Positions 1 through 64,000 of a DNA stretch of 64,000 nt are shown here, one piece after another. The stretch's first letter is position 1. Each line of letters begins with the position of its first letter. Origin of the DNA: an uncultured bacterium (lineage in GTDB: Bacteria; Krumholzibacteriota; Krumholzibacteriia; JACNKJ01). The DNA is taken from assembly GCA_964399495.1 (NCBI GenBank), contig CAYNQX010000011.1, forward strand, positions 16,589 to 80,588. Reading direction: 5' to 3'. The notes beneath the pieces are model-generated. The model ran no database searches. It was not told the DNA's origin and saw only the letters and a program-made list of their open reading frames with translations. The translations under genes and the position numbers were made by a program.

Positions 1-356
1 GACCGGATCCCGCGGAGCTTGCGAAGCTCGGCTGGATCACCTACCCGCGCGGAACGGTGAGCCGCGGCATCATCGAGGCCGCGTTCAAGAGGGCGGGTCT
101 GCCCTTTCCGGTGTCGATGGAGATCGATCGCCCCGAGGCGATCCTGCAGCTCGTGCGCGCGGGGCTGGGGCTGGCGGTGCTGCCGGAGCGCCTGCTCGAA
201 TCCTGCGACGGGCACGCGGAGATTCGCCGCATCGAACTGCCAGGGGTCGCGGCGACGCGGCCGATTCGCATCCTCCACCGTCCCGAAACGCAACTCACGC
301 CGGCGGCGAGGACGTTTCTCGCCGACTTGAAACCGCCGATCACCGGGAGGGCGTGA
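1..356 (+). CDS. LysR-family transcriptional regulator, C-terminal substrate-binding part; the 5' end lies upstream of the window
   Basis: The reading frame is open from position 3. The translation ...GWITYPRGTVSRGIIEAAFKRAGLPFPVSMEIDRPEAILQLVRAGLGLAVLPERL... is typical of a LysR co-inducer-binding domain. TGA stop at 354-356. Confidence 0.65.
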   Translation, partial: PDPAELAKLGWITYPRGTVSRGIIEAAFKRAGLPFPVSMEIDRPEAILQLVRAGLGLAVLPERLLESCDGHAEIRRIELPGVAATRPIRILHRPETQLTPAARTFLADLKPPITGRA

Positions 357-2184
357 GCTTCCTGTCCAGCGCCCGCTTCACCGTGACGGCGCCGGACACC
401 AGTTCAATCAGCTGTTGCCGATCGACCGGCTTGGAGGCGAAGTCCGTGAATCCCGACTTCAGGCAGCGTTGGCGGTCCTCGCTGACGGAGTTCGCGGTCA
501 AGGCGATGATCGGCAGGTCGAAGCCGCGCTGTCGCAGCTCCTCGGTGGCCGTGTAGCCGTCCATCACCGGCATCTGGATGTCCATGAGAACGACATCGAA
601 AGGCTCTCCGTTCAACTGCGCGGAGTTCGCGGCGATCACCGCCTCGTTGCCGTCCTCCACGACCGTCACCGTCGCCCCCTGCTTCCGCAGAAGGGACGCC
701 ACCAGGCGTGCATTGGTGGTGTTGTCCTCCGCGAAGAGGATACGGCAGTCGAGCCTGGGCAGTGCGTCCTTCTTCTTCACGACCGGAGCGGCGGGAGCCA
801 GGAACTCGACCTGGGGGTCTTCCAGCCACTCCTGCTCATCGGTGTCGGCGAAGGGGATCTGCAGCGTGAAGCAGGTGCCCTCGCCGGGACAGCTCTGCAC
901 CGTGAGTTCCCCCCCCATCAACTGGATCAGGCGACGGGAGATCGTGAGCCCCAGACCGGTGCCGCCGAACCGGCGGGAAGCCGTTGCGTCGGCCTGCTCG
1001 AATGGGCGGAAGAGCTTCGCCAGGGTCTCGCGCTCGATGCCGATGCCGCTGTCGCTCACGGTGAGCAGCAGGGAGGCGACCTTTCCGGTGATGCTGCGCT
1101 CCGCCGCAACGCGGAGCTTCACATGGCCGGTATCCGTGAACTTGATGGCGTTGCTCATCAGGTTGAGAAGGACCTGCTTGACCCTGAATGCGTCCCCCTC
1201 GATCTGCTTCGGCAAGGGCGTGGGGAATTCCAGTTCGAGATCCAGCCCCTTGTCCTTGGCGCGGCTCTGGAGAAGCACCTTCGCGTCGCGGATCACCCCC
1301 ATCGGTGAGAACGGCTCCCGCTGCAACTCGAGCTCCCCGACCTCGAGCTTCACCAGATCGAGAATATCCGAGATCAGCTTCATCAGGCGCTGTCCGTTGT
1401 TCAGCACGACCTGGATCGCCTCGTCCCGCTCCTCCCGTGTCTGGGTTTCGTCGAGGAGGGTCTCCGAGTAGCCCAGGATCGACGCCATGGGCGTCCGGAT
1501 TTCATGACTCATGTTGGACAGGAAGATGCTCTTGGCGTTGGACGCCAACTCCGCCTGCCGTTTCGCGGCCACGAGCTCATCCTCCCGCCGAGCGAGAAGC
1601 GACAGGTCCTCCAGGTGACGCAGCGCGCTCTTGCGAAAGGTCCAGCCCAGGGGCAAGGACAGGAAGGCCACCGCCACGAGGAGAACGCCCTGGGCGATGA
1701 GCGCGTCGAGCGGACAAGCTGCGAGCCAGGTGGCGGCCAGAGACGCGCTCACCAGAAGGCTCGCCGGCCACACCGCCAGACGACCGGAGAAGGTGGGAGC
1801 GATGACGAAAAGGGACGGCACGATCACGATGGTGGCGAAGCCCACATCACCCGCGCTGTAGATCATCGGCGGCAGGAAACCGATCGACAGGATGGCGCGC
1901 AGGACTCCGAGGCGATCCAGCCACCAGCCACGGAGATCGTCGATACCCGAGACTCTCTTCAGCAGGCCGTTGAGTCCCAGGTTCGTGAAAAGGAAGAGCG
2001 CGCCGAAGAGCGCGGTGAGCGCGGGTCGATCGGAGAAGACGGTGAGCCCCGCACCCGTCAGGATGACCGGAAACCGCATATGGCGATTCAGGTGTCTATT
2101 GAGAGCCCCACCGAAATCAATGGAGCTCGATTCGTGCTCGTTAGGTATCGACATGACGACTCCTGAAGGGGTGTGCCCATCCAA
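340..2184 (-). CDS. hybrid sensor histidine kinase/response regulator: membrane N-terminus, HisKA, HATPase_c, C-terminal receiver
   Basis: H-box SHEIRTPMASILGYSE, ATPase G-boxes (GTGLGLTISRRL), receiver with DVVLMDIQMPVMDG. Several hydrophobic N-terminal helices. Confidence 0.85.
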   Translation of the reverse strand: MDGHTPSGVVMSIPNEHESSSIDFGGALNRHLNRHMRFPVILTGAGLTVFSDRPALTALFGALFLFTNLGLNGLLKRVSGIDDLRGWWLDRLGVLRAILSIGFLPPMIYSAGDVGFATIVIVPSLFVIAPTFSGRLAVWPASLLVSASLAATWLAACPLDALIAQGVLLVAVAFLSLPLGWTFRKSALRHLEDLSLLARREDELVAAKRQAELASNAKSIFLSNMSHEIRTPMASILGYSETLLDETQTREERDEAIQVVLNNGQRLMKLISDILDLVKLEVGELELQREPFSPMGVIRDAKVLLQSRAKDKGLDLELEFPTPLPKQIEGDAFRVKQVLLNLMSNAIKFTDTGHVKLRVAAERSITGKVASLLLTVSDSGIGIERETLAKLFRPFEQADATASRRFGGTGLGLTISRRLIQLMGGELTVQSCPGEGTCFTLQIPFADTDEQEWLEDPQVEFLAPAAPVVKKKDALPRLDCRILFAEDNTTNARLVASLLRKQGATVTVVEDGNEAVIAANSAQLNGEPFDVVLMDIQMPVMDGYTATEELRQRGFDLPIIALTANSVSEDRQRCLKSGFTDFASKPVDRQQLIELVSGAVTVKRALDRKLTPSR

Positions 2185-2366
2185 CGATCATTTCGTTATC
2201 GTCATACCGCCGGAGTCACTTGAGCCCTCATCAGGAATAGAAAGCCGGTAACGACAGTGTTAATTGGATGTTACAAGTGCAAACGGTAGCATTCACAAGA
2301 CGGATCATCTCCCCGCGGCCCCTTGCCTCCTTGCCAGCAGGCCCCAAAAATGCTTCATAATGAGCC

Positions 2367-2933
2367 ATGGGCTTCCCCGACCGCATACGCAGGATCCTCC
2401 ACAACCAGCGCACGCGCTGGCGCCTCGCCGGCCACGACGAGTACACCAACACCTTCGTTTTCCGGGAGTTCGGCGTGCAGGTGGGCGAGGGCTGCCGCAT
2501 CTTCAGCAAGAGCCCCCACGAGACCTTCGGCTCGGAGCCCTATCTCGTGCGCATCGGCAATCACGTCACGATTACCGGCGACGTGAAGTTCATCACTCAC
2601 GATGGCGGCACCTGGGTGTTCCGACAGGAGGATCCCGATTTCGACGTCTTCGGGCCGATCGAGGTGAAGGACAACGTCTTCATCGGCATCGGCACCCTCG
2701 TCATGCCCGGGGTGACGATCGGCGAGAACTCGGTGATCGGGTCGCACAGCGTGGTCTCTCGCGACATCCCGCCGGGCTCCGTGGCGGCCGGTGTGCCCGC
2801 GCGCGTCATCATGACCCTCGAGGAGTACCGCGAGAAGAAACTCGAGGAGCGCACGGTGGTCCGGGGACTCTCGCCATCGGAGCGGAAGGACGTGCTCATG
2901 CGCCTCTGGAACAAGAATAAACCCCTGGATTGA
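2367..2933 (+). CDS. hexapeptide-repeat (left-handed beta-helix) acetyl/acyltransferase
   Basis: Repeated [LIV]-G-x-x-x-x hexapeptides (IGNHVTITGDVKFI, IGIGTLVMPGVTIGENSVIGSHSVV). ATG at 2367. Confidence 0.75.
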   Translation: MGFPDRIRRILHNQRTRWRLAGHDEYTNTFVFREFGVQVGEGCRIFSKSPHETFGSEPYLVRIGNHVTITGDVKFITHDGGTWVFRQEDPDFDVFGPIEVKDNVFIGIGTLVMPGVTIGENSVIGSHSVVSRDIPPGSVAAGVPARVIMTLEEYREKKLEERTVVRGLSPSERKDVLMRLWNKNKPLD

Positions 2934-3021
2934 CAACAACTTACGACGCCCCTTGACAGTCGGCGCCCCGATTACTATCATTGCATTCGAATATACGAAT
3001 GAAGCAATCGAGGAGATCGAC

Positions 3022-3306
3022 GTGGACTTCCATCTCGCCAGCGAACGACTCAAGGCCATGGGGCACCCCACCCGCCTGCGCATCCTCGAGATGCTCAGGG
3101 AAGACGGATGCTGCGTGGGCGAGATCGAGAAGCGGCTGGAGCTGCGGCAGTCCAACGTGAGCCAGCACCTGCGGGTGCTCAAGGCCTGCGGCCTCGTCAC
3201 GATGGAGCGCCGCGGGCAGACCACCTGCTACAGCATCAACGAGCCCCTGGTCACCCCGCTCCTCGATTGCCTGGAAACCGACACGCCGGACACACCCGGC
3301 GAGTAA
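3022..3306 (+). CDS. ArsR/SmtB-family metalloregulatory or redox transcriptional repressor
   Basis: HTH HPTRLRILEML...CVGEI...QSNVSQHLRVLKACGLV. GTG start at 3022 preceded by AGGAGA (3011-3016). The longer ORF from 2953 crosses an AT-rich region with low GC3 and an imperfect inverted repeat (attgcattcgaatatacgaatgaagcaat) that looks like operator/promoter rather than coding. Confidence 0.7.
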   Translation: MDFHLASERLKAMGHPTRLRILEMLREDGCCVGEIEKRLELRQSNVSQHLRVLKACGLVTMERRGQTTCYSINEPLVTPLLDCLETDTPDTPGE

Positions 3307-3322
3307 CCGAACGGAGACGACG

Positions 3323-4360
3323 ATGTCGACCGACCCGCTCATCGATGAGCAGACCGGCCAGAACCTGCGCGAATTCTTCACGACTCGGCTGAACGAGCCC
3401 GTGGAGATGACCCTCTTCACCGCCGACGAGAACGGGGATGCCGTCGAGTTCACTCGCCGCTTCGTCACCGAACTCGCCGCCCTCAGCGACAATCTCGTCC
3501 TGAACGACAAGCCCCTCGGCGACGAACAGCGCGCCCACGGCATGGTGTCCCCCAGCCTGACCCTGGGCGAGAACCTGGGCTACAAGGTGGAGATCCACGG
3601 CGCGCCCAGCGGCCACGAGGCCGGCGCACTGGTGGAGGCCCTGGGCCTCATCGGCTCCGGCGACTCCAGCCTCGGCGCCGAGAGCCGCGAGCTGCTCACT
3701 GCGGTCGACAAGGACGTGTTGCTCTACTCCTTCGTCACGCCCACTTGCCCGCACTGCCCCGGCTCCGTGCTCCAGAACCACAAGATCGCGGTGGAGGCCA
3801 AGGGCAAGGTGCGCTCGGTGGCCGTGAGCGCGGCCGAGAACATGGAACTCGCCCAGCGCTTCAATGTAAGCAGCGTCCCCCAACAGGTAATCAACGAGGA
3901 CCCGGACAGCGCCACCATGGGCACCCAGCCCGAGAAGGCCTATGTGGAGCAGGTTCTGGAGTACGGCGCCAGCGACGCCGAGAGCGTCCTGGCGGCCTCC
4001 CGCGAGCGGGAAGCCGCGAAGTCGAAGCTGTCGGACAGCCCGGAGGCCGCTCTCACGCTGACCGACGCGAACTTCGAGGAAGCCGTCGCGAAGTATCCCT
4101 TCCTCATCGTCGACCTGTGGGCGGAGTGGTGCGGACCCTGCCGCATGCTGGGACCCATCGTCGAGGAACTGGCGGTCGAGCAGAAGGGCCGCATGGTCTT
4201 CGGCAAGCTGGACACCGAGGCCAATCAGCAGGTGCCCGCGCGCTTCGAGGTGCAGTCCATTCCCACGATGCTGGTGTTCAAGAACGGTGAGATGATCGAT
4301 CGCATCGTCGGCGCCAGCCCCAAGGAGGCGCTGCTGGAGAAGCTGGAAGGCCTGCTCTAG
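3323..4360 (+). CDS. thioredoxin-fold protein disulfide oxidoreductase-like protein with two redox motifs (CPHC and WCGPC)
   Basis: N-terminal glutaredoxin/PDO-like unit with CPHC and a C-terminal classical thioredoxin (WAEWCGPCRM). SD acggaga before ATG 3323. Confidence 0.7.
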   Translation: MSTDPLIDEQTGQNLREFFTTRLNEPVEMTLFTADENGDAVEFTRRFVTELAALSDNLVLNDKPLGDEQRAHGMVSPSLTLGENLGYKVEIHGAPSGHEAGALVEALGLIGSGDSSLGAESRELLTAVDKDVLLYSFVTPTCPHCPGSVLQNHKIAVEAKGKVRSVAVSAAENMELAQRFNVSSVPQQVINEDPDSATMGTQPEKAYVEQVLEYGASDAESVLAASREREAAKSKLSDSPEAALTLTDANFEEAVAKYPFLIVDLWAEWCGPCRMLGPIVEELAVEQKGRMVFGKLDTEANQQVPARFEVQSIPTMLVFKNGEMIDRIVGASPKEALLEKLEGLL

Positions 4361-4491
4361 GCGGGAAGTCCGGTTGTCTTGAATCAACCGGCCCCGTTCA
4401 TGCATCGATAGGCACGAGAAACGCACGGACAACCCGAACACGGCGACGGATGCATCGAGCCCGCGCCCCTGCGACATCCAAGGAGACTGGA

Positions 4492-5043
4492 ATGAAGAAG
4501 ATCCTCGTCACGCTGACTCTCGTCGGCACCCTTGCCCTGAGCCTGGCCCTTCCGGCCTCGGCCCTCACCGGCAAGGGCGCCCTCGCCCCCGACTTCACGC
4601 TGACCACCCTGGACGGCAAGCAGGAGATCACGCTCTCGGAGCTTCAGGGCAAGGTGGTCTACATCGACTTCTGGGCGAGCTGGTGCGGGCCCTGTCGCAA
4701 GGCGCTGCCCGCGGTGCAGGCGCTCTGGCACGAGTACCGGGACGAAGAGTTCCAGATGCTCGGCGTGAACCTGGACCGGAAGCTCGAGGCGGGCCTGAAG
4801 TACGTCGAGGCCAAGGGCGTCGACTTCCCCAGCGTCTTCGACGAGGGCGGCCGCGTCTCCACCAGCTTCGGCGTCCGCAGCATCCCGAGCATGCTGATCA
4901 TCGGCCCCGACGGCAAGGTCGCCTATAGCGAGGTGGGCTTCAATCCCCGCGCGCTGCCGGAGATCAAGAGCACCATCAACCGGCTGCTCGGCAAGGCCAC
5001 CGACACCTCGCCGGACGCTTCGGTTCAGAGCTCCAAGCCCTGA
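4492..5043 (+). CDS. TlpA/ResA-family periplasmic thiol:disulfide oxidoreductase (signal peptide)
   Basis: MKKILVTLTLVGTLALSLALPASA signal peptide; WASWCGPC active site. AGGAGA 4481-4486 before ATG 4492. The ORF-track start at 4450 is less likely. Confidence 0.8.
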   Translation: MKKILVTLTLVGTLALSLALPASALTGKGALAPDFTLTTLDGKQEITLSELQGKVVYIDFWASWCGPCRKALPAVQALWHEYRDEEFQMLGVNLDRKLEAGLKYVEAKGVDFPSVFDEGGRVSTSFGVRSIPSMLIIGPDGKVAYSEVGFNPRALPEIKSTINRLLGKATDTSPDASVQSSKP

Positions 5044-5068
5044 CGCGCTTCCCGACCGATTCCAAGCA

Positions 5069-5097
5069 GAGCCCCCGCCGACACGGCGGGGGTTTTT
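5069..5097 (+). terminator. rho-independent terminator after the tlpA-like gene
   Basis: agCCCCCGCCGacacGGCGGGGGtttttcc: GC stem followed by a T5 run, lying between convergent genes. Confidence 0.6.
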
Positions 5098-5110
5098 CCG
5101 TCGTGGGATT

Positions 5111-5596
5111 TCAGTAGAGCCAGGGAATCAGCCGCTTCCCGACCTCGCGTCGGTAGTCGGCATACTCGGGGAAGCGCTCCATGAGCCGCTTCTCCTCGTA
5201 GCGCGACTTCAGGTCGAAGAACACGAACAGGGCCGGCGCGAACAGAAGGCCGGTCAGGCTCGTCCGCCAGAGAGCGAGCCCCAGTGAGGCCGTGACGAGC
5301 CCGCAGTAGATGGGATGCCGCACGTGGCGGAACACGCCCGTGCGCACGAGACGGCCGTCTTCCCGCGGTTCCGGAAACGCGCTGAGCGTGCCGCGCAGGG
5401 CAAGGAGCCCGCCCGTCCCGAACCAGCCGCCGACGAGGATCAGCGCGATCCCTGCCCAGCGCAGGGGCGCGGGCAGGGACAGACGCATCAGGGGCGGCGC
5501 CCACAGGATGAGGGCGAAGATGAGTGCCTGGACGGCGAGCCAGCCCCACCCGCGGCGGCTCGGCGCACTCTTCATGTCCTTTTCGTCCTCGACCAA
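5111..5596 (-). CDS. ICMT/PEMT-family membrane methyltransferase (isoprenylcysteine carboxyl methyltransferase-like)
   Basis: Multi-TM protein with the RHPIYCGLV motif characteristic of the ICMT/phospholipid methyltransferase family. Last gene of the haem-protein operon. Confidence 0.55.
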   Translation of the reverse strand: MVEDEKDMKSAPSRRGWGWLAVQALIFALILWAPPLMRLSLPAPLRWAGIALILVGGWFGTGGLLALRGTLSAFPEPREDGRLVRTGVFRHVRHPIYCGLVTASLGLALWRTSLTGLLFAPALFVFFDLKSRYEEKRLMERFPEYADYRREVGKRLIPWLY

Positions 5597-5616
5597 CGTC
5601 CCCGCTCCTTGCAGCG

Positions 5617-6012
5617 TCAGTTGTCCAGGGCGCCCTCTTCGATCCAGCGCCCGATCGTCAGGATATCACCGTCGGCCAGAGGGGTGAGGCCCAGCGGCAT
5701 CCGGCTGCCGAAGTCGGGGTTCCCGCGGAGCTTCTGGTAGAGCACCGACGCGGTGCTGTCCCCCGCCGCCACGAGCGGCGCGCCGCCGTAGCCGTTCGCG
5801 GGCACGCCGACGAGCCCCGCCCAGCTATGGGTGAACGCGTGGCAATCCACGCAGACCTGCAGGAGCGGCGTCACGTCGGCGGCGAAGGAGATCGGTTCGG
5901 GATCGCCGTCCCCGCCGGGATCGATCACCGCCACGGGATCCCCCAGATCGGAGCAGCCGGCGGCGATCAGGATCGGAAGCGCAAGAAGAGGGAGTAGGCT
6001 CCGCCGCTGCAT
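5617..6012 (-). CDS. c-type cytochrome lipoprotein, planctomycete-type (PSCyt1-like) monohaem domain
   Basis: Lipoprotein signal MQRRSLLPLLALPILIAAGC. One CVDCH haem motif followed by ...GYGGAPLVAAGDSTASVLYQKLRG...SRMPLGLTPLADGDILTIGRWIEEGA, which resembles the PSCyt1 domain. The start codon is 1 nt from the yceI-like stop (TGAcATG). Confidence 0.55.
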   Translation of the reverse strand: MQRRSLLPLLALPILIAAGCSDLGDPVAVIDPGGDGDPEPISFAADVTPLLQVCVDCHAFTHSWAGLVGVPANGYGGAPLVAAGDSTASVLYQKLRGNPDFGSRMPLGLTPLADGDILTIGRWIEEGALDN

Positions 6013-6013
6013 G

Positions 6014-6613
6014 TCAATCCTCCGACTTCGTGATGCGGGCCACGAGGTCCACCTTCACCTGCTGCACCTCGTTCAACTTGAGAACGAGGAACTTGGGGCG
6101 CGAGATCTCGTGGTCCGCGAGATTGACGGGGAACTCCGTCTTCACGTGGAGCAGCCCGTCCTCGGGACGGGTGATCTCCACCGGCACCTCGATCGTGCGC
6201 GCGACTCCGTGCAGGTCGAACTCCCCGCGCAGGGTGAAGGTGGCGCTGCCGCCCACGCCGACCGCGGTCGTCGAGGGGTCCAGCAGCTCCGTCGCGGTGA
6301 AGGTCGCCTCGGGATACTTCCGCACCTCGAGGTGCCTTTCACGCATGTGCGCGTTGCGCTTCCTGAGCCCCGTGTCCAGGCTCGCCAGGTCCACCTTCAC
6401 GGCCACCTGAACACCGGCTGTGAGATTCCGCAGATCCGCGCTCACGCTGCCGGTGACCTTTCGCGTCTTGCCTTCGAAGGTCTCCATGGGCGCCTTCGAG
6501 ACAAAGCGCACCATGCTCTCCGCGTCGGGCGCGATCAGGTACTCCGCGGCCGTGGCGAACAGGGCCGGCGACAACAGGGTCAAGGTCAGGAATGCGATCA
6601 GCGTTCTCTTCAT
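6014..6613 (-). CDS. YceI-family periplasmic polyisoprenoid/quinone-binding protein
   Basis: Signal peptide plus typical YceI-like sequence (LIAPDAESMVRFVSKAPMETFEGKTRKVTGSV...). Confidence 0.8.
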   Translation of the reverse strand: MKRTLIAFLTLTLLSPALFATAAEYLIAPDAESMVRFVSKAPMETFEGKTRKVTGSVSADLRNLTAGVQVAVKVDLASLDTGLRKRNAHMRERHLEVRKYPEATFTATELLDPSTTAVGVGGSATFTLRGEFDLHGVARTIEVPVEITRPEDGLLHVKTEFPVNLADHEISRPKFLVLKLNEVQQVKVDLVARITKSED

Positions 6614-6638
6614 CCTCGGCTCCTTGCATCGGGTCGCA

Positions 6639-7757
6639 TCAGTAGAGGAAGTGGAGCACCAGCTCGGCCTGGAGGTGGTCTTCCTCCGCGAAGGCGTCGC
6701 CGGATTCGTAGCTCTCGTGATTCAGCATGGCCAGGATGCCCATGAAGGGGCTGGCCAGCAGGTCGCAGCCCAGGCCGATCTTGCGATGGCTGCCGGTGAG
6801 CCGGGCCGTGTCGGGGTCGTAGAAGTTCCAGGTGGCGCGGAGGTCGAGGCCTCGGCGCAGTTGCCAGGCCAGCTCCTGGCTGGCGGCCAGCGCCGTGATC
6901 TCGCCGTCCTCCTCATCCCTGCGCTCCCAGTCCCACTCCCCCACCCAGACCAGCGGTCCCCAGGCGAGGGAGGCGAAGGGGCCGGCCACCTGGCGTACGC
7001 TGCCGACGGCGGCCTCCTCGTCGCGGTAACCCGAAGCGCCCAGCGTCAGGTTCAGCGCGCCCAGGGCATGTCGCAACTCGGCGCGCAGCGCGAAGGCCGG
7101 CCTGTTGTCGCCGTCCATGAGCCGTCCGCCGGCGCCGTTGAGAACCCCGAGGCTGAGCGAGGCGTTCGAGCCGGGGAACAGGCCCAGCTCGAGGCCCACG
7201 TCGCTGTGTCCGGGCGGCGCGAAGCCCAGGTAGCGTCTCACGAACTGGCGGTGGTCGGCGAAGCGCCAGCCGTAGGCGGGGGCGAAGCGTCCGGCCTTCA
7301 CGTAGCCGCCGGCCGGCAGGACGAAGGCGAGGCCGTAGACCTCCGTCGCGCCGGAGAGACCCTGCTCCACGTGGAGGGCGAGCTTCTCGTCGGCCTGGAT
7401 GTGCAGGTAGAGGTCTCCCTGCATCTGGAAGAAGTTGTTGCCGGCCTTCCGCTGCCCCTCGGGCGAGTAGCGGTAGAGGGTGCGCAGGTCGGCGCCCAGG
7501 CTCACGGTTTCGCTGAGCGCGGGATCGATGCCCTCCATTGCCTCCATGTCGAGACGCCGCAGGCTCATCTCGTCGGGAATCAGATACTGGCTGGCGTAGG
7601 CGCTGCGCATGCCGCCGCCGGCGGGGTCGACGTGGCAGAGCAGGCACTTCTGGCCGTATCGCGCGCCGTATCGCGGCAGGGCCTGGGCGGCCGCGACCGT
7701 CAGGAGAATCAGGAGAGCCGTCAGGACGGCGCGGGGAACTATTGAGGACGGCGTCAA
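6639..7757 (-). CDS. putative outer-membrane beta-barrel protein with an N-terminal CXXCH haem-binding motif
   Basis: TTG start at 7757 with GGAGA 7 nt upstream gives the signal peptide MTPSSIVPRAVLTALLILLTVAAAQA. CLLCH follows immediately after the signal peptide. The body is rich in alternating/aromatic residues and the C-terminal residue is aromatic (...LVLHFLY), as in OM barrels. The ORF-track start at 7898 would add a non-signal extension. Confidence 0.5.
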   Translation of the reverse strand: MTPSSIVPRAVLTALLILLTVAAAQALPRYGARYGQKCLLCHVDPAGGGMRSAYASQYLIPDEMSLRRLDMEAMEGIDPALSETVSLGADLRTLYRYSPEGQRKAGNNFFQMQGDLYLHIQADEKLALHVEQGLSGATEVYGLAFVLPAGGYVKAGRFAPAYGWRFADHRQFVRRYLGFAPPGHSDVGLELGLFPGSNASLSLGVLNGAGGRLMDGDNRPAFALRAELRHALGALNLTLGASGYRDEEAAVGSVRQVAGPFASLAWGPLVWVGEWDWERRDEEDGEITALAASQELAWQLRRGLDLRATWNFYDPDTARLTGSHRKIGLGCDLLASPFMGILAMLNHESYESGDAFAEEDHLQAELVLHFLY

Positions 7758-7866
7758 GTCGTGTCTCCGTTTCTGCGGGTATCGAAACTCGGGACGCTCC
7801 CGACCGCCCGCTTCGAAGCGGCCGGAAGCGCCATCGGCTGTACCCGGGGGAGCCAGCCGATCCATC

Positions 7867-8841
7867 CTAGTGGTTGAAGGGGTCTCCGTCGTGGGCAAAG
7901 ACGTAGTCGGATCCGTTGCCGCCCGAGTTGGCGGCGCCGTGGCAGCCGACGCACATGCCTCCCATCACCTCGGCGCCCGTACCGCGAGCCTCCATCGAGA
8001 AGTCGGTCGTATCCAGGGCGAACCACTCCCAGTCGCCGTTGCTCGCATCGAAGCCCGCGCCGCGCTTGACCATGCCGGTCATGCCGATGATGGCGCCGGC
8101 GCCGTCGCGGACCTCCTTGGCGATCATGGTGCCCACGGGGTAACCCCAGTCGCCTTCGGCGGGATTGGCCGCGAGCTGCTTACGGAAGATGGTGCGCACG
8201 GCGTTCTCGTCGTTGCCGGCGTGGGCGGCGCCCAGCGCGGCGTCCGGGCCCTGCTCGCTGTCGATCTCGTGCCAGCTCGCGTAGTCGTCGAAGTCGCCGT
8301 CGGCGACCGCGAACTCGTAGGGGTGGGTGAACACGAAGTCCTCGCCCGCGGCGCCCGTGGCGCTGGTGTGGCAACCCTTGCACATACCGTTCATGAGATC
8401 CGCTCCGCTGTCCACGACATCGCCGCTGACGGGATCCAGCATGAAGTACTCCCAGTCGCCGCCATCGGCGTCGTAGCCCGCGGCGCGCTTCACCATGGCC
8501 AGCAGAGCGCCCTCGGCGGCCCACTGCTTATCGCCGGACGCGTCGAAGGTGAAGGTTTCCTTCACGAGGGCCGCGTCCTCGGGGTAGTCGGCGCGCGCGC
8601 CCCGGGACAGGGCCTGGGCGTTGGCGTGGATGCGCCGCGTGTACTCGCCGTCGTTCCCCGCGTGAGCGGCGCCGAGAAAGTCGGAGGGCGCGTTGGTGTA
8701 TTCCACCTGCTCCCAGCTTTCGTAACCGTCGAACTCCGTGGCGTCGTCGGGGTCGGTGGTGCCGCCGTCGTCGGTGCAGCCGACGGCGAAGAGGGCGATG
8801 AGCCCCAGCGGCAGGAGCAAGAGCATGGCGATTCGATTCAT
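7867..8841 (-). CDS. lipoprotein with two tandem cytochrome P460 / cytochrome c'-beta-like domains, each ending in CXXCH
   Basis: Lipobox LFAVGC. Internal duplication: ...LGAAHAGNDGEY...DGGDWEYFMLD...MNGMCKGCH and ...LGAAHAGNDENA...NGDWEWFALD...MGGMCVGCH. A C-terminal haem motif after a beta-rich domain fits the P460/c'-beta fold. Confidence 0.5.
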   Translation of the reverse strand: MNRIAMLLLLPLGLIALFAVGCTDDGGTTDPDDATEFDGYESWEQVEYTNAPSDFLGAAHAGNDGEYTRRIHANAQALSRGARADYPEDAALVKETFTFDASGDKQWAAEGALLAMVKRAAGYDADGGDWEYFMLDPVSGDVVDSGADLMNGMCKGCHTSATGAAGEDFVFTHPYEFAVADGDFDDYASWHEIDSEQGPDAALGAAHAGNDENAVRTIFRKQLAANPAEGDWGYPVGTMIAKEVRDGAGAIIGMTGMVKRGAGFDASNGDWEWFALDTTDFSMEARGTGAEVMGGMCVGCHGAANSGGNGSDYVFAHDGDPFNH

Positions 8842-8959
8842 GGGTCCTCCCGAGTAGGTGTCGATCCGGAATGGGCGCGGGACTCGCGGGACATGTCCCG
8901 GAGCCGCGTGGCCCTTGGATGACGCGATGGTGCGGGAAGGATTCAGGAAACCCGCCGGC

Positions 8960-10603
8960 TCAACCGCCGAAGTGCTCCTGGAAGCGGTTCACCGCCTCCT
9001 GGTTGCCGCAGACGAACACCGAATCCTGCTCCTCGAAACGGAAATCCGCGTCGAAGAGAGTGATCAGTTCCTCGCCTCGCTCCACGGCCACGATGCTGCA
9101 GCCGCTGCGTGAGCGGATGTCCAGATCGGCGGGATGGCTTCCGGCCAGAGTCCGGCCGCTCTCCTTGAGCAGCTTGAGCTGGGGGTCCAGCTCGAGGGTC
9201 TGGCGCCCGAGCAGCTTGCCCACGAGAAGGCTGCTGGCCACCTGGCTGAAGGAGAGCGCGAAGTCCGCGCCCGCGCGGTGGATCTTCTCCAGGTTCTCGG
9301 CCTCGTTGACGCGCGCGAGAATCGGCACGCCGTGGCACCTATCGCGGAGAATCACGGTGGCGAAGAGCGTGGAGATGTCCGAGTCGATGGCCAGCACGAT
9401 GCCCTGGGCCGCCTCCAGCGCCGCCCGGCTGATGGTGATCGGATCCAGGATGTCGCCCACGAGGTCGACGCCCGGCCGGTCCAGCTTGTCCAGCACCAGC
9501 ACGTGCTCGCCCGCCTCCCGCAGGAGAGCGACCACCTGGCCGCCGACCTCGCCGGAGCCCACGACGACCAGCGGACCGCGGGAGCCCACGGGGCGAGTGC
9601 CCGCCTCGAGCCGGATCAGCTGCTCGATGTTCTCGTGGGAACCCGCCACCACCAGGATGCCGCCTGGCCGGATCACCATGTCCGGTCCCGTGTCGGTGTC
9701 GAGTTCGCCCCCCACCCACTGGCCGATGACGATCGCGCCCGTGCCGGCGCCGATCGCCGCCTGGTGCAGGTCGAGTCCCGCGATACGGCTGTCCGGGTGG
9801 ACGCGGATCTGGAACACCTCCAGCTTCTCGCCAAGCTGATGGGCACCCGCCAGTGTGGGGCTCACCCGCTCGCTGGCCCGGGCCGCCAGGGCCACGGCCA
9901 GCAGGTGACGGGGCGCCAGCACCTCGGTGCTGCCGGCGATGCCCAGCACCTCGGCGTAGGTGGGATCGTTGGCCACCGTGAGGATGTCGCCCGTGAAACC
10001 TAGCTGCCGTGCGGTCAGGGCGAGGGTGGCGTTCTCCCCGTCGTTGCCGCCGGCGATCAGGGTGCGCGCGCGCATCAGGCCCGCGTCGAGCAGCGCCTCG
10101 TCGTCGAGGCTGCGGTGCACGACGGCATGGCCGAGGTCGTGCAGGCGCCGCGCCTCGTGCTCGTCCTCCTCGATCACCAGCACCTGCTGGTCGGCGCGCT
10201 CCAGCTCCCCCACCACCGAGGCCACGGCCAGGCTGTGGCGGTAGATGATGAAGTGCCCGTCCATCGAGGTCGCCTCGGTGGGCAGGCGCTGCTCGAAGCG
10301 CGACTCGAAGAACGGCACCAGGTACAGGGGGAAGATCGAGAACAGCAGCATCAGGCCCGAGAGCTGCAGGAACATCATGAGCAGGTTCATGAGCGGGTGG
10401 CTCCAGGGGGAGTCGCTGCCGTAGCCCGTGCTGGTGAGCGTCTCGAACACCACCTCGAGGCTGTTCCAGAAGTCGCGCGGGCGCTCCTCGAGATGCTCCA
10501 TGCCCGACTTGTAGAGCTGCGCCGCCACGAGCAGGAAGAGCAGCACGAGCAGCACGTTCAGGAAGAAACGGTTCTGCATCGACTTCTTACGGCGACCCGC
10601 CAC
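8960..10603 (-). CDS. potassium channel with two RCK/TrkA-N domains (Kch/MthK-like)
   Basis: Selectivity filter TLTSTGYGS after two TM helices. Two Rossmann-type RCK domains (VIGQWVGGE..., VVVGSGEVGGQ...) and a TrkA-C-like tail. Confidence 0.8.
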   Translation of the reverse strand: MAGRRKKSMQNRFFLNVLLVLLFLLVAAQLYKSGMEHLEERPRDFWNSLEVVFETLTSTGYGSDSPWSHPLMNLLMMFLQLSGLMLLFSIFPLYLVPFFESRFEQRLPTEATSMDGHFIIYRHSLAVASVVGELERADQQVLVIEEDEHEARRLHDLGHAVVHRSLDDEALLDAGLMRARTLIAGGNDGENATLALTARQLGFTGDILTVANDPTYAEVLGIAGSTEVLAPRHLLAVALAARASERVSPTLAGAHQLGEKLEVFQIRVHPDSRIAGLDLHQAAIGAGTGAIVIGQWVGGELDTDTGPDMVIRPGGILVVAGSHENIEQLIRLEAGTRPVGSRGPLVVVGSGEVGGQVVALLREAGEHVLVLDKLDRPGVDLVGDILDPITISRAALEAAQGIVLAIDSDISTLFATVILRDRCHGVPILARVNEAENLEKIHRAGADFALSFSQVASSLLVGKLLGRQTLELDPQLKLLKESGRTLAGSHPADLDIRSRSGCSIVAVERGEELITLFDADFRFEEQDSVFVCGNQEAVNRFQEHFGG

Positions 10604-10774
10604 TTCTAGCCCTCCTTCAGAGCCGTCACCAGATCATCCTCGCGCCCATTGAGGCGCGGACCGATGCCCGGGGCACCGGCGGCCCCATGAAAGGTCGCGA
10701 TGATGCGGAAATTCGCGGCAGTCTAGGCGCGGCTCGCTGGCACTGGCAAGGGATTTCCCCGGGCCGATCTCCCC

Positions 10775-11263
10775 CTAGTACAGCGCCTTCAGCGTGCCCC
10801 ATGCCGACCGGGAGGTGGGCGTGGATTCGCACTCGATGCAGTTCATGACGATGGTGTAGTCGAACACCGGATCCAGGCCGGTGTCCGCCACCGCGTAGTA
10901 GGTGCCGGGGCCGAGACAGGCGACGATCTCCTCGGGGCCGGAGTTCGTCGACCAGGCCAGGCAGTCGTTCTCGTCGCAGGAGGCCAGGAGGAACAGGTCG
11001 AGGGCGTCGATGGTGCCGCTGAGCTGAATCGTCACCTGCTGGCTCGAGGCCAGTGTGAACTCGAACACGTGCTCGCCGCCCGCACCACCGTAGAAGCCCC
11101 CCAGCCCGCAGTAGTCGTTGGCGGAGTTCGCGCCGCTGTTGTGGGTATCCGTGTAGCTCATGCCGCAGGCGAAGGGAATCGCCCCGGAACAGTCCAGAGC
11201 GAAGGCGTGAGTGGAAAGCAAGATGACGAACGCAAGAGCGAGCAAAACGGACAGCTGCTTCAA
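10775..11263 (-). CDS. small secreted protein with a PPC (bacterial pre-peptidase C-terminal)-like domain
   Basis: Signal peptide MKQLSVLLALAFVILLSTHAFA. Pattern ...VFEFTL...VTIQLSG..DALDLFLL.....GPGTYYAVAD..... matches the PPC beta-sandwich. Cys-rich. Confidence 0.45.
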   Translation of the reverse strand: MKQLSVLLALAFVILLSTHAFALDCSGAIPFACGMSYTDTHNSGANSANDYCGLGGFYGGAGGEHVFEFTLASSQQVTIQLSGTIDALDLFLLASCDENDCLAWSTNSGPEEIVACLGPGTYYAVADTGLDPVFDYTIVMNCIECESTPTSRSAWGTLKALY

Positions 11264-11309
11264 GATGATCCTCCAGTGGATGTCGTGCCGTTGCCGAAGC
11301 CCGACCGAG

Positions 11310-11753
11310 CTAAGGCGCGGTGCCGTACAGGTAGTTGTAGAGATACTCGATCGTGCTCTGCTGCTCGGTCGCCTCGAAGGCGAGAACGTCGCCGCTGGTC
11401 ACGATTCCCTGCAGCTTGCCTTCCTCCACCACGGGCAGGTGGCGGATCCTGAGCTCGGTCATCACCGATCGGCACTCCTCGAGGCTCGTCTCCAGCTTGC
11501 AGCAGGCCACGGGGGAGGTCATCACCTCGGCCACGCGGGTGGTGCCGGAATCCCGGCTTTCGGCCACGACGCGGGTGAGGATGTCGCGCTCGGTCACGAT
11601 GCCCACCACGCGATCGCCCTTCACCACGACCAGGGATCCGATGCGGCGGAGATTCATCTCCCGGGCGGCGTCCAGAGTGCTGAGATCCTCGACGATGGAG
11701 GCGACCTCGTGCCCCTTCTTCTGGAGGATATCCTTGGCTCTCTTCATATTCAC
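11310..11753 (-). CDS. CBS-pair domain protein
   Basis: Two CBS motifs (VVGIVTERDIL, LQGIVTSGDVL). Confidence 0.8.
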   Translation of the reverse strand: MNMKRAKDILQKKGHEVASIVEDLSTLDAAREMNLRRIGSLVVVKGDRVVGIVTERDILTRVVAESRDSGTTRVAEVMTSPVACCKLETSLEECRSVMTELRIRHLPVVEEGKLQGIVTSGDVLAFEATEQQSTIEYLYNYLYGTAP

Positions 11754-11913
11754 ACTCCCGCAACTTGTTTATGGCTGAATTCTTTCATTATCCTATGTCA
11801 ATTATGAACCCATGACAAGGACATTTCCAGGCTTGCACCGCCCTGGAGACGCCGTTAATCTGTCGGTTCCACCCCCATCCAACCCCCTCACCACCCAACT
11901 CTGGAGTCCAAGT

Positions 11914-13002
11914 ATGTCCGCGGATCCCATCGCCATCAAATCGATTCACCACGTCGAGATCTGGGCCGGAAACGCCAAACAGGCCGCCTATTTCTACCGC
12001 AAGGCCTTCGGATTCTCCCAGCTCGCCTACGCCGGCCTCGAGACCGGTCTCGAGGACCGAACCTCCTACTGCCTCGCCGAGAACAAGGTCCGGCTGGTCG
12101 TGAGCAGCCCTCTCGCCTCCGGCGGCCCGATGGGCAAGTTCCTCGACCAGCACGGCGACGGCGTGCGCGACATCGCCTTCCTGGTGGAGGACGCCGACGC
12201 GGCCTTCGCCGAGGCCGTCGCCCGCGGCGCCAAGCCCTTCAGCGAGCCCCGCGACCGCAGCGACGAGAACGGCACCGTCCGCCACGCCGCGATCCACACC
12301 TACGGCAACGTCGTCCACAGCCTCATCTCCATGAAGGACTACGAGGGCTGCTTCCTGCCCGGCTACCGTCTCCAGGAGATCCCCGAGGAGGGCTTCGGCT
12401 TCCGCGTGATCGACCACATCGTGGGCAACGTGGAAGAAGGTAAGATGGAGTACTGGCGCGAGTGGTACGAGAACGTGCTCGGCTGGCACCAGCATCTCTC
12501 CTTCGACGACAAGGACATCTCCACCGAGTTCACCGCGCTGCGCTCGAAGGTGATGAGCAACGAGAAGGGGAACATCCGCTTCCCCATCAACGAGCCGGCC
12601 AAGGGCAAGAAGAAGAGCCAGATCGAGGAGTACCTCGACTTCAACGAGGGCCCCGGCTCCCAGCACCTCGCCCTGCTCACGCCGGACATCATCAGCACGG
12701 TCACCAAGCTCCGCGCCGCGGGCGTCGAGTTCCTGGAAGTACCTCAGACCTACTACGAGTCACTGAATGACCGTGTGGGCACAATCGACGAGGACATCGC
12801 CACCCTGGCCAAGCTGGGCATTCTCGTCGACCGCGACGACCAGGGCTACCTGCTGCAGCTCTTCACCAAGCCGGTGGAGGATCGGCCGACGCTCTTCTTC
12901 GAGATCATCCAGCGCAAGGGCAGCAACAGCTTCGGCAAGGGCAACTTCCAGGCGCTGTTCGAATCGATCGAACGGGAGCAGGCCAACCGGGGCACGCTCT
13001 AG
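11914..13002 (+). CDS. hppD: 4-hydroxyphenylpyruvate dioxygenase
   Basis: Full-length HPPD signature (IHHVEIWAGNAKQAAYFY..., FFEIIQRKG..FGKGNFQALFESIEREQ). ATG 11914 with GGAG 8 nt upstream. The upstream part of the ORF-track frame from 11812 is an unlikely leader. Confidence 0.9.
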   Translation: MSADPIAIKSIHHVEIWAGNAKQAAYFYRKAFGFSQLAYAGLETGLEDRTSYCLAENKVRLVVSSPLASGGPMGKFLDQHGDGVRDIAFLVEDADAAFAEAVARGAKPFSEPRDRSDENGTVRHAAIHTYGNVVHSLISMKDYEGCFLPGYRLQEIPEEGFGFRVIDHIVGNVEEGKMEYWREWYENVLGWHQHLSFDDKDISTEFTALRSKVMSNEKGNIRFPINEPAKGKKKSQIEEYLDFNEGPGSQHLALLTPDIISTVTKLRAAGVEFLEVPQTYYESLNDRVGTIDEDIATLAKLGILVDRDDQGYLLQLFTKPVEDRPTLFFEIIQRKGSNSFGKGNFQALFESIEREQANRGTL

Positions 13003-13016
13003 AACGAGAGGGCGCC

Positions 13017-13964
13017 ATGCGTCTGTTCAACTACGAACGCGAGGGAAACCCCCGCGCCGGCCTCTGGCTGCGCGGACTCGGCCACGACCTGGCCGAGCTG
13101 CTGGGCGTGGCCGCCTTCGGCCCTCTGAGTCCGGAGAACCTGGGCGAGATTCCGGCCTGGCGCGACGCGCTCGGCGAGGATCCGGAGTCGAGGGCGGATC
13201 GGACCCGGCCGCTGGCGCCGGGCAGCTTCCGCTGGCTGCCGCCGGTGGTGCCCGCCGCGAGCTTCCGCGACTTCTACGCCTTCGAGGAGCACGTGGCCAC
13301 GGCGCGCGCGCGTCGCGGGCTCGAGGTGCCGGAGAACTGGTACCGCTTCCCCGTGTTCTACTTCTCCAATGCGAACGCGCTGTTCGGCCACGAGGCGGAG
13401 ATTCCCGCGCCGACCCACCCCGAAGGCAACGCCTGGCTCGACTACGAACTCGAAGTGGGCGCCGTGCTCGCCGAGGGCGGGCGGGATCTCGCGCCGGAGC
13501 AGGCCGAGTCGCGCATCGCGGGTTACTGCGTATTGAACGACTGGAGCGCGCGGCGGGTGCAGCGCGAGGAGATGGCCGTGGGCCTCGGCCCCGCCAAGGG
13601 CAAGGACTTCGCCACCTCGGTGGGCCCCTTCCTCGTGACCCCCGACGAGATCGCCCACCGCCGGGAGGGCAAGGGCTTCGACCTCGCCATGAGCGCCAGC
13701 GTGAACGGCGAGGAGCGCAGCCGCGGCAACTGGAAGAGCATCCACTACTCCTTCGGCGAGATGATCGCGCGGGCGAGCGACTGCGTCGACCTGAAGCCCG
13801 GCGACCTGTTCGGCAGCGGCACCGTGGGCGGCGGCTGCATCCTCGAACTGGGCCCGGACCCGAGCAACGGTCAAGCCGGAGGCTGGCTCGAGCCCGGCGA
13901 CGCCGTGGAGCTGAACGTGGAGGGACTCGGCAAGCTGCGCGGAACGCTCCGAAGCCAGGACTGA
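13017..13964 (+). CDS. fumarylacetoacetate hydrolase (FAH)-family protein, small ~315-aa type
   Basis: FAH-fold motifs (...NDWSARRVQREEMAVGLGPAKGKDF..., GDLFGSGTVGG). Confidence 0.75.
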   Translation: MRLFNYEREGNPRAGLWLRGLGHDLAELLGVAAFGPLSPENLGEIPAWRDALGEDPESRADRTRPLAPGSFRWLPPVVPAASFRDFYAFEEHVATARARRGLEVPENWYRFPVFYFSNANALFGHEAEIPAPTHPEGNAWLDYELEVGAVLAEGGRDLAPEQAESRIAGYCVLNDWSARRVQREEMAVGLGPAKGKDFATSVGPFLVTPDEIAHRREGKGFDLAMSASVNGEERSRGNWKSIHYSFGEMIARASDCVDLKPGDLFGSGTVGGGCILELGPDPSNGQAGGWLEPGDAVELNVEGLGKLRGTLRSQD

Positions 13965-14001
13965 ATCGACCCTCACCACCACGAGGCACCGGGAGAATCG
14001 A

Positions 14002-15153
14002 ATGCCGATCTACCATCGACTGGGAGAGATCCCCCGCAAAAGGCACGTCGTCTTCGAGCGCGAGGGCGGCGGCATGTACTACGAGCACCTCATGGGCAAC
14101 AAGGGCTTCACGGGGCCCGCGTCCACCATGTACCACCTGCGGCGGCCCACGCAGCTGCGCGAGGTGCGCCTGCTGAAGGAACTGAACTGGGAGGTCGATC
14201 CCGACGCGCGCCTTCGCCCCCGCCACCTGCGCCTGCATCGCCACGAGGCGGGCGGCGGGCCGGTGCTCGATCGCGTGCCCGCGCTGTTCAACGGCGACGT
14301 GGCGATATCCTTCGTCCAACCCGATCGCGTCGACGAGTTCTTCTACCGCAACGGCCAGGGCGACGAGCTGCTCTACGTGAGCGAGGGCGAGGGCGCGGTC
14401 GAGTCCACCATGGGCCGGCTGCCCTTCGGGCCGGGCGACTACGTCGTGATTCCGCGGGGAATCATCCATCGCATCGTGCCCGACGGCCCCTGCCGGATCC
14501 TCGTCGTGGAGAGCGCCGGCGCCGTCGAGACGCCTTCCCGCTACCGCAACGAGTTCGGCCAGTACCTCGAGCACAGCCCCTTCTGCGAGCGGGACATCCG
14601 CAGGCCCGCAGAACAGCGTGTGCATGATGAATCGGGCGAGTTCATCGTCGTCACCAAGATGGGAGGCGCCCTCCACGAGATGGTGATGGCCAACCACCCC
14701 TTCGACGTGGTGGGCTGGGACGGTCACTACTATCCCTGGGCCTTCAACATCCTCGACTTCGAGCCGCTGGTGGGGCGCCTGCACATGCCGCCGCCGATCC
14801 ATCAGACCTTCCAGAGCAGCGGCTTCGTCGTGTGCTCCTTCGTGCCGCGGCTCTACGACTTCCACCCCGATGCGATCCCCGCGCCCTACAACCACAGCAA
14901 CGTGATGACGGACGAGGTGATCTACTATGCTCGGGACAAGTTCATGAGTCGCAAGGGCATCGAGTTCGGCTCGGTGACCCTGCATCCGGACGGCTTCCCC
15001 CACGGCCCGCAGCCCGGCATGATCGAGAAGTCGGTGGGCGTGAAGGACACCGACGAACTGGCGGTGATGATCGACACCTTCCGGCCGCTCAAGGTCGCGA
15101 AGGCCGCGCTGGACACCGAGGACGAGGACTACGTCCGCAGCTGGCTGGAGTAG
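14002..15153 (+). CDS. hmgA: homogentisate 1,2-dioxygenase
   Basis: MPIYHRLGEIPRKRH N-terminus and overall HGD sequence. Confidence 0.9.
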   Translation: MPIYHRLGEIPRKRHVVFEREGGGMYYEHLMGNKGFTGPASTMYHLRRPTQLREVRLLKELNWEVDPDARLRPRHLRLHRHEAGGGPVLDRVPALFNGDVAISFVQPDRVDEFFYRNGQGDELLYVSEGEGAVESTMGRLPFGPGDYVVIPRGIIHRIVPDGPCRILVVESAGAVETPSRYRNEFGQYLEHSPFCERDIRRPAEQRVHDESGEFIVVTKMGGALHEMVMANHPFDVVGWDGHYYPWAFNILDFEPLVGRLHMPPPIHQTFQSSGFVVCSFVPRLYDFHPDAIPAPYNHSNVMTDEVIYYARDKFMSRKGIEFGSVTLHPDGFPHGPQPGMIEKSVGVKDTDELAVMIDTFRPLKVAKAALDTEDEDYVRSWLE

Positions 15154-15155
15154 CC

Positions 15156-15776
15156 ATGGCCGATTTCGACCTGGGCGCCATGGAGCGCCGCGACGTCTAC
15201 CAGCTCCTCACCCGCGTGGTGGCGCCGCGGCCCATCGCCTTCGTGAGCAGCATGGATCCCGAGGGCGGGCGCAACCTGGCGCCCTTCTCCTTCTTCACCC
15301 TGGGCGGCCTCAATCCGCCCTCGCTCGCCTTCTGCCCGGTGAACACGCGCGACGCCTTCGTCAAGGACACCGTGCGCAACATCGAGACCACGGGCGAGTA
15401 CGTGGTGAACGTGGTCACGCGCGCCATGGCCGACAAGGTGAATCAGGCGTCCTGGAACTACCCCCCCGGGGTGGACGAGTATGAAGCCGCCGGTTTCACG
15501 CCCGCCGCCAGCGAGCTCGTGGCGCCGCCCCGCGTGGCCGAGAGCCCCGTGGCGATCGAGTGTCGCCTGCACCGCATCCTGCGCCACGGCGAGGGAGCGC
15601 TGGCCAGCAACTACATCATCGGCGAGGCGCTGCGGGTGCACGTGGAGGATTCGGTCATGGACGCCGGCCACCCCGACGCGCGAAAGCTCGATCTGGTGGG
15701 CCGCCTGGGCGCCGACTGGTACGTGCGCGCCTCCCGGGACGCGCTCTTCGAGCTGCCGCGCCCCGAGGGCCCCTGA
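15156..15776 (+). CDS. flavin reductase-like (FMN-binding split barrel) domain protein
   Basis: RDVYQLLTRVVAPRPIAFVSSMDPEGGRNLAPFSFFT is typical. ATG 15156 lies 2 nt after the hmgA stop. The longer ORF-track frame is an artefact of the upstream gene overlap. Confidence 0.75.
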   Translation: MADFDLGAMERRDVYQLLTRVVAPRPIAFVSSMDPEGGRNLAPFSFFTLGGLNPPSLAFCPVNTRDAFVKDTVRNIETTGEYVVNVVTRAMADKVNQASWNYPPGVDEYEAAGFTPAASELVAPPRVAESPVAIECRLHRILRHGEGALASNYIIGEALRVHVEDSVMDAGHPDARKLDLVGRLGADWYVRASRDALFELPRPEGP

Positions 15777-15789
15777 TTCCCGAACGACG

Positions 15790-15828
15790 AAGCCGCCCGC
15801 CTCCGCGAGGAGACGGGCGGCTTTTTTC
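15790..15828. terminator. rho-independent terminator between convergent genes
   Basis: aGCCGCCCGcctccgcgaggagaCGGGCGGCtttttt: 8-bp GC stem plus T6. Confidence 0.6.
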
Positions 15829-15838
15829 GTGCCCGCGC

Positions 15839-16633
15839 TCAGGGCAACCGGTAGCGCACCGTGAACGGCCCGGTTTCGCCCGCGAAGAGAAACCGCTTCC
15901 AGAACACCAGGGGCGCGCCGTCGTGGTCGTAGCCCTTGACGCCGAAGGGCGAGGCGTCCACCAGCTCCGCGCCGCGGGGCAGCAGCACCTTGCGCATGAG
16001 GAAGGTGTCCTCGGAGAAGTCCCCCGCGAAGGAGTAGGTCCAGACGTCGCCCTCGCGGGTGACGCGGCCCGGATCGCTGTAGGCGACGTTGAACTCGTAG
16101 TTCTCCCCGGGCGCCACCGGCACCGCGAGCTTCACCTCGACGATGCGGCGTTTCTTCTTCATCCGCAGCTCGTGCGGGAGGACGTTCCCGTAGGCGTCCA
16201 CCACCCGCATGTTCTTCGTGCGCTCCACCTCCCAGTCCGCCACGCCCCAGCTCACCTTCGTGAGCAATCGTCCGCGGCCGTTCAAGCCCGAGACGTTCAC
16301 CCAGGTGACGGCCCCGCCGTCGGCCATGACCTGCTCGAACTGGCTGCGCGTCGCGACGCGGTCGCGGTGGTCGAAGTCCGGCAGCTCCTCGGAGCCGTCC
16401 ACGGTGGCGATCTGGTCGCCCGGCACGTCGTAGAACAGGGTCTCGCCGTTCTCGCCGGTGCCCTGAACGATGTAGCGGCTCTCCTGCACCGCGCGCACCC
16501 GACCCGTGATCACCTGGCCGTGGGCCATCACGATCACCGTGTCGTCCGATTTGGATCCCCGGCTCGACGCCCACGCCTCCGGCGCGGTGGCCACGAGCAG
16601 ACCGAGCATCAGGATCATCGTGTTCATCTTCAT
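15839..16633 (-). CDS. hypothetical secreted protein (signal peptide), no recognisable domain
   Basis: Signal MKMNTMILMLGLLVATAPEAWA. Overlaps the anti-sigma gene by 4 nt (ATGA), suggesting co-transcription with the ECF sigma and anti-sigma genes. Confidence 0.5.
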   Translation of the reverse strand: MKMNTMILMLGLLVATAPEAWASSRGSKSDDTVIVMAHGQVITGRVRAVQESRYIVQGTGENGETLFYDVPGDQIATVDGSEELPDFDHRDRVATRSQFEQVMADGGAVTWVNVSGLNGRGRLLTKVSWGVADWEVERTKNMRVVDAYGNVLPHELRMKKKRRIVEVKLAVPVAPGENYEFNVAYSDPGRVTREGDVWTYSFAGDFSEDTFLMRKVLLPRGAELVDASPFGVKGYDHDGAPLVFWKRFLFAGETGPFTVRYRLP

Positions 16634-17118
16634 CGCGAACCCCCTTCCGCCGACAGCTCGTCGGCGCTCAGATGACCAGGCGCAGCAGGCAGCTCCAGCG
16701 TGCCCGCCTCGAAGATGCCGCCGCCGACCTCCCAGCCGCCGTCCAGATAGACGATCACCGGGCCGCCCGTGAGGCGCGGCAGGGAGCCGTCGTTCGGGTC
16801 CAGCAGCGAGGCGAGGCCCAGGGCGAGAAGCAGGACGGCGGCGGCCAGGGTCCAGGCGCGGCCCTTGCCCCGGACGATGCGCAGGCGAACGATCTTGCCC
16901 GTCCGTTCCCCCTCGGCCCGTTCCAGGATCTCCTCCCGCAGCCCGGCGGGCGGCGCGAACTCCAGCAGGTCCCGCAGGGCCTTCCGCTCCGCGCGGCGCG
17001 CATCGGCCAGCGCCGCGCAGGATTCGCAGTCGGCCTGGTGGGCTTCGATCGCGGCGCCGTCGGCCGCTTCGCCGTCCAGCCAGCTCTCGAGGAGCGCGGC
17101 GAACTCGTCACAGCGCAT
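16630..17118 (-). CDS. anti-sigma factor, zinc-finger type with a single TM helix
   Basis: HQADCESC zinc motif near the N-terminus, central hydrophobic helix (WTLAAAVLLLALGLASLL). Overlaps the upstream ECF sigma gene. Confidence 0.65.
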   Translation of the reverse strand: MRCDEFAALLESWLDGEAADGAAIEAHQADCESCAALADARRAERKALRDLLEFAPPAGLREEILERAEGERTGKIVRLRIVRGKGRAWTLAAAVLLLALGLASLLDPNDGSLPRLTGGPVIVYLDGGWEVGGGIFEAGTLELPAAPGHLSADELSAEGGSR

Positions 17119-17659
17119 GTCCCGACCTCCTCAGGTTTTCACGCAGCATCTTCAGCGCTTTGTGTTTGCGGGACGCGACGGTGCCCGGCGCCACCTCGAG
17201 CGCCTCGGCGGTATCCAGATAGGAGAGGCCCTCCACTTCGACGAGCAGGAACACCGCGCGGAGCGGCTCGGGCAGGTCGGCCAGGGCCGCGTCCAGGGCG
17301 GCGCGCAGTTCGCGCCGCTCCAGTTCGCGGTCGGGGCCGGGGAGCTCGAGCGGCTTGCCGGGCGCGCCCGGTTCGTCGCCGGCCAACGTCAGCCAGCGCC
17401 GTTCGCTGCCGCGCTTCCTCAGCCGGCTGAGCGCGGCGTTGCGCGCGCAGCGGTAGAGAAAGGCGGAGCCGAGCTCACGGCCCTCCCGCAGGGCGGGTAG
17501 GGCCGACAGGAAGGCCTCCTGGCAGAGCTCGGCGGCGTGTTCGTCGTCGCCGGTCAGGGATCGGAGAAAGCGGAAGATCCCGGCGCCGTGGCGGTGGTAG
17601 AGGCGGGCCAGCGCGTCGCGCTCTCCGCTCTCCTTCCCCGTCTTCTTCGCCTGGATCAT
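17108..17659 (-). CDS. RNA polymerase sigma-70 factor, ECF subfamily
   Basis: Region 2 (...LYHRHGAGIFRFLRSL..., ELCQEAFL) and region 4 HTH (EGLSYLDTAEALEVAPGTVASRKHKALKML). Confidence 0.85.
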   Translation of the reverse strand: MIQAKKTGKESGERDALARLYHRHGAGIFRFLRSLTGDDEHAAELCQEAFLSALPALREGRELGSAFLYRCARNAALSRLRKRGSERRWLTLAGDEPGAPGKPLELPGPDRELERRELRAALDAALADLPEPLRAVFLLVEVEGLSYLDTAEALEVAPGTVASRKHKALKMLRENLRRSGHAL

Positions 17660-17816
17660 CGCTTCCTCCTTCCGTCGCGTCGTCGTGGAGTAAGACGCGA
17701 CGGCTCGCGATTTCTTCTCCCCAATCTAGCAGATATTGGGAAATCCTTCCCAAGGGCTTCCGGGGCTTGTTTTCGGACCGTCGGAGCTTAAGATAGGGGG
17801 CAGCGAGGAGGTGCCG

Positions 17817-18779
<963 letters not shown>

Positions 18780-18791
18780 CCGGGACGACTC

Positions 18792-18840
18792 GAAACGAAG
18801 ACGCCGCCCCCGACGATCGAGGGCGGCGTCTTCGCGTTTC
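18792..18840. terminator. long perfect hairpin (18-bp stem) between convergent nadA and the dockerin-like gene; probable bidirectional terminator/insulator
   Basis: GAAACGAAGACGCCGCCC-ccgacgatcga-GGGCGGCGTCTTCGCGTTTC. No U-tract on either side. Confidence 0.45.
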
Positions 18841-18846
18841 GTGCGG

Positions 18847-19386
18847 CTAGTGGTTGAAGTGGGCAGCGAAGTAGGCCAGATCGCCGACGGTCACGAGCAG
18901 GTCCCCGTTCATGTCCGCGCAGCTCCGGCCGGTGGACTGCCAGGCCGCGGCGAACAGGGCGAGGTCCTGCACCCTGACGGCGCAGTCCGCGTTGATGTCC
19001 GGCGAGTGGACCTGGGCGACGGTGGCCAGCAGAACACCGGTCGCGTCGATGAAGGTCACGCCGCCGTTCGCGAGACAGCAGCCGCCGATCCGCGGGTTGA
19101 AGGTGACGACCCCCGCGGCGTTGCTCACGGCGCTCATGAGCGGGAAGCCCTGGCCCGGGAAGGCGCAGAGGCTCGACGCGCAGGTTCCGTTGAAGCTCAT
19201 GAATATCGTGGCCCCAGCGCAGGGCAGGCCGGCCGCGTCGTTGACCTGCCCGACGACGGGGATGTCGCCGGAGGGACAGAGGACGATGTTGGAAGGGAAC
19301 ACGCTGGTGGTCGGAGACGCGCACTGGGCCGCGGCGAATCCGGGGAGGAGCAGCAGCAAGGTACTGAGAACGACGAGCTGTTTCAT
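18847..19386 (-). CDS. secreted Cys-rich protein with a C-terminal dockerin-like (two Ca-binding repeat) domain
   Basis: Signal MKQLVVLSTLLLLLPGFAAA. Two repeats DINADCAVRVQDLALFAAAW and DMNGDLLVTVGDLAYFAAHF matching D-x-N-x-D-x-x-V-x-x-x-D-L of dockerin repeats. Confidence 0.5.
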   Translation of the reverse strand: MKQLVVLSTLLLLLPGFAAAQCASPTTSVFPSNIVLCPSGDIPVVGQVNDAAGLPCAGATIFMSFNGTCASSLCAFPGQGFPLMSAVSNAAGVVTFNPRIGGCCLANGGVTFIDATGVLLATVAQVHSPDINADCAVRVQDLALFAAAWQSTGRSCADMNGDLLVTVGDLAYFAAHFNH

Positions 19387-19712
19387 GGGGTACCCTTTCC
19401 GATTTCCAGGTAAACCGTCTCCCGGGGCGGAGCGGCGCAGGGATAATCAGGCGGGGCAGGCACTATTATACAATATATCCCAAATATCGCACAACTGTCC
19501 GCTCCTCTCGACGGGCCCAACACCGAGATCCCAGAGTTCTTCAAGGATTTCAGGACCTCTTGACCTGGATCAATCACTCCTGACCACTTTGTACCTATCT
19601 TCACGTGGTCGCTGACATATCGGTGACGCGTCGATCGATCGATCCAAGGCGGCCGAGTCGACAAGGCCGCCGAGCACGGGAGTGGGATTCCCCACGCCTA
19701 CAAGGAGAATCA

Positions 19713-21158
19713 ATGAAGACCCTGACAGCTCTGCTGCTCATCTGTCTGATCGCTGCGCCGGCTCTGGCTTTCCAGTCGAACCTGCCCAGTGAGCTTTCGG
19801 AGACGAGCAAAGAGTGCCTGGAGTGTCATAAGGATGACAACCCGGCCCTCTACCAGCAGTGGGGAGACAGCAAGCACCACGGCGCCAACGTTGGCTGCTA
19901 CGAGTGCCATGCCGCCGAAAAGGGCGACAAGGACGTGCTTCGCGACGGTACCCACGACGACTTCGTGATCGCGACCATCGTGTCGCCTCTCGACTGCGGC
20001 CGCTGCCACTCCAAGGAAACGGACGAGTTCCTGAACTCGCACCACTCCAAGGCCGGACGCATCATGGGCTCCCTGGACAACCTCCTCGCCGAGGTCGTCG
20101 AGGGCAATAACGGCCTGGTCACCCCCGCCTTCCCGAACGGTATCTCCGCCGCGGCCGTCAACGGTTGCTGGCAGTGCCACGGAAGCGAGATCAAGGTGAA
20201 CAAGGACGGTACCCTGGATGCCGCGACCTGGCCGAACAGCGGCATGGGCCGCGTGAACCCGGACGGCTCCGAGGGTTCCTGCTCCGCGTGCCACAGCCGT
20301 CACAGCTTCTCCGCGGCGCTCGCGCGCCACCCCGAGAACTGCGGCAAGTGCCACATGGGTCCGGATCACCCGCAGCTCGAGGTGTACAACGAGTCCAAGC
20401 ACGGCATCGCGTTCCGTGCGAACATCGACAAGATGAACCTGAACTCCTCCAAGTGGGTTGTCGGCGAGGACTACAGCGCCGCCCCCACCTGCGCCACCTG
20501 CCACATGAGCGCCACGGCGAACCAGGACATCACGCACAACATCGGTCTGCGCGTGAAGTGGAACAACCGTCCGCCGCGTTCCAAGCTGTCGCACACGACG
20601 GACAAGAAGTGGAACCTGGATTCCCAGAAGATCCACGCCGACACCCGTCGTGAGAACATGATGGACGTCTGCAACAACTGCCACCAGGAGCAGTTCTCCC
20701 GGAACTTCTTCATCCAGTACGAGGGCATCCTCGACCTGTACGATCAGAAGTACGCGGAGCCCGGCCTGAGACTCTACAAGGCCGCCACCGCCGTGCTGAA
20801 GACGAACCCCGACTACGTCAAGTTCGTCCATCCGATCGACTGGACCTGGTTCGAGCTGTGGCACCACGAGGGTCGCCGCGTGCGTCACGCCGCCGCCATG
20901 CAGGCGCCGGACTACACGCACTGGCACGGCACCTACGATCTCGCCAAGCACTGGATGACCAAGTACGTGCCCGAGATCAACGACATCATTCACGAGTACA
21001 AGAAGAGCGCGCCCAAGGAAGTCGCCGTTCTCGAGCAGACTCTGAAGGATGTCCAGAACACGGACAACTGGAAGTGGTCCATCAACAAGGAGGACCCGGC
21101 GATCAAGAAGGCGCGTCAGAAGCGTCAGGAGGAGTTCCGCAGCCGCTACAGCAAGTAG
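19713..21158 (+). CDS. octahaem c-type cytochrome, hydroxylamine oxidoreductase (HAO/HDH)-family-like
   Basis: Signal peptide plus 8 CXXCH motifs (CLECH, CYECH, CGRCH, CWQCH, CSACH, CGKCH, CATCH, CNNCH) in ~480 aa. The C-terminal region has W/H/Y-rich THWHGTYDLAKHW. AGGAGA before ATG 19713. The ORF-track start at 19605 is unlikely. Confidence 0.7.
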   Translation: MKTLTALLLICLIAAPALAFQSNLPSELSETSKECLECHKDDNPALYQQWGDSKHHGANVGCYECHAAEKGDKDVLRDGTHDDFVIATIVSPLDCGRCHSKETDEFLNSHHSKAGRIMGSLDNLLAEVVEGNNGLVTPAFPNGISAAAVNGCWQCHGSEIKVNKDGTLDAATWPNSGMGRVNPDGSEGSCSACHSRHSFSAALARHPENCGKCHMGPDHPQLEVYNESKHGIAFRANIDKMNLNSSKWVVGEDYSAAPTCATCHMSATANQDITHNIGLRVKWNNRPPRSKLSHTTDKKWNLDSQKIHADTRRENMMDVCNNCHQEQFSRNFFIQYEGILDLYDQKYAEPGLRLYKAATAVLKTNPDYVKFVHPIDWTWFELWHHEGRRVRHAAAMQAPDYTHWHGTYDLAKHWMTKYVPEINDIIHEYKKSAPKEVAVLEQTLKDVQNTDNWKWSINKEDPAIKKARQKRQEEFRSRYSK

Positions 21159-21187
21159 CCCGCGGAATCCGATCGCTGATATGAATT

Positions 21188-21221
21188 GAGGGGCGGGGTT
21201 CATCCCCGCCCCTTTTCATTT
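21188..21221 (+). terminator. rho-independent terminator after the octahaem cytochrome gene
   Basis: GGGGCGGGGttcatCCCCGCCCCttttcattt. Confidence 0.65.
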
Positions 21222-21322
21222 CCCGTTCCTCGTGATTTCCCGGGGCACCCCATTGTCCGCGACCCCATGTTCCTGCTACCATTATCCGACAACTTTGCCC
21301 CGCATCCCGAGGTTTGGAGATC

Positions 21323-21835
21323 ATGAGAAGCCTACGCAACCTTTGCATCTACACCGCATTGATCCTCATCGCCACCGCCCCTGTAGCCGCCGCCCTCCCC
21401 GCTTCCGGTTCCATCCTGGTCGTCGAGGCCACCCTCATCGAGGGCCTGGCCGACTATCACGGCGAAGTCGTGGAGTCCGAAACCGAGACCATCGCGCGCG
21501 ACGGCAACCGCTACGTGCTCGAGGGCTCCGGCCTGAGCTCCCTGGATGGGCTCCAGGCCCTCTTCCTGGTGGACCACCGCCGCGACACGCAGAAGTCCGC
21601 CGGCCTCCAGCGCGAGCGCTGGCAGGAGGTGCTCCCCGTGAGCGAGGGCTTCTTCGAGCTGAACGTGCTCCCGGACGAGCCCTTCTGGTACCAGATCGCC
21701 GACGTGAACGGCGAGCTGGGCCTCTTCGGTCAGGGTAACCTGCTCCGCTCCGAGGGCGGCGAGGGCGAGCCCTTCCAGGTGTGGCGCATCGACGGATTGA
21801 AGCTCGTGGACCGCTCCGACATCGCGCTGCGCTGA
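21323..21835 (+). CDS. hypothetical secreted protein
   Basis: Signal MRSLRNLCIYTALILIATAPVAAA. No recognisable domain. High GC3 coding bias. Confidence 0.45.
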   Translation: MRSLRNLCIYTALILIATAPVAAALPASGSILVVEATLIEGLADYHGEVVESETETIARDGNRYVLEGSGLSSLDGLQALFLVDHRRDTQKSAGLQRERWQEVLPVSEGFFELNVLPDEPFWYQIADVNGELGLFGQGNLLRSEGGEGEPFQVWRIDGLKLVDRSDIALR

Positions 21836-21906
21836 ACCGCGCGCGCATTGACAGAGCCCCGCGCTTCCCCCTAGCCTCTCGGTTCCGAGCCGAAGGGGAG
21901 CGAGGC

Positions 21907-22680
21907 ATGGCCGCGGGCATCATCTTCGACATCAAGCGCTTCTCGATCCACGACGGGCCGGGCATCCGCACCACCGTGTTCATGAAGGGCTGTCCCCTGG
22001 ACTGCTGGTGGTGCCACAATCCGGAGAGCCGCCGGGCCGAGCCGGCCGTGCTGGCGGGCGAGGAGGTCGGACGGCGCATCGAGGTGGCCGAACTCCTGGC
22101 CGAGATCGAGAAGGACCAGCCCTTCCACGACGAATCCGGCGGCGGCGTCACCTTTTCCGGCGGCGAGCCCCTTGCTCAACCCGAGTTCCTGCTGGCGGCC
22201 CTCGCCGCCTGTGGAGAGCGGGAGATCCATCGCGCCGTGGACAGCACGGGCCACGCGCCCGCCTATCTGCTGCGCCGCGTGGCAGGGGAGACCGAGCTCT
22301 TCCTCTACGACCTGAAGCACATGGACCCCCAGCGCCATCTGCGCTATACGGGTCGGGAGCTCGCGCCGATCCTGACGAACCTGCGCCTGCTGGCGGAGCT
22401 CGGAAGGCCGGTCGAGATCCGGATACCCGTGATCCCCGGCGTGAACGACGACCCGGACAACCTCGACGCCGCGGGGCGATTCGCGGCCGAGCTCGACAAC
22501 GTGACGGGGCTGGTGCTGCTGCCCTTCCATGCGATGGCCATGCACAAGTACGAGCGCTTCGGCCTGGAGCTGCGCCTGCCCGAGACCCAGGAGCCCGAGC
22601 CCGACGCGCTGCGCACCGCCGCCGACCGGCTCGCCGCCCTGGGCCTGAACGTGAGGATCGGAGGATTCGATGATGAATGA
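21907..22680 (+). CDS. glycyl-radical enzyme activating protein (radical SAM, PflA family)
   Basis: CPLDCWWCHN (CX3CX2C) cluster motif, FSGGEPL, and the DGPGIRTTVF N-terminus typical of GRE activases. Overlaps the GRE gene by 11 nt. Confidence 0.85.
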   Translation: MAAGIIFDIKRFSIHDGPGIRTTVFMKGCPLDCWWCHNPESRRAEPAVLAGEEVGRRIEVAELLAEIEKDQPFHDESGGGVTFSGGEPLAQPEFLLAALAACGEREIHRAVDSTGHAPAYLLRRVAGETELFLYDLKHMDPQRHLRYTGRELAPILTNLRLLAELGRPVEIRIPVIPGVNDDPDNLDAAGRFAAELDNVTGLVLLPFHAMAMHKYERFGLELRLPETQEPEPDALRTAADRLAALGLNVRIGGFDDE

Positions 22681-25030
22681 GCGCGTATCCCGCCTGCGCA
22701 CCGAGAGCTTCGAGGCCGCGGTGAGCTTCTCGGCCGAGCGCGCCGAGCTTATCACCGACTTCTATCACGAGCAGCACGGCAAGGCCTCGGTGCCGGTCAC
22801 CCGCGCGCGCGCCTTCGCGCATCTGTGTCGGCACAAGAGCCTCTGGCTCGGCGAGGGCGAGCTGATCGTCGGCGAGCGCGGGCCGCGCCCCAAGGCCGTG
22901 CCCAGCTACCCGGAGATCACCTGCCACACGGTCGAGGATCTCGAGATCCTGCGCAGCCGGCCCATGACGCCCTATTCAGTGAGCGATGGCGATATCGCCA
23001 TCTACCGCGAGAAGGTGATTCCCTACTGGCGGGAGCGCTGCCTCAGGGAGCGGATCTTCGAGGGGCTGGCATCCGAATGGCGCGGCGCGTATGGCGCCGG
23101 CGTCTTCACCGAGTTCATGGAACAACGCGCGCCGGGACACACCACCCTGGACGGCAAGCTCTACGAGCGGGGCCTCCTCGATCTGCAGGCCGACATCGAT
23201 GAAACCCTGGCCGATCTCGATTTCCACGCCGACCCGGAAGCCTCGGCGAAGCGCGAACAGCTCCACGCCATGCGGATCGCCGCCGACGGCGCCCTCGAGT
23301 TCGCACATCGCCACGCGGCGCTGGCCGAGGAGCGAGCCGCGGCCTGTTCCGACCCGGAGCGCCGAGCCGAGCTCGAGCGCATCGCGGCCATCTGCCGCCA
23401 CGTGCCCGCCCACGCGCCGCGCGACTTCCACGAGGCGCTGCAGGCCTACTGGTTCGTCCACCTGGGCACCATCACCGAGCTCAACGGCTGGGACGCCATG
23501 AATCCCGGGCACCTCGACCGTCACCTGCTCCCCTTCTACGAGCGCGGCCTCGCCGACGGCACGCTCACGCGCGAGCGCGCGAAGGAGCTGCTGGCCTGCT
23601 TCTGGATCAAGTTCAACAACCAGCCCGCGCCGCCGAAGGTGGGCGTGACGGCGGCCGAGAGCGGCACCTACAACGACTTCACCAACATCAACCTCGGCGG
23701 CCTGCTGGCCGACGGCGCAGACGGCGTGAGCGAGCTCTCCTATCTGATCCTCGAGGTGGTCGACGAGATCCACCTGCTGCAACCCCAGTGCAACCTGCAG
23801 CTCAGCCGCAAGAATCCGGATCGCTTCCTCAAGGCCGCGTGCCGGGTGGTCCGCAAGGGCTACGGCTATCCGTCGATCTTCAACGCCGACGGCGTCGTCG
23901 AGCAGATGGTGCGCGTGGGCAAGCGGATCGAGGACGCCCGCGACGGCGGCAGCAGCGGCTGCGTGGAGACGGGCGCCTTCGGCAAGGAGGCCTACATCCT
24001 CACCGGCTACTTCAACACGCCGAAGGTGCTGGAGATCGCGATGCACGATGGTGTCGACCCGCGCGGCGGCGAGCGGGTGGGGCCGGCCACCGGCGAGACG
24101 CGCGACTTCGAGAACTTCGACGCGCTCTACGCCGCCTTCGAGACCCAGCTCCAGCACTTCGTCGACATCAAGCTGGCGGGCAACCAGGTGATCGAGCGGC
24201 TCTACGCCGAGTCGATGCCCGCGCCCTTCCTGTCGCTCTACATCGACGACTGCATCGCGAAGGGCCGCGACTACAACGCCGGCGGCGCCCGCTACAACAC
24301 CAGCTACGTGCAGGGCGTGGGCATCGGCAGCATCACCGACGCGCTCTCGGCCATCCGCACCCACGTGTTCGAGGGCGACCTGACGATGGACGAGCTGCTG
24401 AACGCCCTCGCCGCCGACTTCGGGAACGACGAGCCCCTGCGCCGCCGCCTCGCCGACGAGACGCCGCGCTACGGCAATGATGACGACGCGGCCGACGCCA
24501 TCATGCGCCGCGTATTCGACACGCTGTATGGCGCCGTGGACGGCCGCCCCAACACCCGCGGCGGCGACTACCACCTGGACATGCTGCCCACCACCTGCCA
24601 CATCTACTTCGGCTCGGTCACCGGCGCCACGGCCGACGGCCGCCGCGCGGGCGCGCCGCTGTCGGAGGGGATCTCGCCCGTGCAGGGCGCGGATAGGTTG
24701 GGACCCACGGCCGTTCTCAAGAGCGCCGCCAAGATGGACCACCTGCGCACCGGCGGCACCCTGCTCAACATGAAGTTCCTTCCGCGTCTGCTCGCCGACC
24801 GCGAAGGGATCGACGGCCTCGCCCAGCTCATCCGCGGCTACTTCCGCCTGGACGGCCACCATCTGCAGTTCAACGTGGTGGACGTCGACACGCTGCGCCG
24901 CGCCCAGGAGAGGCCCGAGGAGCATCGCGATCTCATCGTGCGGGTGGCCGGTTACAGCGACTACTTCGTGGATATCGGGCGGGAGCTGCAGGACGAGATC
25001 ATCGCGCGGACGGCGCAGGAGGGGCTCTAG
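22670..25030 (+). CDS. glycyl radical enzyme, PFL2 / glycerol-dehydratase-like 1,2-eliminase subfamily (substrate unknown)
   Basis: 786 aa. Glycine-radical motif RVAGYSDYF near the C-terminus. Active-site GSSGCVETG (Cys-x-Glu as in the CutC/GDH/HypD eliminases). No small-subunit genes nearby. Confidence 0.85.
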   Translation: MMNERVSRLRTESFEAAVSFSAERAELITDFYHEQHGKASVPVTRARAFAHLCRHKSLWLGEGELIVGERGPRPKAVPSYPEITCHTVEDLEILRSRPMTPYSVSDGDIAIYREKVIPYWRERCLRERIFEGLASEWRGAYGAGVFTEFMEQRAPGHTTLDGKLYERGLLDLQADIDETLADLDFHADPEASAKREQLHAMRIAADGALEFAHRHAALAEERAAACSDPERRAELERIAAICRHVPAHAPRDFHEALQAYWFVHLGTITELNGWDAMNPGHLDRHLLPFYERGLADGTLTRERAKELLACFWIKFNNQPAPPKVGVTAAESGTYNDFTNINLGGLLADGADGVSELSYLILEVVDEIHLLQPQCNLQLSRKNPDRFLKAACRVVRKGYGYPSIFNADGVVEQMVRVGKRIEDARDGGSSGCVETGAFGKEAYILTGYFNTPKVLEIAMHDGVDPRGGERVGPATGETRDFENFDALYAAFETQLQHFVDIKLAGNQVIERLYAESMPAPFLSLYIDDCIAKGRDYNAGGARYNTSYVQGVGIGSITDALSAIRTHVFEGDLTMDELLNALAADFGNDEPLRRRLADETPRYGNDDDAADAIMRRVFDTLYGAVDGRPNTRGGDYHLDMLPTTCHIYFGSVTGATADGRRAGAPLSEGISPVQGADRLGPTAVLKSAAKMDHLRTGGTLLNMKFLPRLLADREGIDGLAQLIRGYFRLDGHHLQFNVVDVDTLRRAQERPEEHRDLIVRVAGYSDYFVDIGRELQDEIIARTAQEGL

Positions 25031-25032
25031 GA

Positions 25033-25578
25033 TCAGTAGAGCGACTTGATCGCGCTGATCGTGCTCGACGGTACGGACGTGGTGTCGCGGATCCCGACCT
25101 CCACGCTTCGCAGACACGCGACAGGGTTGTACCAGCTCGATGGCGTGTCCACGCCGTGGATGGTGATCCGCAGGCCCTCCGCGTCCTGGGCGGGGATATC
25201 CATGTGGAGGTCGGGAACCGTCTTGAAACACTTCAGGAGTTTATCCCACACGCCGTCCCGCAGAACCTCGAACACGGCATCCGTCATGAAGGCGTGATCC
25301 AGTTCGTCGATCCACAGCTCCGTGATCTCATACTCCCGATCGAAGTGGATCCAGATCTGCTGGGGCGTGTTGTACACCCTTCCCGCCCAGTAGGTCGCCG
25401 GATCGTCATCGATGGCGCATGCCGCATCGCGCGCGATTCCGTAGTCGTCGAAGTAACCGTTGTCGAAGGCCGTCGCGCCGAACTCGGACAGGGCGATGTT
25501 CCCGTCGATATGGGACGCCTGAACCGGAAGGCCGACGAACTGCAGGGGGAGGAGCATGAGGGTCAGGAGCCGTCGCAT
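25033..25578 (-). CDS. secreted protein with an F5/8 type C (discoidin)-like domain
   Basis: Signal peptide. ...DDDPATYWAG...QIWIHFDREYEITELWIDE... resembles the galactose-binding-like fold. Confidence 0.45.
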   Translation of the reverse strand: MRRLLTLMLLPLQFVGLPVQASHIDGNIALSEFGATAFDNGYFDDYGIARDAACAIDDDPATYWAGRVYNTPQQIWIHFDREYEITELWIDELDHAFMTDAVFEVLRDGVWDKLLKCFKTVPDLHMDIPAQDAEGLRITIHGVDTPSSWYNPVACLRSVEVGIRDTTSVPSSTISAIKSLY

Positions 25579-25669
25579 GGATACCTCCAGGATGTTGACG
25601 ATCGCAAGAGGCGGGAGTGTTTCGCGACAAGTGTAGAAGGGGCAAGAGTGACGGTCAAGCCGGAGGCGG

Positions 25670-25702
25670 AATGAAAACGGCCCCGGAGCGATGTCCGGGG
25701 CC
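25670..25702 (-). terminator. terminator of the atp operon (minus strand)
   Basis: On the minus strand: GGCCCCGGacatcgctCCGGGGCC followed by GTTTTCATT, immediately after atpC. Confidence 0.55.
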
Positions 25703-25737
25703 GGAGTATTCGAATCGGCGACGGAGAATCGGGTCCC

Positions 25738-27421
<1,684 letters not shown>

Positions 27422-27455
27422 CTAGCTCCTCGTGTGGACGGTTGTCGGGCGCTGC

Positions 27456-28334
27456 CTACTTCAAGGCCTCCGCGCCTCCGACGATTTCCAGCAGCTCCTT
27501 GGTGATCTGTGCCTGGCGCGCCTTGTTGAAGGACAGCGTGAGATTGTCGATCATCTCCTTCGCGCTGTCCGAGGCCGCCTTCATTGCCGTGCGCCGCGCG
27601 CCCTGCTCGCTCGCCGCCATCTCCAGGAGATAGCGGAAGAACGTGTTGCGCAGGAAGAGCGGCAGCAGTTCGCCGAGCAGGCCCTCGGCGTCCGGCTCTA
27701 GGATGAAATTCAGCTTCGTGCCGCTGCCCTCCTCCTCCTCGTCCTCCGTGCTCGGCAGAGCCAGGGGCAGGACGTGGTCGAGGGTGGGCGGCTGCTCCGC
27801 CGCGTTCTTGAAGCGGGGATAGGCGATGTGGACCTCGTCCACGTCGCCGTCCAGGAAGGCGCCGCTCAGCATGTCCGCGAACATGTCGGCGTCCTCGGGT
27901 CCCGGGCGGTCGGGCAGGTCGATCGTGCTGTACTTCACCTCGCGGCCGATGAAGCGCAGATAGCTCGTGCCCTTCTTGCCGACCGCGTAGATGTCGACCT
28001 CGCGGCCCAGCGCCTCCTGCTCCTTGATGAAGCGCAGGCTCATCCGCATCAGGTTCGTGTTGATGGCGCCGCAGAGGCCGCGGTTGGTGGTGAGCACCAG
28101 CAGCGCGACCCGCTTCACCTCGTCCCGAGTCGTCAGGAGCGGGTGCACGTCGCTCTCGCCCGCGGCCAGGAGCCCCAGCATCTTCGGCAGGGTCTCCGCG
28201 AAGGGACGCGCCGCGCTGAGGTTGTCCACCGCGCGCTTGAACTTGCTGGTGGCCACCATCTCCATGGTGCGCGTGATCTTGTGCGTACTGGTGACGCTCT
28301 TGATCCGCTTCTGGATGTCCTTGGCGTTGGCCAT
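27456..28334 (-). CDS. atpG: F1 ATP synthase gamma subunit
   Basis: Typical gamma N-terminus (MANAKDIQKRIKSV..TKAM) and C-terminus. Confidence 0.9.
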   Translation of the reverse strand: MANAKDIQKRIKSVTSTHKITRTMEMVATSKFKRAVDNLSAARPFAETLPKMLGLLAAGESDVHPLLTTRDEVKRVALLVLTTNRGLCGAINTNLMRMSLRFIKEQEALGREVDIYAVGKKGTSYLRFIGREVKYSTIDLPDRPGPEDADMFADMLSGAFLDGDVDEVHIAYPRFKNAAEQPPTLDHVLPLALPSTEDEEEEGSGTKLNFILEPDAEGLLGELLPLFLRNTFFRYLLEMAASEQGARRTAMKAASDSAKEMIDNLTLSFNKARQAQITKELLEIVGGAEALK

Positions 28335-28341
28335 CGGTCTC

Positions 28342-29853
<1,512 letters not shown>

Positions 29854-29854
29854 C

Positions 29855-30409
29855 TCATTCCTTTCCCAGTTCGGCCGTCATGAGACGGTCTCGCATACGG
29901 CCCAGGCGCGTCCTGAGGCTGCCGTCGACGGTCTGGTCGGCCAGGTTGAGCACCATGCCGGCCAGCAGTTCTTCGTCGGTCTCCGTTTCCAGGAGCACCC
30001 TGGCTCCCGTGGAGCGGCTCAAGGCTCCCTCGATGTCACCCTTCTCCTCGTCTCCCAGGTCGCGCGCGGTGACGAGGCGGCCACGCAGGCGGCCTTCGCG
30101 CACGTCCATGAGATGTCGGAACATCTCGAGGATGTTGCCGAGCAGAGGCTCCCGGTGCTTGTGCAGCAGCACGAGCAGGAAGCGGAGCGTCAGGGTCGAG
30201 GAGGCATCCGACATCAGCTTTTCGAGGGCCCCCCGCTTCTGGGCCACGCCGAGCTCCGGCGATTCCAGCAGGCGACGGAACTCGGGGCTCTCGTCCCAGA
30301 GTTCCCTCAGGGCCAGCAGGTCGGCGCCCACCGCTTCGAGCTCGTCCTTTTCCCGGGCGAGTTCCAGCAGCGCGGCGGCGTAGACCTTTGCGATGGACGC
30401 ATACCTCAC
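29855..30409 (-). CDS. atpH: F1 ATP synthase delta (OSCP) subunit
   Basis: Position between atpF and atpA. OSCP-like sequence. Confidence 0.8.
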
Positions 30410-30960
30410 GACTCATCCACCTCGCTCATGAACTCCTTGGCCAGGCGCGTGTGGTCCGCGTCGTCGAGGGAGCGTTCGAGAAGTTTGCCGGCCACCTGCA
30501 CACTGAGGTCGACGACCTCGGCGCGCAGGGACTCCCGGGCCTTCTCGGCCTCGATCTGGATCTCCTTGCGGGCCGACTCCACGATTCCGTTTGCCTCGGA
30601 CTGCGCCTTGGCGACGATCTCGTCCTGCATGGACTTCGCCGTGACCGTGCCCTGATCGATGATCTTCTGGGCCTCCTGGCGCGCCTCGGCGAGTTCCGCC
30701 TGCTGCTGCTCGAGCAGCTTGCGGCCCTCCTCGCGCGCCTCGTCGGCCTCGGCCAGGGACGCGCGGATCTTCTCCTCGCGCCGGTCCAGGCCGTCGACGA
30801 TCGGACCCCAGGCCGTCTTCCTCAACAGGATGAGGAGACCGACGAAGGTCGCGACCGTCCAGAAGATCAGTCCCGGATCGGGGCTGAGCAGGCTGTAGCT
30901 CCGGCCGCCGTCGGCGGCGGAGAGCAGGAAGGGTAGTCCGGCGTGAAACAGGTCACACAT
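30406..30960 (-). CDS. atpF: Fo ATP synthase subunit b
   Basis: N-terminal TM helix followed by a long charged coiled coil (EEAR, KIRASLAEADEAREEGRKLLEQQQAELAEARQEAQKII). Confidence 0.85.
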   Translation of the reverse strand: MCDLFHAGLPFLLSAADGGRSYSLLSPDPGLIFWTVATFVGLLILLRKTAWGPIVDGLDRREEKIRASLAEADEAREEGRKLLEQQQAELAEARQEAQKIIDQGTVTAKSMQDEIVAKAQSEANGIVESARKEIQIEAEKARESLRAEVVDLSVQVAGKLLERSLDDADHTRLAKEFMSEVDES

Positions 30961-30978
30961 GGATGTTTTCCTTCGCGT

Positions 30979-31248
30979 TTAACCGGAAGACGTCGCGAGC
31001 ATGATGCAGATAACGAGAGCGAACAGGCCGACACCCTCGATCAGGGCGGCCGCGAGGATCATGGCGCCACGGATGTCGCCGGCGGCCTCGGGCTGACGGG
31101 CGATGCCCTCCATGGCCGAAGCGGCCAGTTTACCGATGCCCAGTCCGGCGCCGATGACGGCGATGCCGGCACCGATGCCCGCGGACAGATGGGCGGCGTT
31201 CAAAGCAGCGAAGAAGGGAAGCATCTGATACTCCTCCTGGGTGGACAT
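30979..31248 (-). CDS. atpE: Fo ATP synthase subunit c
   Basis: Two-helix hairpin proteolipid with the conserved GIGAGIA.IGAGLGIG and ion-binding E (ALIEGV). Confidence 0.85.
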   Translation of the reverse strand: MSTQEEYQMLPFFAALNAAHLSAGIGAGIAVIGAGLGIGKLAASAMEGIARQPEAAGDIRGAMILAAALIEGVGLFALVICIMLATSSG

Positions 31249-31276
31249 GGGCCGAAGCCCGGTTTCGGTCCCCGGC

Positions 31277-32209
31277 TTAGTGCTCGGGATGGACCGCCTG
31301 GTAGATGAAAATCGTAGACAGGAACGTGAAAATGAAGGCCTGCAGGAAGGCCACGAAAATCTCGAAAGCGCTGATGGCCACTGCGCCCGCGAAGGGCAGG
31401 GGAGCGAGATAGACGGTCTTCAGCGAAAGTCCGAAGATCAACCCGAAGAAGCTCAGGATGATGATGTGCCCCGCGATCATGTTGGCGAACAGTCGCATGG
31501 TGAGCGCGAAGGGCTTGGTGAACATGCCCATGATCTCGATCGGGATCATGATCGGCACGAGCGGCCAGGGCACGCCGGGCGGCACGAGCGCCTTCCAGTG
31601 CGCGATGAAGCCGTTTTCCTTGATGCCCGCGACCTGGGTCACGAAGAAGGTGATGAGCGCCAGCGTCGCCGTGACGTTGATGTTGCCGGAGGCCGTGGCC
31701 ATGGTGGGAATCATGCCGAGCAGGTTGAGGAACAGGATGAAGAAGAAGAAGTTCATCAGCAGCGGCATGAAGCGGCGCCCGACCTTGGGGCCCATGATGT
31801 TGTACACCACCTCGTCGCGCATGTAGACGATGATCGCCTCGAAGAAGTTGCGCAGGCGGCCCTTGGGCACGAGGCCGTCCTGATCGGTCTGCCTGGCGGC
31901 GCGGCTCACGACGAGGGTGAGGAGGATGGCGGCCAGCCAGATCATGATGACGTGGATCGAGGGAGCGAGATCGATGTGCAGGCTGCCCAGCTTCAGCGTG
32001 GGCAGGGGGAGCAGCTCGGCCAGGTTCCACTTGGTGTGGTGGGTCAGCTCCCAGTAGTCGCGATTGAGGACGTGTCCGAGAGCATCGAGCTTGTCGCCGT
32101 GCCCGGCCGCGTGCTCGACGGCATGTTCCGCGCCGTGGGCAACGTCGGCGGTCGCCGCGTGGGCGTCGTGTCCCGGTGCCTGAGTGCTCGCGAGGAACAA
32201 GGGCATCAC
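31277..32209 (-). CDS. atpB: Fo ATP synthase subunit a
   Basis: Conserved R in LTMRLFANMIAGH and polytopic membrane protein features. Confidence 0.9.
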   Translation of the reverse strand: MMPLFLASTQAPGHDAHAATADVAHGAEHAVEHAAGHGDKLDALGHVLNRDYWELTHHTKWNLAELLPLPTLKLGSLHIDLAPSIHVIMIWLAAILLTLVVSRAARQTDQDGLVPKGRLRNFFEAIIVYMRDEVVYNIMGPKVGRRFMPLLMNFFFFILFLNLLGMIPTMATASGNINVTATLALITFFVTQVAGIKENGFIAHWKALVPPGVPWPLVPIMIPIEIMGMFTKPFALTMRLFANMIAGHIIILSFFGLIFGLSLKTVYLAPLPFAGAVAISAFEIFVAFLQAFIFTFLSTIFIYQAVHPEH

Positions 32210-32212
32210 TCC

Positions 32213-32620
32213 TTAAGAGTCGGTTCCGTTCTCCGGCGCCCGTCGCACCGGCAGTTCACGCGATAGGACCCACCCCTCGAGCATCACGTAGAGAGGGTAG
32301 CTCAGGCCCACCGCGATCAGATAGTGGCGGAGGCTCCAGTCAAGCCGGTACCGGACGACGAGCGCCACGGCGGCCAGCATGAGGGCCCGGATCAACAGCC
32401 CCGTGAAGAAGATCCGCATGAAGCGGATGTTGGAGGCGCCCAGCGCCGCCCTCACAGGGAAGAAGCTCGCCACGGCGCTCAGCGCCGCCGCGATGATACC
32501 GGCCGCGGCGCCCGGGAACTCGCCGGGTTCGCCTTCGCCGATCAGGAGGTCGCCCACCAGGAGCGCCGCCGCGGCGATGGCCACAAGGCCCAGGAGGAAG
32601 CTGATCACTAGACGGTTCAC
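32213..32620 (-). CDS. atpI: ATP synthase protein I (AtpI)-like small hydrophobic protein
   Basis: GTG 32620 overlaps the atpZ stop (GTGA). Four hydrophobic segments. Position upstream of atpB. The long ORF-track frame (start 32902) overlaps atpZ in another frame and is rejected. Confidence 0.55.
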   Translation of the reverse strand: MNRLVISFLLGLVAIAAAALLVGDLLIGEGEPGEFPGAAAGIIAAALSAVASFFPVRAALGASNIRFMRIFFTGLLIRALMLAAVALVVRYRLDWSLRHYLIAVGLSYPLYVMLEGWVLSRELPVRRAPENGTDS

Positions 32621-32902
32621 GGCTCGTCCGGCTTCCCTTCCTCGTCGGCCTCTTCTTCCTTCTTCTTCTCGTGGACCTTCGTCTCCACCCGGACCACCTC
32701 GCGGTAGATCCAGAGGAATCCGCCCACCGCTCCCAGGGCGACGCCCACCAGCGTGAAGACCGGCAGCGTGCCCAGCTTCCCGTCCAACCACCACCCACCA
32801 AGGGCGTAGAGCGCCACAGAGGCCGCGTACGTGATGCCCAGGTGCGCATAGGACAGGGCGGAAACGTCGTGACGCCGCGCTGTCGTAAGGCGCCTTGACC
32901 AT
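32617..32902 (-). CDS. atpZ: AtpZ/AtpR-family small membrane protein, first gene of the atp operon
   Basis: ...GGWWLDGKLGTLPVFTLVGVALGAVGGF... matches the AtpZ/ATPase_gene1 motif (G..LD...GT.P.F...G...G). Followed by a Lys/Glu-rich tail. Confidence 0.6.
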
Positions 32903-32958
32903 CGTTTCAGTCGACCCTGTCGACTCATGGCTCAGGCCTTACGGTGCTGGTAGCTGTT

Positions 32959-32987
32959 TGGGAACTTGGAGCCGGGTCAGAATAGTC
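32959..32987 (-). promoter_or_regulatory. candidate sigma-70 promoter of the atp operon
   Basis: On the minus strand TTGATT-17 nt-TATTCT, about 55 nt upstream of the atpZ ATG. Confidence 0.3.
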
Positions 32988-33403
32988 AGGCCACTAAACG
33001 GAATCAAGCAGAGAATGCGGAAAAGATCACAAGCGGGCCGGGAATCTCCCTCCGGCGCAAGAATGACCGGATAGACGAAGGGGCCCACCGATTTGGCGGG
33101 CCCCAGACGCACTTGCTAAAAGCCAATGGGTGGAGATCCGTGTCCGGGTAAGGCGTAGGATGGCCCGCCTCCCCGGAGAAGCCGGCTACTCCCAGAGCAC
33201 CTTGCGAGGCTCCGAGACCAGAACCGCCAGCAATCTCAGAATCGCGAGTAGCGGATCGGCACCGAAAGTGCCCTCCTTCCTGTCGCGTTCTTCTGCTACC
33301 CATTGTCCTCTCAACGCCTGCCTCCCTGATTTATAGCGATCCGCCGCCCTCCCCGAAGGGATGATCGGCGCCATGGCAGCTCAAACGGGTCTGTCCATGG
33401 TTC

Positions 33404-33421
33404 GGTCGACTTTCGTCGACC
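33404..33421 (-). other. stable GNRA hairpin (GGTCGAC-GAAA-GTCGACC) downstream of the micropeptide pair, preceded by a second GC stem (CACCGCC...GGCGGTG at about 33422-33455); a 3' structure/terminator without a U-tract
   Basis: Perfect 7-bp stem with GAAA tetraloop. The adjacent stem-loop is read on the minus strand directly after the pep1 stop. Confidence 0.35.
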
Positions 33422-33474
33422 TCCACCGCCTTGAACCGGGGGAGGTTCGGGCGGTGATTCGATGACCGGGCTTG

Positions 33475-33540
33475 CTACCACCAGGTCTTGGTCAGGTAAA
33501 TCCCACTGGCCGAAATCATGGCCATGAAGACGATAAACAT
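33475..33540 (-). CDS. small ORF: 21-aa hydrophobic micropeptide MFIVFMAMISASGIYLTKTWW
   Basis: ATG with AAGGAGG 8 nt upstream. The C-terminus LTKTWW is shared with the neighbouring peptide. The 15-bp repeat ccaccaggtcttggt encodes TKTWW. Confidence 0.45.
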   Translation of the reverse strand: MFIVFMAMISASGIYLTKTWW

Positions 33541-33623
33541 TTGGAAGACCTCCTTGTCTCGATCACTTGCCAATCGTGCGGACTCGGCGTGATGGTCTGT
33601 CGTCCCCGAGTATCGAACGAGGC

Positions 33624-33707
33624 CTACCACCAGGTCTTGGTCCACCAGGTCTTGGTCAGCCAGGCGGTGTAGGCTCCGGTCAGCGCGGTCAGCATGGTGA
33701 TCAACAT
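33624..33707 (-). CDS. small ORF: 27-aa hydrophobic micropeptide MLITMLTALTGAYTAWLTKTWWTKTWW
   Basis: ATG with GGGAGG 7 nt upstream. About 47 nt downstream of the predicted sigma-54 TSS. TKTWW is duplicated. The 94-aa ORF-track frame extends upstream through the low-complexity, promoter-containing sequence and is rejected. Confidence 0.5.
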   Translation of the reverse strand: MLITMLTALTGAYTAWLTKTWWTKTWW

Positions 33708-33763
33708 CTTCTTTCCTCCCTTGGTGTCCTCCGGGTTTCCCCGGCTGTCTTCACCCTTCTCAT

Positions 33764-33779
33764 TGCAACCGAAGTGCCA
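33764..33779 (-). promoter_or_regulatory. sigma-54 (RpoN) promoter, consensus -24/-12 elements
   Basis: The minus strand reads TGGCAC-ttcgg-TTGCA (exact TGGCAC-N5-TTGCW). The GC of -12 is at 33767/33766, predicting a TSS near 33754. It lies directly downstream of the sigma-54 EBP gene and upstream of the micropeptide ORFs. Confidence 0.6.
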
Positions 33780-33889
33780 TGAATCGACCTCATCGGCCGC
33801 CAGGACTCCGACGCCACGCAACTCATTTGTTGTCAGGGAGATAGAGAGGGCTCGACTCACTACTGAAGGCAGGTGCGAGAAAAAGAAAA

Positions 33890-33905
33890 GTCGCCGATCG
33901 GCGAC
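33890..33905. promoter_or_regulatory. perfect 16-bp palindrome GTCGCCGATCGGCGAC, a candidate EBP upstream activating site about 125 bp upstream of the sigma-54 promoter; a second palindrome GCGCCAAGGCGC lies at 33921-33932
   Basis: The palindromes sit at a distance typical for enhancer sites of bacterial EBPs. Confidence 0.35.
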
Positions 33906-33993
33906 CATTTGAGAGCATAAGCGCCAAGGCGCTGATTTCAGCGAAGATAAGATCTCATCAATTCGGCTACACTATGTCGCCATTCGGCGCCAA

Positions 33994-35727
33994 TTATTCG
34001 CCGCGAGAAGCCCTGAGGCCCAGCGCCTTGAGCTTCCTGTGGAGGTACTGACGGGAGATCCCGAGCCGCTCGGCCGCCCGGTTCACGCGGCCGCCGCACT
34101 GGGCCAGGGTCGCCGCGATCTTCTCGCGCTCCACCCGGATCACCAGGGCCTTGAGCGTCTCGTCCGCCGGAGAGTCGGCCGCCGGATGCGCGCCGGGCCT
34201 GGGGGCGTCCAGGGCCAGGTGCTCCTCGCCCATGCGCGGCCCGCCGTCGAACAGGGCCAGGCTGCGTTCGATGCACTTCTCGAGCTGGCGGATGTTGCCC
34301 GGCCAGGCCTCGGCCTCGAGCCTGCGCAGGGCCGCCGCCGTGAAGCGGGGCGCCTCCAGCCCGAGACGCTCGGCATAGAGGCCGAGGAAGTGCTCGGCCA
34401 GCAGGGTCACGTCCTCGGGGCGGTCGCGCAGGGGAGGCAGATCCACCGTGAGCACGTTGAGCCGGTAGTACAGGTCTTCCCTGAACTCCTTGCGGGACAC
34501 GCGCTCCTCGAGATCCACGTGAGTGGCCGCGATCACCCGCACGTCCACCCGGATATCCCCCTGGCCGCCGACCCTGCGGAGCTCGCCGGCCTCCAGGACC
34601 CGGAGCAGCTTCACCTGCAGCGAGTGAGGCATCTCTCCGACCTCGTCCAGAAACAGCGTGCCGCCGTCGGCCTGCTCGAAGAGGCCGGCCCGGCTCTGCT
34701 CGGCGCCCGTGAAGGCGCCCTTCACGTGCCCGAAGAGCTCGGCCTCGAGCAGGTTCTCGGGAATGGCGCCGCAGTTGATCGCCACGAAGGGCTGGTCGGC
34801 CCAGGGACTCTCGGTGTGGAGCGCCCGGGCGATGAGCTCCTTGCCGGTGCCCGTTTCGCCCGTAACCCGCACGGTGCTGCGATAGCGCGTCATGCGGCGG
34901 AGCCGGTCGATCACGCCCAGCATCGCGGGGCTGGCCGCCAGGATACGGCCGAACTGGGTCCGCTCGCCGAGGGCGCCGCGCAGCTCCTCGTTCTCGGCCT
35001 GGAGCTGGCGAGTTTCGTCGCGGGCCTCCTCGAGCTCTTCCAGGCGCAACATGGCGGCGGCCGCCAGGCGCGAAAACACCTCGAGCACGGGCACGTCGTT
35101 GCGCCCGAACTGACCGGCCTGGGAGCCGTCGAGGTAGAGCACGCCGAGCAGGCGCTCGCCGGCGAGCAGCGGCGTCGCCACCACGGTCTCGAGATCCAGA
35201 TCGAGGATGCTCTGGCGCTCGAGCCCCTCGCGAGCCACGCGCCCCTGATGCACGACGCTGCGACGCTCGACGAGCGCGTCCCTCACCACCGAGCGGCTGA
35301 TGGCGCTGAACTCGGCGCCCTCGGGCCTGGCGAGGTCGATGCGGAGGGCTCCCTCCTTGTCGATGCGGAAGAACGCGGCCCGTTCGCCGCCCACCAGTTC
35401 CAGACCCACGTCCAGCACGCGCTCCGGCAGCCGGGCCGTGTCGCCGGCCACCAGCACCTCGGTGTTGGCTTCCAGAAGGTCCAGCAGCCGCGCGTGGGAA
35501 CGATCGAGGCCTTCGAGCTCGCCGAGACGATCGCGCAGCTCGCGAATCTGCCCTCGCAGGCGCTCGGATTCCCAGGCCTCGCTGCCGCCCGATGCTGACG
35601 ACTGCTTTGCGGGCTCGGATTCCTTCGCCGGCGCGGGTGCCGCGGCGGCGGACTTGCCCAGCAGCTTCTCCAGAGCCGGAGACCGGGCAGGCAGGGACGA
35701 CTTGGATTTCGAGGAGTCATCGGACAT
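33994..35727 (-). CDS. sigma-54-dependent transcriptional activator (EBP) with an N-terminal GAF sensory domain and a C-terminal Fis-type HTH
   Basis: AAA+ sigma-54 interaction domain ([14 protein letters not shown] motif in [25 protein letters not shown], arginine finger region). A GAF-like region lies upstream. C-terminal HTH ...[23 protein letters not shown] 35727 with GAGAGG upstream. The ORF-track start at 35754 is also possible. Confidence 0.85.
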
Positions 35728-35814
35728 TTCGGGACCTCTCGGGAAACGGTGCACCCGGGAGTGTAACCAAAATGCGCCAACTCGTCAATTCAGGCCGGAT
35801 TTGTCTCGTATCGG

Positions 35815-36804
35815 CTACAGGTCCGTGTTGTGGAGCTCCTGGCGAACCCGCTCGAGCACCTTCTCGCGGATCGCCGACTCCTCGCCGCGAAGTTCGCAGC
35901 CCGAGGCGGCGAAGTGACCGCCGCCGCCGAAGTGGACGGCCACGGCCTGCACGTTCACGCGCCCCTTGCCCCGGAAACCCACCTTCCACTCGCCGTCCTC
36001 GGCGAGCTTCATCTGCACGACCACCTCCACCGGCTCCAGACTCCTCGGCAGGTTGATGAAGTCGTCCTCGCCGAAGAGCGGAATCGCCTCGGGCGGCAGG
36101 CCGTTGGGCGTCAGGGTGAGCAGCGCGATGCGGTCGTCCTCGTAGAGCTTCAGCGACTCGAGGGCGCGGCGCATCAGCATGAGGTAGGCGGGATGCTTGC
36201 GATCGTGAACCTTCGCCGAGATCGCCGAGGGCTCGGCGCCGCGCTCCACCAGGAAGCTCGCCGCCCGGAACATCGGAGCGTCGGCGTTCTGATGCCGGAA
36301 GCCGCCGCTGTCGGTCATGATGCCGGTGTAGAGGCAGGTGGCGGTGTCCACGTCGATCGCATCGGGGTCGTAGGCGTGGATGAGATCGAAGATCTGCAGC
36401 GCGGCCGCGCCGTAGCTCGTGTCCTTGAGGTCGTGAGGGTCGTAGTCGCTGCCGCCGATGTGGTGGTCGATGCGCAGGACGCGCTCGAAGTCGCCGTCGT
36501 CGAAGCCGGTGCGGTCGAGACCGGTGCTGTCCACCACCACGTAGAGCGTGTCGGCGAACTCGGGATTGCGCACCTCGTCGCGGCCGTCCTCGATCTCGTC
36601 GAAGCCCGGCAGGTAATCGAACTTGGGCGAACGGGGAAAGGGGCCGAAGACGGCCACGTCCACGCCCTTGGCGTCGAGGAAGCGGGCGAGGGCGAGGCAG
36701 GAGCCGAGAACGTCTCCGTCCGGATGCTTGTGCAGCAGCAGGCGCACCCGCTTCTGGGCCAGCAGGAACTCGGCGGTATCACGCAAGGTGGCGACGTCGA
36801 ACAT
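35815..36804 (-). CDS. nrnA: DHH/DHHA1 phosphoesterase, NrnA-like bifunctional oligoribonuclease/pAp phosphatase
   Basis: DHH motif (RIDHHIGG), DHHA1 motif (GGGGHFAASG). Confidence 0.75.
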   Translation of the reverse strand: MFDVATLRDTAEFLLAQKRVRLLLHKHPDGDVLGSCLALARFLDAKGVDVAVFGPFPRSPKFDYLPGFDEIEDGRDEVRNPEFADTLYVVVDSTGLDRTGFDDGDFERVLRIDHHIGGSDYDPHDLKDTSYGAAALQIFDLIHAYDPDAIDVDTATCLYTGIMTDSGGFRHQNADAPMFRAASFLVERGAEPSAISAKVHDRKHPAYLMLMRRALESLKLYEDDRIALLTLTPNGLPPEAIPLFGEDDFINLPRSLEPVEVVVQMKLAEDGEWKVGFRGKGRVNVQAVAVHFGGGGHFAASGCELRGEESAIREKVLERVRQELHNTDL

Positions 36805-36962
36805 GGATCCTCCACACGGGCTACGGTCTTGGGAAGCCGCTCAATATAGCCTCTCCTCGCTCGCGAAGCCAGCCCCAAGGAGAGCGGACTTGCCGCGGAG
36901 GGCGCGGGGCGCTAGGCTTCGCGCTCGGAGGCGGCGTTCCGCCACCCACCTGAAAGGGGAAG

Positions 36963-37322
36963 ATGATGCGCCAGCACGTGACCCTGCTCGCGGCCCTGCT
37001 CATCGCTCACAGCGCACTGGGCCTGCTGATCGCCGCGATCGTGTTCGTTTCGGTGGCGGGCGGCGGCATGCTGTCCGGCGACGCGGAGGCGATGCTCATC
37101 ACCGGCACCGTGGCCACCATCATCGGCGGCTTCTTCGCCTCGATCGCCCTGCCGGGTCTGATCGCCGGCTTCGGCCTGCTCTCCTTCAAGCCCTGGGCGC
37201 GAATCCTCGCCATGATCGTGTGCATCCTCGGCCTGCTGAACGTTCCGCTGGGCACCGCGCTCGGCATCTACGGAATCTGGGCGCTGGCGAAGGAGGAGTC
37301 GTCGGAGCTGTTCCGGGGATGA
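36963..37322 (+). CDS. small hydrophobic membrane protein (3-4 TM), unknown function
   Basis: Strongly hydrophobic. The stop overlaps the start of the downstream dehydrogenase (ATGA). Confidence 0.5.
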   Translation: MMRQHVTLLAALLIAHSALGLLIAAIVFVSVAGGGMLSGDAEAMLITGTVATIIGGFFASIALPGLIAGFGLLSFKPWARILAMIVCILGLLNVPLGTALGIYGIWALAKEESSELFRG

Positions 37323-38464
37323 CGCGCATCGGACCCGCTATTCGCGTCTCCCTATTCGCGGTGATTGCGGCGATGCCGTTCCTCGATTGCTCACACGGCG
37401 GTGGGGATCTGCCCCCGGCATCGCGGGACACCCTGATCGACGGACTGGCCCAGCCCATCGACCTGAGCCTCCACCCGGAGGGCGATCTTCTCATCGCCCT
37501 GAAGCCGGGGGAGATCCTCCGCATCGATCCCGTCACCGACACCGAACACTTCCTCAGCTATCTCAGCCTCGACGATGTGGATCATGCGGGAGAAAGGGGG
37601 CTCATCTCCTTTGCGCTCGCTCCCGACTTCGACATGACGCAACGCGTCTACGTGTACTACAGCAAGGCGTCGCGTTCTCGTTTTCGCGTATCCCACTTCA
37701 CCGAACATGAGGGGCGTCTGGATCCGGACAGCGAACAACTCGTATGGGAGAACCCCGACGTCTGCAACGGCGGCGTCCACTTTGGCGGCGACCTCACCTT
37801 CGGTCCGGATGGGAAGCTCTTCTTCACGACAGGGGATGAGGCCTCCGAAGCTCTGCCCCAGGACCTGACCAATGCCTGCGGCAAGGTATTCAGGCTGGAT
37901 CCCGACGGAAGCGTTCCCGCCGACAATCCATGGTCGGACGGCGAGGGGGCGAATCAGGATGGCGTCTGGGCCATGGGACTCCGAAACCCATTCCGCGCGA
38001 CCTGGGACCTCCCATCCGGACGCTTCTTCATCGCGGAGGTCGGCGGCAATAACCACGTAACGGCCTGGGAGGACCTTCACCTCGGCAATCCCGGAGCGAA
38101 TTACGGATGGCCGCCCTGCGAAGGGCCCTGCGATTCCCCTATCGCGAACTGCGACTGCGATTCCCACGATCCCCCCATCTGGGCCTACCCCCACGGGGGC
38201 AGCGGCGCTGCGTTCGTGGGAGGGTTCGTCTACCGGCATGACGGAGGCTTGGCCGCGCTGCAAGAGACCTTCATCTGCGGCGACTATGTGCAGGGCTGGA
38301 TCAAGGCGCTGCGCTTCTCGGAGGATGGTCGGCGCGTCGAATCCACGAGCGTGATCATTCGGGACGCGGGACTCGTGGTGTCGCTGATTCAGGGCCGAGA
38401 GGGGGAGATCTACTTCGCGGACCTGATGGGCTCAGTTCAGAGGCTGAGGTTCGACTCGCCGTGA
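37319..38464 (+). CDS. soluble PQQ-dependent aldose sugar dehydrogenase-like beta-propeller protein (GSDH/YliI family)
   Basis: ...DTLIDGLAQPIDLSLHPEGDLLIALKPGEILRID... and the repeated propeller blades are typical of glucose/sorbosone dehydrogenases. Signal peptide MTRIGPAIRVSLFAVIAAMPF. ATG 37319 is in frame with the long ORF-track frame, whose upstream part is antisense to nrnA and rejected. Confidence 0.6.
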   Translation: MTRIGPAIRVSLFAVIAAMPFLDCSHGGGDLPPASRDTLIDGLAQPIDLSLHPEGDLLIALKPGEILRIDPVTDTEHFLSYLSLDDVDHAGERGLISFALAPDFDMTQRVYVYYSKASRSRFRVSHFTEHEGRLDPDSEQLVWENPDVCNGGVHFGGDLTFGPDGKLFFTTGDEASEALPQDLTNACGKVFRLDPDGSVPADNPWSDGEGANQDGVWAMGLRNPFRATWDLPSGRFFIAEVGGNNHVTAWEDLHLGNPGANYGWPPCEGPCDSPIANCDCDSHDPPIWAYPHGGSGAAFVGGFVYRHDGGLAALQETFICGDYVQGWIKALRFSEDGRRVESTSVIIRDAGLVVSLIQGREGEIYFADLMGSVQRLRFDSP

Positions 38465-38465
38465 T

Positions 38466-39371
38466 TCACTTGCCGACTCCCGCTGCTCGCACCACCGGAA
38501 CAGACTCCCGACGTCGAGCCTCACGCTTGTAGCGCCAGGCCCAGCGGATCGCATCCCGTTCGCACTCCCGGACGCACTCACCGCAAGCGAAGCAATCCGA
38601 GGTCTGGCGTCCCGCGCCGACCTTCTGACTGAGCGAGGCGCAGGGCGTCGCCGTCAGGCAGTCGCCGCAGCGATTGCAAGTGGCGGTCACCCCCAACTCG
38701 AGCAGGCTGATCCGTTCGAAGGCCCACGCCAGCAGACCCACCGGGCACACGGCGGAGCAGAAGGGGCGATGTACGATGAAGCTCGTAAAAACGAGGAACG
38801 CGAAGGGCAGCCACACCGCAGTCGAGTTCCAGCCCCGCCAGTCGAATGCTTTCGCCGGATCGATCCAGTCGTAGAGGATCACCGACTTCCATGCGAGCAG
38901 CCCCCCGAACACGATGAGTAGACCGATCCGCAGAGCGACCCCGACCCTCATCGGAATCACTCGAAGGCGGCGGCGGCGGAGCTTGCCGGTCAACTCCTGC
39001 ACGAAACCCACAGGACACACCCAGCCGCAGAAGAGACGCCCACCGGCCAGCGTCGAGATCATGATGACGGCCAGGAGAACGAACATGCCGATGGCGGGAG
39101 CGCCGTAATAGATCGGCAGCACGATGCTGTGGCTGAAGGCAGTGAGCGGTAAGGGATTCAGGTCGATGTAATACACGATTCGCGGGAAGAGGGACGCCAG
39201 GACTCCACCGAGCAGGAGGAAGGCGACAACTCGATGGACCACCGGTAGCCATCGCCGACGACGGAAGAGGCTGAGATGCCCCACCCCTGCAAGGAGAAGC
39301 AGGAAGACGGTGACATAGGTCCAACTGTGAACCTGCTCGTAGAAGTTCTTCCAGAGAACGTCGAGCATCAT
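38466..39371 (-). CDS. membrane-bound 4Fe-4S polyferredoxin, NapH/MauN/NosR-C-like
   Basis: Several TM helices. Two CxxCP motifs on the cytoplasmic side (CGWVCPVG, CSAVCPVG) plus ferredoxin-type CNRCGDC...CASL and CFACGECVREC. Confidence 0.65.
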   Translation of the reverse strand: MMLDVLWKNFYEQVHSWTYVTVFLLLLAGVGHLSLFRRRRWLPVVHRVVAFLLLGGVLASLFPRIVYYIDLNPLPLTAFSHSIVLPIYYGAPAIGMFVLLAVIMISTLAGGRLFCGWVCPVGFVQELTGKLRRRRLRVIPMRVGVALRIGLLIVFGGLLAWKSVILYDWIDPAKAFDWRGWNSTAVWLPFAFLVFTSFIVHRPFCSAVCPVGLLAWAFERISLLELGVTATCNRCGDCLTATPCASLSQKVGAGRQTSDCFACGECVRECERDAIRWAWRYKREARRRESVPVVRAAGVGK

Positions 39372-39446
39372 GGCCCCCGATCGAACACGCCGATGCGGGA
39401 TTCTTGAGCTTATCGAGAAGTCTGTCCAGGGAAACCTGGCAATCGA

Positions 39447-42400
39447 TTAATTCGCGATCTCCCGCAGCCGCGTCAACACCGCGGCGCGGTCGGGCCGCGC
39501 CAGGAAACGCTCGCGCTCGTGGCCCTCGGGGAAGTGCAGGGAGAGGTCGCGCAGGACCTCGAGGGCGAGGCGGAGTTCCGCGGCGGCGCTCTCGGGATCG
39601 CCCGCGGCGAGGGCGAGTTCCGCGGCCTCGCGGTGAACCACCCATCGTTCCTCGGGCATCTCCAGTCTCATGCCGTGCTCGAGGGACTGCTCCAGGGAAA
39701 GAGCCGCGCCCTTGAGTTCTCCGAGAGTCCGCAGGCGACGGCCTTCCAGTCGCCAGGCCATCGGTAGGTAGCGGGGATCGCCTATCTCCTCCGCATAGTC
39801 GATCACCTCGGCAATCCACTCCCCGTCTCGCTCATCGCCGGGTGCAATGTCGATCCGGTTCAACATGGCCCACTTCACTCGCCGACCTGCATCCAGCTTT
39901 CTGAAGCGCGCAAGCGAGCTGTCCATCAGCTCGACCGCGGCGTCTCGAGATGATTCGATGTGATATCCGTAGGCGAGCAGCTGTTCGACCATCGCGTGCT
40001 CGAATTCGAGATCGAGTTCCGTGATCACGGGCAGACACGCCGCCAGGAGTTCACGCGCGCCCTCCAGATCTCCGAACAGGTGGGCACAGATGGCCAGGTC
40101 CCTCCGGATGCTCACTGCAAGTTCCGGATCGTCGGCGCCTTCCAGTTGAGCACGGAGATCCGATTCGACCTCCCGCATCCGACGATAGTCCCCGAGTAGA
40201 CTGAGAACGTGTCGAAGATTCGCGTTCAACGTATTGAGCCGGTAGGTCTCCCCCTTGAGGCGCGCGGCTTCGATGGCCTTGCGGTTGGCCTGTTCGGCTA
40301 ACCGGAGTTCACCTCGATTGACATGGACCAGGGCCTCCAGCATCACGATGCGCATATCGAGATCGGGAGTCTGACCTCGCGCGGCGAGCTCCCTCATCTC
40401 CAGAAGCAGGGCATCCAGATCGCGCATCTCCTCGGGAATCCCCGCGTTGATGATCCGCTCGGACAAGAAGATGAGCAGATCCAGGCGCATACGCTCAGGG
40501 CCATCCTCATCGCGCAGACCGTTCAGGGCCAGATGGCCGTGACGGATGCCCGCCGCTCGATCCCCTCGTTGCGATGCCAGCGTTCCCTCGGCCATGTGAA
40601 GCACCCACAATCCGGGCCTGCCTGCGAACTTCTCTCGATATCCATCGGCAAGGGACTCCGCCCGCTGGTAGTCGCCGTGGACGGCAAGGACGATGATCTC
40701 CCTCGCCGCCACCTGGATCTCTAGCATCGTTCCCCGGTACTCGGTCTCGCGAGCCTCCTTCCAGCGAAGCAAGAGCTCGTGGGCCAGACGGATCGATTGG
40801 GATGCAGCGAGGCGATAAACGAGAAGCCGACTCACTTCTCCGCTGATCTCAAGCTCTAGGTCGGCCTCAATCTCCCAAAACAAGCTTGTCGCCGTGTCAA
40901 AGTCCTCGTCCAGGAGCGCGCGTTGATGCTCCATCAATGTGAGCAGAACACGCAACCGCCCTGCGATGGAGAACTCTTCCGAGACGACCCGCAGGCGCGC
41001 CAGTGCGGACTCGGACGACCCTCTCGCGAGAGCGAGTATGGAGGACTGGGGCAGTTGAAGTATCCAGTCGAGCGTGGACGCGCGAATCGCCAGTTCGATG
41101 AGTCGCGCCCAACGCCCGGGCTCTTCCCCGGCCATTCGCCATAGCTCTTCGAGAAGGCCTTCCGGCGGCCTTGGAAAGGTCCCGGCGTACGCCGGAGATC
41201 CCGACTCGACATGGACCTTCCCAGAGGAATCCTGGCGAGCGAGCCCCAGCGCTTCGAATCGCTCCAGGGCGGTGCCGACGTCGAGATCCTCGAACCACGG
41301 ATCGAGAGAGGAAACATCGAGGAGGGAGTTCGCCAGGCCGCAAGCTCCGAGCAACTGGTTCTCCTCCGGGTGTAGCTGCGTCGGCGCGCCGGCGTCCTCC
41401 CTTTGCCAGATCTCGTCAAACTGTTCCTCCGAGATGCTCAGCACAGCCACGCCGTCCATATCCACCAGCAGCCGTCTCTCGAACGCGAACCGGAGTATCC
41501 GTTCGAGCTCCCGGGGGTCGCGCTCGGACAGCTCGTCGAAGAGCCGGAACATCCGATCACCGAGCATCAGATCGTCACAAGAACCGGATCGCAGAAGCTT
41601 CTCCACCCATCGCCGTAATGAACGGCGATCATGGATGTCCGCGGGCGGAGGTGGCGCGGGCTTGACGAGGAAGATGGATCGGGGCATCCGGTTCAGGCCG
41701 AAGCGTTCGCGCAACGCATCCATCCAGATCGTCATCGACCGCCATTCTCCTTCGGCCCTGAGGGTCTTCCCGAAGAAGAGATCCAAGTCGCCCGGCAGGT
41801 CGGGGCGGAACCTGCTCAAGCCCAGCAGGTCTCCCTCCTGGATCGACTTGAGCAGGGCCTCCCCCTGCGCGGCGCGCCAGGGAAGGGCACCAGCGAGAAC
41901 CTCGAACACGAGAACGGCCAAGGCGTGGAGATCATCACGCCAATCTAGCGCGGCACCGCCCAGCCTGCGGGGAGAGAGGTAGGCCGGCGTGCCTCCCTGC
42001 GCGACTTTACCTAGGGGTACGGCTAAACCGAGATCACCCAAGATCAGCGGATTGGAATCCGGCCGTCCGACGAGCAGATTTGCGGCCTTGAGATCGGCGT
42101 GGCCAAAGCCTGCGTCGTGAAGCAGATCCAGCGCATCGGCCACCAGCGCCATGGCATCGAGCAGTTCCCGATCTCCCGGCTTCCAGTCCTGAAGCGTCGT
42201 GCCCTCCAGGAGCGGAAAGAGCAACCAGTGCCGCCCTTCACCGTTGGTGCCGGAATCGACGACCTGAAGAAGGGCCGGATGGGTCCAACGTCGGGAAAGC
42301 TCCCCTTCCCTTTCGAGGAGTGGATCGATCTCCGGCCCCCGACTCAGCTTGAGCGCGGCCGGTTCACCGTTGCGATCGCGAGACTCGAAGACCCGGGCGC

Positions 42401-42458
42401 TGCTGCCCTCGCCCAGAAGGCGAATTCGCGGCGGTTCGAAGATTTTGGAATCAGTCAT
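39447..42458 (-). CDS. Ser/Thr protein kinase with a very large C-terminal TPR/helical-repeat region
   Basis: Kinase subdomains: GEGSSARV, AALK, catalytic HADLKAANLL, DLG, TPAYLSPR. About 700 aa of helical repeats follow. ATG 42458 with GGAG upstream. The TTG start at 42497 lies inside a terminator T-run and is rejected. Confidence 0.75.
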   Translation of the reverse strand: MTDSKIFEPPRIRLLGEGSSARVFESRDRNGEPAALKLSRGPEIDPLLEREGELSRRWTHPALLQVVDSGTNGEGRHWLLFPLLEGTTLQDWKPGDRELLDAMALVADALDLLHDAGFGHADLKAANLLVGRPDSNPLILGDLGLAVPLGKVAQGGTPAYLSPRRLGGAALDWRDDLHALAVLVFEVLAGALPWRAAQGEALLKSIQEGDLLGLSRFRPDLPGDLDLFFGKTLRAEGEWRSMTIWMDALRERFGLNRMPRSIFLVKPAPPPPADIHDRRSLRRWVEKLLRSGSCDDLMLGDRMFRLFDELSERDPRELERILRFAFERRLLVDMDGVAVLSISEEQFDEIWQREDAGAPTQLHPEENQLLGACGLANSLLDVSSLDPWFEDLDVGTALERFEALGLARQDSSGKVHVESGSPAYAGTFPRPPEGLLEELWRMAGEEPGRWARLIELAIRASTLDWILQLPQSSILALARGSSESALARLRVVSEEFSIAGRLRVLLTLMEHQRALLDEDFDTATSLFWEIEADLELEISGEVSRLLVYRLAASQSIRLAHELLLRWKEARETEYRGTMLEIQVAAREIIVLAVHGDYQRAESLADGYREKFAGRPGLWVLHMAEGTLASQRGDRAAGIRHGHLALNGLRDEDGPERMRLDLLIFLSERIINAGIPEEMRDLDALLLEMRELAARGQTPDLDMRIVMLEALVHVNRGELRLAEQANRKAIEAARLKGETYRLNTLNANLRHVLSLLGDYRRMREVESDLRAQLEGADDPELAVSIRRDLAICAHLFGDLEGARELLAACLPVITELDLEFEHAMVEQLLAYGYHIESSRDAAVELMDSSLARFRKLDAGRRVKWAMLNRIDIAPGDERDGEWIAEVIDYAEEIGDPRYLPMAWRLEGRRLRTLGELKGAALSLEQSLEHGMRLEMPEERWVVHREAAELALAAGDPESAAAELRLALEVLRDLSLHFPEGHERERFLARPDRAAVLTRLREIAN

Positions 42459-42495
42459 CGGCAGCTCCGGGGGGAAGGACCCCGAAAGCCTAGGC

Positions 42496-42527
42496 AAAAA
42501 AAACGGGCCCCGTCAAGACGGGGCCCT
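42496..42527 (-). terminator. rho-independent terminator for the small secreted-protein gene (minus strand)
   Basis: The minus strand reads GGGCCCCGtcttgaCGGGGCCC followed by GTTTTTTTT. Confidence 0.55.
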
Positions 42528-42567
42528 GCGCGACAGGAAGGAGGGTTGAACTCGCCGCGATGAATGC

Positions 42568-42714
42568 TTAGGGCGTGGAGAAGTCGTTGTCCTTATCATC
42601 GCCCAGCTGACTGCTGAACTGCACATCACCAAAGCCAGGGTCCGCCGCCGAGTAGGTCCCGAAGCCGATGAGGGAGAAGAGGGTGATCCACAGTGCAATC
42701 GTCAGGCTTTTCAT
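42568..42714 (-). CDS. small secreted protein (48 aa) MKSLTIALWITLFSLIGFGTYSAADPGFGDVQFSSQLGDDKDNDFSTP
   Basis: ATG with GGAG 8 nt upstream. Clear signal peptide. Dedicated terminator downstream. Below the ORF-track size cutoff. Confidence 0.45.
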   Translation of the reverse strand: MKSLTIALWITLFSLIGFGTYSAADPGFGDVQFSSQLGDDKDNDFSTP

Positions 42715-43230
42715 CGCTGCCACTCCTTTGGGTTTGTAACGAGTTCGCCTGGGTCATTGCAGGGCGGGTTCCCGTGCCAGGGAAGCCGCGCGGGGCGGTG
42801 GACCGGGGAACTGGCCGGCATGTGGCAGGATGCGCGAATTCCTCCTTTCCCCTTTGGTGGCAACGAGTTGACGACTGCAAATCTGCATTGCGCGGCCGGA
42901 GATTTCGGTGGGAATCGCTGGGGTGGGAGCCGGCGGGGCGAGGAGCACCCGAGAAGGCGGGGCAATTCTCCCAGCCTCCGAAGCCCTCGCCCGGAATCGC
43001 GGGACATCGAAGGGAGGGCCCCGAGACGACACGCCGCCGAAAGGCCGCGGGGCGATTCGCCCGCTCGGGGTGAAATCACCCAGCCGTCTGCGCGAAGAGG
43101 GCTCGAAGGGGAAAGCTGCGGGCCGTCGCGGCGCGTCGTGTCCCATTTCCGGCTGGGGCGGCGACCGTTCTCCGTGCTAGCTTCGCCCGGGATGGTCGCG
43201 CGGAGACAGGCCTTTCGGGAAGGAGCCGCC

Positions 43231-43782
43231 ATGGACGCGATGCGAGGTAGTGATCTGCTGGCCCTCGTCCGATGGACCCTCGAGCGCTGGTGCGCCGGCG
43301 AACCGTGGGCGGAAGGCGGTCCCGGCCTGCCGGACGAGAAGGACGGCCCCGTGGACGGCCTCTTCGTCACCCTGAAGCAGGGGCCGGCGCTGCGGGGCTG
43401 CATCGGCACCGTCAGCCGTCAGGATTCCCTCGACGCCAGCCTGCGCGAGATGGCCGTGCAGGCGGCCGGCAGCGATCCGCGCTTCCCACCGGTCGAGGCC
43501 GAGGAGCTGCCCGGGCTCACCCTGTCCCTGAGCATTCTCTCGCCGCCGGAGCCGGTGAGCGACCCGGAGTCCATCGAGATCGGACGGGACGGTCTGATCC
43601 TGGAACAGGGCAACCGACGCGGGCTACTCCTGCCGGAGGTGCCGGTGGAGGTGGGATGGGACAGGGAGCGCTTCCTGGAGGAGCTCTGCCGCAAGGCCTT
43701 CCTGCCGCCGGGCGCGTGGCGGGATCCCGCCAGCACCCTTCAGCGCTTCACGAGCGAGCAGTTCAGCGAACGCGAGGATTGA
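43231..43782 (+). CDS. AMMECR1-domain protein
   Basis: ...FVTLKQGPALRGCIGT... is the AMMECR1 signature. GGGAAGGAG SD before ATG 43231. The upstream part of the ORF-track frame is rejected. Confidence 0.8.
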   Translation: MDAMRGSDLLALVRWTLERWCAGEPWAEGGPGLPDEKDGPVDGLFVTLKQGPALRGCIGTVSRQDSLDASLREMAVQAAGSDPRFPPVEAEELPGLTLSLSILSPPEPVSDPESIEIGRDGLILEQGNRRGLLLPEVPVEVGWDRERFLEELCRKAFLPPGAWRDPASTLQRFTSEQFSERED

Positions 43783-45793
43783 GCCCGGCCGCCCCCGTGG
43801 GCAAAGGCCTCCCCAGCAGGTGGAGGTAGCGCTGGGACCGCTCGATCCGCGACAGGATGATCTGCTGTCGCCTGGACAGCCCCTCATCGGCGGCGAGCGC
43901 CTCCTCGGGAATCGAATGCAGCACGGCCAGCCCGGCCTCGTAGTCCTCGAGCCTCAGCGCCAGCACGCGACCCAGTTCATGCGTGAGCCGCGGGTCGCCC
44001 GGCCTCGTGGCGAGTTTCCCCTCGATCGTCGCCAGGTGGTCGTGGGCCCTCTCTTCCCAGCCGTTGACCTTGGTGCCCTGAAAGCGCCGCAGCTCCGATA
44101 GAGGTTCCGCCAGCGCCGGGTCGAGCGTGAGGGCGCGCTTCAGGCAGACGTCGAAGATCACGGGCCTGTCCCACATGAAGTAGATGTAGGCCAGGTTGCC
44201 GTAGGCGTGGGCCTCGGTGGGGTTGAGCTCCAGAGCCTTGAACAGGCACTCCTCGGCGCGGTCCATGTCCTCCTCGTCCTGCCCGCGCTGCGTGTAGGCG
44301 AAGCCGAGGTTCTGCCAGGCCTGCGAGGAGCGGTCGTTCTGCCGCAGCGCCTCCACGTTGTAGAACACGGACTTGTCCCAGTCCCCCTGATCGCCCCAGT
44401 AGTGGGCGAGTGTGACGAAGTCGTCGTGGTAGTCCTTCACCTGCACGAGGGGCAGGTGCATGAGCAGGCCGACCCCCACCATGAGCAGCAGCGGCAGCGG
44501 CAGCAGCCGCCAGCGTCGCTCGCGGACGAGGCCCACCAAAAGCGCCAGGCCGTGACCGGCGAACGGGATCAGCCAGATCAGGATCGGCAGTCGATAGCGG
44601 CTGGTGACGAAGAACAGGATGACGCTCGCCGCCACCGTGAGCAGCGAAGCCGCCGCGAGCCGCGACGCGCGCCCCCGCCGCAGCCCGAACACCAGGCCCA
44701 GAACGCCCAGCGGAAGCACCAGCGTGTACCAGACCAGGGGCCAGCGCAGCATCGGCGCCAGGTATTCCCTGAAGAAGTAGATGTTGAAGTGGTTGGGGAT
44801 CTCGTAGTGCCCCATCAGCAGCCCCGTCTTGCGCATCAGCAGGGAACCCGCCTCGCCGGGACGCTGCTTGAAGAACTGCCAGGCCCTGCCTCCCCAGAAC
44901 CGGCTGGTCTCCGAAGGGCTCGCCTCCCGGCCCAGTGCCTGCGAGGCGACGCGGCGGCTCGAGCCCTCGAGGTCGTACTGCATCGACGTGGGCACCTGGA
45001 AGCCGCCCGTGGCGCTGGGGTTGTTGCCGATGAACAGGTTGATCCCGCCGTTGCTGCTTATCAGAACCCAGTCGCCGCCCACGATCCGGTTGCGCAGCGT
45101 GAAGGGCGAAATCACCAGCATCGCTCCCAGCACTAGCAGGAGTCCCCGTCGCCAGGGCCAGGCTTTCGGCTTCAGGATCGGTCGGGCGAAGCCCTGCTGG
45201 ATCAGCACCACCGGCACGAGCAGCAGCAGGTTGGGCTTGCCGAGGGCGGCGGCGCCGAGCAGCGCGCCCACCCCGAGCATGCGTCGACCGGAGAACTTCT
45301 CCTCGTCGACGGCCAGCAACCAGGCGGTCACGGCGAGGAAGAACATCGTCAGCGTGATCTCCAGCAGTTCGCCCGCGTAGAACAGGAAGGGCGCGTAGAG
45401 CGTCGCCATGACGGCCGTGGCCACGGCGGCCGCGCGACCGAAGAGGCGCCTGGCGATGAGCGCGAGGACACCGGCGGTGATGCCGGCGAGGAGAGCCTGG
45501 ACGACCCGCACCCACCAGAGAGCCGTCGCGCCGCTCGGCCCCATGACGAGCGCGAGGAAATAGGGATACAGGGGAGCGCTGTGAAAGAAGACGCCGCTGC
45601 CCCAGAAGTCGCCGGCCAGGATTTCCCGGGCGCGATCCACGTATTCGACGGAATCGCGATGGGGCTCGTCGAACAGAACCTGGCCGCGCAGGGGCAGCAG
45701 ATAGATCACCCTCAGCAGCGAGGCGATCGCCGTGGTGATGAGAAACAGCAGGACGGAAAAGTGGCTGCTCCCGCCGCGGTTGTCGCGAGTCAT
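43763..45793 (-). CDS. membrane glycosyltransferase family 39 (PMT/ArnT-like) protein with C-terminal TPR repeats
   Basis: About 11 TM helices with the DE/RD loop region after TM1 (...VLFDEPHRDSVEYVDRAR...), then a periplasmic TPR region (WQNLGFAYTQRGQ, AYGNLAYIYFMW). ATG at 45793. Confidence 0.65.
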   Translation of the reverse strand: MTRDNRGGSSHFSVLLFLITTAIASLLRVIYLLPLRGQVLFDEPHRDSVEYVDRAREILAGDFWGSGVFFHSAPLYPYFLALVMGPSGATALWWVRVVQALLAGITAGVLALIARRLFGRAAAVATAVMATLYAPFLFYAGELLEITLTMFFLAVTAWLLAVDEEKFSGRRMLGVGALLGAAALGKPNLLLLVPVVLIQQGFARPILKPKAWPWRRGLLLVLGAMLVISPFTLRNRIVGGDWVLISSNGGINLFIGNNPSATGGFQVPTSMQYDLEGSSRRVASQALGREASPSETSRFWGGRAWQFFKQRPGEAGSLLMRKTGLLMGHYEIPNHFNIYFFREYLAPMLRWPLVWYTLVLPLGVLGLVFGLRRGRASRLAAASLLTVAASVILFFVTSRYRLPILIWLIPFAGHGLALLVGLVRERRWRLLPLPLLLMVGVGLLMHLPLVQVKDYHDDFVTLAHYWGDQGDWDKSVFYNVEALRQNDRSSQAWQNLGFAYTQRGQDEEDMDRAEECLFKALELNPTEAHAYGNLAYIYFMWDRPVIFDVCLKRALTLDPALAEPLSELRRFQGTKVNGWEERAHDHLATIEGKLATRPGDPRLTHELGRVLALRLEDYEAGLAVLHSIPEEALAADEGLSRRQQIILSRIERSQRYLHLLGRPLPTGAAGLNPRVR

Positions 45794-45886
45794 GTCTTGG
45801 CTTACTCCCTGTCTTGTCAGGCCTTGCGAGCCCTGGATCCGAGCAGGCACTCTAGCGAGTCGAGGCGGCGGGCGCAAGTGAGGTCG

Positions 45887-45916
45887 TTGACGCCACCCGG
45901 GTTCGACTGCTATAAT
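45887..45916 (+). promoter_or_regulatory. near-consensus sigma-70 promoter for the downstream CTD-protein gene
   Basis: TTGACG followed by 18 nt, then TATAAT, about 40 nt upstream of ATG 45957, in the divergent intergenic region. Confidence 0.5.
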
Positions 45917-45956
45917 TGCTTGCAATTCATAGGCTTGCACCAAGCGAGGTAAGGCC

Positions 45957-47675
45957 ATGACCCGGATCCTTCGGCATCGGCATGCGAGCCGTCTGCTCGG
46001 CGCGCTGTTGCTCCTCACGTTCGTCGCCACCGCCCCCGCGCTCGCCCGCCACAAGAAGGTGGCGTTCGTCGACGACGACTGGGAGCCCGTCGAGCGCCGT
46101 ACCTACCTTGACGACCCCGGCTACGAGAACTGGATCGTCGATGCCCTCAACGCGGAGGACATCGAGTTCGACTGGTACGAGGTGCAGCAGCAGGGCATGC
46201 CCCCGCAGCTGCCCTTACTCAGCGAGCTCGCGGACCATCAGCTCGTGCTCTGGGATTGCGGCGCCGAGACCGAGGGCGCCATGGGTTACGATGAGCGGGC
46301 GCTCATCCGCGCCTATCGCAACCTGGGCGGCAAGGTGCTGCTGTTCGGACAGGGCATCCTGAATTCGCTGGATGCGGAACTCGCGCAGAACCCCGGCGAT
46401 CCGGAGATCATCGACTTCATCGAGAACCACCTCGGCGTTTCGGAGGTGATGCTGGACATCGAGGTCGTCGAACTCCTGCCGCCCACCTACGTGCCCTACA
46501 TGAGCGGCCTCCCGCCGACGTCGCTGGACTACAGCGACCTGCCCGACACCGACCCCGCGCTCGTCGACGCCATCACGCCCATGCCCGGCGTGGACACGAT
46601 CCTCGACGGCCTGCTGCCCTTCGGCGGCTACGTCTCCGTGTCCACCACCACCTTCCTGCCCGCGCCGCTCCACTTCCAGACGGTCCTGCCCCACGCTATC
46701 GACAGCCCCCAGCTCAGGGGCCAGTGGCTGCTCGGCACCATGGAGACCGTGGGCTACCAGGGCTTCGAGCTGATGGACTTCATGCTGGGCAGCGAGTACT
46801 TCGGCGAGGCATTTGACTGCCCGCCGAGCTGGATCGGCTGGGACAGCGGCCCCAACGCCATGGGCTTCGAGGCCTGGGGCAGCAGCACCTGCTCCGAGAT
46901 CTGGTCGATGGACCTCTTCAGGAACGATGACACCTGCTTCTGGGAGCTCGGCTTCAGCCACGTGATCCAGAGCGTCAGCCACAACAGCGAGATGATCCTG
47001 ATGGAGCTGGGCACCGCCAGCAACTCCGACTTCGTGCGCATCCGGGCGCAGACCAACGCCGGCAGCCCCTACCAGTACGACCTCGAGTTCAAGGTGAAGG
47101 AGGCCGGCGCCGTCATCCAGATCGACGGCCACGAGGGCCTGAACCTCGGCGAGACCTATCGCATCATGTTCGAGCAGTCGGGTGACCCGTTGAATCTGGG
47201 TGTCTGGGTGTACGATCACCTCGGTATGGTCGTCGCCTACTTCGAGCAGCCGAACTTCAACCCGGTCTTCTCGAAGCTGAGAATGCGCACCGTCCCCCAC
47301 GGCGTCACCGTGGACGGACCCACCATCGGCTGGATCGACGACATCTTCCTCGAAGGCTGCCTCGACTTCACGCCCACCGCCAGCGACCCCGCTCCCGCGG
47401 CGCGCGCGGCGCTGAACGTGCACCCCAATCCCTTCAACCCGAGCACCGCGATCGCCGTCGACCTGCCCCGGGCCGGCGAGGTCACGGTGGCCGTCCACGA
47501 CATGTCGGGACGGCGAATCCGAACCCTGGCCGAGGGCTGGCGCGATGCCGGATCTCTCGACCTGAGCTGGGACGGAAGGGACGAGGCCGGCCGCGGCATG
47601 GGCAGCGGCGTCTACCTGGTGCGTGTCGTGGATGTCACGGGCGAGCGGGGAGCGAAGGCGGTCTTGCTGAAGTAA
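45957..47675 (+). CDS. secreted protein of unknown function with a T9SS/Por-type C-terminal sorting domain (FlgD-Ig-like)
   Basis: Signal peptide MTRILRHRHASRLLGALLLLTFVATAPALA. C-terminus ...LNVHPNPFNPSTAIAVDLPRAGEVTVAVHDMSGRRIRTL...GSGVYLVRVV...KAVLLK matches the TIGR04183-like CTD. Confidence 0.6.
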   Translation: MTRILRHRHASRLLGALLLLTFVATAPALARHKKVAFVDDDWEPVERRTYLDDPGYENWIVDALNAEDIEFDWYEVQQQGMPPQLPLLSELADHQLVLWDCGAETEGAMGYDERALIRAYRNLGGKVLLFGQGILNSLDAELAQNPGDPEIIDFIENHLGVSEVMLDIEVVELLPPTYVPYMSGLPPTSLDYSDLPDTDPALVDAITPMPGVDTILDGLLPFGGYVSVSTTTFLPAPLHFQTVLPHAIDSPQLRGQWLLGTMETVGYQGFELMDFMLGSEYFGEAFDCPPSWIGWDSGPNAMGFEAWGSSTCSEIWSMDLFRNDDTCFWELGFSHVIQSVSHNSEMILMELGTASNSDFVRIRAQTNAGSPYQYDLEFKVKEAGAVIQIDGHEGLNLGETYRIMFEQSGDPLNLGVWVYDHLGMVVAYFEQPNFNPVFSKLRMRTVPHGVTVDGPTIGWIDDIFLEGCLDFTPTASDPAPAARAALNVHPNPFNPSTAIAVDLPRAGEVTVAVHDMSGRRIRTLAEGWRDAGSLDLSWDGRDEAGRGMGSGVYLVRVVDVTGERGAKAVLLK

Positions 47676-47756
47676 CGCTCCGGTGGGCGTCGTCTCGCTT
47701 CACTTCGAGCTCGCCGGGCGAGCCCTCAGAGGCGCTCGAGCGATCGCCCACCTCCG

Positions 47757-47790
47757 CTAGCGAAGCGTCCGGGAGATTCTGCGGAGCTCC
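47757..47790. repeat. REP-like repeat copy overlapping the 3' end and stop codon of the kinase gene; inverted relative to the tandem copies at 51445-51524
   Basis: ctagcgaagcgtccgggagattctgcggagctcc versus the reverse complement of 51445-51484, tgcgaagcgtccgggagagtttgcggagccc (about 27/31 identical). Confidence 0.5.
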
Positions 47791-50700
47791 TGTTGCCAGG
47801 CGGCATTGTCCGGTTCGGCCTTCGCCAGCTCCTCGAGCACCTGCACTCTGCGGAAGGGCTCCCGTTCCGCGGGGTTCTCCATGAGCAGCCCCAGCAGGGC
47901 CTCCCGGGAGTCACCGCCCAGCGCGGCTTCGATGCGCGCGGCGAGCAGCGCGAGTTCGAACTCCAGCTCCACCGGTGGCCAGCTATCGGCCGCCTCACGC
48001 ATCGCCGTCAGCGTCTCGCCGGCGCGCTCGGCCCGCCCCGTCTCCAGCAGAAACCGCAGACGGTCCACCGAGGCCTTCAGACCCTCGTCGGACGCCCCTT
48101 CCGACTCCGCGAGCGACAGTGCCCGCTCGAACGCCTCCTCGGCGGCCTGCGCGTCGCCTCGCGCCGCCAGCAGCTTCGCCTCGGCCCGGATGCTGGATAC
48201 CAGCGCTCCGCCCAGGTCCAGTTCCTCCCGCGTCGTTCGAGCCTCGCTCAGAGGACCCTCCGCCTCATCCAGACGCCCCAGATCCAGCAGCACCTCACCG
48301 AGGTTGTGCAGGGCGACGGCAGCACGCGCGCGGTTCCTCCCTTCGCGGTGAAGATCGACCGCCCGCGAGAAATGCGGAATCGCCTCGCCGAGTCGTCCGG
48401 CCCGCACGGCCAGGCCGCCGAGACTGTTCTCGATGGCGGCCAGCCCCGGTCCGTCGCCGACCCGCTCCTTCAGTTCCCTGGCCTCGTCGAGCAGGCGCCG
48501 CGCCTCGGCCAGCTCCCCCAGCTTGCTCCGGATGATGCCGAGGTTCACCAGGATCTGGGCATACTCGATCACGAGCCCGAGCCGCTTGCGCAGGGCGAGG
48601 CTCTCCTCGAGACAGCTCAGGGACTCGTCGTGAGCGCCGAGACGCCAGAGCACCGTGCCCAGATTCGCCAGCGCGGCGGTGCGCAGGTAGCGCTCGGGAC
48701 CCGTGGTCGCCTCGGCCACCACCTCCTCGAAGAGCGCGCGAGCCTCCTCGAGCTGTCCGCGCTGGAGATGGATGGTCCCCTGCGTCTGGCGGATCGCGTT
48801 GCAGGCGGGGCCGTCGTGTTCGCTCAGGAGCATGGCGGTTTCGCAGGAGCGCAGGGCCTCGTCCCAGTCGTTCGCGCGAGCCTGCAGATAGGCCCGGCTG
48901 CGGAGTATCCGCGAGTGTTCGGCGCGGGCGTCGGCGGGACAGTGGGCAAGGGCGGCGTCGAAGGCGCGCGCCGCCTCCTCCAGCCTGCCGCCGTGGTAGA
49001 AGCACTCGCCGCGCAGACGCTCCAGTTCGGCCCGCAGCTCCTCGTCGATGAGAGGCGTGAGCAGGCTGGCCGCGCCGGCGAGCAGTTCCACCGCTTCGTC
49101 GTAGCGTCCCTCGGTCTGGGCCAGCAGCCCGAGCTCGCGCAGGGTGTCCAGCCGCAGTGCGCGAGCCTTGCCCTCGGGCTCCTCGAGCCACCAGAGGTCG
49201 GCCTCCTCCCGCGCCCGCTCCAGGTGGCGCCGCGCCGACTCGGGAGCGTAGAGCCCGCGGGCGCGCTGACCGGCCTTGAGATGATAGGGCAGGGCGCGGC
49301 GGGCGGCGCCGGCGCCGTCGAAGTGACGCGCGATCGCCGCCGCGCTCTCGGCCCGTTCGGCGGAACTGCGTTCGAGATGCTCGCCCACCTCGAGGTGGTA
49401 CTCGCGGCGGATCTCCTCGCCGAGTCCCTCGTAGAGCGCGCGACGCACCAGGGCGTGGTCGAAGAGAAAGCGACCCTCTCGCGCCTGCACGAGTCGGGTG
49501 CGCCGCTCCAGCCCCTGCAGACGGCGCAGAATCCGGATCTTGCGCTCCTCGAGAACCGCCGCCAGCACCTCCGCCGTGAAGGCCTCGCCCTCCACGGCCG
49601 CCAGCTCGAGGAGCTCGCGTTCGTCGTCGCCGAGAGACGAGAGACGATGGTTCACCAGGTCCTGAAGGCGCTCGGGCAGTGGCAGCTCCCAGTTCTCGGG
49701 CGCCTCGGCCAGATCCGACGGTTTCCGCTGGGCCAGGATCTCGAGCATCTCTCTCAGGACGAAAGGATTGCCGCCGCTCTCGTCCCGCAGTCGCGTCGCG
49801 GCCGCCTCCGGGTCGGGAGCGCCCGGGAGCGCCACCTCCACCAGCTCCATCACCGCCGCGTGCGCCAGTCGCGCGAGCTCGATCGTCTCGGCGCGCTCCT
49901 CCGAGCGGAAGCCGCGCAGGAGCGTGGCCAGATGGGAATCGTCGTCCAGCTCTTCGGAGCGGTAGCTGATGAGAATCGGCGGCAGGGCGCCGCGGCGTCC
50001 GCGCGCGAGGAAGGCGAGAAGGTCGAGCGTGGCCCGGTCGCTGCGATGCAGGTCCTCGAGCCAGATCAGCAGCACGCCGTCGCGGGGATCGGCCGCCAGT
50101 GCGGCGAGCAGGGCGCGCAGGGCCTCGAAGAGCTGCTCCCGGTTCTCGGGCACGGCGCCCGCCGCGCCCTCGCCCGTCAGGAAGGGGTGCAGCAGGTCGG
50201 CGCGGGCGAGCCCCTCCTCGCCTCCACCCAGGTAGACCGCGAGCTGTTCGCGCCGCTCGAGTTCGCGGGCGCGCAGCGCCGGGCGGACGGCCTCGAGCCA
50301 GGGCTGATAGGGAAAGGCCTCGCGGCCGGGCTGGGTGCGTCCCACGAGGAGCTGCGCCGCGTCGAAACCGGCGCGCGCGAGGCCTTCGCGCACGAGGCGG
50401 GTCTTGCCGATGCCCGCTTCGCCGGCGAGCGCGACGAGGGCGGGACCGTCGCCGATCAGGAAGCGGCGCAGGCGATCGAGTTCGAGACCGCGTCCCGCCA
50501 TGGGCAGGGGAAAGTGCTCCGCGCCGGCGGTGCCCTTGCCCGGAGCGGCCTCGAGTTCGAGTTCCGGCAGGGAGCGCGTATGGCGCAGGAGGGCGTCGAC
50601 CTGGCGCAGGTCGGAGAGCAGGGCGGCCGCGGAGGCGTAGCGGTCTTCGCGACGCTTGGCCAGCCCGCGGGCCAGCACCCAGTCCAGGGGCTCGGGCACG

Positions 50701-51398
50701 CCCGGGTGGAGACGGCTCGCCGGCGGCGGCTCCTCGTTGACGATCGCGTACACCACCGCCAGCGGATGGCTGCCGCGGAAGGGCAGGCGTCCCGTGAGCA
50801 GTTCGAAGAGCACGACGCACAGCGAGAAGAGGTCGCTGCGCGCGTCCAGCGCCTCGCCGAGGCCCTGCTCCGGCGACATGTAGTGGGGCGAGCCGAACAC
50901 GATGCCGCTGCGCGAGAGGCTTGTCTCGTCGGAGAAGGTGGTGAGGCCGAAGTCCATGAGTCGGGGGCGGGCGTCGTCGTCCAGCATGATGTTGCCGGTC
51001 TTCACGTCGCGGTGGACGATCCCCCGCATGTGGACGAAATCCAGGGTCTCCAGCACCGGCATCACGAGGTCGATGGCGCTGGCGGGGGCGAGGCCGTCGT
51101 CGGCCAGGACATCCTTGAGGCTGGGGCCGGGCAGGTACTCCATGACGAGGTAGGGCTGCTGCCCCTCGTGGATGTTCACCCCCAGCACCTTCACCAGACC
51201 CGGATGCGTCAGCTCCATGCCGACGCGGGCCTCGCGGGCGAACAGCTCCTTCTCGCGGTCGGTGGCCATGGCCCCGCCGCGCAGGAGTTTCACGGCCACG
51301 CGGGCGCCGTCGCGGCGGTCCAGGCCCTCGTAGACCTGACCCATGCCGCCCTCGCCCAGCAGGCGCTTCAGCTCGTAGGGCCCCAGGTAGTCGTGCAT
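47757..51398 (-). CDS. Ser/Thr protein kinase - AAA/NB-ARC-like ATPase - TPR multidomain signalling protein (about 1213 aa)
   Basis: Kinase (LGEGGMGQVY, VAVK, HRDVKTGNIM, DFG, SPEQ). P-loop GEAGIGKTRL and a downstream STAND-like region. Many TPR repeats. ATG 51398 with GAGGAG 6 nt upstream. Confidence 0.8.
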   Translation of the reverse strand: MHDYLGPYELKRLLGEGGMGQVYEGLDRRDGARVAVKLLRGGAMATDREKELFAREARVGMELTHPGLVKVLGVNIHEGQQPYLVMEYLPGPSLKDVLADDGLAPASAIDLVMPVLETLDFVHMRGIVHRDVKTGNIMLDDDARPRLMDFGLTTFSDETSLSRSGIVFGSPHYMSPEQGLGEALDARSDLFSLCVVLFELLTGRLPFRGSHPLAVVYAIVNEEPPPASRLHPGVPEPLDWVLARGLAKRREDRYASAAALLSDLRQVDALLRHTRSLPELELEAAPGKGTAGAEHFPLPMAGRGLELDRLRRFLIGDGPALVALAGEAGIGKTRLVREGLARAGFDAAQLLVGRTQPGREAFPYQPWLEAVRPALRARELERREQLAVYLGGGEEGLARADLLHPFLTGEGAAGAVPENREQLFEALRALLAALAADPRDGVLLIWLEDLHRSDRATLDLLAFLARGRRGALPPILISYRSEELDDDSHLATLLRGFRSEERAETIELARLAHAAVMELVEVALPGAPDPEAAATRLRDESGGNPFVLREMLEILAQRKPSDLAEAPENWELPLPERLQDLVNHRLSSLGDDERELLELAAVEGEAFTAEVLAAVLEERKIRILRRLQGLERRTRLVQAREGRFLFDHALVRRALYEGLGEEIRREYHLEVGEHLERSSAERAESAAAIARHFDGAGAARRALPYHLKAGQRARGLYAPESARRHLERAREEADLWWLEEPEGKARALRLDTLRELGLLAQTEGRYDEAVELLAGAASLLTPLIDEELRAELERLRGECFYHGGRLEEAARAFDAALAHCPADARAEHSRILRSRAYLQARANDWDEALRSCETAMLLSEHDGPACNAIRQTQGTIHLQRGQLEEARALFEEVVAEATTGPERYLRTAALANLGTVLWRLGAHDESLSCLEESLALRKRLGLVIEYAQILVNLGIIRSKLGELAEARRLLDEARELKERVGDGPGLAAIENSLGGLAVRAGRLGEAIPHFSRAVDLHREGRNRARAAVALHNLGEVLLDLGRLDEAEGPLSEARTTREELDLGGALVSSIRAEAKLLAARGDAQAAEEAFERALSLAESEGASDEGLKASVDRLRFLLETGRAERAGETLTAMREAADSWPPVELEFELALLAARIEAALGGDSREALLGLLMENPAEREPFRRVQVLEELAKAEPDNAAWQQELRRISRTLR

Positions 51399-51444
51399 GC
51401 CACTCCTCGCGCGGAGCATAGGGGGGGAATGGCGAAAATGGCAA

Positions 51445-51546
51445 GGGCTCCGCAAACTCTCCCGGACGCTTCGCACGGACGTGAGGGCTCCGCAAACTCT
51501 CCCGGACGCTTCGCACGGACGTGAGGCGCTTTCCGGGAGAGTTTGC
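51445..51546. repeat. tandem direct repeat (2 x 40 bp, 100% identical) followed by a 15-bp inverted partial copy that can form a long hairpin; REP/BIME-like element in the 5' leader of the kinase gene
   Basis: gggctccgcaaactctcccggacgcttcgcacggacgtga occurs twice (51445-51484 and 51485-51524). tccgggagagtttgc at 51532-51546 is the reverse complement of gcaaactctcccgga. Confidence 0.6.
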
Positions 51547-51558
51547 TCCGCCGCGTGC

Positions 51559-54534
51559 TTACTTCAGGAGGAGAAGCTTTCGGGTGTGGGTCGTGCCTTC
51601 CTGTTCCAGTCGCAGGAAGTAGACGCCGCTGGCGCGGCCCCGCGCGTTCCAGGTGAACTCGTGCCAGCCGGCGGCCAGGGTGGCCCGAAGCGGTTCGTCC
51701 ACCCGCCGCCCGCGCAGATCGTAGACTACCGCGCGGACGCGTCCTGCGCGCGGCAGACCGAAGCGGATCCGCGTGACGGGGTTGAAGGGGTTGGGAAACG
51801 GCGCCCGCAGGGTGAGAGCCGCGGGGGGCGCGGGATCTCCCGCGGGCACCGGGCTCACGCTGTTGACGGCGCAGGGCGTGCCGTGGGGAGCGCGGGAGTT
51901 GGCCCAGGAGCCGGGAAGCGCGTTGTCCCGATGCGGCTCGATCAGCTCGAGGGTGGGTCCCTCCTCGTCGGGTTCGGCCGGCCAGGGGGGATTGCTGCCG
52001 TAGGTGAGCGCGTCCTCCAGGTTCATGTCGGGCGAGTAGATGCGCACCAGTTCGCCGCTGCCCCGGAGCCCGAAATTCAAACCGCCGACGACGTTGTCCA
52101 CTTCGGGAAACAGGGTCCGGAAGAGCGCGGCGTCCTCGCAGAGGACGAGGTAGCCATGCGGCGGAATCGTGCTTCCCGGGGGGAATTCGAAGTCGTGGTC
52201 GTCGTTCTCGTCGCGGAAGTGCCAGCCCTCCATGTCCAGGCCGCGTTGGGTGCGATTGACCAGTTCCACCCAGTCGCCCGGGTCGAATTCGTCGGCGGAA
52301 CGGCAGTTGATCTCGTTGATCGCCACCAGCTCGTCCGGGCGGAACACGGCGACGAGGGAGGTGTCGGCGAGAGCCGTCACCGTGATGGACTCCTCGTGGG
52401 GCAAGCCCGGGTCGGACCAGCCCAGGAAGTCATAGCCGAGCTCGGGCACCGCCCTGAGACGGAAGGGCAGGTTCGCGAAGCCGCGCCCGCTGTGGGGCAG
52501 GTCGACGGTGATGGCGGTGAGTTCCATGCGGCCGGCTCCGGGAGGATCCACGGACAGGTCGATACGGATCGTGTCCCCGAGGCCGAAACAGGTCGTCAAG
52601 TGGGACAGCATGTGGAGCGGACGCTCCTCGATGAAGTCGCGGAGTCGCACCATGCTGGCCGTCCAGTGGCTGTAGCCGTAGCCCCAGCGCTCCATGTGCC
52701 GTCCGATGTCGGCGTCCATCTCGGCCACCACGGCATCGGTTTGCGCGAGCATCGCCTCGGGGTGGAAATCGGTGTCCATGTGCTCGACGAAGGCGTTGAT
52801 GAAGTCCTGACGGAACTCCGCGCTCTCCAGCAGGGCCCGCAGCGGATAGCGGTTCGAGGGGTAGAACTTGTCGATGGCGTACCGCAGCGTGTCGTGGTCC
52901 GGGCCGTTGACGACCCAGTCCAGGTCGAGGCCGGCGTCGAGGTCGTAGGCCAGGTAGCGCCACTTGCCGCCGGGAGCCTGGGGCTGCCAGTACTTCGTGT
53001 TGGCGCCAGGCCAGTCGACGTTCCCCACGTAGATGTTCATCACGTTGTAGTCGATGAAGCTGGGAATCTCGATCTGGGCCTCCACCACGGCGTAGTTGGC
53101 GGGTTCGTCCAGGGGATGGCCGTCGATGAAGCCGATGAGGTCGCGGAAGGGCTGATCGTCGCCCTCGATCACGTTGTAGGGATAGCGAAGGATGTCCACG
53201 GCGTCCGGATCGACGCCGTGATGCGCGGCCAGGTAGTCCTCGTTCTGACGCTCGCGGAGATTCAGGATGCCCCAGTACTCGCCGTTGAGGAATGTCACGG
53301 CGGGCCGGAAGGCCATGAGGTCGATGTCCAGGTTCCAGGCCATGCGCTGGATGACGCCGTCGCGGAAATGCGCGAGGCACCAGTCCTGCCCGGAGTTGCG
53401 CAGGATCGCCTGATCGTACTCGTCGAAGGGGCGGTCGGGGAAGAAGGGGTAGTCGAAATCCCCGTCGCCGTAGTTCGTGCGGGCGATGAGCCGGAACGAC
53501 TTCTGCGGAAGCAGGCGGCTGCTGCCGCCGAAAATCTTGAATCCCGCGTCCTGGGCGAAGGTCTCGCCACCCGGCTCGAACACCTCCACGTGAACCGGAC
53601 GCTCCCAGTTCTGGAAGAAGTTCGCGCCATCGTGAGGCCAGTTGGGGTCGCCGTTCGTGCCCACCACGTGGATGCCGATGTCGGGATCCCACAGGTTGGA
53701 CGGATCGGTGCTCAGGGAGACGATGGGCAGACTCGAAGCTTCGCCGACCAGGTAGGTCCCCGTGATCGTCGCGCTGGGCAGCTTGCCGGGTGTCCAGGCG
53801 CGGGCGCGCAGGACGGTGGTGCTGTCCACGGCCAGCGGCTCCGTGTAGAGCGGATCGGTCTCGGTGGGCAGACGCCCGCCGACCGTGTAGCGGACCTCGG
53901 TACCCGCCACGACATGGTAGAGCCCCACCTCGGTCGCCCACCAGTACAGGCCGGTGGGCAGCGTGAACATGGGCGGCAGCGAGATGTCGAGGTAGCCGGG
54001 ACCCAGGTTCGCGACGCCGGGGCTGGGATGCTCCATGCGGAACCACTCCGGCCCCTGCGCGGGCAACCGCCCCTCGGAGATGTCGCTGATCATGAAGCCG
54101 GTGTGGACGGAATCCACGCGAGTCCCGCCGGGATCGCTGAGCAGGACGGGTTCGCCGTCGCCATCGAGCTTGAAGTTGGTGTGGGGATTCTCGGGATCCC
54201 GCCGATCCTTCCCCGACGCGAACACGATCAGAAACTCGCCGGGATCCAGCGAGATCGACGGAAACACCCACATGTCCGGCTGGAGCGGATCGTCGGAGAG
54301 CCGGTATCCGGCCAGGTCGACCGCCGCGGCGCCCGCGTTGAGGATCTCGATCCAGTCCTCGTGGTCGCCGTCCTCGTCCTCGAGAGTGCTGGCGTTCGCC
54401 GACTGCGCCTCGTTGACGAGAACCTGGGCATGCACCCGCTCCCCGCCGACGACCCCCAGGCACAGGCCGAGCAGCAGGACCGAGAGAACACGACAGTCAC
54501 TCCACCCGCAATCACAATTCCCAACGCGCATCAT
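51559..54534 (-). CDS. secreted CotH-family atypical kinase-like protein with lamin-tail domains and a T9SS/Por-type C-terminal sorting domain
   Basis: Signal peptide. LTD-like motifs (VLVNEAQ...DWIEILN; VAINEIN...DWVELVN). Central CotH-like core (...RLLPQKSFRL...ILRNSGQDW...FLNGEYWGILNLRER...). C-terminus ...PFPNPFNPVTRIRFGLPRAGRVRAVVYDLRGRRV...SGVYFLRL...KLLLLK. Confidence 0.55.
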   Translation of the reverse strand: MMRVGNCDCGWSDCRVLSVLLLGLCLGVVGGERVHAQVLVNEAQSANASTLEDEDGDHEDWIEILNAGAAAVDLAGYRLSDDPLQPDMWVFPSISLDPGEFLIVFASGKDRRDPENPHTNFKLDGDGEPVLLSDPGGTRVDSVHTGFMISDISEGRLPAQGPEWFRMEHPSPGVANLGPGYLDISLPPMFTLPTGLYWWATEVGLYHVVAGTEVRYTVGGRLPTETDPLYTEPLAVDSTTVLRARAWTPGKLPSATITGTYLVGEASSLPIVSLSTDPSNLWDPDIGIHVVGTNGDPNWPHDGANFFQNWERPVHVEVFEPGGETFAQDAGFKIFGGSSRLLPQKSFRLIARTNYGDGDFDYPFFPDRPFDEYDQAILRNSGQDWCLAHFRDGVIQRMAWNLDIDLMAFRPAVTFLNGEYWGILNLRERQNEDYLAAHHGVDPDAVDILRYPYNVIEGDDQPFRDLIGFIDGHPLDEPANYAVVEAQIEIPSFIDYNVMNIYVGNVDWPGANTKYWQPQAPGGKWRYLAYDLDAGLDLDWVVNGPDHDTLRYAIDKFYPSNRYPLRALLESAEFRQDFINAFVEHMDTDFHPEAMLAQTDAVVAEMDADIGRHMERWGYGYSHWTASMVRLRDFIEERPLHMLSHLTTCFGLGDTIRIDLSVDPPGAGRMELTAITVDLPHSGRGFANLPFRLRAVPELGYDFLGWSDPGLPHEESITVTALADTSLVAVFRPDELVAINEINCRSADEFDPGDWVELVNRTQRGLDMEGWHFRDENDDHDFEFPPGSTIPPHGYLVLCEDAALFRTLFPEVDNVVGGLNFGLRGSGELVRIYSPDMNLEDALTYGSNPPWPAEPDEEGPTLELIEPHRDNALPGSWANSRAPHGTPCAVNSVSPVPAGDPAPPAALTLRAPFPNPFNPVTRIRFGLPRAGRVRAVVYDLRGRRVDEPLRATLAAGWHEFTWNARGRASGVYFLRLEQEGTTHTRKLLLLK

Positions 54535-54813
54535 CCCAGCCCTCGGCGTTCATGGGTTCACCAGGGAGTGCGGGCCCGGAAAATGGCCAGCACACGATCG
54601 GAACCATTCAATTATACAACATCGGGAGCCCAAACCCAATCGATGATTCGGGAGCTTGATATTAGTCACAAACATATGACGGACGGGCGATTTCGGCGAT
54701 GGAATTATCTTCGATGTTCGCGGCCGTGGGATCGGTCGGGCCCTGATGCGCGAGGCTCCTGGACAAGCGAAGCCGGTGGAGCCTACCATTCCGGCTCAAC
54801 CACCGAGGTCTTC

Positions 54814-56397
54814 GTGAACGACGATCTGCGACTTCAACTCCTGGATTCATCCGGCGCCGCCATTGGCGATTCCCTGCCGCTCTCGGGCGAGGAGCGAATC
54901 CTGGGGCGCGATGAGGATTGCCTCCCCCGCCTGACGAGCAAGAGCGTCAGCCGACGCCACGCGCGCCTGTTCCGCGAGGGGGACCGCTGGATGGTCGAGG
55001 ATCTCGACAGCCGCTTCGGCACCCGCCTCAACGGCGAGGCGCTCGAATCCCCCACCGCGTTGCGGGCCGGCGACCACCTCGTTCTGGGCAAGGCCGAACT
55101 GAGCGTGCTGTCCGGGAATCCCGCCTCCGTCGAAGCGTCGACGAGCCCCGCCGGCGAGCGTCGCTATCGCGTGCTCCTGGAGATCCTCGAGCTCCTGGCC
55201 GGCGAACGCTCCCTGCCCGAGATCCTCGCCGAGGTGATCCGCGTGGCGGGCGAGGCCGTGGCCGCCGACCGCGGATTCATCCTGCTTCACGACTCCGAGA
55301 GCGAGCGCTGGCGCCCCGACACCGTGGCGGCCTGGCGCGCCGCCGACCTGGGCGAGGACGCGCCGCCCGGCTTCGACGAGGCCGCCATCGGGCACGTGAG
55401 TCAGACCGTGCTGCGCGAGGCGGTGGAGACCGGCCGCTCCGTGTTCCTGCGCGCGGTCACCACCGATCCCCGCTTCGAAGGCGCCGAGAGTCTGCTCGCC
55501 CAGCATGTCCAGACCCTGCTCTGCGTCCCGCTGCTCAGCGGCGACAAGCCCCTGGGCGCCTTCTACGTGGACCGCCGCCACGAGGGCAGCGGCCCCTTCG
55601 ACGATGGCGACCGCGAACTGCTCGAGACCGTGGCGACCCAGGCCGGCCGGGTCATCGAGAAGGAGCAGCTCGAGCGCGCGCGGGCCGGCGCGGAGAAGCT
55701 CGCGCTGCTCGGCACCCTCGTGGGACGGATCACCCACGAGCTCAAGAACCCCCTGTACAACGTGCGCGGCACGACCGAGAACATCGTGGCGAAGCTGGAG
55801 GGCGGCGGTCTCGACGACGCCGATCTCCACACGCGCCTGAACCGTGTCCTCGCGGGCCTCGACAAGGCCGAGGATCGCATGCGCAGCCTGCTTCGCTTCG
55901 CCCGGCCCGGGGGAACGGGCCGGGAGCCGGTGGATCTCGGTCGCGTGCTCACCGCCGCCGCCGTGGAAGCCACCCCTCGCTTCCGCGAGCAGGGGATCTC
56001 CCTCGAGCGCGACTATCCCAAGGGCCTCATGGTCATGGCCGACACGGAGGCCCTGGAGCAGGTGTTCAGCAACCTGCTCGTGAACGCGGCCCAGGCCATG
56101 GGCGAGGGCGGCGGCGCGGTGAGGCTCGCCGCCACGGCGCGCGCCCGCCTGGGCGAGAGCCCGGACTGGGTGGAGGTGCTCGTGGAGGACGACGGCCCCG
56201 GCGTCCCGCCCGAGAACCTCGAACGGATCTTCGACGACTTCTTCACGACCAAGCGGGGCAGCGGGGGCAGCGGGCTGGGACTGGCGATCTGTCGCCACCT
56301 CGTGGAGGAGCACCGCGGCAGCATCGCGGTCGAGAATCGCGAGGAGGGCGGCGCGCGATTTCGAGTCGGGCTTCCCCTCCGGGGGCTCAGGGATTGA
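54814..56397 (+). CDS. FHA domain - GAF domain sensor histidine kinase
   Basis: GTG 54814 with GAGG upstream. FHA (...LGRDEDCLPRLTSKSVSRRHARLFREGDRWMVEDLDSRFGTRLNG...), GAF, H-box ITHELKNPL, HATPase (NLLVNAAQAM, DDGPGV, GSGLGL). The 5' part of the 1666-aa ORF-track frame is antisense to the CotH gene and rejected. Upstream sequence has low GC3. Confidence 0.7.
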   Translation: MNDDLRLQLLDSSGAAIGDSLPLSGEERILGRDEDCLPRLTSKSVSRRHARLFREGDRWMVEDLDSRFGTRLNGEALESPTALRAGDHLVLGKAELSVLSGNPASVEASTSPAGERRYRVLLEILELLAGERSLPEILAEVIRVAGEAVAADRGFILLHDSESERWRPDTVAAWRAADLGEDAPPGFDEAAIGHVSQTVLREAVETGRSVFLRAVTTDPRFEGAESLLAQHVQTLLCVPLLSGDKPLGAFYVDRRHEGSGPFDDGDRELLETVATQAGRVIEKEQLERARAGAEKLALLGTLVGRITHELKNPLYNVRGTTENIVAKLEGGGLDDADLHTRLNRVLAGLDKAEDRMRSLLRFARPGGTGREPVDLGRVLTAAAVEATPRFREQGISLERDYPKGLMVMADTEALEQVFSNLLVNAAQAMGEGGGAVRLAATARARLGESPDWVEVLVEDDGPGVPPENLERIFDDFFTTKRGSGGSGLGLAICRHLVEEHRGSIAVENREEGGARFRVGLPLRGLRD

Positions 56398-56447
56398 CGC
56401 CGGCGAGGGAAATCGATGAAGCTCGCACGACACCGAAGGAGTGATTC

Positions 56448-57785
<1,338 letters not shown>

Positions 57786-57797
57786 GGCCGCCCCGGA

Positions 57798-59531
57798 TCA
57801 GTCGAGTCGCAGCACCTTCCGGGTCGCGACCCGGGCTCCCGTCTCCACGCGGTAGAAATAGACGCCCGAGCTCGCGCGGCGGCCGGCGTCGTCGCGGCCG
57901 TCCCAGAGAATCGTGTGGCGTCCCGCGCCCCGGCTCGCTTCGAGCAGGGAGCGCACCTTCCGCCCCGACAGGTCATAGATAGCCAGGCGCACGCCGGCGG
58001 GCCTCGCCAGCTCGAAGCTCAGCGTTGTCGCGGAGGTGAAGGGGTTCGGGTGGTTGCCCAGCTTCGGCGCGTCGCCGCCGCCCCAGGGCATGTCGCCGAT
58101 ACCGACGAGCTGCGTTTCGAACGCCGCCTGCAGATTCACGAACGGACCGATATGCCCGCCGGCTCCCTGGGGCCAGCCGGTGTCGATGAGGTGCTGGCGC
58201 AGCATGGCCGGCGACATCAGCGTGCCGTGGGTCTGCAGCATGTAGGACTGCATCAGGGCGCAGGCGGCCGAGACGATCGGGGTGGCCGAGCTCGTGCCGT
58301 TGAAGCCGCTCGTGTAGTACTGGTTCGGATCGCCGCCGCCGGAGTCGTAGGAACCGTAGCCGGTCGAGAAGACGCCGGTGCCCCAGCCCTGCAGGTTCAC
58401 GCGGGAGCCGTAGGTGCTGAAGGAGAGCGTGCTGTGGGCGGTGTTGTTCGTGCCCGCCCCGACGATGATCGCGCCGCTGTCGCCGCGGTTCATGTAGGGC
58501 TCGTAGGGCGCGCTGTCGAGGTTCTGGCTGCCGTTGCCCGCGGCCCCCACGACGATCACGCCCGCGTCGGCGCCCGCCTTCACGACCGTCCACACCGACA
58601 GATCGAGCTCGGCCGGCCCGTAGCCGCCGCCCGCGCCGTTGGCCTGCATCTCCAGGATCACGATGTCGCCGGCGCCGGAGTTCGCGATGGCGCTGGTGAT
58701 GCATGCGGTGCGGCGCCAGCCCTCCTCGACCGTCCATTCCGGATAGGTGTAGACCTCCGCGCCGTGGGCCATGCCGCTGCAGCCGTAGCCGTCCACGGTG
58801 GCCGAGGTTTCGCCCAGCACCGCGGTGCCGTGCTCGTGCCAGCCGTAGGCGATCACGTCGGGATGGATCGTCTGGCCGGGCTCCAGGTGCAGGTCGATGT
58901 CGTTGAAATCCTCGTGGGTCGGATTCCAGCCGTACTCGCAGTCCGAGATGCGGATGCCCTGGCCCGTGATCCCCTGCGCCCAGGCGTAGTCGGAGTCGAT
59001 TCCCGGATTGCCCGCGCGGTAGCCCTGGTTCCCCGAGTAGTCCGAGGTGGTGGGCGGAATGTCGAAGGGCGGCGGGGTGCCGACGCACTCGAGCGATACC
59101 CACTCGACCGCGGGCAGGTCGCTCAGGGCTTCGGCCGCGTCCAGCAGCGTGGCGCCTTGCGCGTCGGGCGTGACCGCGATCATCATCCCCGCCAGGTCGG
59201 GCTGGGCGCGGCCGCTGTTCGCGCGGGCGCGGGCCTCCAGGTCGAGGAGTCGCGACTCGGGCAGACGGATCAGAGGCTCGAAGCGGATTCCTCTCGATTC
59301 GGCCGCGTGCCTCGCCGCGGCGAGGTCGGCGCCGGTGCGGGAGACGAGGGTCCCCTCGACACGCGCGCGGACGTGGTCCGCGAACTTCACCACGAGCCGC
59401 TGCTCGAACTCGGCGTGGATGACGAGGGGCTCGGAAGGGAGCGGCATGCGCTCCTGAAGAGCGAGAGCGGCGCTGCCGGAAAGATGGAGAGAGACGGCGA
59501 CCGCGAGGGTCGTCCGGATCATACGGAGCAT
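57798..59531 (-). CDS. secreted S8-family (subtilisin-like) serine peptidase with a T9SS/Por-type C-terminal sorting domain
   Basis: Signal peptide. Catalytic His (HGTAVLG) and Ser (GTSSATP). CTD ...LGNHPNPFTSATTLSFELARPAGVRLAIYDLSGRKV...SGVYFYRVETGARVATRKVLRLD. Confidence 0.8.
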   Translation of the reverse strand: MLRMIRTTLAVAVSLHLSGSAALALQERMPLPSEPLVIHAEFEQRLVVKFADHVRARVEGTLVSRTGADLAAARHAAESRGIRFEPLIRLPESRLLDLEARARANSGRAQPDLAGMMIAVTPDAQGATLLDAAEALSDLPAVEWVSLECVGTPPPFDIPPTTSDYSGNQGYRAGNPGIDSDYAWAQGITGQGIRISDCEYGWNPTHEDFNDIDLHLEPGQTIHPDVIAYGWHEHGTAVLGETSATVDGYGCSGMAHGAEVYTYPEWTVEEGWRRTACITSAIANSGAGDIVILEMQANGAGGGYGPAELDLSVWTVVKAGADAGVIVVGAAGNGSQNLDSAPYEPYMNRGDSGAIIVGAGTNNTAHSTLSFSTYGSRVNLQGWGTGVFSTGYGSYDSGGGDPNQYYTSGFNGTSSATPIVSAACALMQSYMLQTHGTLMSPAMLRQHLIDTGWPQGAGGHIGPFVNLQAAFETQLVGIGDMPWGGGDAPKLGNHPNPFTSATTLSFELARPAGVRLAIYDLSGRKVRSLLEASRGAGRHTILWDGRDDAGRRASSGVYFYRVETGARVATRKVLRLD

Positions 59532-59596
59532 GGGGACCTCCGGCGTGGGGGATGGGCTATCCTGTCGCGTTCAGTATATCATATCGGGTTAGTGAC

Positions 59597-60898
59597 TCAG
59601 AGCCGAACTCGGTGCGCCGCCTGGATCTCCTCGATTCGCGCCTCGGGCACCCCCGCCTTGGACGCAAACTCCGGCCATCGCTTCATTGCCCGCAGAACCT
59701 TGTCGAGCATGTCGTCGGCCGGCGCCCTCTTGATGCCGGCCACTTCGGCCAGAGCGCGGAGGTTCTCGCGGGTGAATCCGTCCCGCTGCCCATTCACGCT
59801 CATCTGGTGGCGTGAGGTCCACTCCCCTGTGGGATTCCAGGCGTAGGAGAGATCGAAAGCGGGAGAGAGGCGCCATCGGCCTCGCCGATCCATGAGGAAG
59901 GCGATGTTCTTCACGTGGTCGTCGCAGTTTCGACCCACCACGTTGAAGAAGGCACGAAGCACCTGCTGCTCGATATCCGCTCGAGACAACCTCAGCCGAC
60001 GGATCACCTGGAGCGACTGCTCGTAGGAATAGGCCGCGGGTTGCCGATAATCGTAGTGCGCCATCGCTCCGAGAGACTGCATGTGCCGCCTCCCACCCCG
60101 GAGAGTGCGATCGAATCGCCTGGTCATGAAATGACTGCGTCCTCCCTCATGGTGCAGCCTGCATTCGGACATCTCGATGCCCGCCTCGACGGCCATGAGA
60201 TGATAGGCATATTCGATCTTCCCATAGCCCTTCGGCGAGGCGGATTCCTGGTGGACCACGTCGCCGATGCCGTCGAATTTCATGAGCCAGGGTTCGAATC
60301 CCGGTCCCGCATCGACCTGTCCCGAACGAAACTCCCCGCTGACCGGATTCCACGCAAGGATCGCCTTCGCTCTCGCTCCTCCCGCGGAGGTTCCGACACG
60401 GAGGATATCCTGAATCGACTCGCGGTCGTCGAGGCCAGAGAACGCGCCATGCAATCCGCTGCGCTCATCCAGAACACGACTCGCCAACTCGACCAGGCGC
60501 GCGACATCGACGCTGTCCCTGCTCCCGGGCGGACCGAGTGTCGCCGGTTCGAACTCCAGTGCGCCCATTCCCCGGCTTCCCACATAGCAGAGCCGCTCGA
60601 CCGGGTGGAAACTCGCGGCCATCCTGCCCTGCTCGGCGAGCCAGGCATCGATGAGGGCGTTGCCGTATCGGTCCGGGAGTGAATCGGCCAGGAGGCCCGG
60701 CAGCCCCCGAAACGTGTTGCGGGCCAGGGCGGGAAACTCGTAGGGGAATTCGCCGAGAGGCATGGTGAGCGGAGCCAGTTCGATCCCGCTATCGAGGAAA
60801 TCGGGGTTGTACTGGAAAATCCCGGTCTCGCGATCCTCCAACCAGGTCACCGCCCCGACGAGGGTGCCCCACAGCTTCACGCGTGCGTCATGAATCAT
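59597..60898 (-). CDS. hipA: HipA-family Ser/Thr kinase toxin (type II TA)
   Basis: HipA N-terminal (...LWGTLVGAVTWLE...FQYNPDFL...) and catalytic C-terminal region with the DDHVKN motif. ATG 60898. The longer ORF-track frame (start 60982) overlaps hipB more extensively. Confidence 0.75.
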   Translation of the reverse strand: MIHDARVKLWGTLVGAVTWLEDRETGIFQYNPDFLDSGIELAPLTMPLGEFPYEFPALARNTFRGLPGLLADSLPDRYGNALIDAWLAEQGRMAASFHPVERLCYVGSRGMGALEFEPATLGPPGSRDSVDVARLVELASRVLDERSGLHGAFSGLDDRESIQDILRVGTSAGGARAKAILAWNPVSGEFRSGQVDAGPGFEPWLMKFDGIGDVVHQESASPKGYGKIEYAYHLMAVEAGIEMSECRLHHEGGRSHFMTRRFDRTLRGGRRHMQSLGAMAHYDYRQPAAYSYEQSLQVIRRLRLSRADIEQQVLRAFFNVVGRNCDDHVKNIAFLMDRRGRWRLSPAFDLSYAWNPTGEWTSRHQMSVNGQRDGFTRENLRALAEVAGIKRAPADDMLDKVLRAMKRWPEFASKAGVPEARIEEIQAAHRVRL

Positions 60899-61259
60899 CG
60901 TCGACCTCGCCGTCGCCCCATTCCCAAGCGCCGTCTGCCGGACGCGTCGCCTCGGGTCGAGCCCGCTTCCGCTCCGAGCCACTCCTACCGATCCTGTCCA
61001 TCGGCCTTACCCTAGGATCGGGAAGCAGCGCTTCGACATGCTGCTGAATGCCCAGCGCGGACAGCACACGAAGGAAGGTATCCAAAGAGACGCCCTGCCC
61101 CTTCTCCAGTCGACGGATGGTGCGCTCCGACACCCCGGCTTCTCTCGCCAACTCCTCTTGGGTGATGTTCCGAGACAACCTGATCGCCCCCAAGCGCTTG
61201 CACAGCGCCTTCTCGATCTGATTGCTGGAAGCCAATACGAAGTCGATATTATAGGCCAT
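60888..61259 (-). CDS. hipB: HipB-like XRE-family HTH antitoxin
   Basis: HTH LSRNITQEELAREAGVSERTIRRLEKG. It lies immediately upstream of hipA and overlaps it. An AT-rich leader is upstream. Confidence 0.6.
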   Translation of the reverse strand: MAYNIDFVLASSNQIEKALCKRLGAIRLSRNITQEELAREAGVSERTIRRLEKGQGVSLDTFLRVLSALGIQQHVEALLPDPRVRPMDRIGRSGSERKRARPEATRPADGAWEWGDGEVDDDS

Positions 61260-61401
61260 ATTTTACCGCTTTCGACCAATTAGAGACCGCGTCCAGTAAT
61301 ATGTTGCCGATTAAGTGAACTGTCAAGTCAAAGGACATGCTACCGGCAATCTGTTGCTGGTCATCAAGCGTATAGCCAGAATTCCGGCCACTATTTGCCG
61401 G

Positions 61402-62430
61402 TTATTGATCTCGGTCACTGATTTCGATCAATGAAGCCCGGGGCTTGGCGCAGAGCAGGGGCAGGCTGCCCACCCGCCGGATCGTCGCGGCGCCTGGACA
61501 GAACAGCGTGGAGCCGTCCACGTTCAGCGGGAAAGGCCGTCCGCAGTCGAGCTCGAGCGAGTCGTTGCAGACGAGATGCTCCATCCCCCACTTCCCGGGG
61601 TCTTCGGCGATCGCCCCGCTGCGCGCCGCCTTCGCCTGGGCCAGCAGGCGGCGCGTGCCCCGGTCGCGCAGGGCGAAGCAGTGGAAGCGCTCCGAACCCA
61701 GCGGGTCGTCCGAGAAGGCGAGGTCCTTGCCCAGGTAACCGTTCACGAGAATCAGGGCCTGGAAGCGGCCCTCGACGACATCGACGCCGTCCACGCGCAG
61801 CCGCCACTCGCGCGGGCGGGTGAAGGGCGCCTTCGCGAGCCGCTCCAGAATCGCCATCGTCATGCCGGTGGTGAAGGGTCCGAGATCCCCGAACACCTGG
61901 CTGAGCACGCCCTTGTACCACTTCATGAAGCGGTTCTCGGTGTAGTGCGGAATGCGGCCGAACAGCTCGGCGCCGCCGTAGCCGACGAAGTGCTTGGGCG
62001 GCAGGCCCTCCACCTCGGCGCGCAGCAGGTCGCAGGGCGCGGTGCGGTCGTGTTCGATGGCGTCCGAGAACACGTCGATGGCGGCCACGATCTCGTCGGG
62101 CATGCCGAGCACCTTGCCGATGAGGTCGGCCGAGCCCTTGCGGAGGAAACCCAGACGGATCTCGTCCAGAGGCGCTCCGGCGTCGACGCAGCCGGCCATG
62201 ACCGCGTTGAAGGTGCCCGAGCCGCCGGCCGATATCACGACCCGCGCGCCCTCGCGCACGAGGGACTCCGCGAGCGCCCGCGCTTCCGGGTGGGTCTCGA
62301 CGGCGTGCAGGGTCGCGGCGGTACAGCCCCGCTCGGCGAAGAGCGGCTCGATGCGCTTCACCTTGCCCCAGTCGGCGATGGAGCCCGAGACCGACGTGGC
62401 GATGACCTCGATGCGCGTGCTCCTATCCAT
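61402..62430 (-). CDS. diacylglycerol-kinase catalytic-domain (DAGK_cat/YegS-like) lipid kinase
   Basis: ...VVISAGGSGTFNAV... and overall DAGK_cat-like organisation. Overlaps the upstream PlsC-fusion gene by 8 nt. Confidence 0.65.
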   Translation of the reverse strand: MDRSTRIEVIATSVSGSIADWGKVKRIEPLFAERGCTAATLHAVETHPEARALAESLVREGARVVISAGGSGTFNAVMAGCVDAGAPLDEIRLGFLRKGSADLIGKVLGMPDEIVAAIDVFSDAIEHDRTAPCDLLRAEVEGLPPKHFVGYGGAELFGRIPHYTENRFMKWYKGVLSQVFGDLGPFTTGMTMAILERLAKAPFTRPREWRLRVDGVDVVEGRFQALILVNGYLGKDLAFSDDPLGSERFHCFALRDRGTRRLLAQAKAARSGAIAEDPGKWGMEHLVCNDSLELDCGRPFPLNVDGSTLFCPGAATIRRVGSLPLLCAKPRASLIEISDRDQ

Positions 62431-63832
62431 CCCGACCTCCGTTGCGCAGATTCGCCACGAACTCCGCGGCCTCGGTTCTCAGCTCCTCGCGCGACCGCCT
62501 GCCGTCCAGGCGCAGCACCGGCAGGTCGAAGCGACGTTCGGCCGCCGCGCAGACCGCCAGGTAGGCGCCGCGCAGCTTGTCGAGCTTCTCGCCGGTCTCG
62601 TGCACCTGCTTCGACTCGCCGCGGGAGTCGATCCTGCTGATGGCCTCGGCCGCGGGCAGGTCGATGAACACCGCCGCGTCGGGCATCTCGAGATGGGTGA
62701 GCCCGAGGCGCTGCAGCCATCTCAACTCCGGAAAGCGGCGCGCCAGCGCGTCGGCGGCGCGCAGGGGCTCGCGTCCGGACATCACGCCCAGCGCGCGCCC
62801 GCAGAACTCCGGGTCGAAACCCTCGTCCTTGTAGAGTATCGACCAGGCCGTCATGTTGAGCAGCGGCGATCCGTCCATGACGGCCCAGCCGGGGTCGTGC
62901 CAGCGGCGGCTCTCGGCCAGCAGCCGATCCCGCAGCAGCAGTTCGGCCAGCTTGGGGAACTTGTAGCCGGCCAGCGAGCGGGCGCTCTTGGCTCGCCGGC
63001 TCAGGTGCAGGCGCAGGCGTTCGGTGGTGAGAGGCTGCAGTTCCCTGGGCTCGCCGCATTCCAGCAGACGCAGCTCGTCGCCGATGAAGGCCACGCTGTC
63101 CCTGCCCGAAAGCTCCTCCGCCAGACCCTTCGCCAGCGTGCTCTTGCCGGAGCCGTCGATGCCGAGAGCCGCCACGGTGAAGGTGTCCCTGCGGCGCACC
63201 CGACGCTGCTGGCGTCGTGTCGCCTCGACCCGGGCCAGTTCCTCGACGCTCGCCTGCAGAGCCGCCGTGAGGTCGCGCGGGCGGCCGCTCAGACGGCGGG
63301 CCGGGGCGAGCAGCACCCGGTTCCAGACCGGCAGCGGCAGGGCCGCGCCGCGGGGAAGCGCCCGCTCCGGGCCCAGGACATGGGCGGGAATCACGGCCAG
63401 TTCCGGATGCTTCTCGAGCAGGCGACCCACGCCGCTCCGAAAGGGCGCCATCTCGCCCGGCTCGCCGCGCGTGCCCTCCGGAAAGAGGATGAGGCTCTCG
63501 CCGCTCGCGATGCAGCGCTCCATCGCCTCCAGCGCATCGCCGCCCTGCCCGGATCGATCCACCCAGACCGGCGCCAGGAGTCGGTCCATGACCCGCGCGA
63601 GCCGACGGGACTTCCCGAAGTGATCGGCGGCCGCCACGGGGTGCGTGCGCGCCAGGTGACGCTTCGGCAGCACGCTCATCAGCAGCAGCGTGTCGAGGTG
63701 GCTGTTGTGGTTGGCGACGATGAGGAACTGGTCGAGCTCCTCGAGCTGCGCGGCGCCCTGCACGTGCAGGCCGAAGAGCAGCTTCAGCAACGGGCGGAGC
63801 AGGAGTCGATGGAATGCCGCTCGGAGGTCCAC
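62423..63832 (-). CDS. fusion protein: N-terminal lysophospholipid acyltransferase (PlsC/LPLAT) + C-terminal thymidylate-kinase-like P-loop domain
   Basis: LPLAT motifs HNSHLD and FPEGTR. C-terminal Walker A GIDGSGKST and a Tmk-like lid region. Confidence 0.6.
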   Translation of the reverse strand: MDLRAAFHRLLLRPLLKLLFGLHVQGAAQLEELDQFLIVANHNSHLDTLLLMSVLPKRHLARTHPVAAADHFGKSRRLARVMDRLLAPVWVDRSGQGGDALEAMERCIASGESLILFPEGTRGEPGEMAPFRSGVGRLLEKHPELAVIPAHVLGPERALPRGAALPLPVWNRVLLAPARRLSGRPRDLTAALQASVEELARVEATRRQQRRVRRRDTFTVAALGIDGSGKSTLAKGLAEELSGRDSVAFIGDELRLLECGEPRELQPLTTERLRLHLSRRAKSARSLAGYKFPKLAELLLRDRLLAESRRWHDPGWAVMDGSPLLNMTAWSILYKDEGFDPEFCGRALGVMSGREPLRAADALARRFPELRWLQRLGLTHLEMPDAAVFIDLPAAEAISRIDSRGESKQVHETGEKLDKLRGAYLAVCAAAERRFDLPVLRLDGRRSREELRTEAAEFVANLRNGGRDG

Positions 63833-63839
63833 GGCGATC

Positions 63840-64000
63840 TCAGTAGATCTCGGTGAAGTAGCGCAGGTAGTGGAACACCACCGGCGCCGCGAAGAGCTGG
63901 GCGCGCAGGCCGTCGATCCAGCGGCCGCGCCCCGGTTCGAGCTGGGCGGGGTCGATGCCCAGATCCTCCTCGACCGCGCGCAGGGTGAAGTTGCCCATCT
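63840..64000 (-). CDS. 3' end of a gene running out of the window (C-terminus ...AAPVVFHYLRYFTEIY), function unknown
   Basis: Open frame with strong GC3 bias to the window edge. An internal ATG at 63998 could be the start, but the N-terminus is more likely beyond the window. Confidence 0.3.
   Translation of the reverse strand, partial: MGNFTLRAVEEDLGIDPAQLEPGRGRWIDGLRAQLFAAPVVFHYLRYFTEIY

Follow-up and report, generated by a model that had tools for sequence, protein, structure and literature searches.

A sigma-54 activator gene adjoins a conserved unit of tandem KTWW micropeptide ORFs upstream of the atp operon in Krumholzibacteria

Organization of the locus

The 64,000-nt stretch of DNA analyzed here (the window) carries on its minus strand, in this order, a gene for a sigma-54 activator, a sigma-54 promoter motif, two very short ORFs (pep1 and pep2), hairpins, a third small ORF (pep3), a terminator-like hairpin and the atp operon. 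A first-pass annotation had described the activator, two palindromes, the promoter motif, two ORFs led by Shine-Dalgarno (SD) sequences, a DNA repeat and hairpins; all of these elements were located on the minus strand and confirmed in the sequence. The features are listed in the order of transcription.

33994-35727, minus strand: gene for a sigma-54 enhancer-binding protein of 577 aa (Pfam domains, GAFTGA, Walker A, orthologue series P0001-P0020)
33965-33981, minus strand: distal GGCGACA box, ~-200 from the -24 element, a candidate activator-binding site
33921-33932, minus strand: second palindrome, GCGCCTTGGCGC, read from the sequence
33879-33906, minus strand: palindrome GTCGCCGATCGGCGAC (33890-33905) plus T-run, terminator-like as a hairpin and, at -126, a candidate upstream activator site
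33764-33779, minus strand: sigma-54 -24/-12 promoter motif TGGCACTTCGGTTGCA, an exact TGGCAC-N5-TTGCA consensus conserved in relatives
33708-33753, minus strand: conserved 5' leader with AGAAGGGTGAAGAC, a hairpin (33731-33744), GGACACCAA and the SD GGGAGG, from alignments; its 5' end is the inferred start site
33624-33707, minus strand: pep1, 27 aa, MLITMLTALTGAYTAWLTKTWWTKTWW, SD GGGAGG, orthologues in 12 distinct loci
33475-33540, minus strand: pep2, 21 aa, MFIVFMAMISASGIYLTKTWW, SD AAGGAGG and ATG conserved, orthologues found
33424-33456, minus strand: hairpin 1, CACCGCC..GGCGGTG, with invariant C-rich loop CCCCCGGU and covariation
33404-33421, minus strand: hairpin 2, GGTCGAC-GAAA-GTCGACC, GNRA-type loop, with both-sides changes in the consensus fold and compensatory changes against the relative L071
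33342-33400, minus strand: predicted hairpins 3 and 4; a 66-nt segment here is deleted in L071
33186-33314, minus strand: pep3, 42 aa, TTG start, MRGQWVAEERDRKEGTFGADPLLAILRLLAVLVSEPRKVLWE, SD GGGAGG at 33321-33326, conserved in 9 loci
33071-33104, minus strand: terminator-like hairpin GGGGCCCGCC..GGTGGGCCCC followed by TTCGTCTAT, end of the sigma-54 unit
32976-33033, minus strand: sequence kept almost unchanged in 6 loci, with a sigma-70-like promoter, TTGATT-N17-TATTCT; it belongs to the atp operon and marks the module boundary, outside the module

The earlier statement that no plausible ORF precedes the atp operon is contradicted by the conserved pep3 and the terminator-like hairpin. Because pep3, this hairpin and a promoter of the atp operon's own were found, the module is predicted to be a separate transcription unit of ~690 nt. 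A canonical terminator stands at the homologous position in L054, and L058 has one after its last peptide gene. The T-run of the window's terminator is weak, so that read-through into atp may occur, and the hairpin was not flagged by the terminator scanner. The locus had been called a compact, self-contained module, which is right in that the activator, the -24/-12 motif and the tandem ORFs are conserved as a unit, but wrong in its two-peptide content, from which a third small ORF and the terminator were missing. Likewise, pep1 and pep2 are indeed unannotated, but pep2 is not buried in the 94-aa frame as had been claimed: that spurious frame (33624-33908) ends in pep1, which forms its C terminus, and pep2 lies within a 56-aa GTG frame (33475-33645).

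The activator contains the Pfam domains GAF (PF13185/PF01590), a ligand-binding fold, Sigma54_activat (PF00158, E = 1e-70), AAA_lid_14 (PF25601) and HTH_8 (PF02954). Its N terminus is of low complexity, the GAF domain covers about residues 102-226, the GAFTGA motif is found at residue 337 and a Walker A motif is present, an arrangement of GAF, AAA+ sigma-54 interaction domain and Fis-type HTH that is typical of the NifA/NorR/FhlA class. Of the NCBIfam equivalog models compared (NorR, NifA, FhlA, PspF and others), the closest were NorR (355 bits, cut-off 476) and NifA (348 bits, cut-off 529), and because all 25 of 25 models score under their cut-offs the protein appears to belong to an unnamed subfamily of GAF-class enhancer-binding proteins.

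Sigma-54 promoters are silent without their activator and so give tight on/off control. Defined by GG at -24 and GC at -12 with 10 nt between them (TGGCAC-N5-TTGCW), such a promoter is present in the window, where the exact TGGCAC-N5-TTGCA has a single match in 64 kb against 0.02 expected. That an exact sigma-54 promoter precedes the ORFs, as first proposed, is borne out by the relatives: GG-N10-GC with TTGC lies 51-58 nt 5' of the first ATG in 10 loci and in L071, making 11 orthologous loci with the motif in the same position. Two monocistronic copies (L058 unit 1 and L065) lack a proper -12 element. A search of the window and the fetched loci for the RpoN-box gave zero matches.

Upstream of the promoter, four loci, namely the window, L055, L056 and L060, share a GTCGCC box whose offset from the -24 element is constant (-126/-127). 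A further box, GGCGAC or GTCGCC, recurs between -190 and -203 in these four and in L054. The GTCGCCGATCGGCGAC palindrome is identical at 16/16 positions in L071, the closest relative. The remaining DNA between the activator stop and atp, once the marked promoter motif and the peptide ORFs are set aside, has a baseline identity of ~65% there. This conservation of position and sequence favors the original view that the palindromes stand at a UAS-like distance; one of them (33890-33905), after which TTTTCTTTTTC comes, was also scored as an intrinsic terminator of the activator gene. An activator with GAFTGA together with position-conserved boxes at ~100-200 bp fits a sigma-54 enhancer arrangement, in which these boxes are candidate sites.

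Conservation of the peptide ORFs and of the RNA

Both pep1 and pep2 have LTKTWW as their C terminus. Peptides of this kind (KTWW peptides, 21-28 residues) each consist of a single hydrophobic helix of ~16-17 residues followed by a Lys/Trp tail, with a mean Kyte-Doolittle value of 1.4-1.9 over residues 1-17. This helix is short for crossing a lipid bilayer, and the N terminus has no positive charge; a stripe of small or polar residues (Thr/Ser/Gly) runs along the helix, as judged by eye. Searches against Pfam and NCBIfam, toxin families included, returned none at E <= 10, and PDB gave none. When four KTWW peptides were concatenated as a query against a database of 5.8 billion proteins, 12 entries shared a 5-residue word with it and both scoring matches were spurious extended ORFs; in this database the KTWW peptides occur only within such spurious longer ORFs. 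Gene callers miss proteins this small or bury them in spurious ORFs.

The first-pass annotation had asked for homologues in related genomes and for fixed synteny with the activator gene, and both were found: 12 distinct orthologous loci (activators 60-92% identical) hold 27 KTWW ORFs, 1-3 per locus, ~290 nt 3' of the activator gene in all loci. Every orthologous locus whose activator is at least 60% identical keeps the activator, the -24/-12 motif and the tandem ORFs, and each ORF listed by the scan starts with ATG and has an SD-like GGAG, GAGG or AGGA within 16 nt upstream. A stringent two-motif DNA scan of a metagenome collection yielded four loci, all with the order DHH-activator-peptide-atp; the conserved neighbors are only a DHH phosphoesterase and the atp genes. 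The host lineage is the Krumholzibacteria, and the module is best read as dedicated and lineage-specific. All loci come from this one lineage, and the copies are not independent.

TKTWW is invariant in an alignment of 20 sequences, and one locus with AKTWW/MKTWW leaves KTWW as the invariant core. Third-codon-position variants in the motif are all silent, and the N-terminal halves carry many silent substitutions with the hydrophobic amino acids kept. Indels within the ORFs are in frame (9 nt in pep1, and 12 nt), and codon position 2 of pep2 is the least variable, with 6 changes against 15 and 15. Between the window and L071, pep1 is 98% identical in nucleotides, with one silent and one Thr-to-Ala change, whereas the unannotated flanks reach ~65%. 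Judged from these sequence patterns, the KTWW ORFs are real, translated genes. In this GC-rich DNA both strands often run for 30-90 codons without a stop, which might lead one to see in pep1 and pep2 chance intergenic ORFs beside a chance promoter match, but we give this view almost no credence: it is ruled out by conservation, namely by 27 ORFs in 12 loci with an invariant KTWW, by the ATG and SD-like sites of those scanned, by a promoter motif at conserved distance, by the excess identity of pep1 over its flanks, and by a motif count that no shuffle reached (the degenerate TKTWW-coding pattern has 3 matches in the window and 0 in 100 shuffles).

The DNA that encodes the motif is itself constrained. 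The 15-nt repeat ACCAAGACCTGGTGG has three copies in the window, and the Thr codons of the motif are ACC in 55/58 cases, compared with 25/48 in the rest of the peptides and 52% in the genes on either side. Because of this ACC excess, something beyond the amino-acid sequence appears to constrain the KTWW-coding repeat, and an added RNA-level role is possible. Conservation of the peptide and conservation of the DNA repeat had been set against each other as alternatives; both held, the peptides being kept in frame and the repeat beyond coding need.

The two GC-rich hairpins reported after pep2 are present and show compensatory changes in relatives. In hairpin 1 these affect 3/7 pairs, with 94% of cells paired and one further compensatory change against L071; its region pairs alternatively with the pep3 SD in the RNAalifold prediction. 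Hairpins 3 and 4, by their deletion in L071, seem to be dispensable. The transcript folds better than its shuffles (z = -3.8), an Rfam search gave zero family matches, and no complementary target for the RNA was seen in the window. In pep3, eight residues are invariant across the 9 loci (L22, L26, L28, L29, L32, P36, K38 and W41), and L071 has ATG at the position of the window's TTG start. None of the Pfam or NCBIfam families matched pep3; its seven database relatives are all small ORFs, and those traced share the same synteny. KTWW peptides are present and pep3 is absent in L058. In L059, with an activator 51% identical and the same synteny, the sigma-54 motif and terminator surround ~140 nt with no peptide ORF, so that a peptide is not a required target of the activator.

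Proposed function and alternatives

The reading we prefer, with a probability of about 0.55, is that the locus encodes activator-gated, single-helix membrane micropeptides under a dedicated sigma-54 regulatory module. A signal would reach the GAF domain of the adjacent activator, which would assemble at the GTCGCC/GGCGAC boxes ~126 and ~200 bp upstream, as the box positions suggest, and open the sigma-54 holoenzyme complex at the -24/-12 promoter, a step for which the sequence itself offers a basis. The ~690-nt RNA would then be translated from three strong ribosome-binding sites into two KTWW peptides (21-28 residues, and up to three elsewhere) and the 42-residue protein, and transcription would end at the hairpin, before the promoter that belongs to the atp operon. 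Lys/Trp tails anchor helices at the membrane-water interface, and because the KTWW peptides combine such a tail with a hydrophobic helix, they are expected to insert in the cytoplasmic membrane and to act there. They could self-associate or bind a membrane complex; the Thr/Ser/Gly stripe would fit helix-helix packing, and the unbroken synteny makes the adjacent F-type ATPase one candidate partner. A more remote idea is that the peptides are inducible modulators of this ATP synthase. Conceivably, the structured RNA between pep2 and pep3 couples or limits pep3 translation.

We also considered, as a doubtful alternative, that the KTWW ORFs are leader ORFs or parts of a dual-function RNA and that the RNA or pep3 is the product that matters. 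Translation of these ORFs, perhaps slowed at KTWW in decoding or in release, would remodel the RNA and expose the pep3 ribosome-binding site, or the 15-nt repeated motif would itself be a binding site for protein or RNA. The conservation of the repeat past coding need, the covarying hairpins directly 3' of pep2, the invariant, C-rich and anti-SD-like loop of hairpin 1, the folding of the transcript and the L059 unit all agree with such a role, as does the RNAalifold prediction, in which the pep3 SD and start pair with sequence immediately after the pep2 stop. That long-range pairing, however, contains one covarying pair and has no clear counterpart by eye in L057/L062. Hydrophobic N-terminal halves, silent changes and in-frame indels would be needless in a mere spacer or leader; moreover, the peptides occur without pep3 in L058, hairpins 3 and 4 are lost from L071, and neither an Rfam match nor a target in the window was found. 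Slightly more doubtful is the idea that the peptides are toxin-like: switched on by the activator in a specific stress, they would oligomerize into leaky pores and dissipate the proton-motive force, much like the type I toxins TisB, Hok or Ibs. Type I toxin loci are similar in peptide size, in hydrophobicity and in being multiplied in tandem, and both the helix stripe and the tight control by an activator-dependent promoter type would suit a toxin, but no toxin-family match was obtained, the SDs are strong and apparently unmasked, which does not suggest a translation block, and the locus shows vertical conservation at a single site in the chromosome, not a patchy, mobile distribution. A sigma-70-like promoter, antisense ones included, was not found on either strand in the window, L054, L056 or L058, in a scan with an E. 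coli-type consensus that is a weak test.

Still less probable, in our judgment, is a pheromone circuit, in which the hydrophobic N-terminal part would direct export and the C-terminal (T)KTWW would be released, re-imported and sensed by the activator's GAF domain, giving an auto-inducing loop in an apparently Gram-negative candidate phylum. The order of regulator and tiny peptide mirrors ComR-ComS/XIP and Rap-Phr, the (T)KTWW unit is repeated (once or twice per precursor, 3-5 times per locus), and GAF is a ligand-binding fold. Peptide binding by a GAF domain is not known to us, however; the activator is a GAF-AAA+ protein outside the RRNPP/Rgg family with its TPR/Rgg fold, the peptides have no charged n-region, and the conserved neighborhood lacks an exporter, a protease and an oligopeptide permease. 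The motif is also invariant across activators only 60% identical, in contrast to the usual diversification of pheromones and receptors (PMC8605241). Very improbable is a Trp-sensing attenuator, in which tandem Trp codons would stall ribosomes at low Trp-tRNA and so control downstream transcription. Each ORF does have 2-4 Trp codons (WW or WW..WW in every copy) with hairpins after them, yet the hairpins 3' of pep2 carry no U-run, what follows is pep3, the terminator and an atp operon with its own promoter and not a Trp-related gene, and conservation of K-T-W-W and a hydrophobic helix would be superfluous for counting Trp codons; the first-pass annotation had rightly doubted a trp-type leader. 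A RiPP precursor is not supported, a gene for a maturation enzyme (radical SAM, cyclase, or protease/transporter) being absent from all fetched loci.

Taken as activator-gated membrane micropeptides, the locus is a compact, portable cassette of sensor, promoter and output. Its host lineage is uncultured, which is a practical limit; the cassette could be rebuilt in E. coli to find the signal and the function of the peptides. Two leads stand out: the fixed position just upstream of the ATP synthase operon, which points to membrane or energy physiology, and a repeat conserved in nucleotides beyond coding need, which points to a dual RNA/peptide role.

Relation to known systems

The enterobacterial PspF-pspA/pspG system likewise pairs an AAA+ GAFTGA activator with an adjoining -24/-12 promoter and a small membrane-protein output. 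PspF has no sensory domain, whereas the activator here has a GAF domain and falls far under the PspF cut-offs; PspA, PspB, PspC and PspG homologues are absent, and the targets are tandem peptides of 21-28 residues. The analogy to PspF-pspG drawn at first is thus not one of homology. LuxO-qrr1 has the same layout as our locus, with an activator gene directly beside a short sigma-54 unit that is bounded by a terminator (PMC10162802); L059 resembles a non-coding version of it, and the transcript described here has a repeated, nucleotide-conserved motif. LuxO is a phosphorylated response regulator and not a GAF protein, however, and the Qrr RNAs are non-coding, whereas three ORFs are conserved as proteins in our unit.

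Rap-Phr systems are pentapeptide cassettes, and the peptide auto-induction circuits so far known to us work with RRNPP/Rgg receptors in Firmicutes. The ComR-ComS/XIP pheromone has a double-tryptophan motif (PMC5131902, PMC5131891, PMC8605241), and in ComR-ComS, Rgg-SHP and Rap-Phr, as in the KTWW loci, the neighbor of a cytoplasmic regulator gene encodes a very small hydrophobic peptide whose C terminus holds a conserved motif with Trp-Trp (PMC5131902, PMC8605241). They differ in regulator family and sigma factor, and at the KTWW loci the motif is invariant, transport and processing genes are not nearby, and the host, from MAG labels, apparently belongs to a Gram-negative candidate phylum. Type I toxin arrays (Ibs/Sib, Ldr/Rdl, TisB) also encode hydrophobic single helices of 18-35 residues that are often tandem and unannotated, but the KTWW peptides have an activator-dependent promoter, one fixed syntenic site and no sequence similarity to them; the type I toxin comparison made at first found neither homology nor, in the E. 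coli-type consensus scan, an antisense promoter-like site.

In size and single hydrophobic helix the KTWW peptides resemble KdpF, CydX, AcrZ, MgtS and the cyanobacterial ATP synthase peptide AtpTheta, and their genes directly precede the F-type ATPase operon in every locus. They differ from these in being separate from the atp unit, with a terminator and a promoter between, in having their own regulator and in lacking homology, the link to the ATPase being one of synteny. We found in the literature no described sigma-54/activator pair with a conserved tandem output of peptides <30 residues. The KTWW peptides are a new small-protein family (21-28 residues, invariant KTWW) that, together with a second small protein, pep3, is placed under a known kind of control.

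KTWW peptide genes behind a sigma-54 promoter motif

On the minus strand, a GAF/AAA+/HTH enhancer-binding protein gene (the activator) is followed by a sigma-54 promoter motif and two tandem ORFs of 27 and 21 codons, pep1 and pep2, whose products share the motif KTWW. We read 33000-36000 on the minus strand and recovered every element listed by the first-pass annotation, with the correction that pep1, and not pep2, is the one buried in a spurious 94-aa frame.

Features from the activator to pep2, all on the minus strand except where no strand is given
upstream of the activator: DHH/DHHA1 phosphoesterase gene
33994-35727, minus: activator ORF, 577 residues, with GAF, Sigma54_activat (E = 1e-70), AAA_lid_14 and HTH_8
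33921-33932, minus: palindrome GCGCCTTGGCGC, downstream of the activator
33890-33905, minus: palindrome GTCGCCGATCGGCGAC, downstream of the activator
33764-33779, minus: sigma-54 promoter motif TGGCACTTCGGTTGCA, exact consensus
33624-33707, minus: pep1, encoding MLITMLTALTGAYTAWLTKTWWTKTWW
33475-33540, minus: pep2, encoding MFIVFMAMISASGIYLTKTWW
33627-33656 and 33478-33492, minus: ACC-rich KTWW motif copies, the same motif being found in loci L054-L064
3' of pep2, minus: two GC-rich hairpins

The window has three matches to a degenerate TKTWW-coding pattern, compared with none in 100 shuffles. Orthologous loci were fetched through protein look-up, and one metagenome collection was scanned stringently at the DNA level for pairs of TKTWW-coding motifs spaced by 104-134 nt; the scan gave four loci, all in the order DHH-activator-peptide-atp. 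The homologous small ORFs in fixed synteny with the activator that the first-pass annotation proposed to look for in relatives were found in 12 distinct loci with activators 60-92% identical to that of the window, which together hold 27 peptide ORFs (two in seven loci, three in four and at least one in a truncated contig). All scanned peptide ORFs start with ATG, preceded within 16 nt by an SD-like GGAG, GAGG or AGGA. TKTWW is invariant across a 20-sequence alignment, and the reading LAKTWWMKTWW in locus L065 narrows the invariant core to KTWW. In the N-terminal halves silent changes are frequent (ttg/ctg, acc/act/acg, gga/ggt) and hydrophobic residues are swapped conservatively, indels within the peptide ORFs are of 9 and 12 nt whereas non-coding gaps are of arbitrary length, and codon position 2 is the least variable in both pep1 (3 changes vs 5 and 6) and pep2 (6 changes vs 15 and 15). 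Taken together, the conservation of KTWW, the silent changes, the in-frame indels and the codon-position pattern indicate that the KTWW ORFs are translated genes, and their being chance frames is effectively excluded.

The nearest relative is L071, with an activator at 92% identity. There pep1 has 98% identity to its counterpart in the window, one of the 16 promoter positions differs, and 5' leader and palindrome have changed little or not at all; identity over the rest of the DNA between the activator stop and atp, outside the promoter motif and peptide ORFs, is ~65%. Contigs L067-L070, from Logan or JGI, agreed with the region at 100% identity wherever they aligned and gave no information on transcript ends or strain microdiversity. 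Neither peptide had a match in NCBIfam or Pfam (E <= 10), nor did pep1 in a PDB sequence search. When the concatenated peptides were compared with a database of 5.8 billion proteins, only 12 entries had any 5-residue word in common with them, and the two scoring matches are spurious extended ORFs. Antisense ORFs over the peptide region are not conserved.

The promoter motif is the single exact sigma-54 consensus match in 64 kb, against 0.02 expected, and its retention in related genomes was confirmed: a -24/-12 motif (GG-N10-GC with TTGC) lies 51-58 nt 5' of the first ATG in ten loci and in L071. The only other near-match in the window, TTGCACTGGGGTTGCA at 23778-23793 (minus), has one mismatch, which destroys the -24 GG. 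An RpoN-box search gave no match in the fetched DNA, which comprised the loci only. As for the palindromes, the proposal that they form an upstream activator site is borne out in part: a half-site is conserved in position, but the palindrome as a whole is not widely conserved. A GTCGCC box stands at -126/-127 relative to the -24 element in four loci and a GGCGAC/GTCGCC box at -190 to -203 in five, as fits candidate activator binding sites; a T-run comes after GTCGCCGATCGGCGAC, which scores as a terminator of the activator gene as well. The GAF domain would receive a signal, and the activator would bind the GTCGCC boxes.

Besides a Walker A motif, the activator carries a GAFTGA loop (residue 337); it falls below every NCBIfam equivalog cut-off, the top scores being NorR-like and NifA-like. 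Protein searches returned a clean orthologue series from 100% to 48% identity, assigned to Krumholzibacteria/Krumholzibacteriota by source names, beyond which proteins of ~40% identity are differently organised. A species-representative genome collection contained no close relative (best-segment identity <=56%; near-full-length relatives <=41%) and no WW-ending peptides in comparable context, two raw matches being unrelated frames. The DHH gene and the activator are separated by 87 nt (35728-35814, minus), in which TTGACG-N17-TACACT was picked out by eye as a possible activator promoter. Beside the DHH gene, L054, L055, L056 and L064 carry a divergent ORF of ~117-127 aa with no Pfam match; a 119-aa ORF in the window (36963-37322, plus strand) corresponds to it by position only.

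Pep3 and the limits of the module

The view that no plausible ORF precedes the atp operon, the F-type ATPase genes downstream, proved mistaken, because a third small ORF, pep3, is conserved there.

Features from pep3 to the atp operon, and peptide units elsewhere
33186-33314, minus: pep3, 42 codons, TTG start, SD GGGAGG at 33321-33326
33071-33104, minus: GC-rich hairpin after pep3, its own T-run weak
32976-33033, minus: nearly invariant ~60-nt block CTTGTGATCTTTTCCGCATTCTCTGC-TTGATT-N17-TATTCT, just before the atp operon
downstream of the module, minus: F-type ATPase operon (ATPase_gene1 protein, an unassigned ORF, then a, c and b subunit genes)
L058 6710-8190 and L065 2866-3221: extra monocistronic KTWW units with their own terminators

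Nine loci keep pep3, and eight of its residues are invariant (L22, L26, L28, L29, L32, P36, K38 and W41); L071 has ATG exactly where the window has TTG; its status as a gene is supported by this conservation. Profile and exhaustive searches turned up no more than seven relatives, every one of them a small ORF, and those traced (in L064 and L071) have the synteny of the window; gene callers fuse pep3 into a 62-aa ORF (database entry P0122). Its tail, P.K.RW, resembles the KTWW tail (GKTRWCDE and TKTWWDIS in L056), so our impression from the sequences is that pep3 may be a diverged paralogue of the KTWW peptides. Just upstream of the pep3 homologue, L056 carries a perfect 29-nt tandem duplication, cttgtgttgctgtatttgtgacttgaaac, in two copies (7680-7750; intergenic ~921-978).

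The TTGATT-N17-TATTCT block looks like a sigma-70-like atp promoter preceded by a conserved element that may be a regulator site (TGTGA-N6-CCGCA). Given this promoter and the hairpin after pep3, the sigma-54 unit is predicted to be a separate transcription unit of ~690 nt, with read-through into atp possible in the window organism; L054 has a canonical terminator at the homologous place and L058, which lacks pep3, has one after its last peptide. Longer ORFs lie beyond the b subunit gene of the window, where orthologous loci have OSCP/delta, alpha and gamma genes. Pfam and NCBIfam give no match for the ORF that separates the ATPase_gene1 protein from atpB (32213-32616, minus), and orthologous loci have a 127-142-aa ORF without Pfam match in its place; it is probably an AtpI-like protein.

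Conservation supports a unit of pep1, pep2 and pep3 with the sigma-54 promoter motif, and wherever an orthologous activator reaches 60% identity, this unit accompanies its gene. L066 (activator 42% identical) has an unrelated context and no peptides, so the module stops at the orthologue boundary. In the most distant syntenic orthologue, L059 (activator 51% identical), the interval 6707-7262 holds a sigma-54 motif CGGCACGCCCCTTGCC, ~140 nt and a strong terminator, with no KTWW ORF and no pep3; this unit may encode a small RNA under sigma-54 control, or be the remains of a decayed one. L058 unit 1 and L065 have monocistronic KTWW copies behind TGGCAC/T without a proper -12 element (TTGC).

Peptide and RNA readings

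The KTWW peptides have a hydrophobic stretch over residues 1-17 (Kyte-Doolittle mean 1.4-1.9) and a Lys/Trp tail, a usual mark of interfacial anchoring. From these two properties we infer that the peptides insert into the membrane. Once there, they may associate with one another, permeabilise the membrane or modulate a complex, for example the adjacent F-ATPase; this last candidate rests on a synteny that is never broken in our sample and so carries no independent signal. A RiPP precursor was considered and rejected, there being no maturation gene nearby. The first-pass annotation had doubted that the peptides are trp-type leaders, and rightly: an attenuator is effectively excluded. Toxin-like peptides and pheromone precursors were weighed as further, unlikely rivals.

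A leader or dual-function RNA keeps real weight beside the membrane peptides, because the repeat encoding KTWW is conserved in excess at the nucleotide level and L059 retains promoter motif and terminator without a peptide ORF. Threonine codons in the motif are ACC in 55 of 58 cases, compared with 25 of 48 in the rest of the peptides (Fisher p = 5e-7) and 52% in flanking genes (p = 2e-11), the copies not being independent. This bias indicates that the 15-nt repeat ACCAAGACCTGGTGG is constrained beyond amino-acid need, for which an RNA-level role, codon-specific decoding and concerted evolution are candidate causes; a search of the window for a complementary target found only weak 3-mismatch matches. 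The predicted sigma-54 transcript is more stably folded than its shuffles (z = -3.8). In hairpin 1 (33424-33456), three of seven pairs show compensatory changes, 94% of cells are paired and the loop CCCCCGGU is invariant; hairpin 2 (33404-33421) covaries too. Hairpins 3 and 4 (33342-33400) are dispensable, since L071 has lost them by deletion. In an RNAalifold alternative the C-rich region just past the pep2 stop is paired to the pep3 SD/start, with one covarying pair only, which makes translational coupling of pep3 a possibility and not a finding. An Rfam scan of 30000-37000 (E <= 1) gave no match.

Comparison with known systems

Literature searches on TKTWW/KTWW, Krumholzibacteria and sigma-54 with small membrane proteins returned nothing relevant; neither KTWW peptides nor a micropeptide array under sigma-54 control was found described. 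The wiring resembles that of PspF-psp and of LuxO-qrr1 (PMC10162802), cassettes in which the activator adjoins its promoter; the peptide layout is similar to that of the ComR-ComS double-tryptophan cassettes (PMC5131902, PMC5131891, PMC8605241) and of tandem type I toxins. In their defining features, however, the module departs from all four. Unlike the named activators of the PspF-psp/LuxO type, its activator has no equivalog match, and with the peptides also lacking a family match the analogy to PspF-pspG drawn by the first-pass annotation does not hold. Its comparison with type I toxins is likewise unsupported: the KTWW peptides match no toxin family, and a scan of four loci with an E. coli-type consensus gave no antisense promoter-like site. 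In contrast to ComR-ComS, the module lacks an RRNPP receptor, and its surroundings contain no gene for maturation or transport. On comparative evidence the KTWW module is real and conserved; it is clean, compact and testable, with two loose ends and an uncultured host lineage. The small-protein family is new, and the kind of control, sigma-54 with an adjacent activator, is already known.
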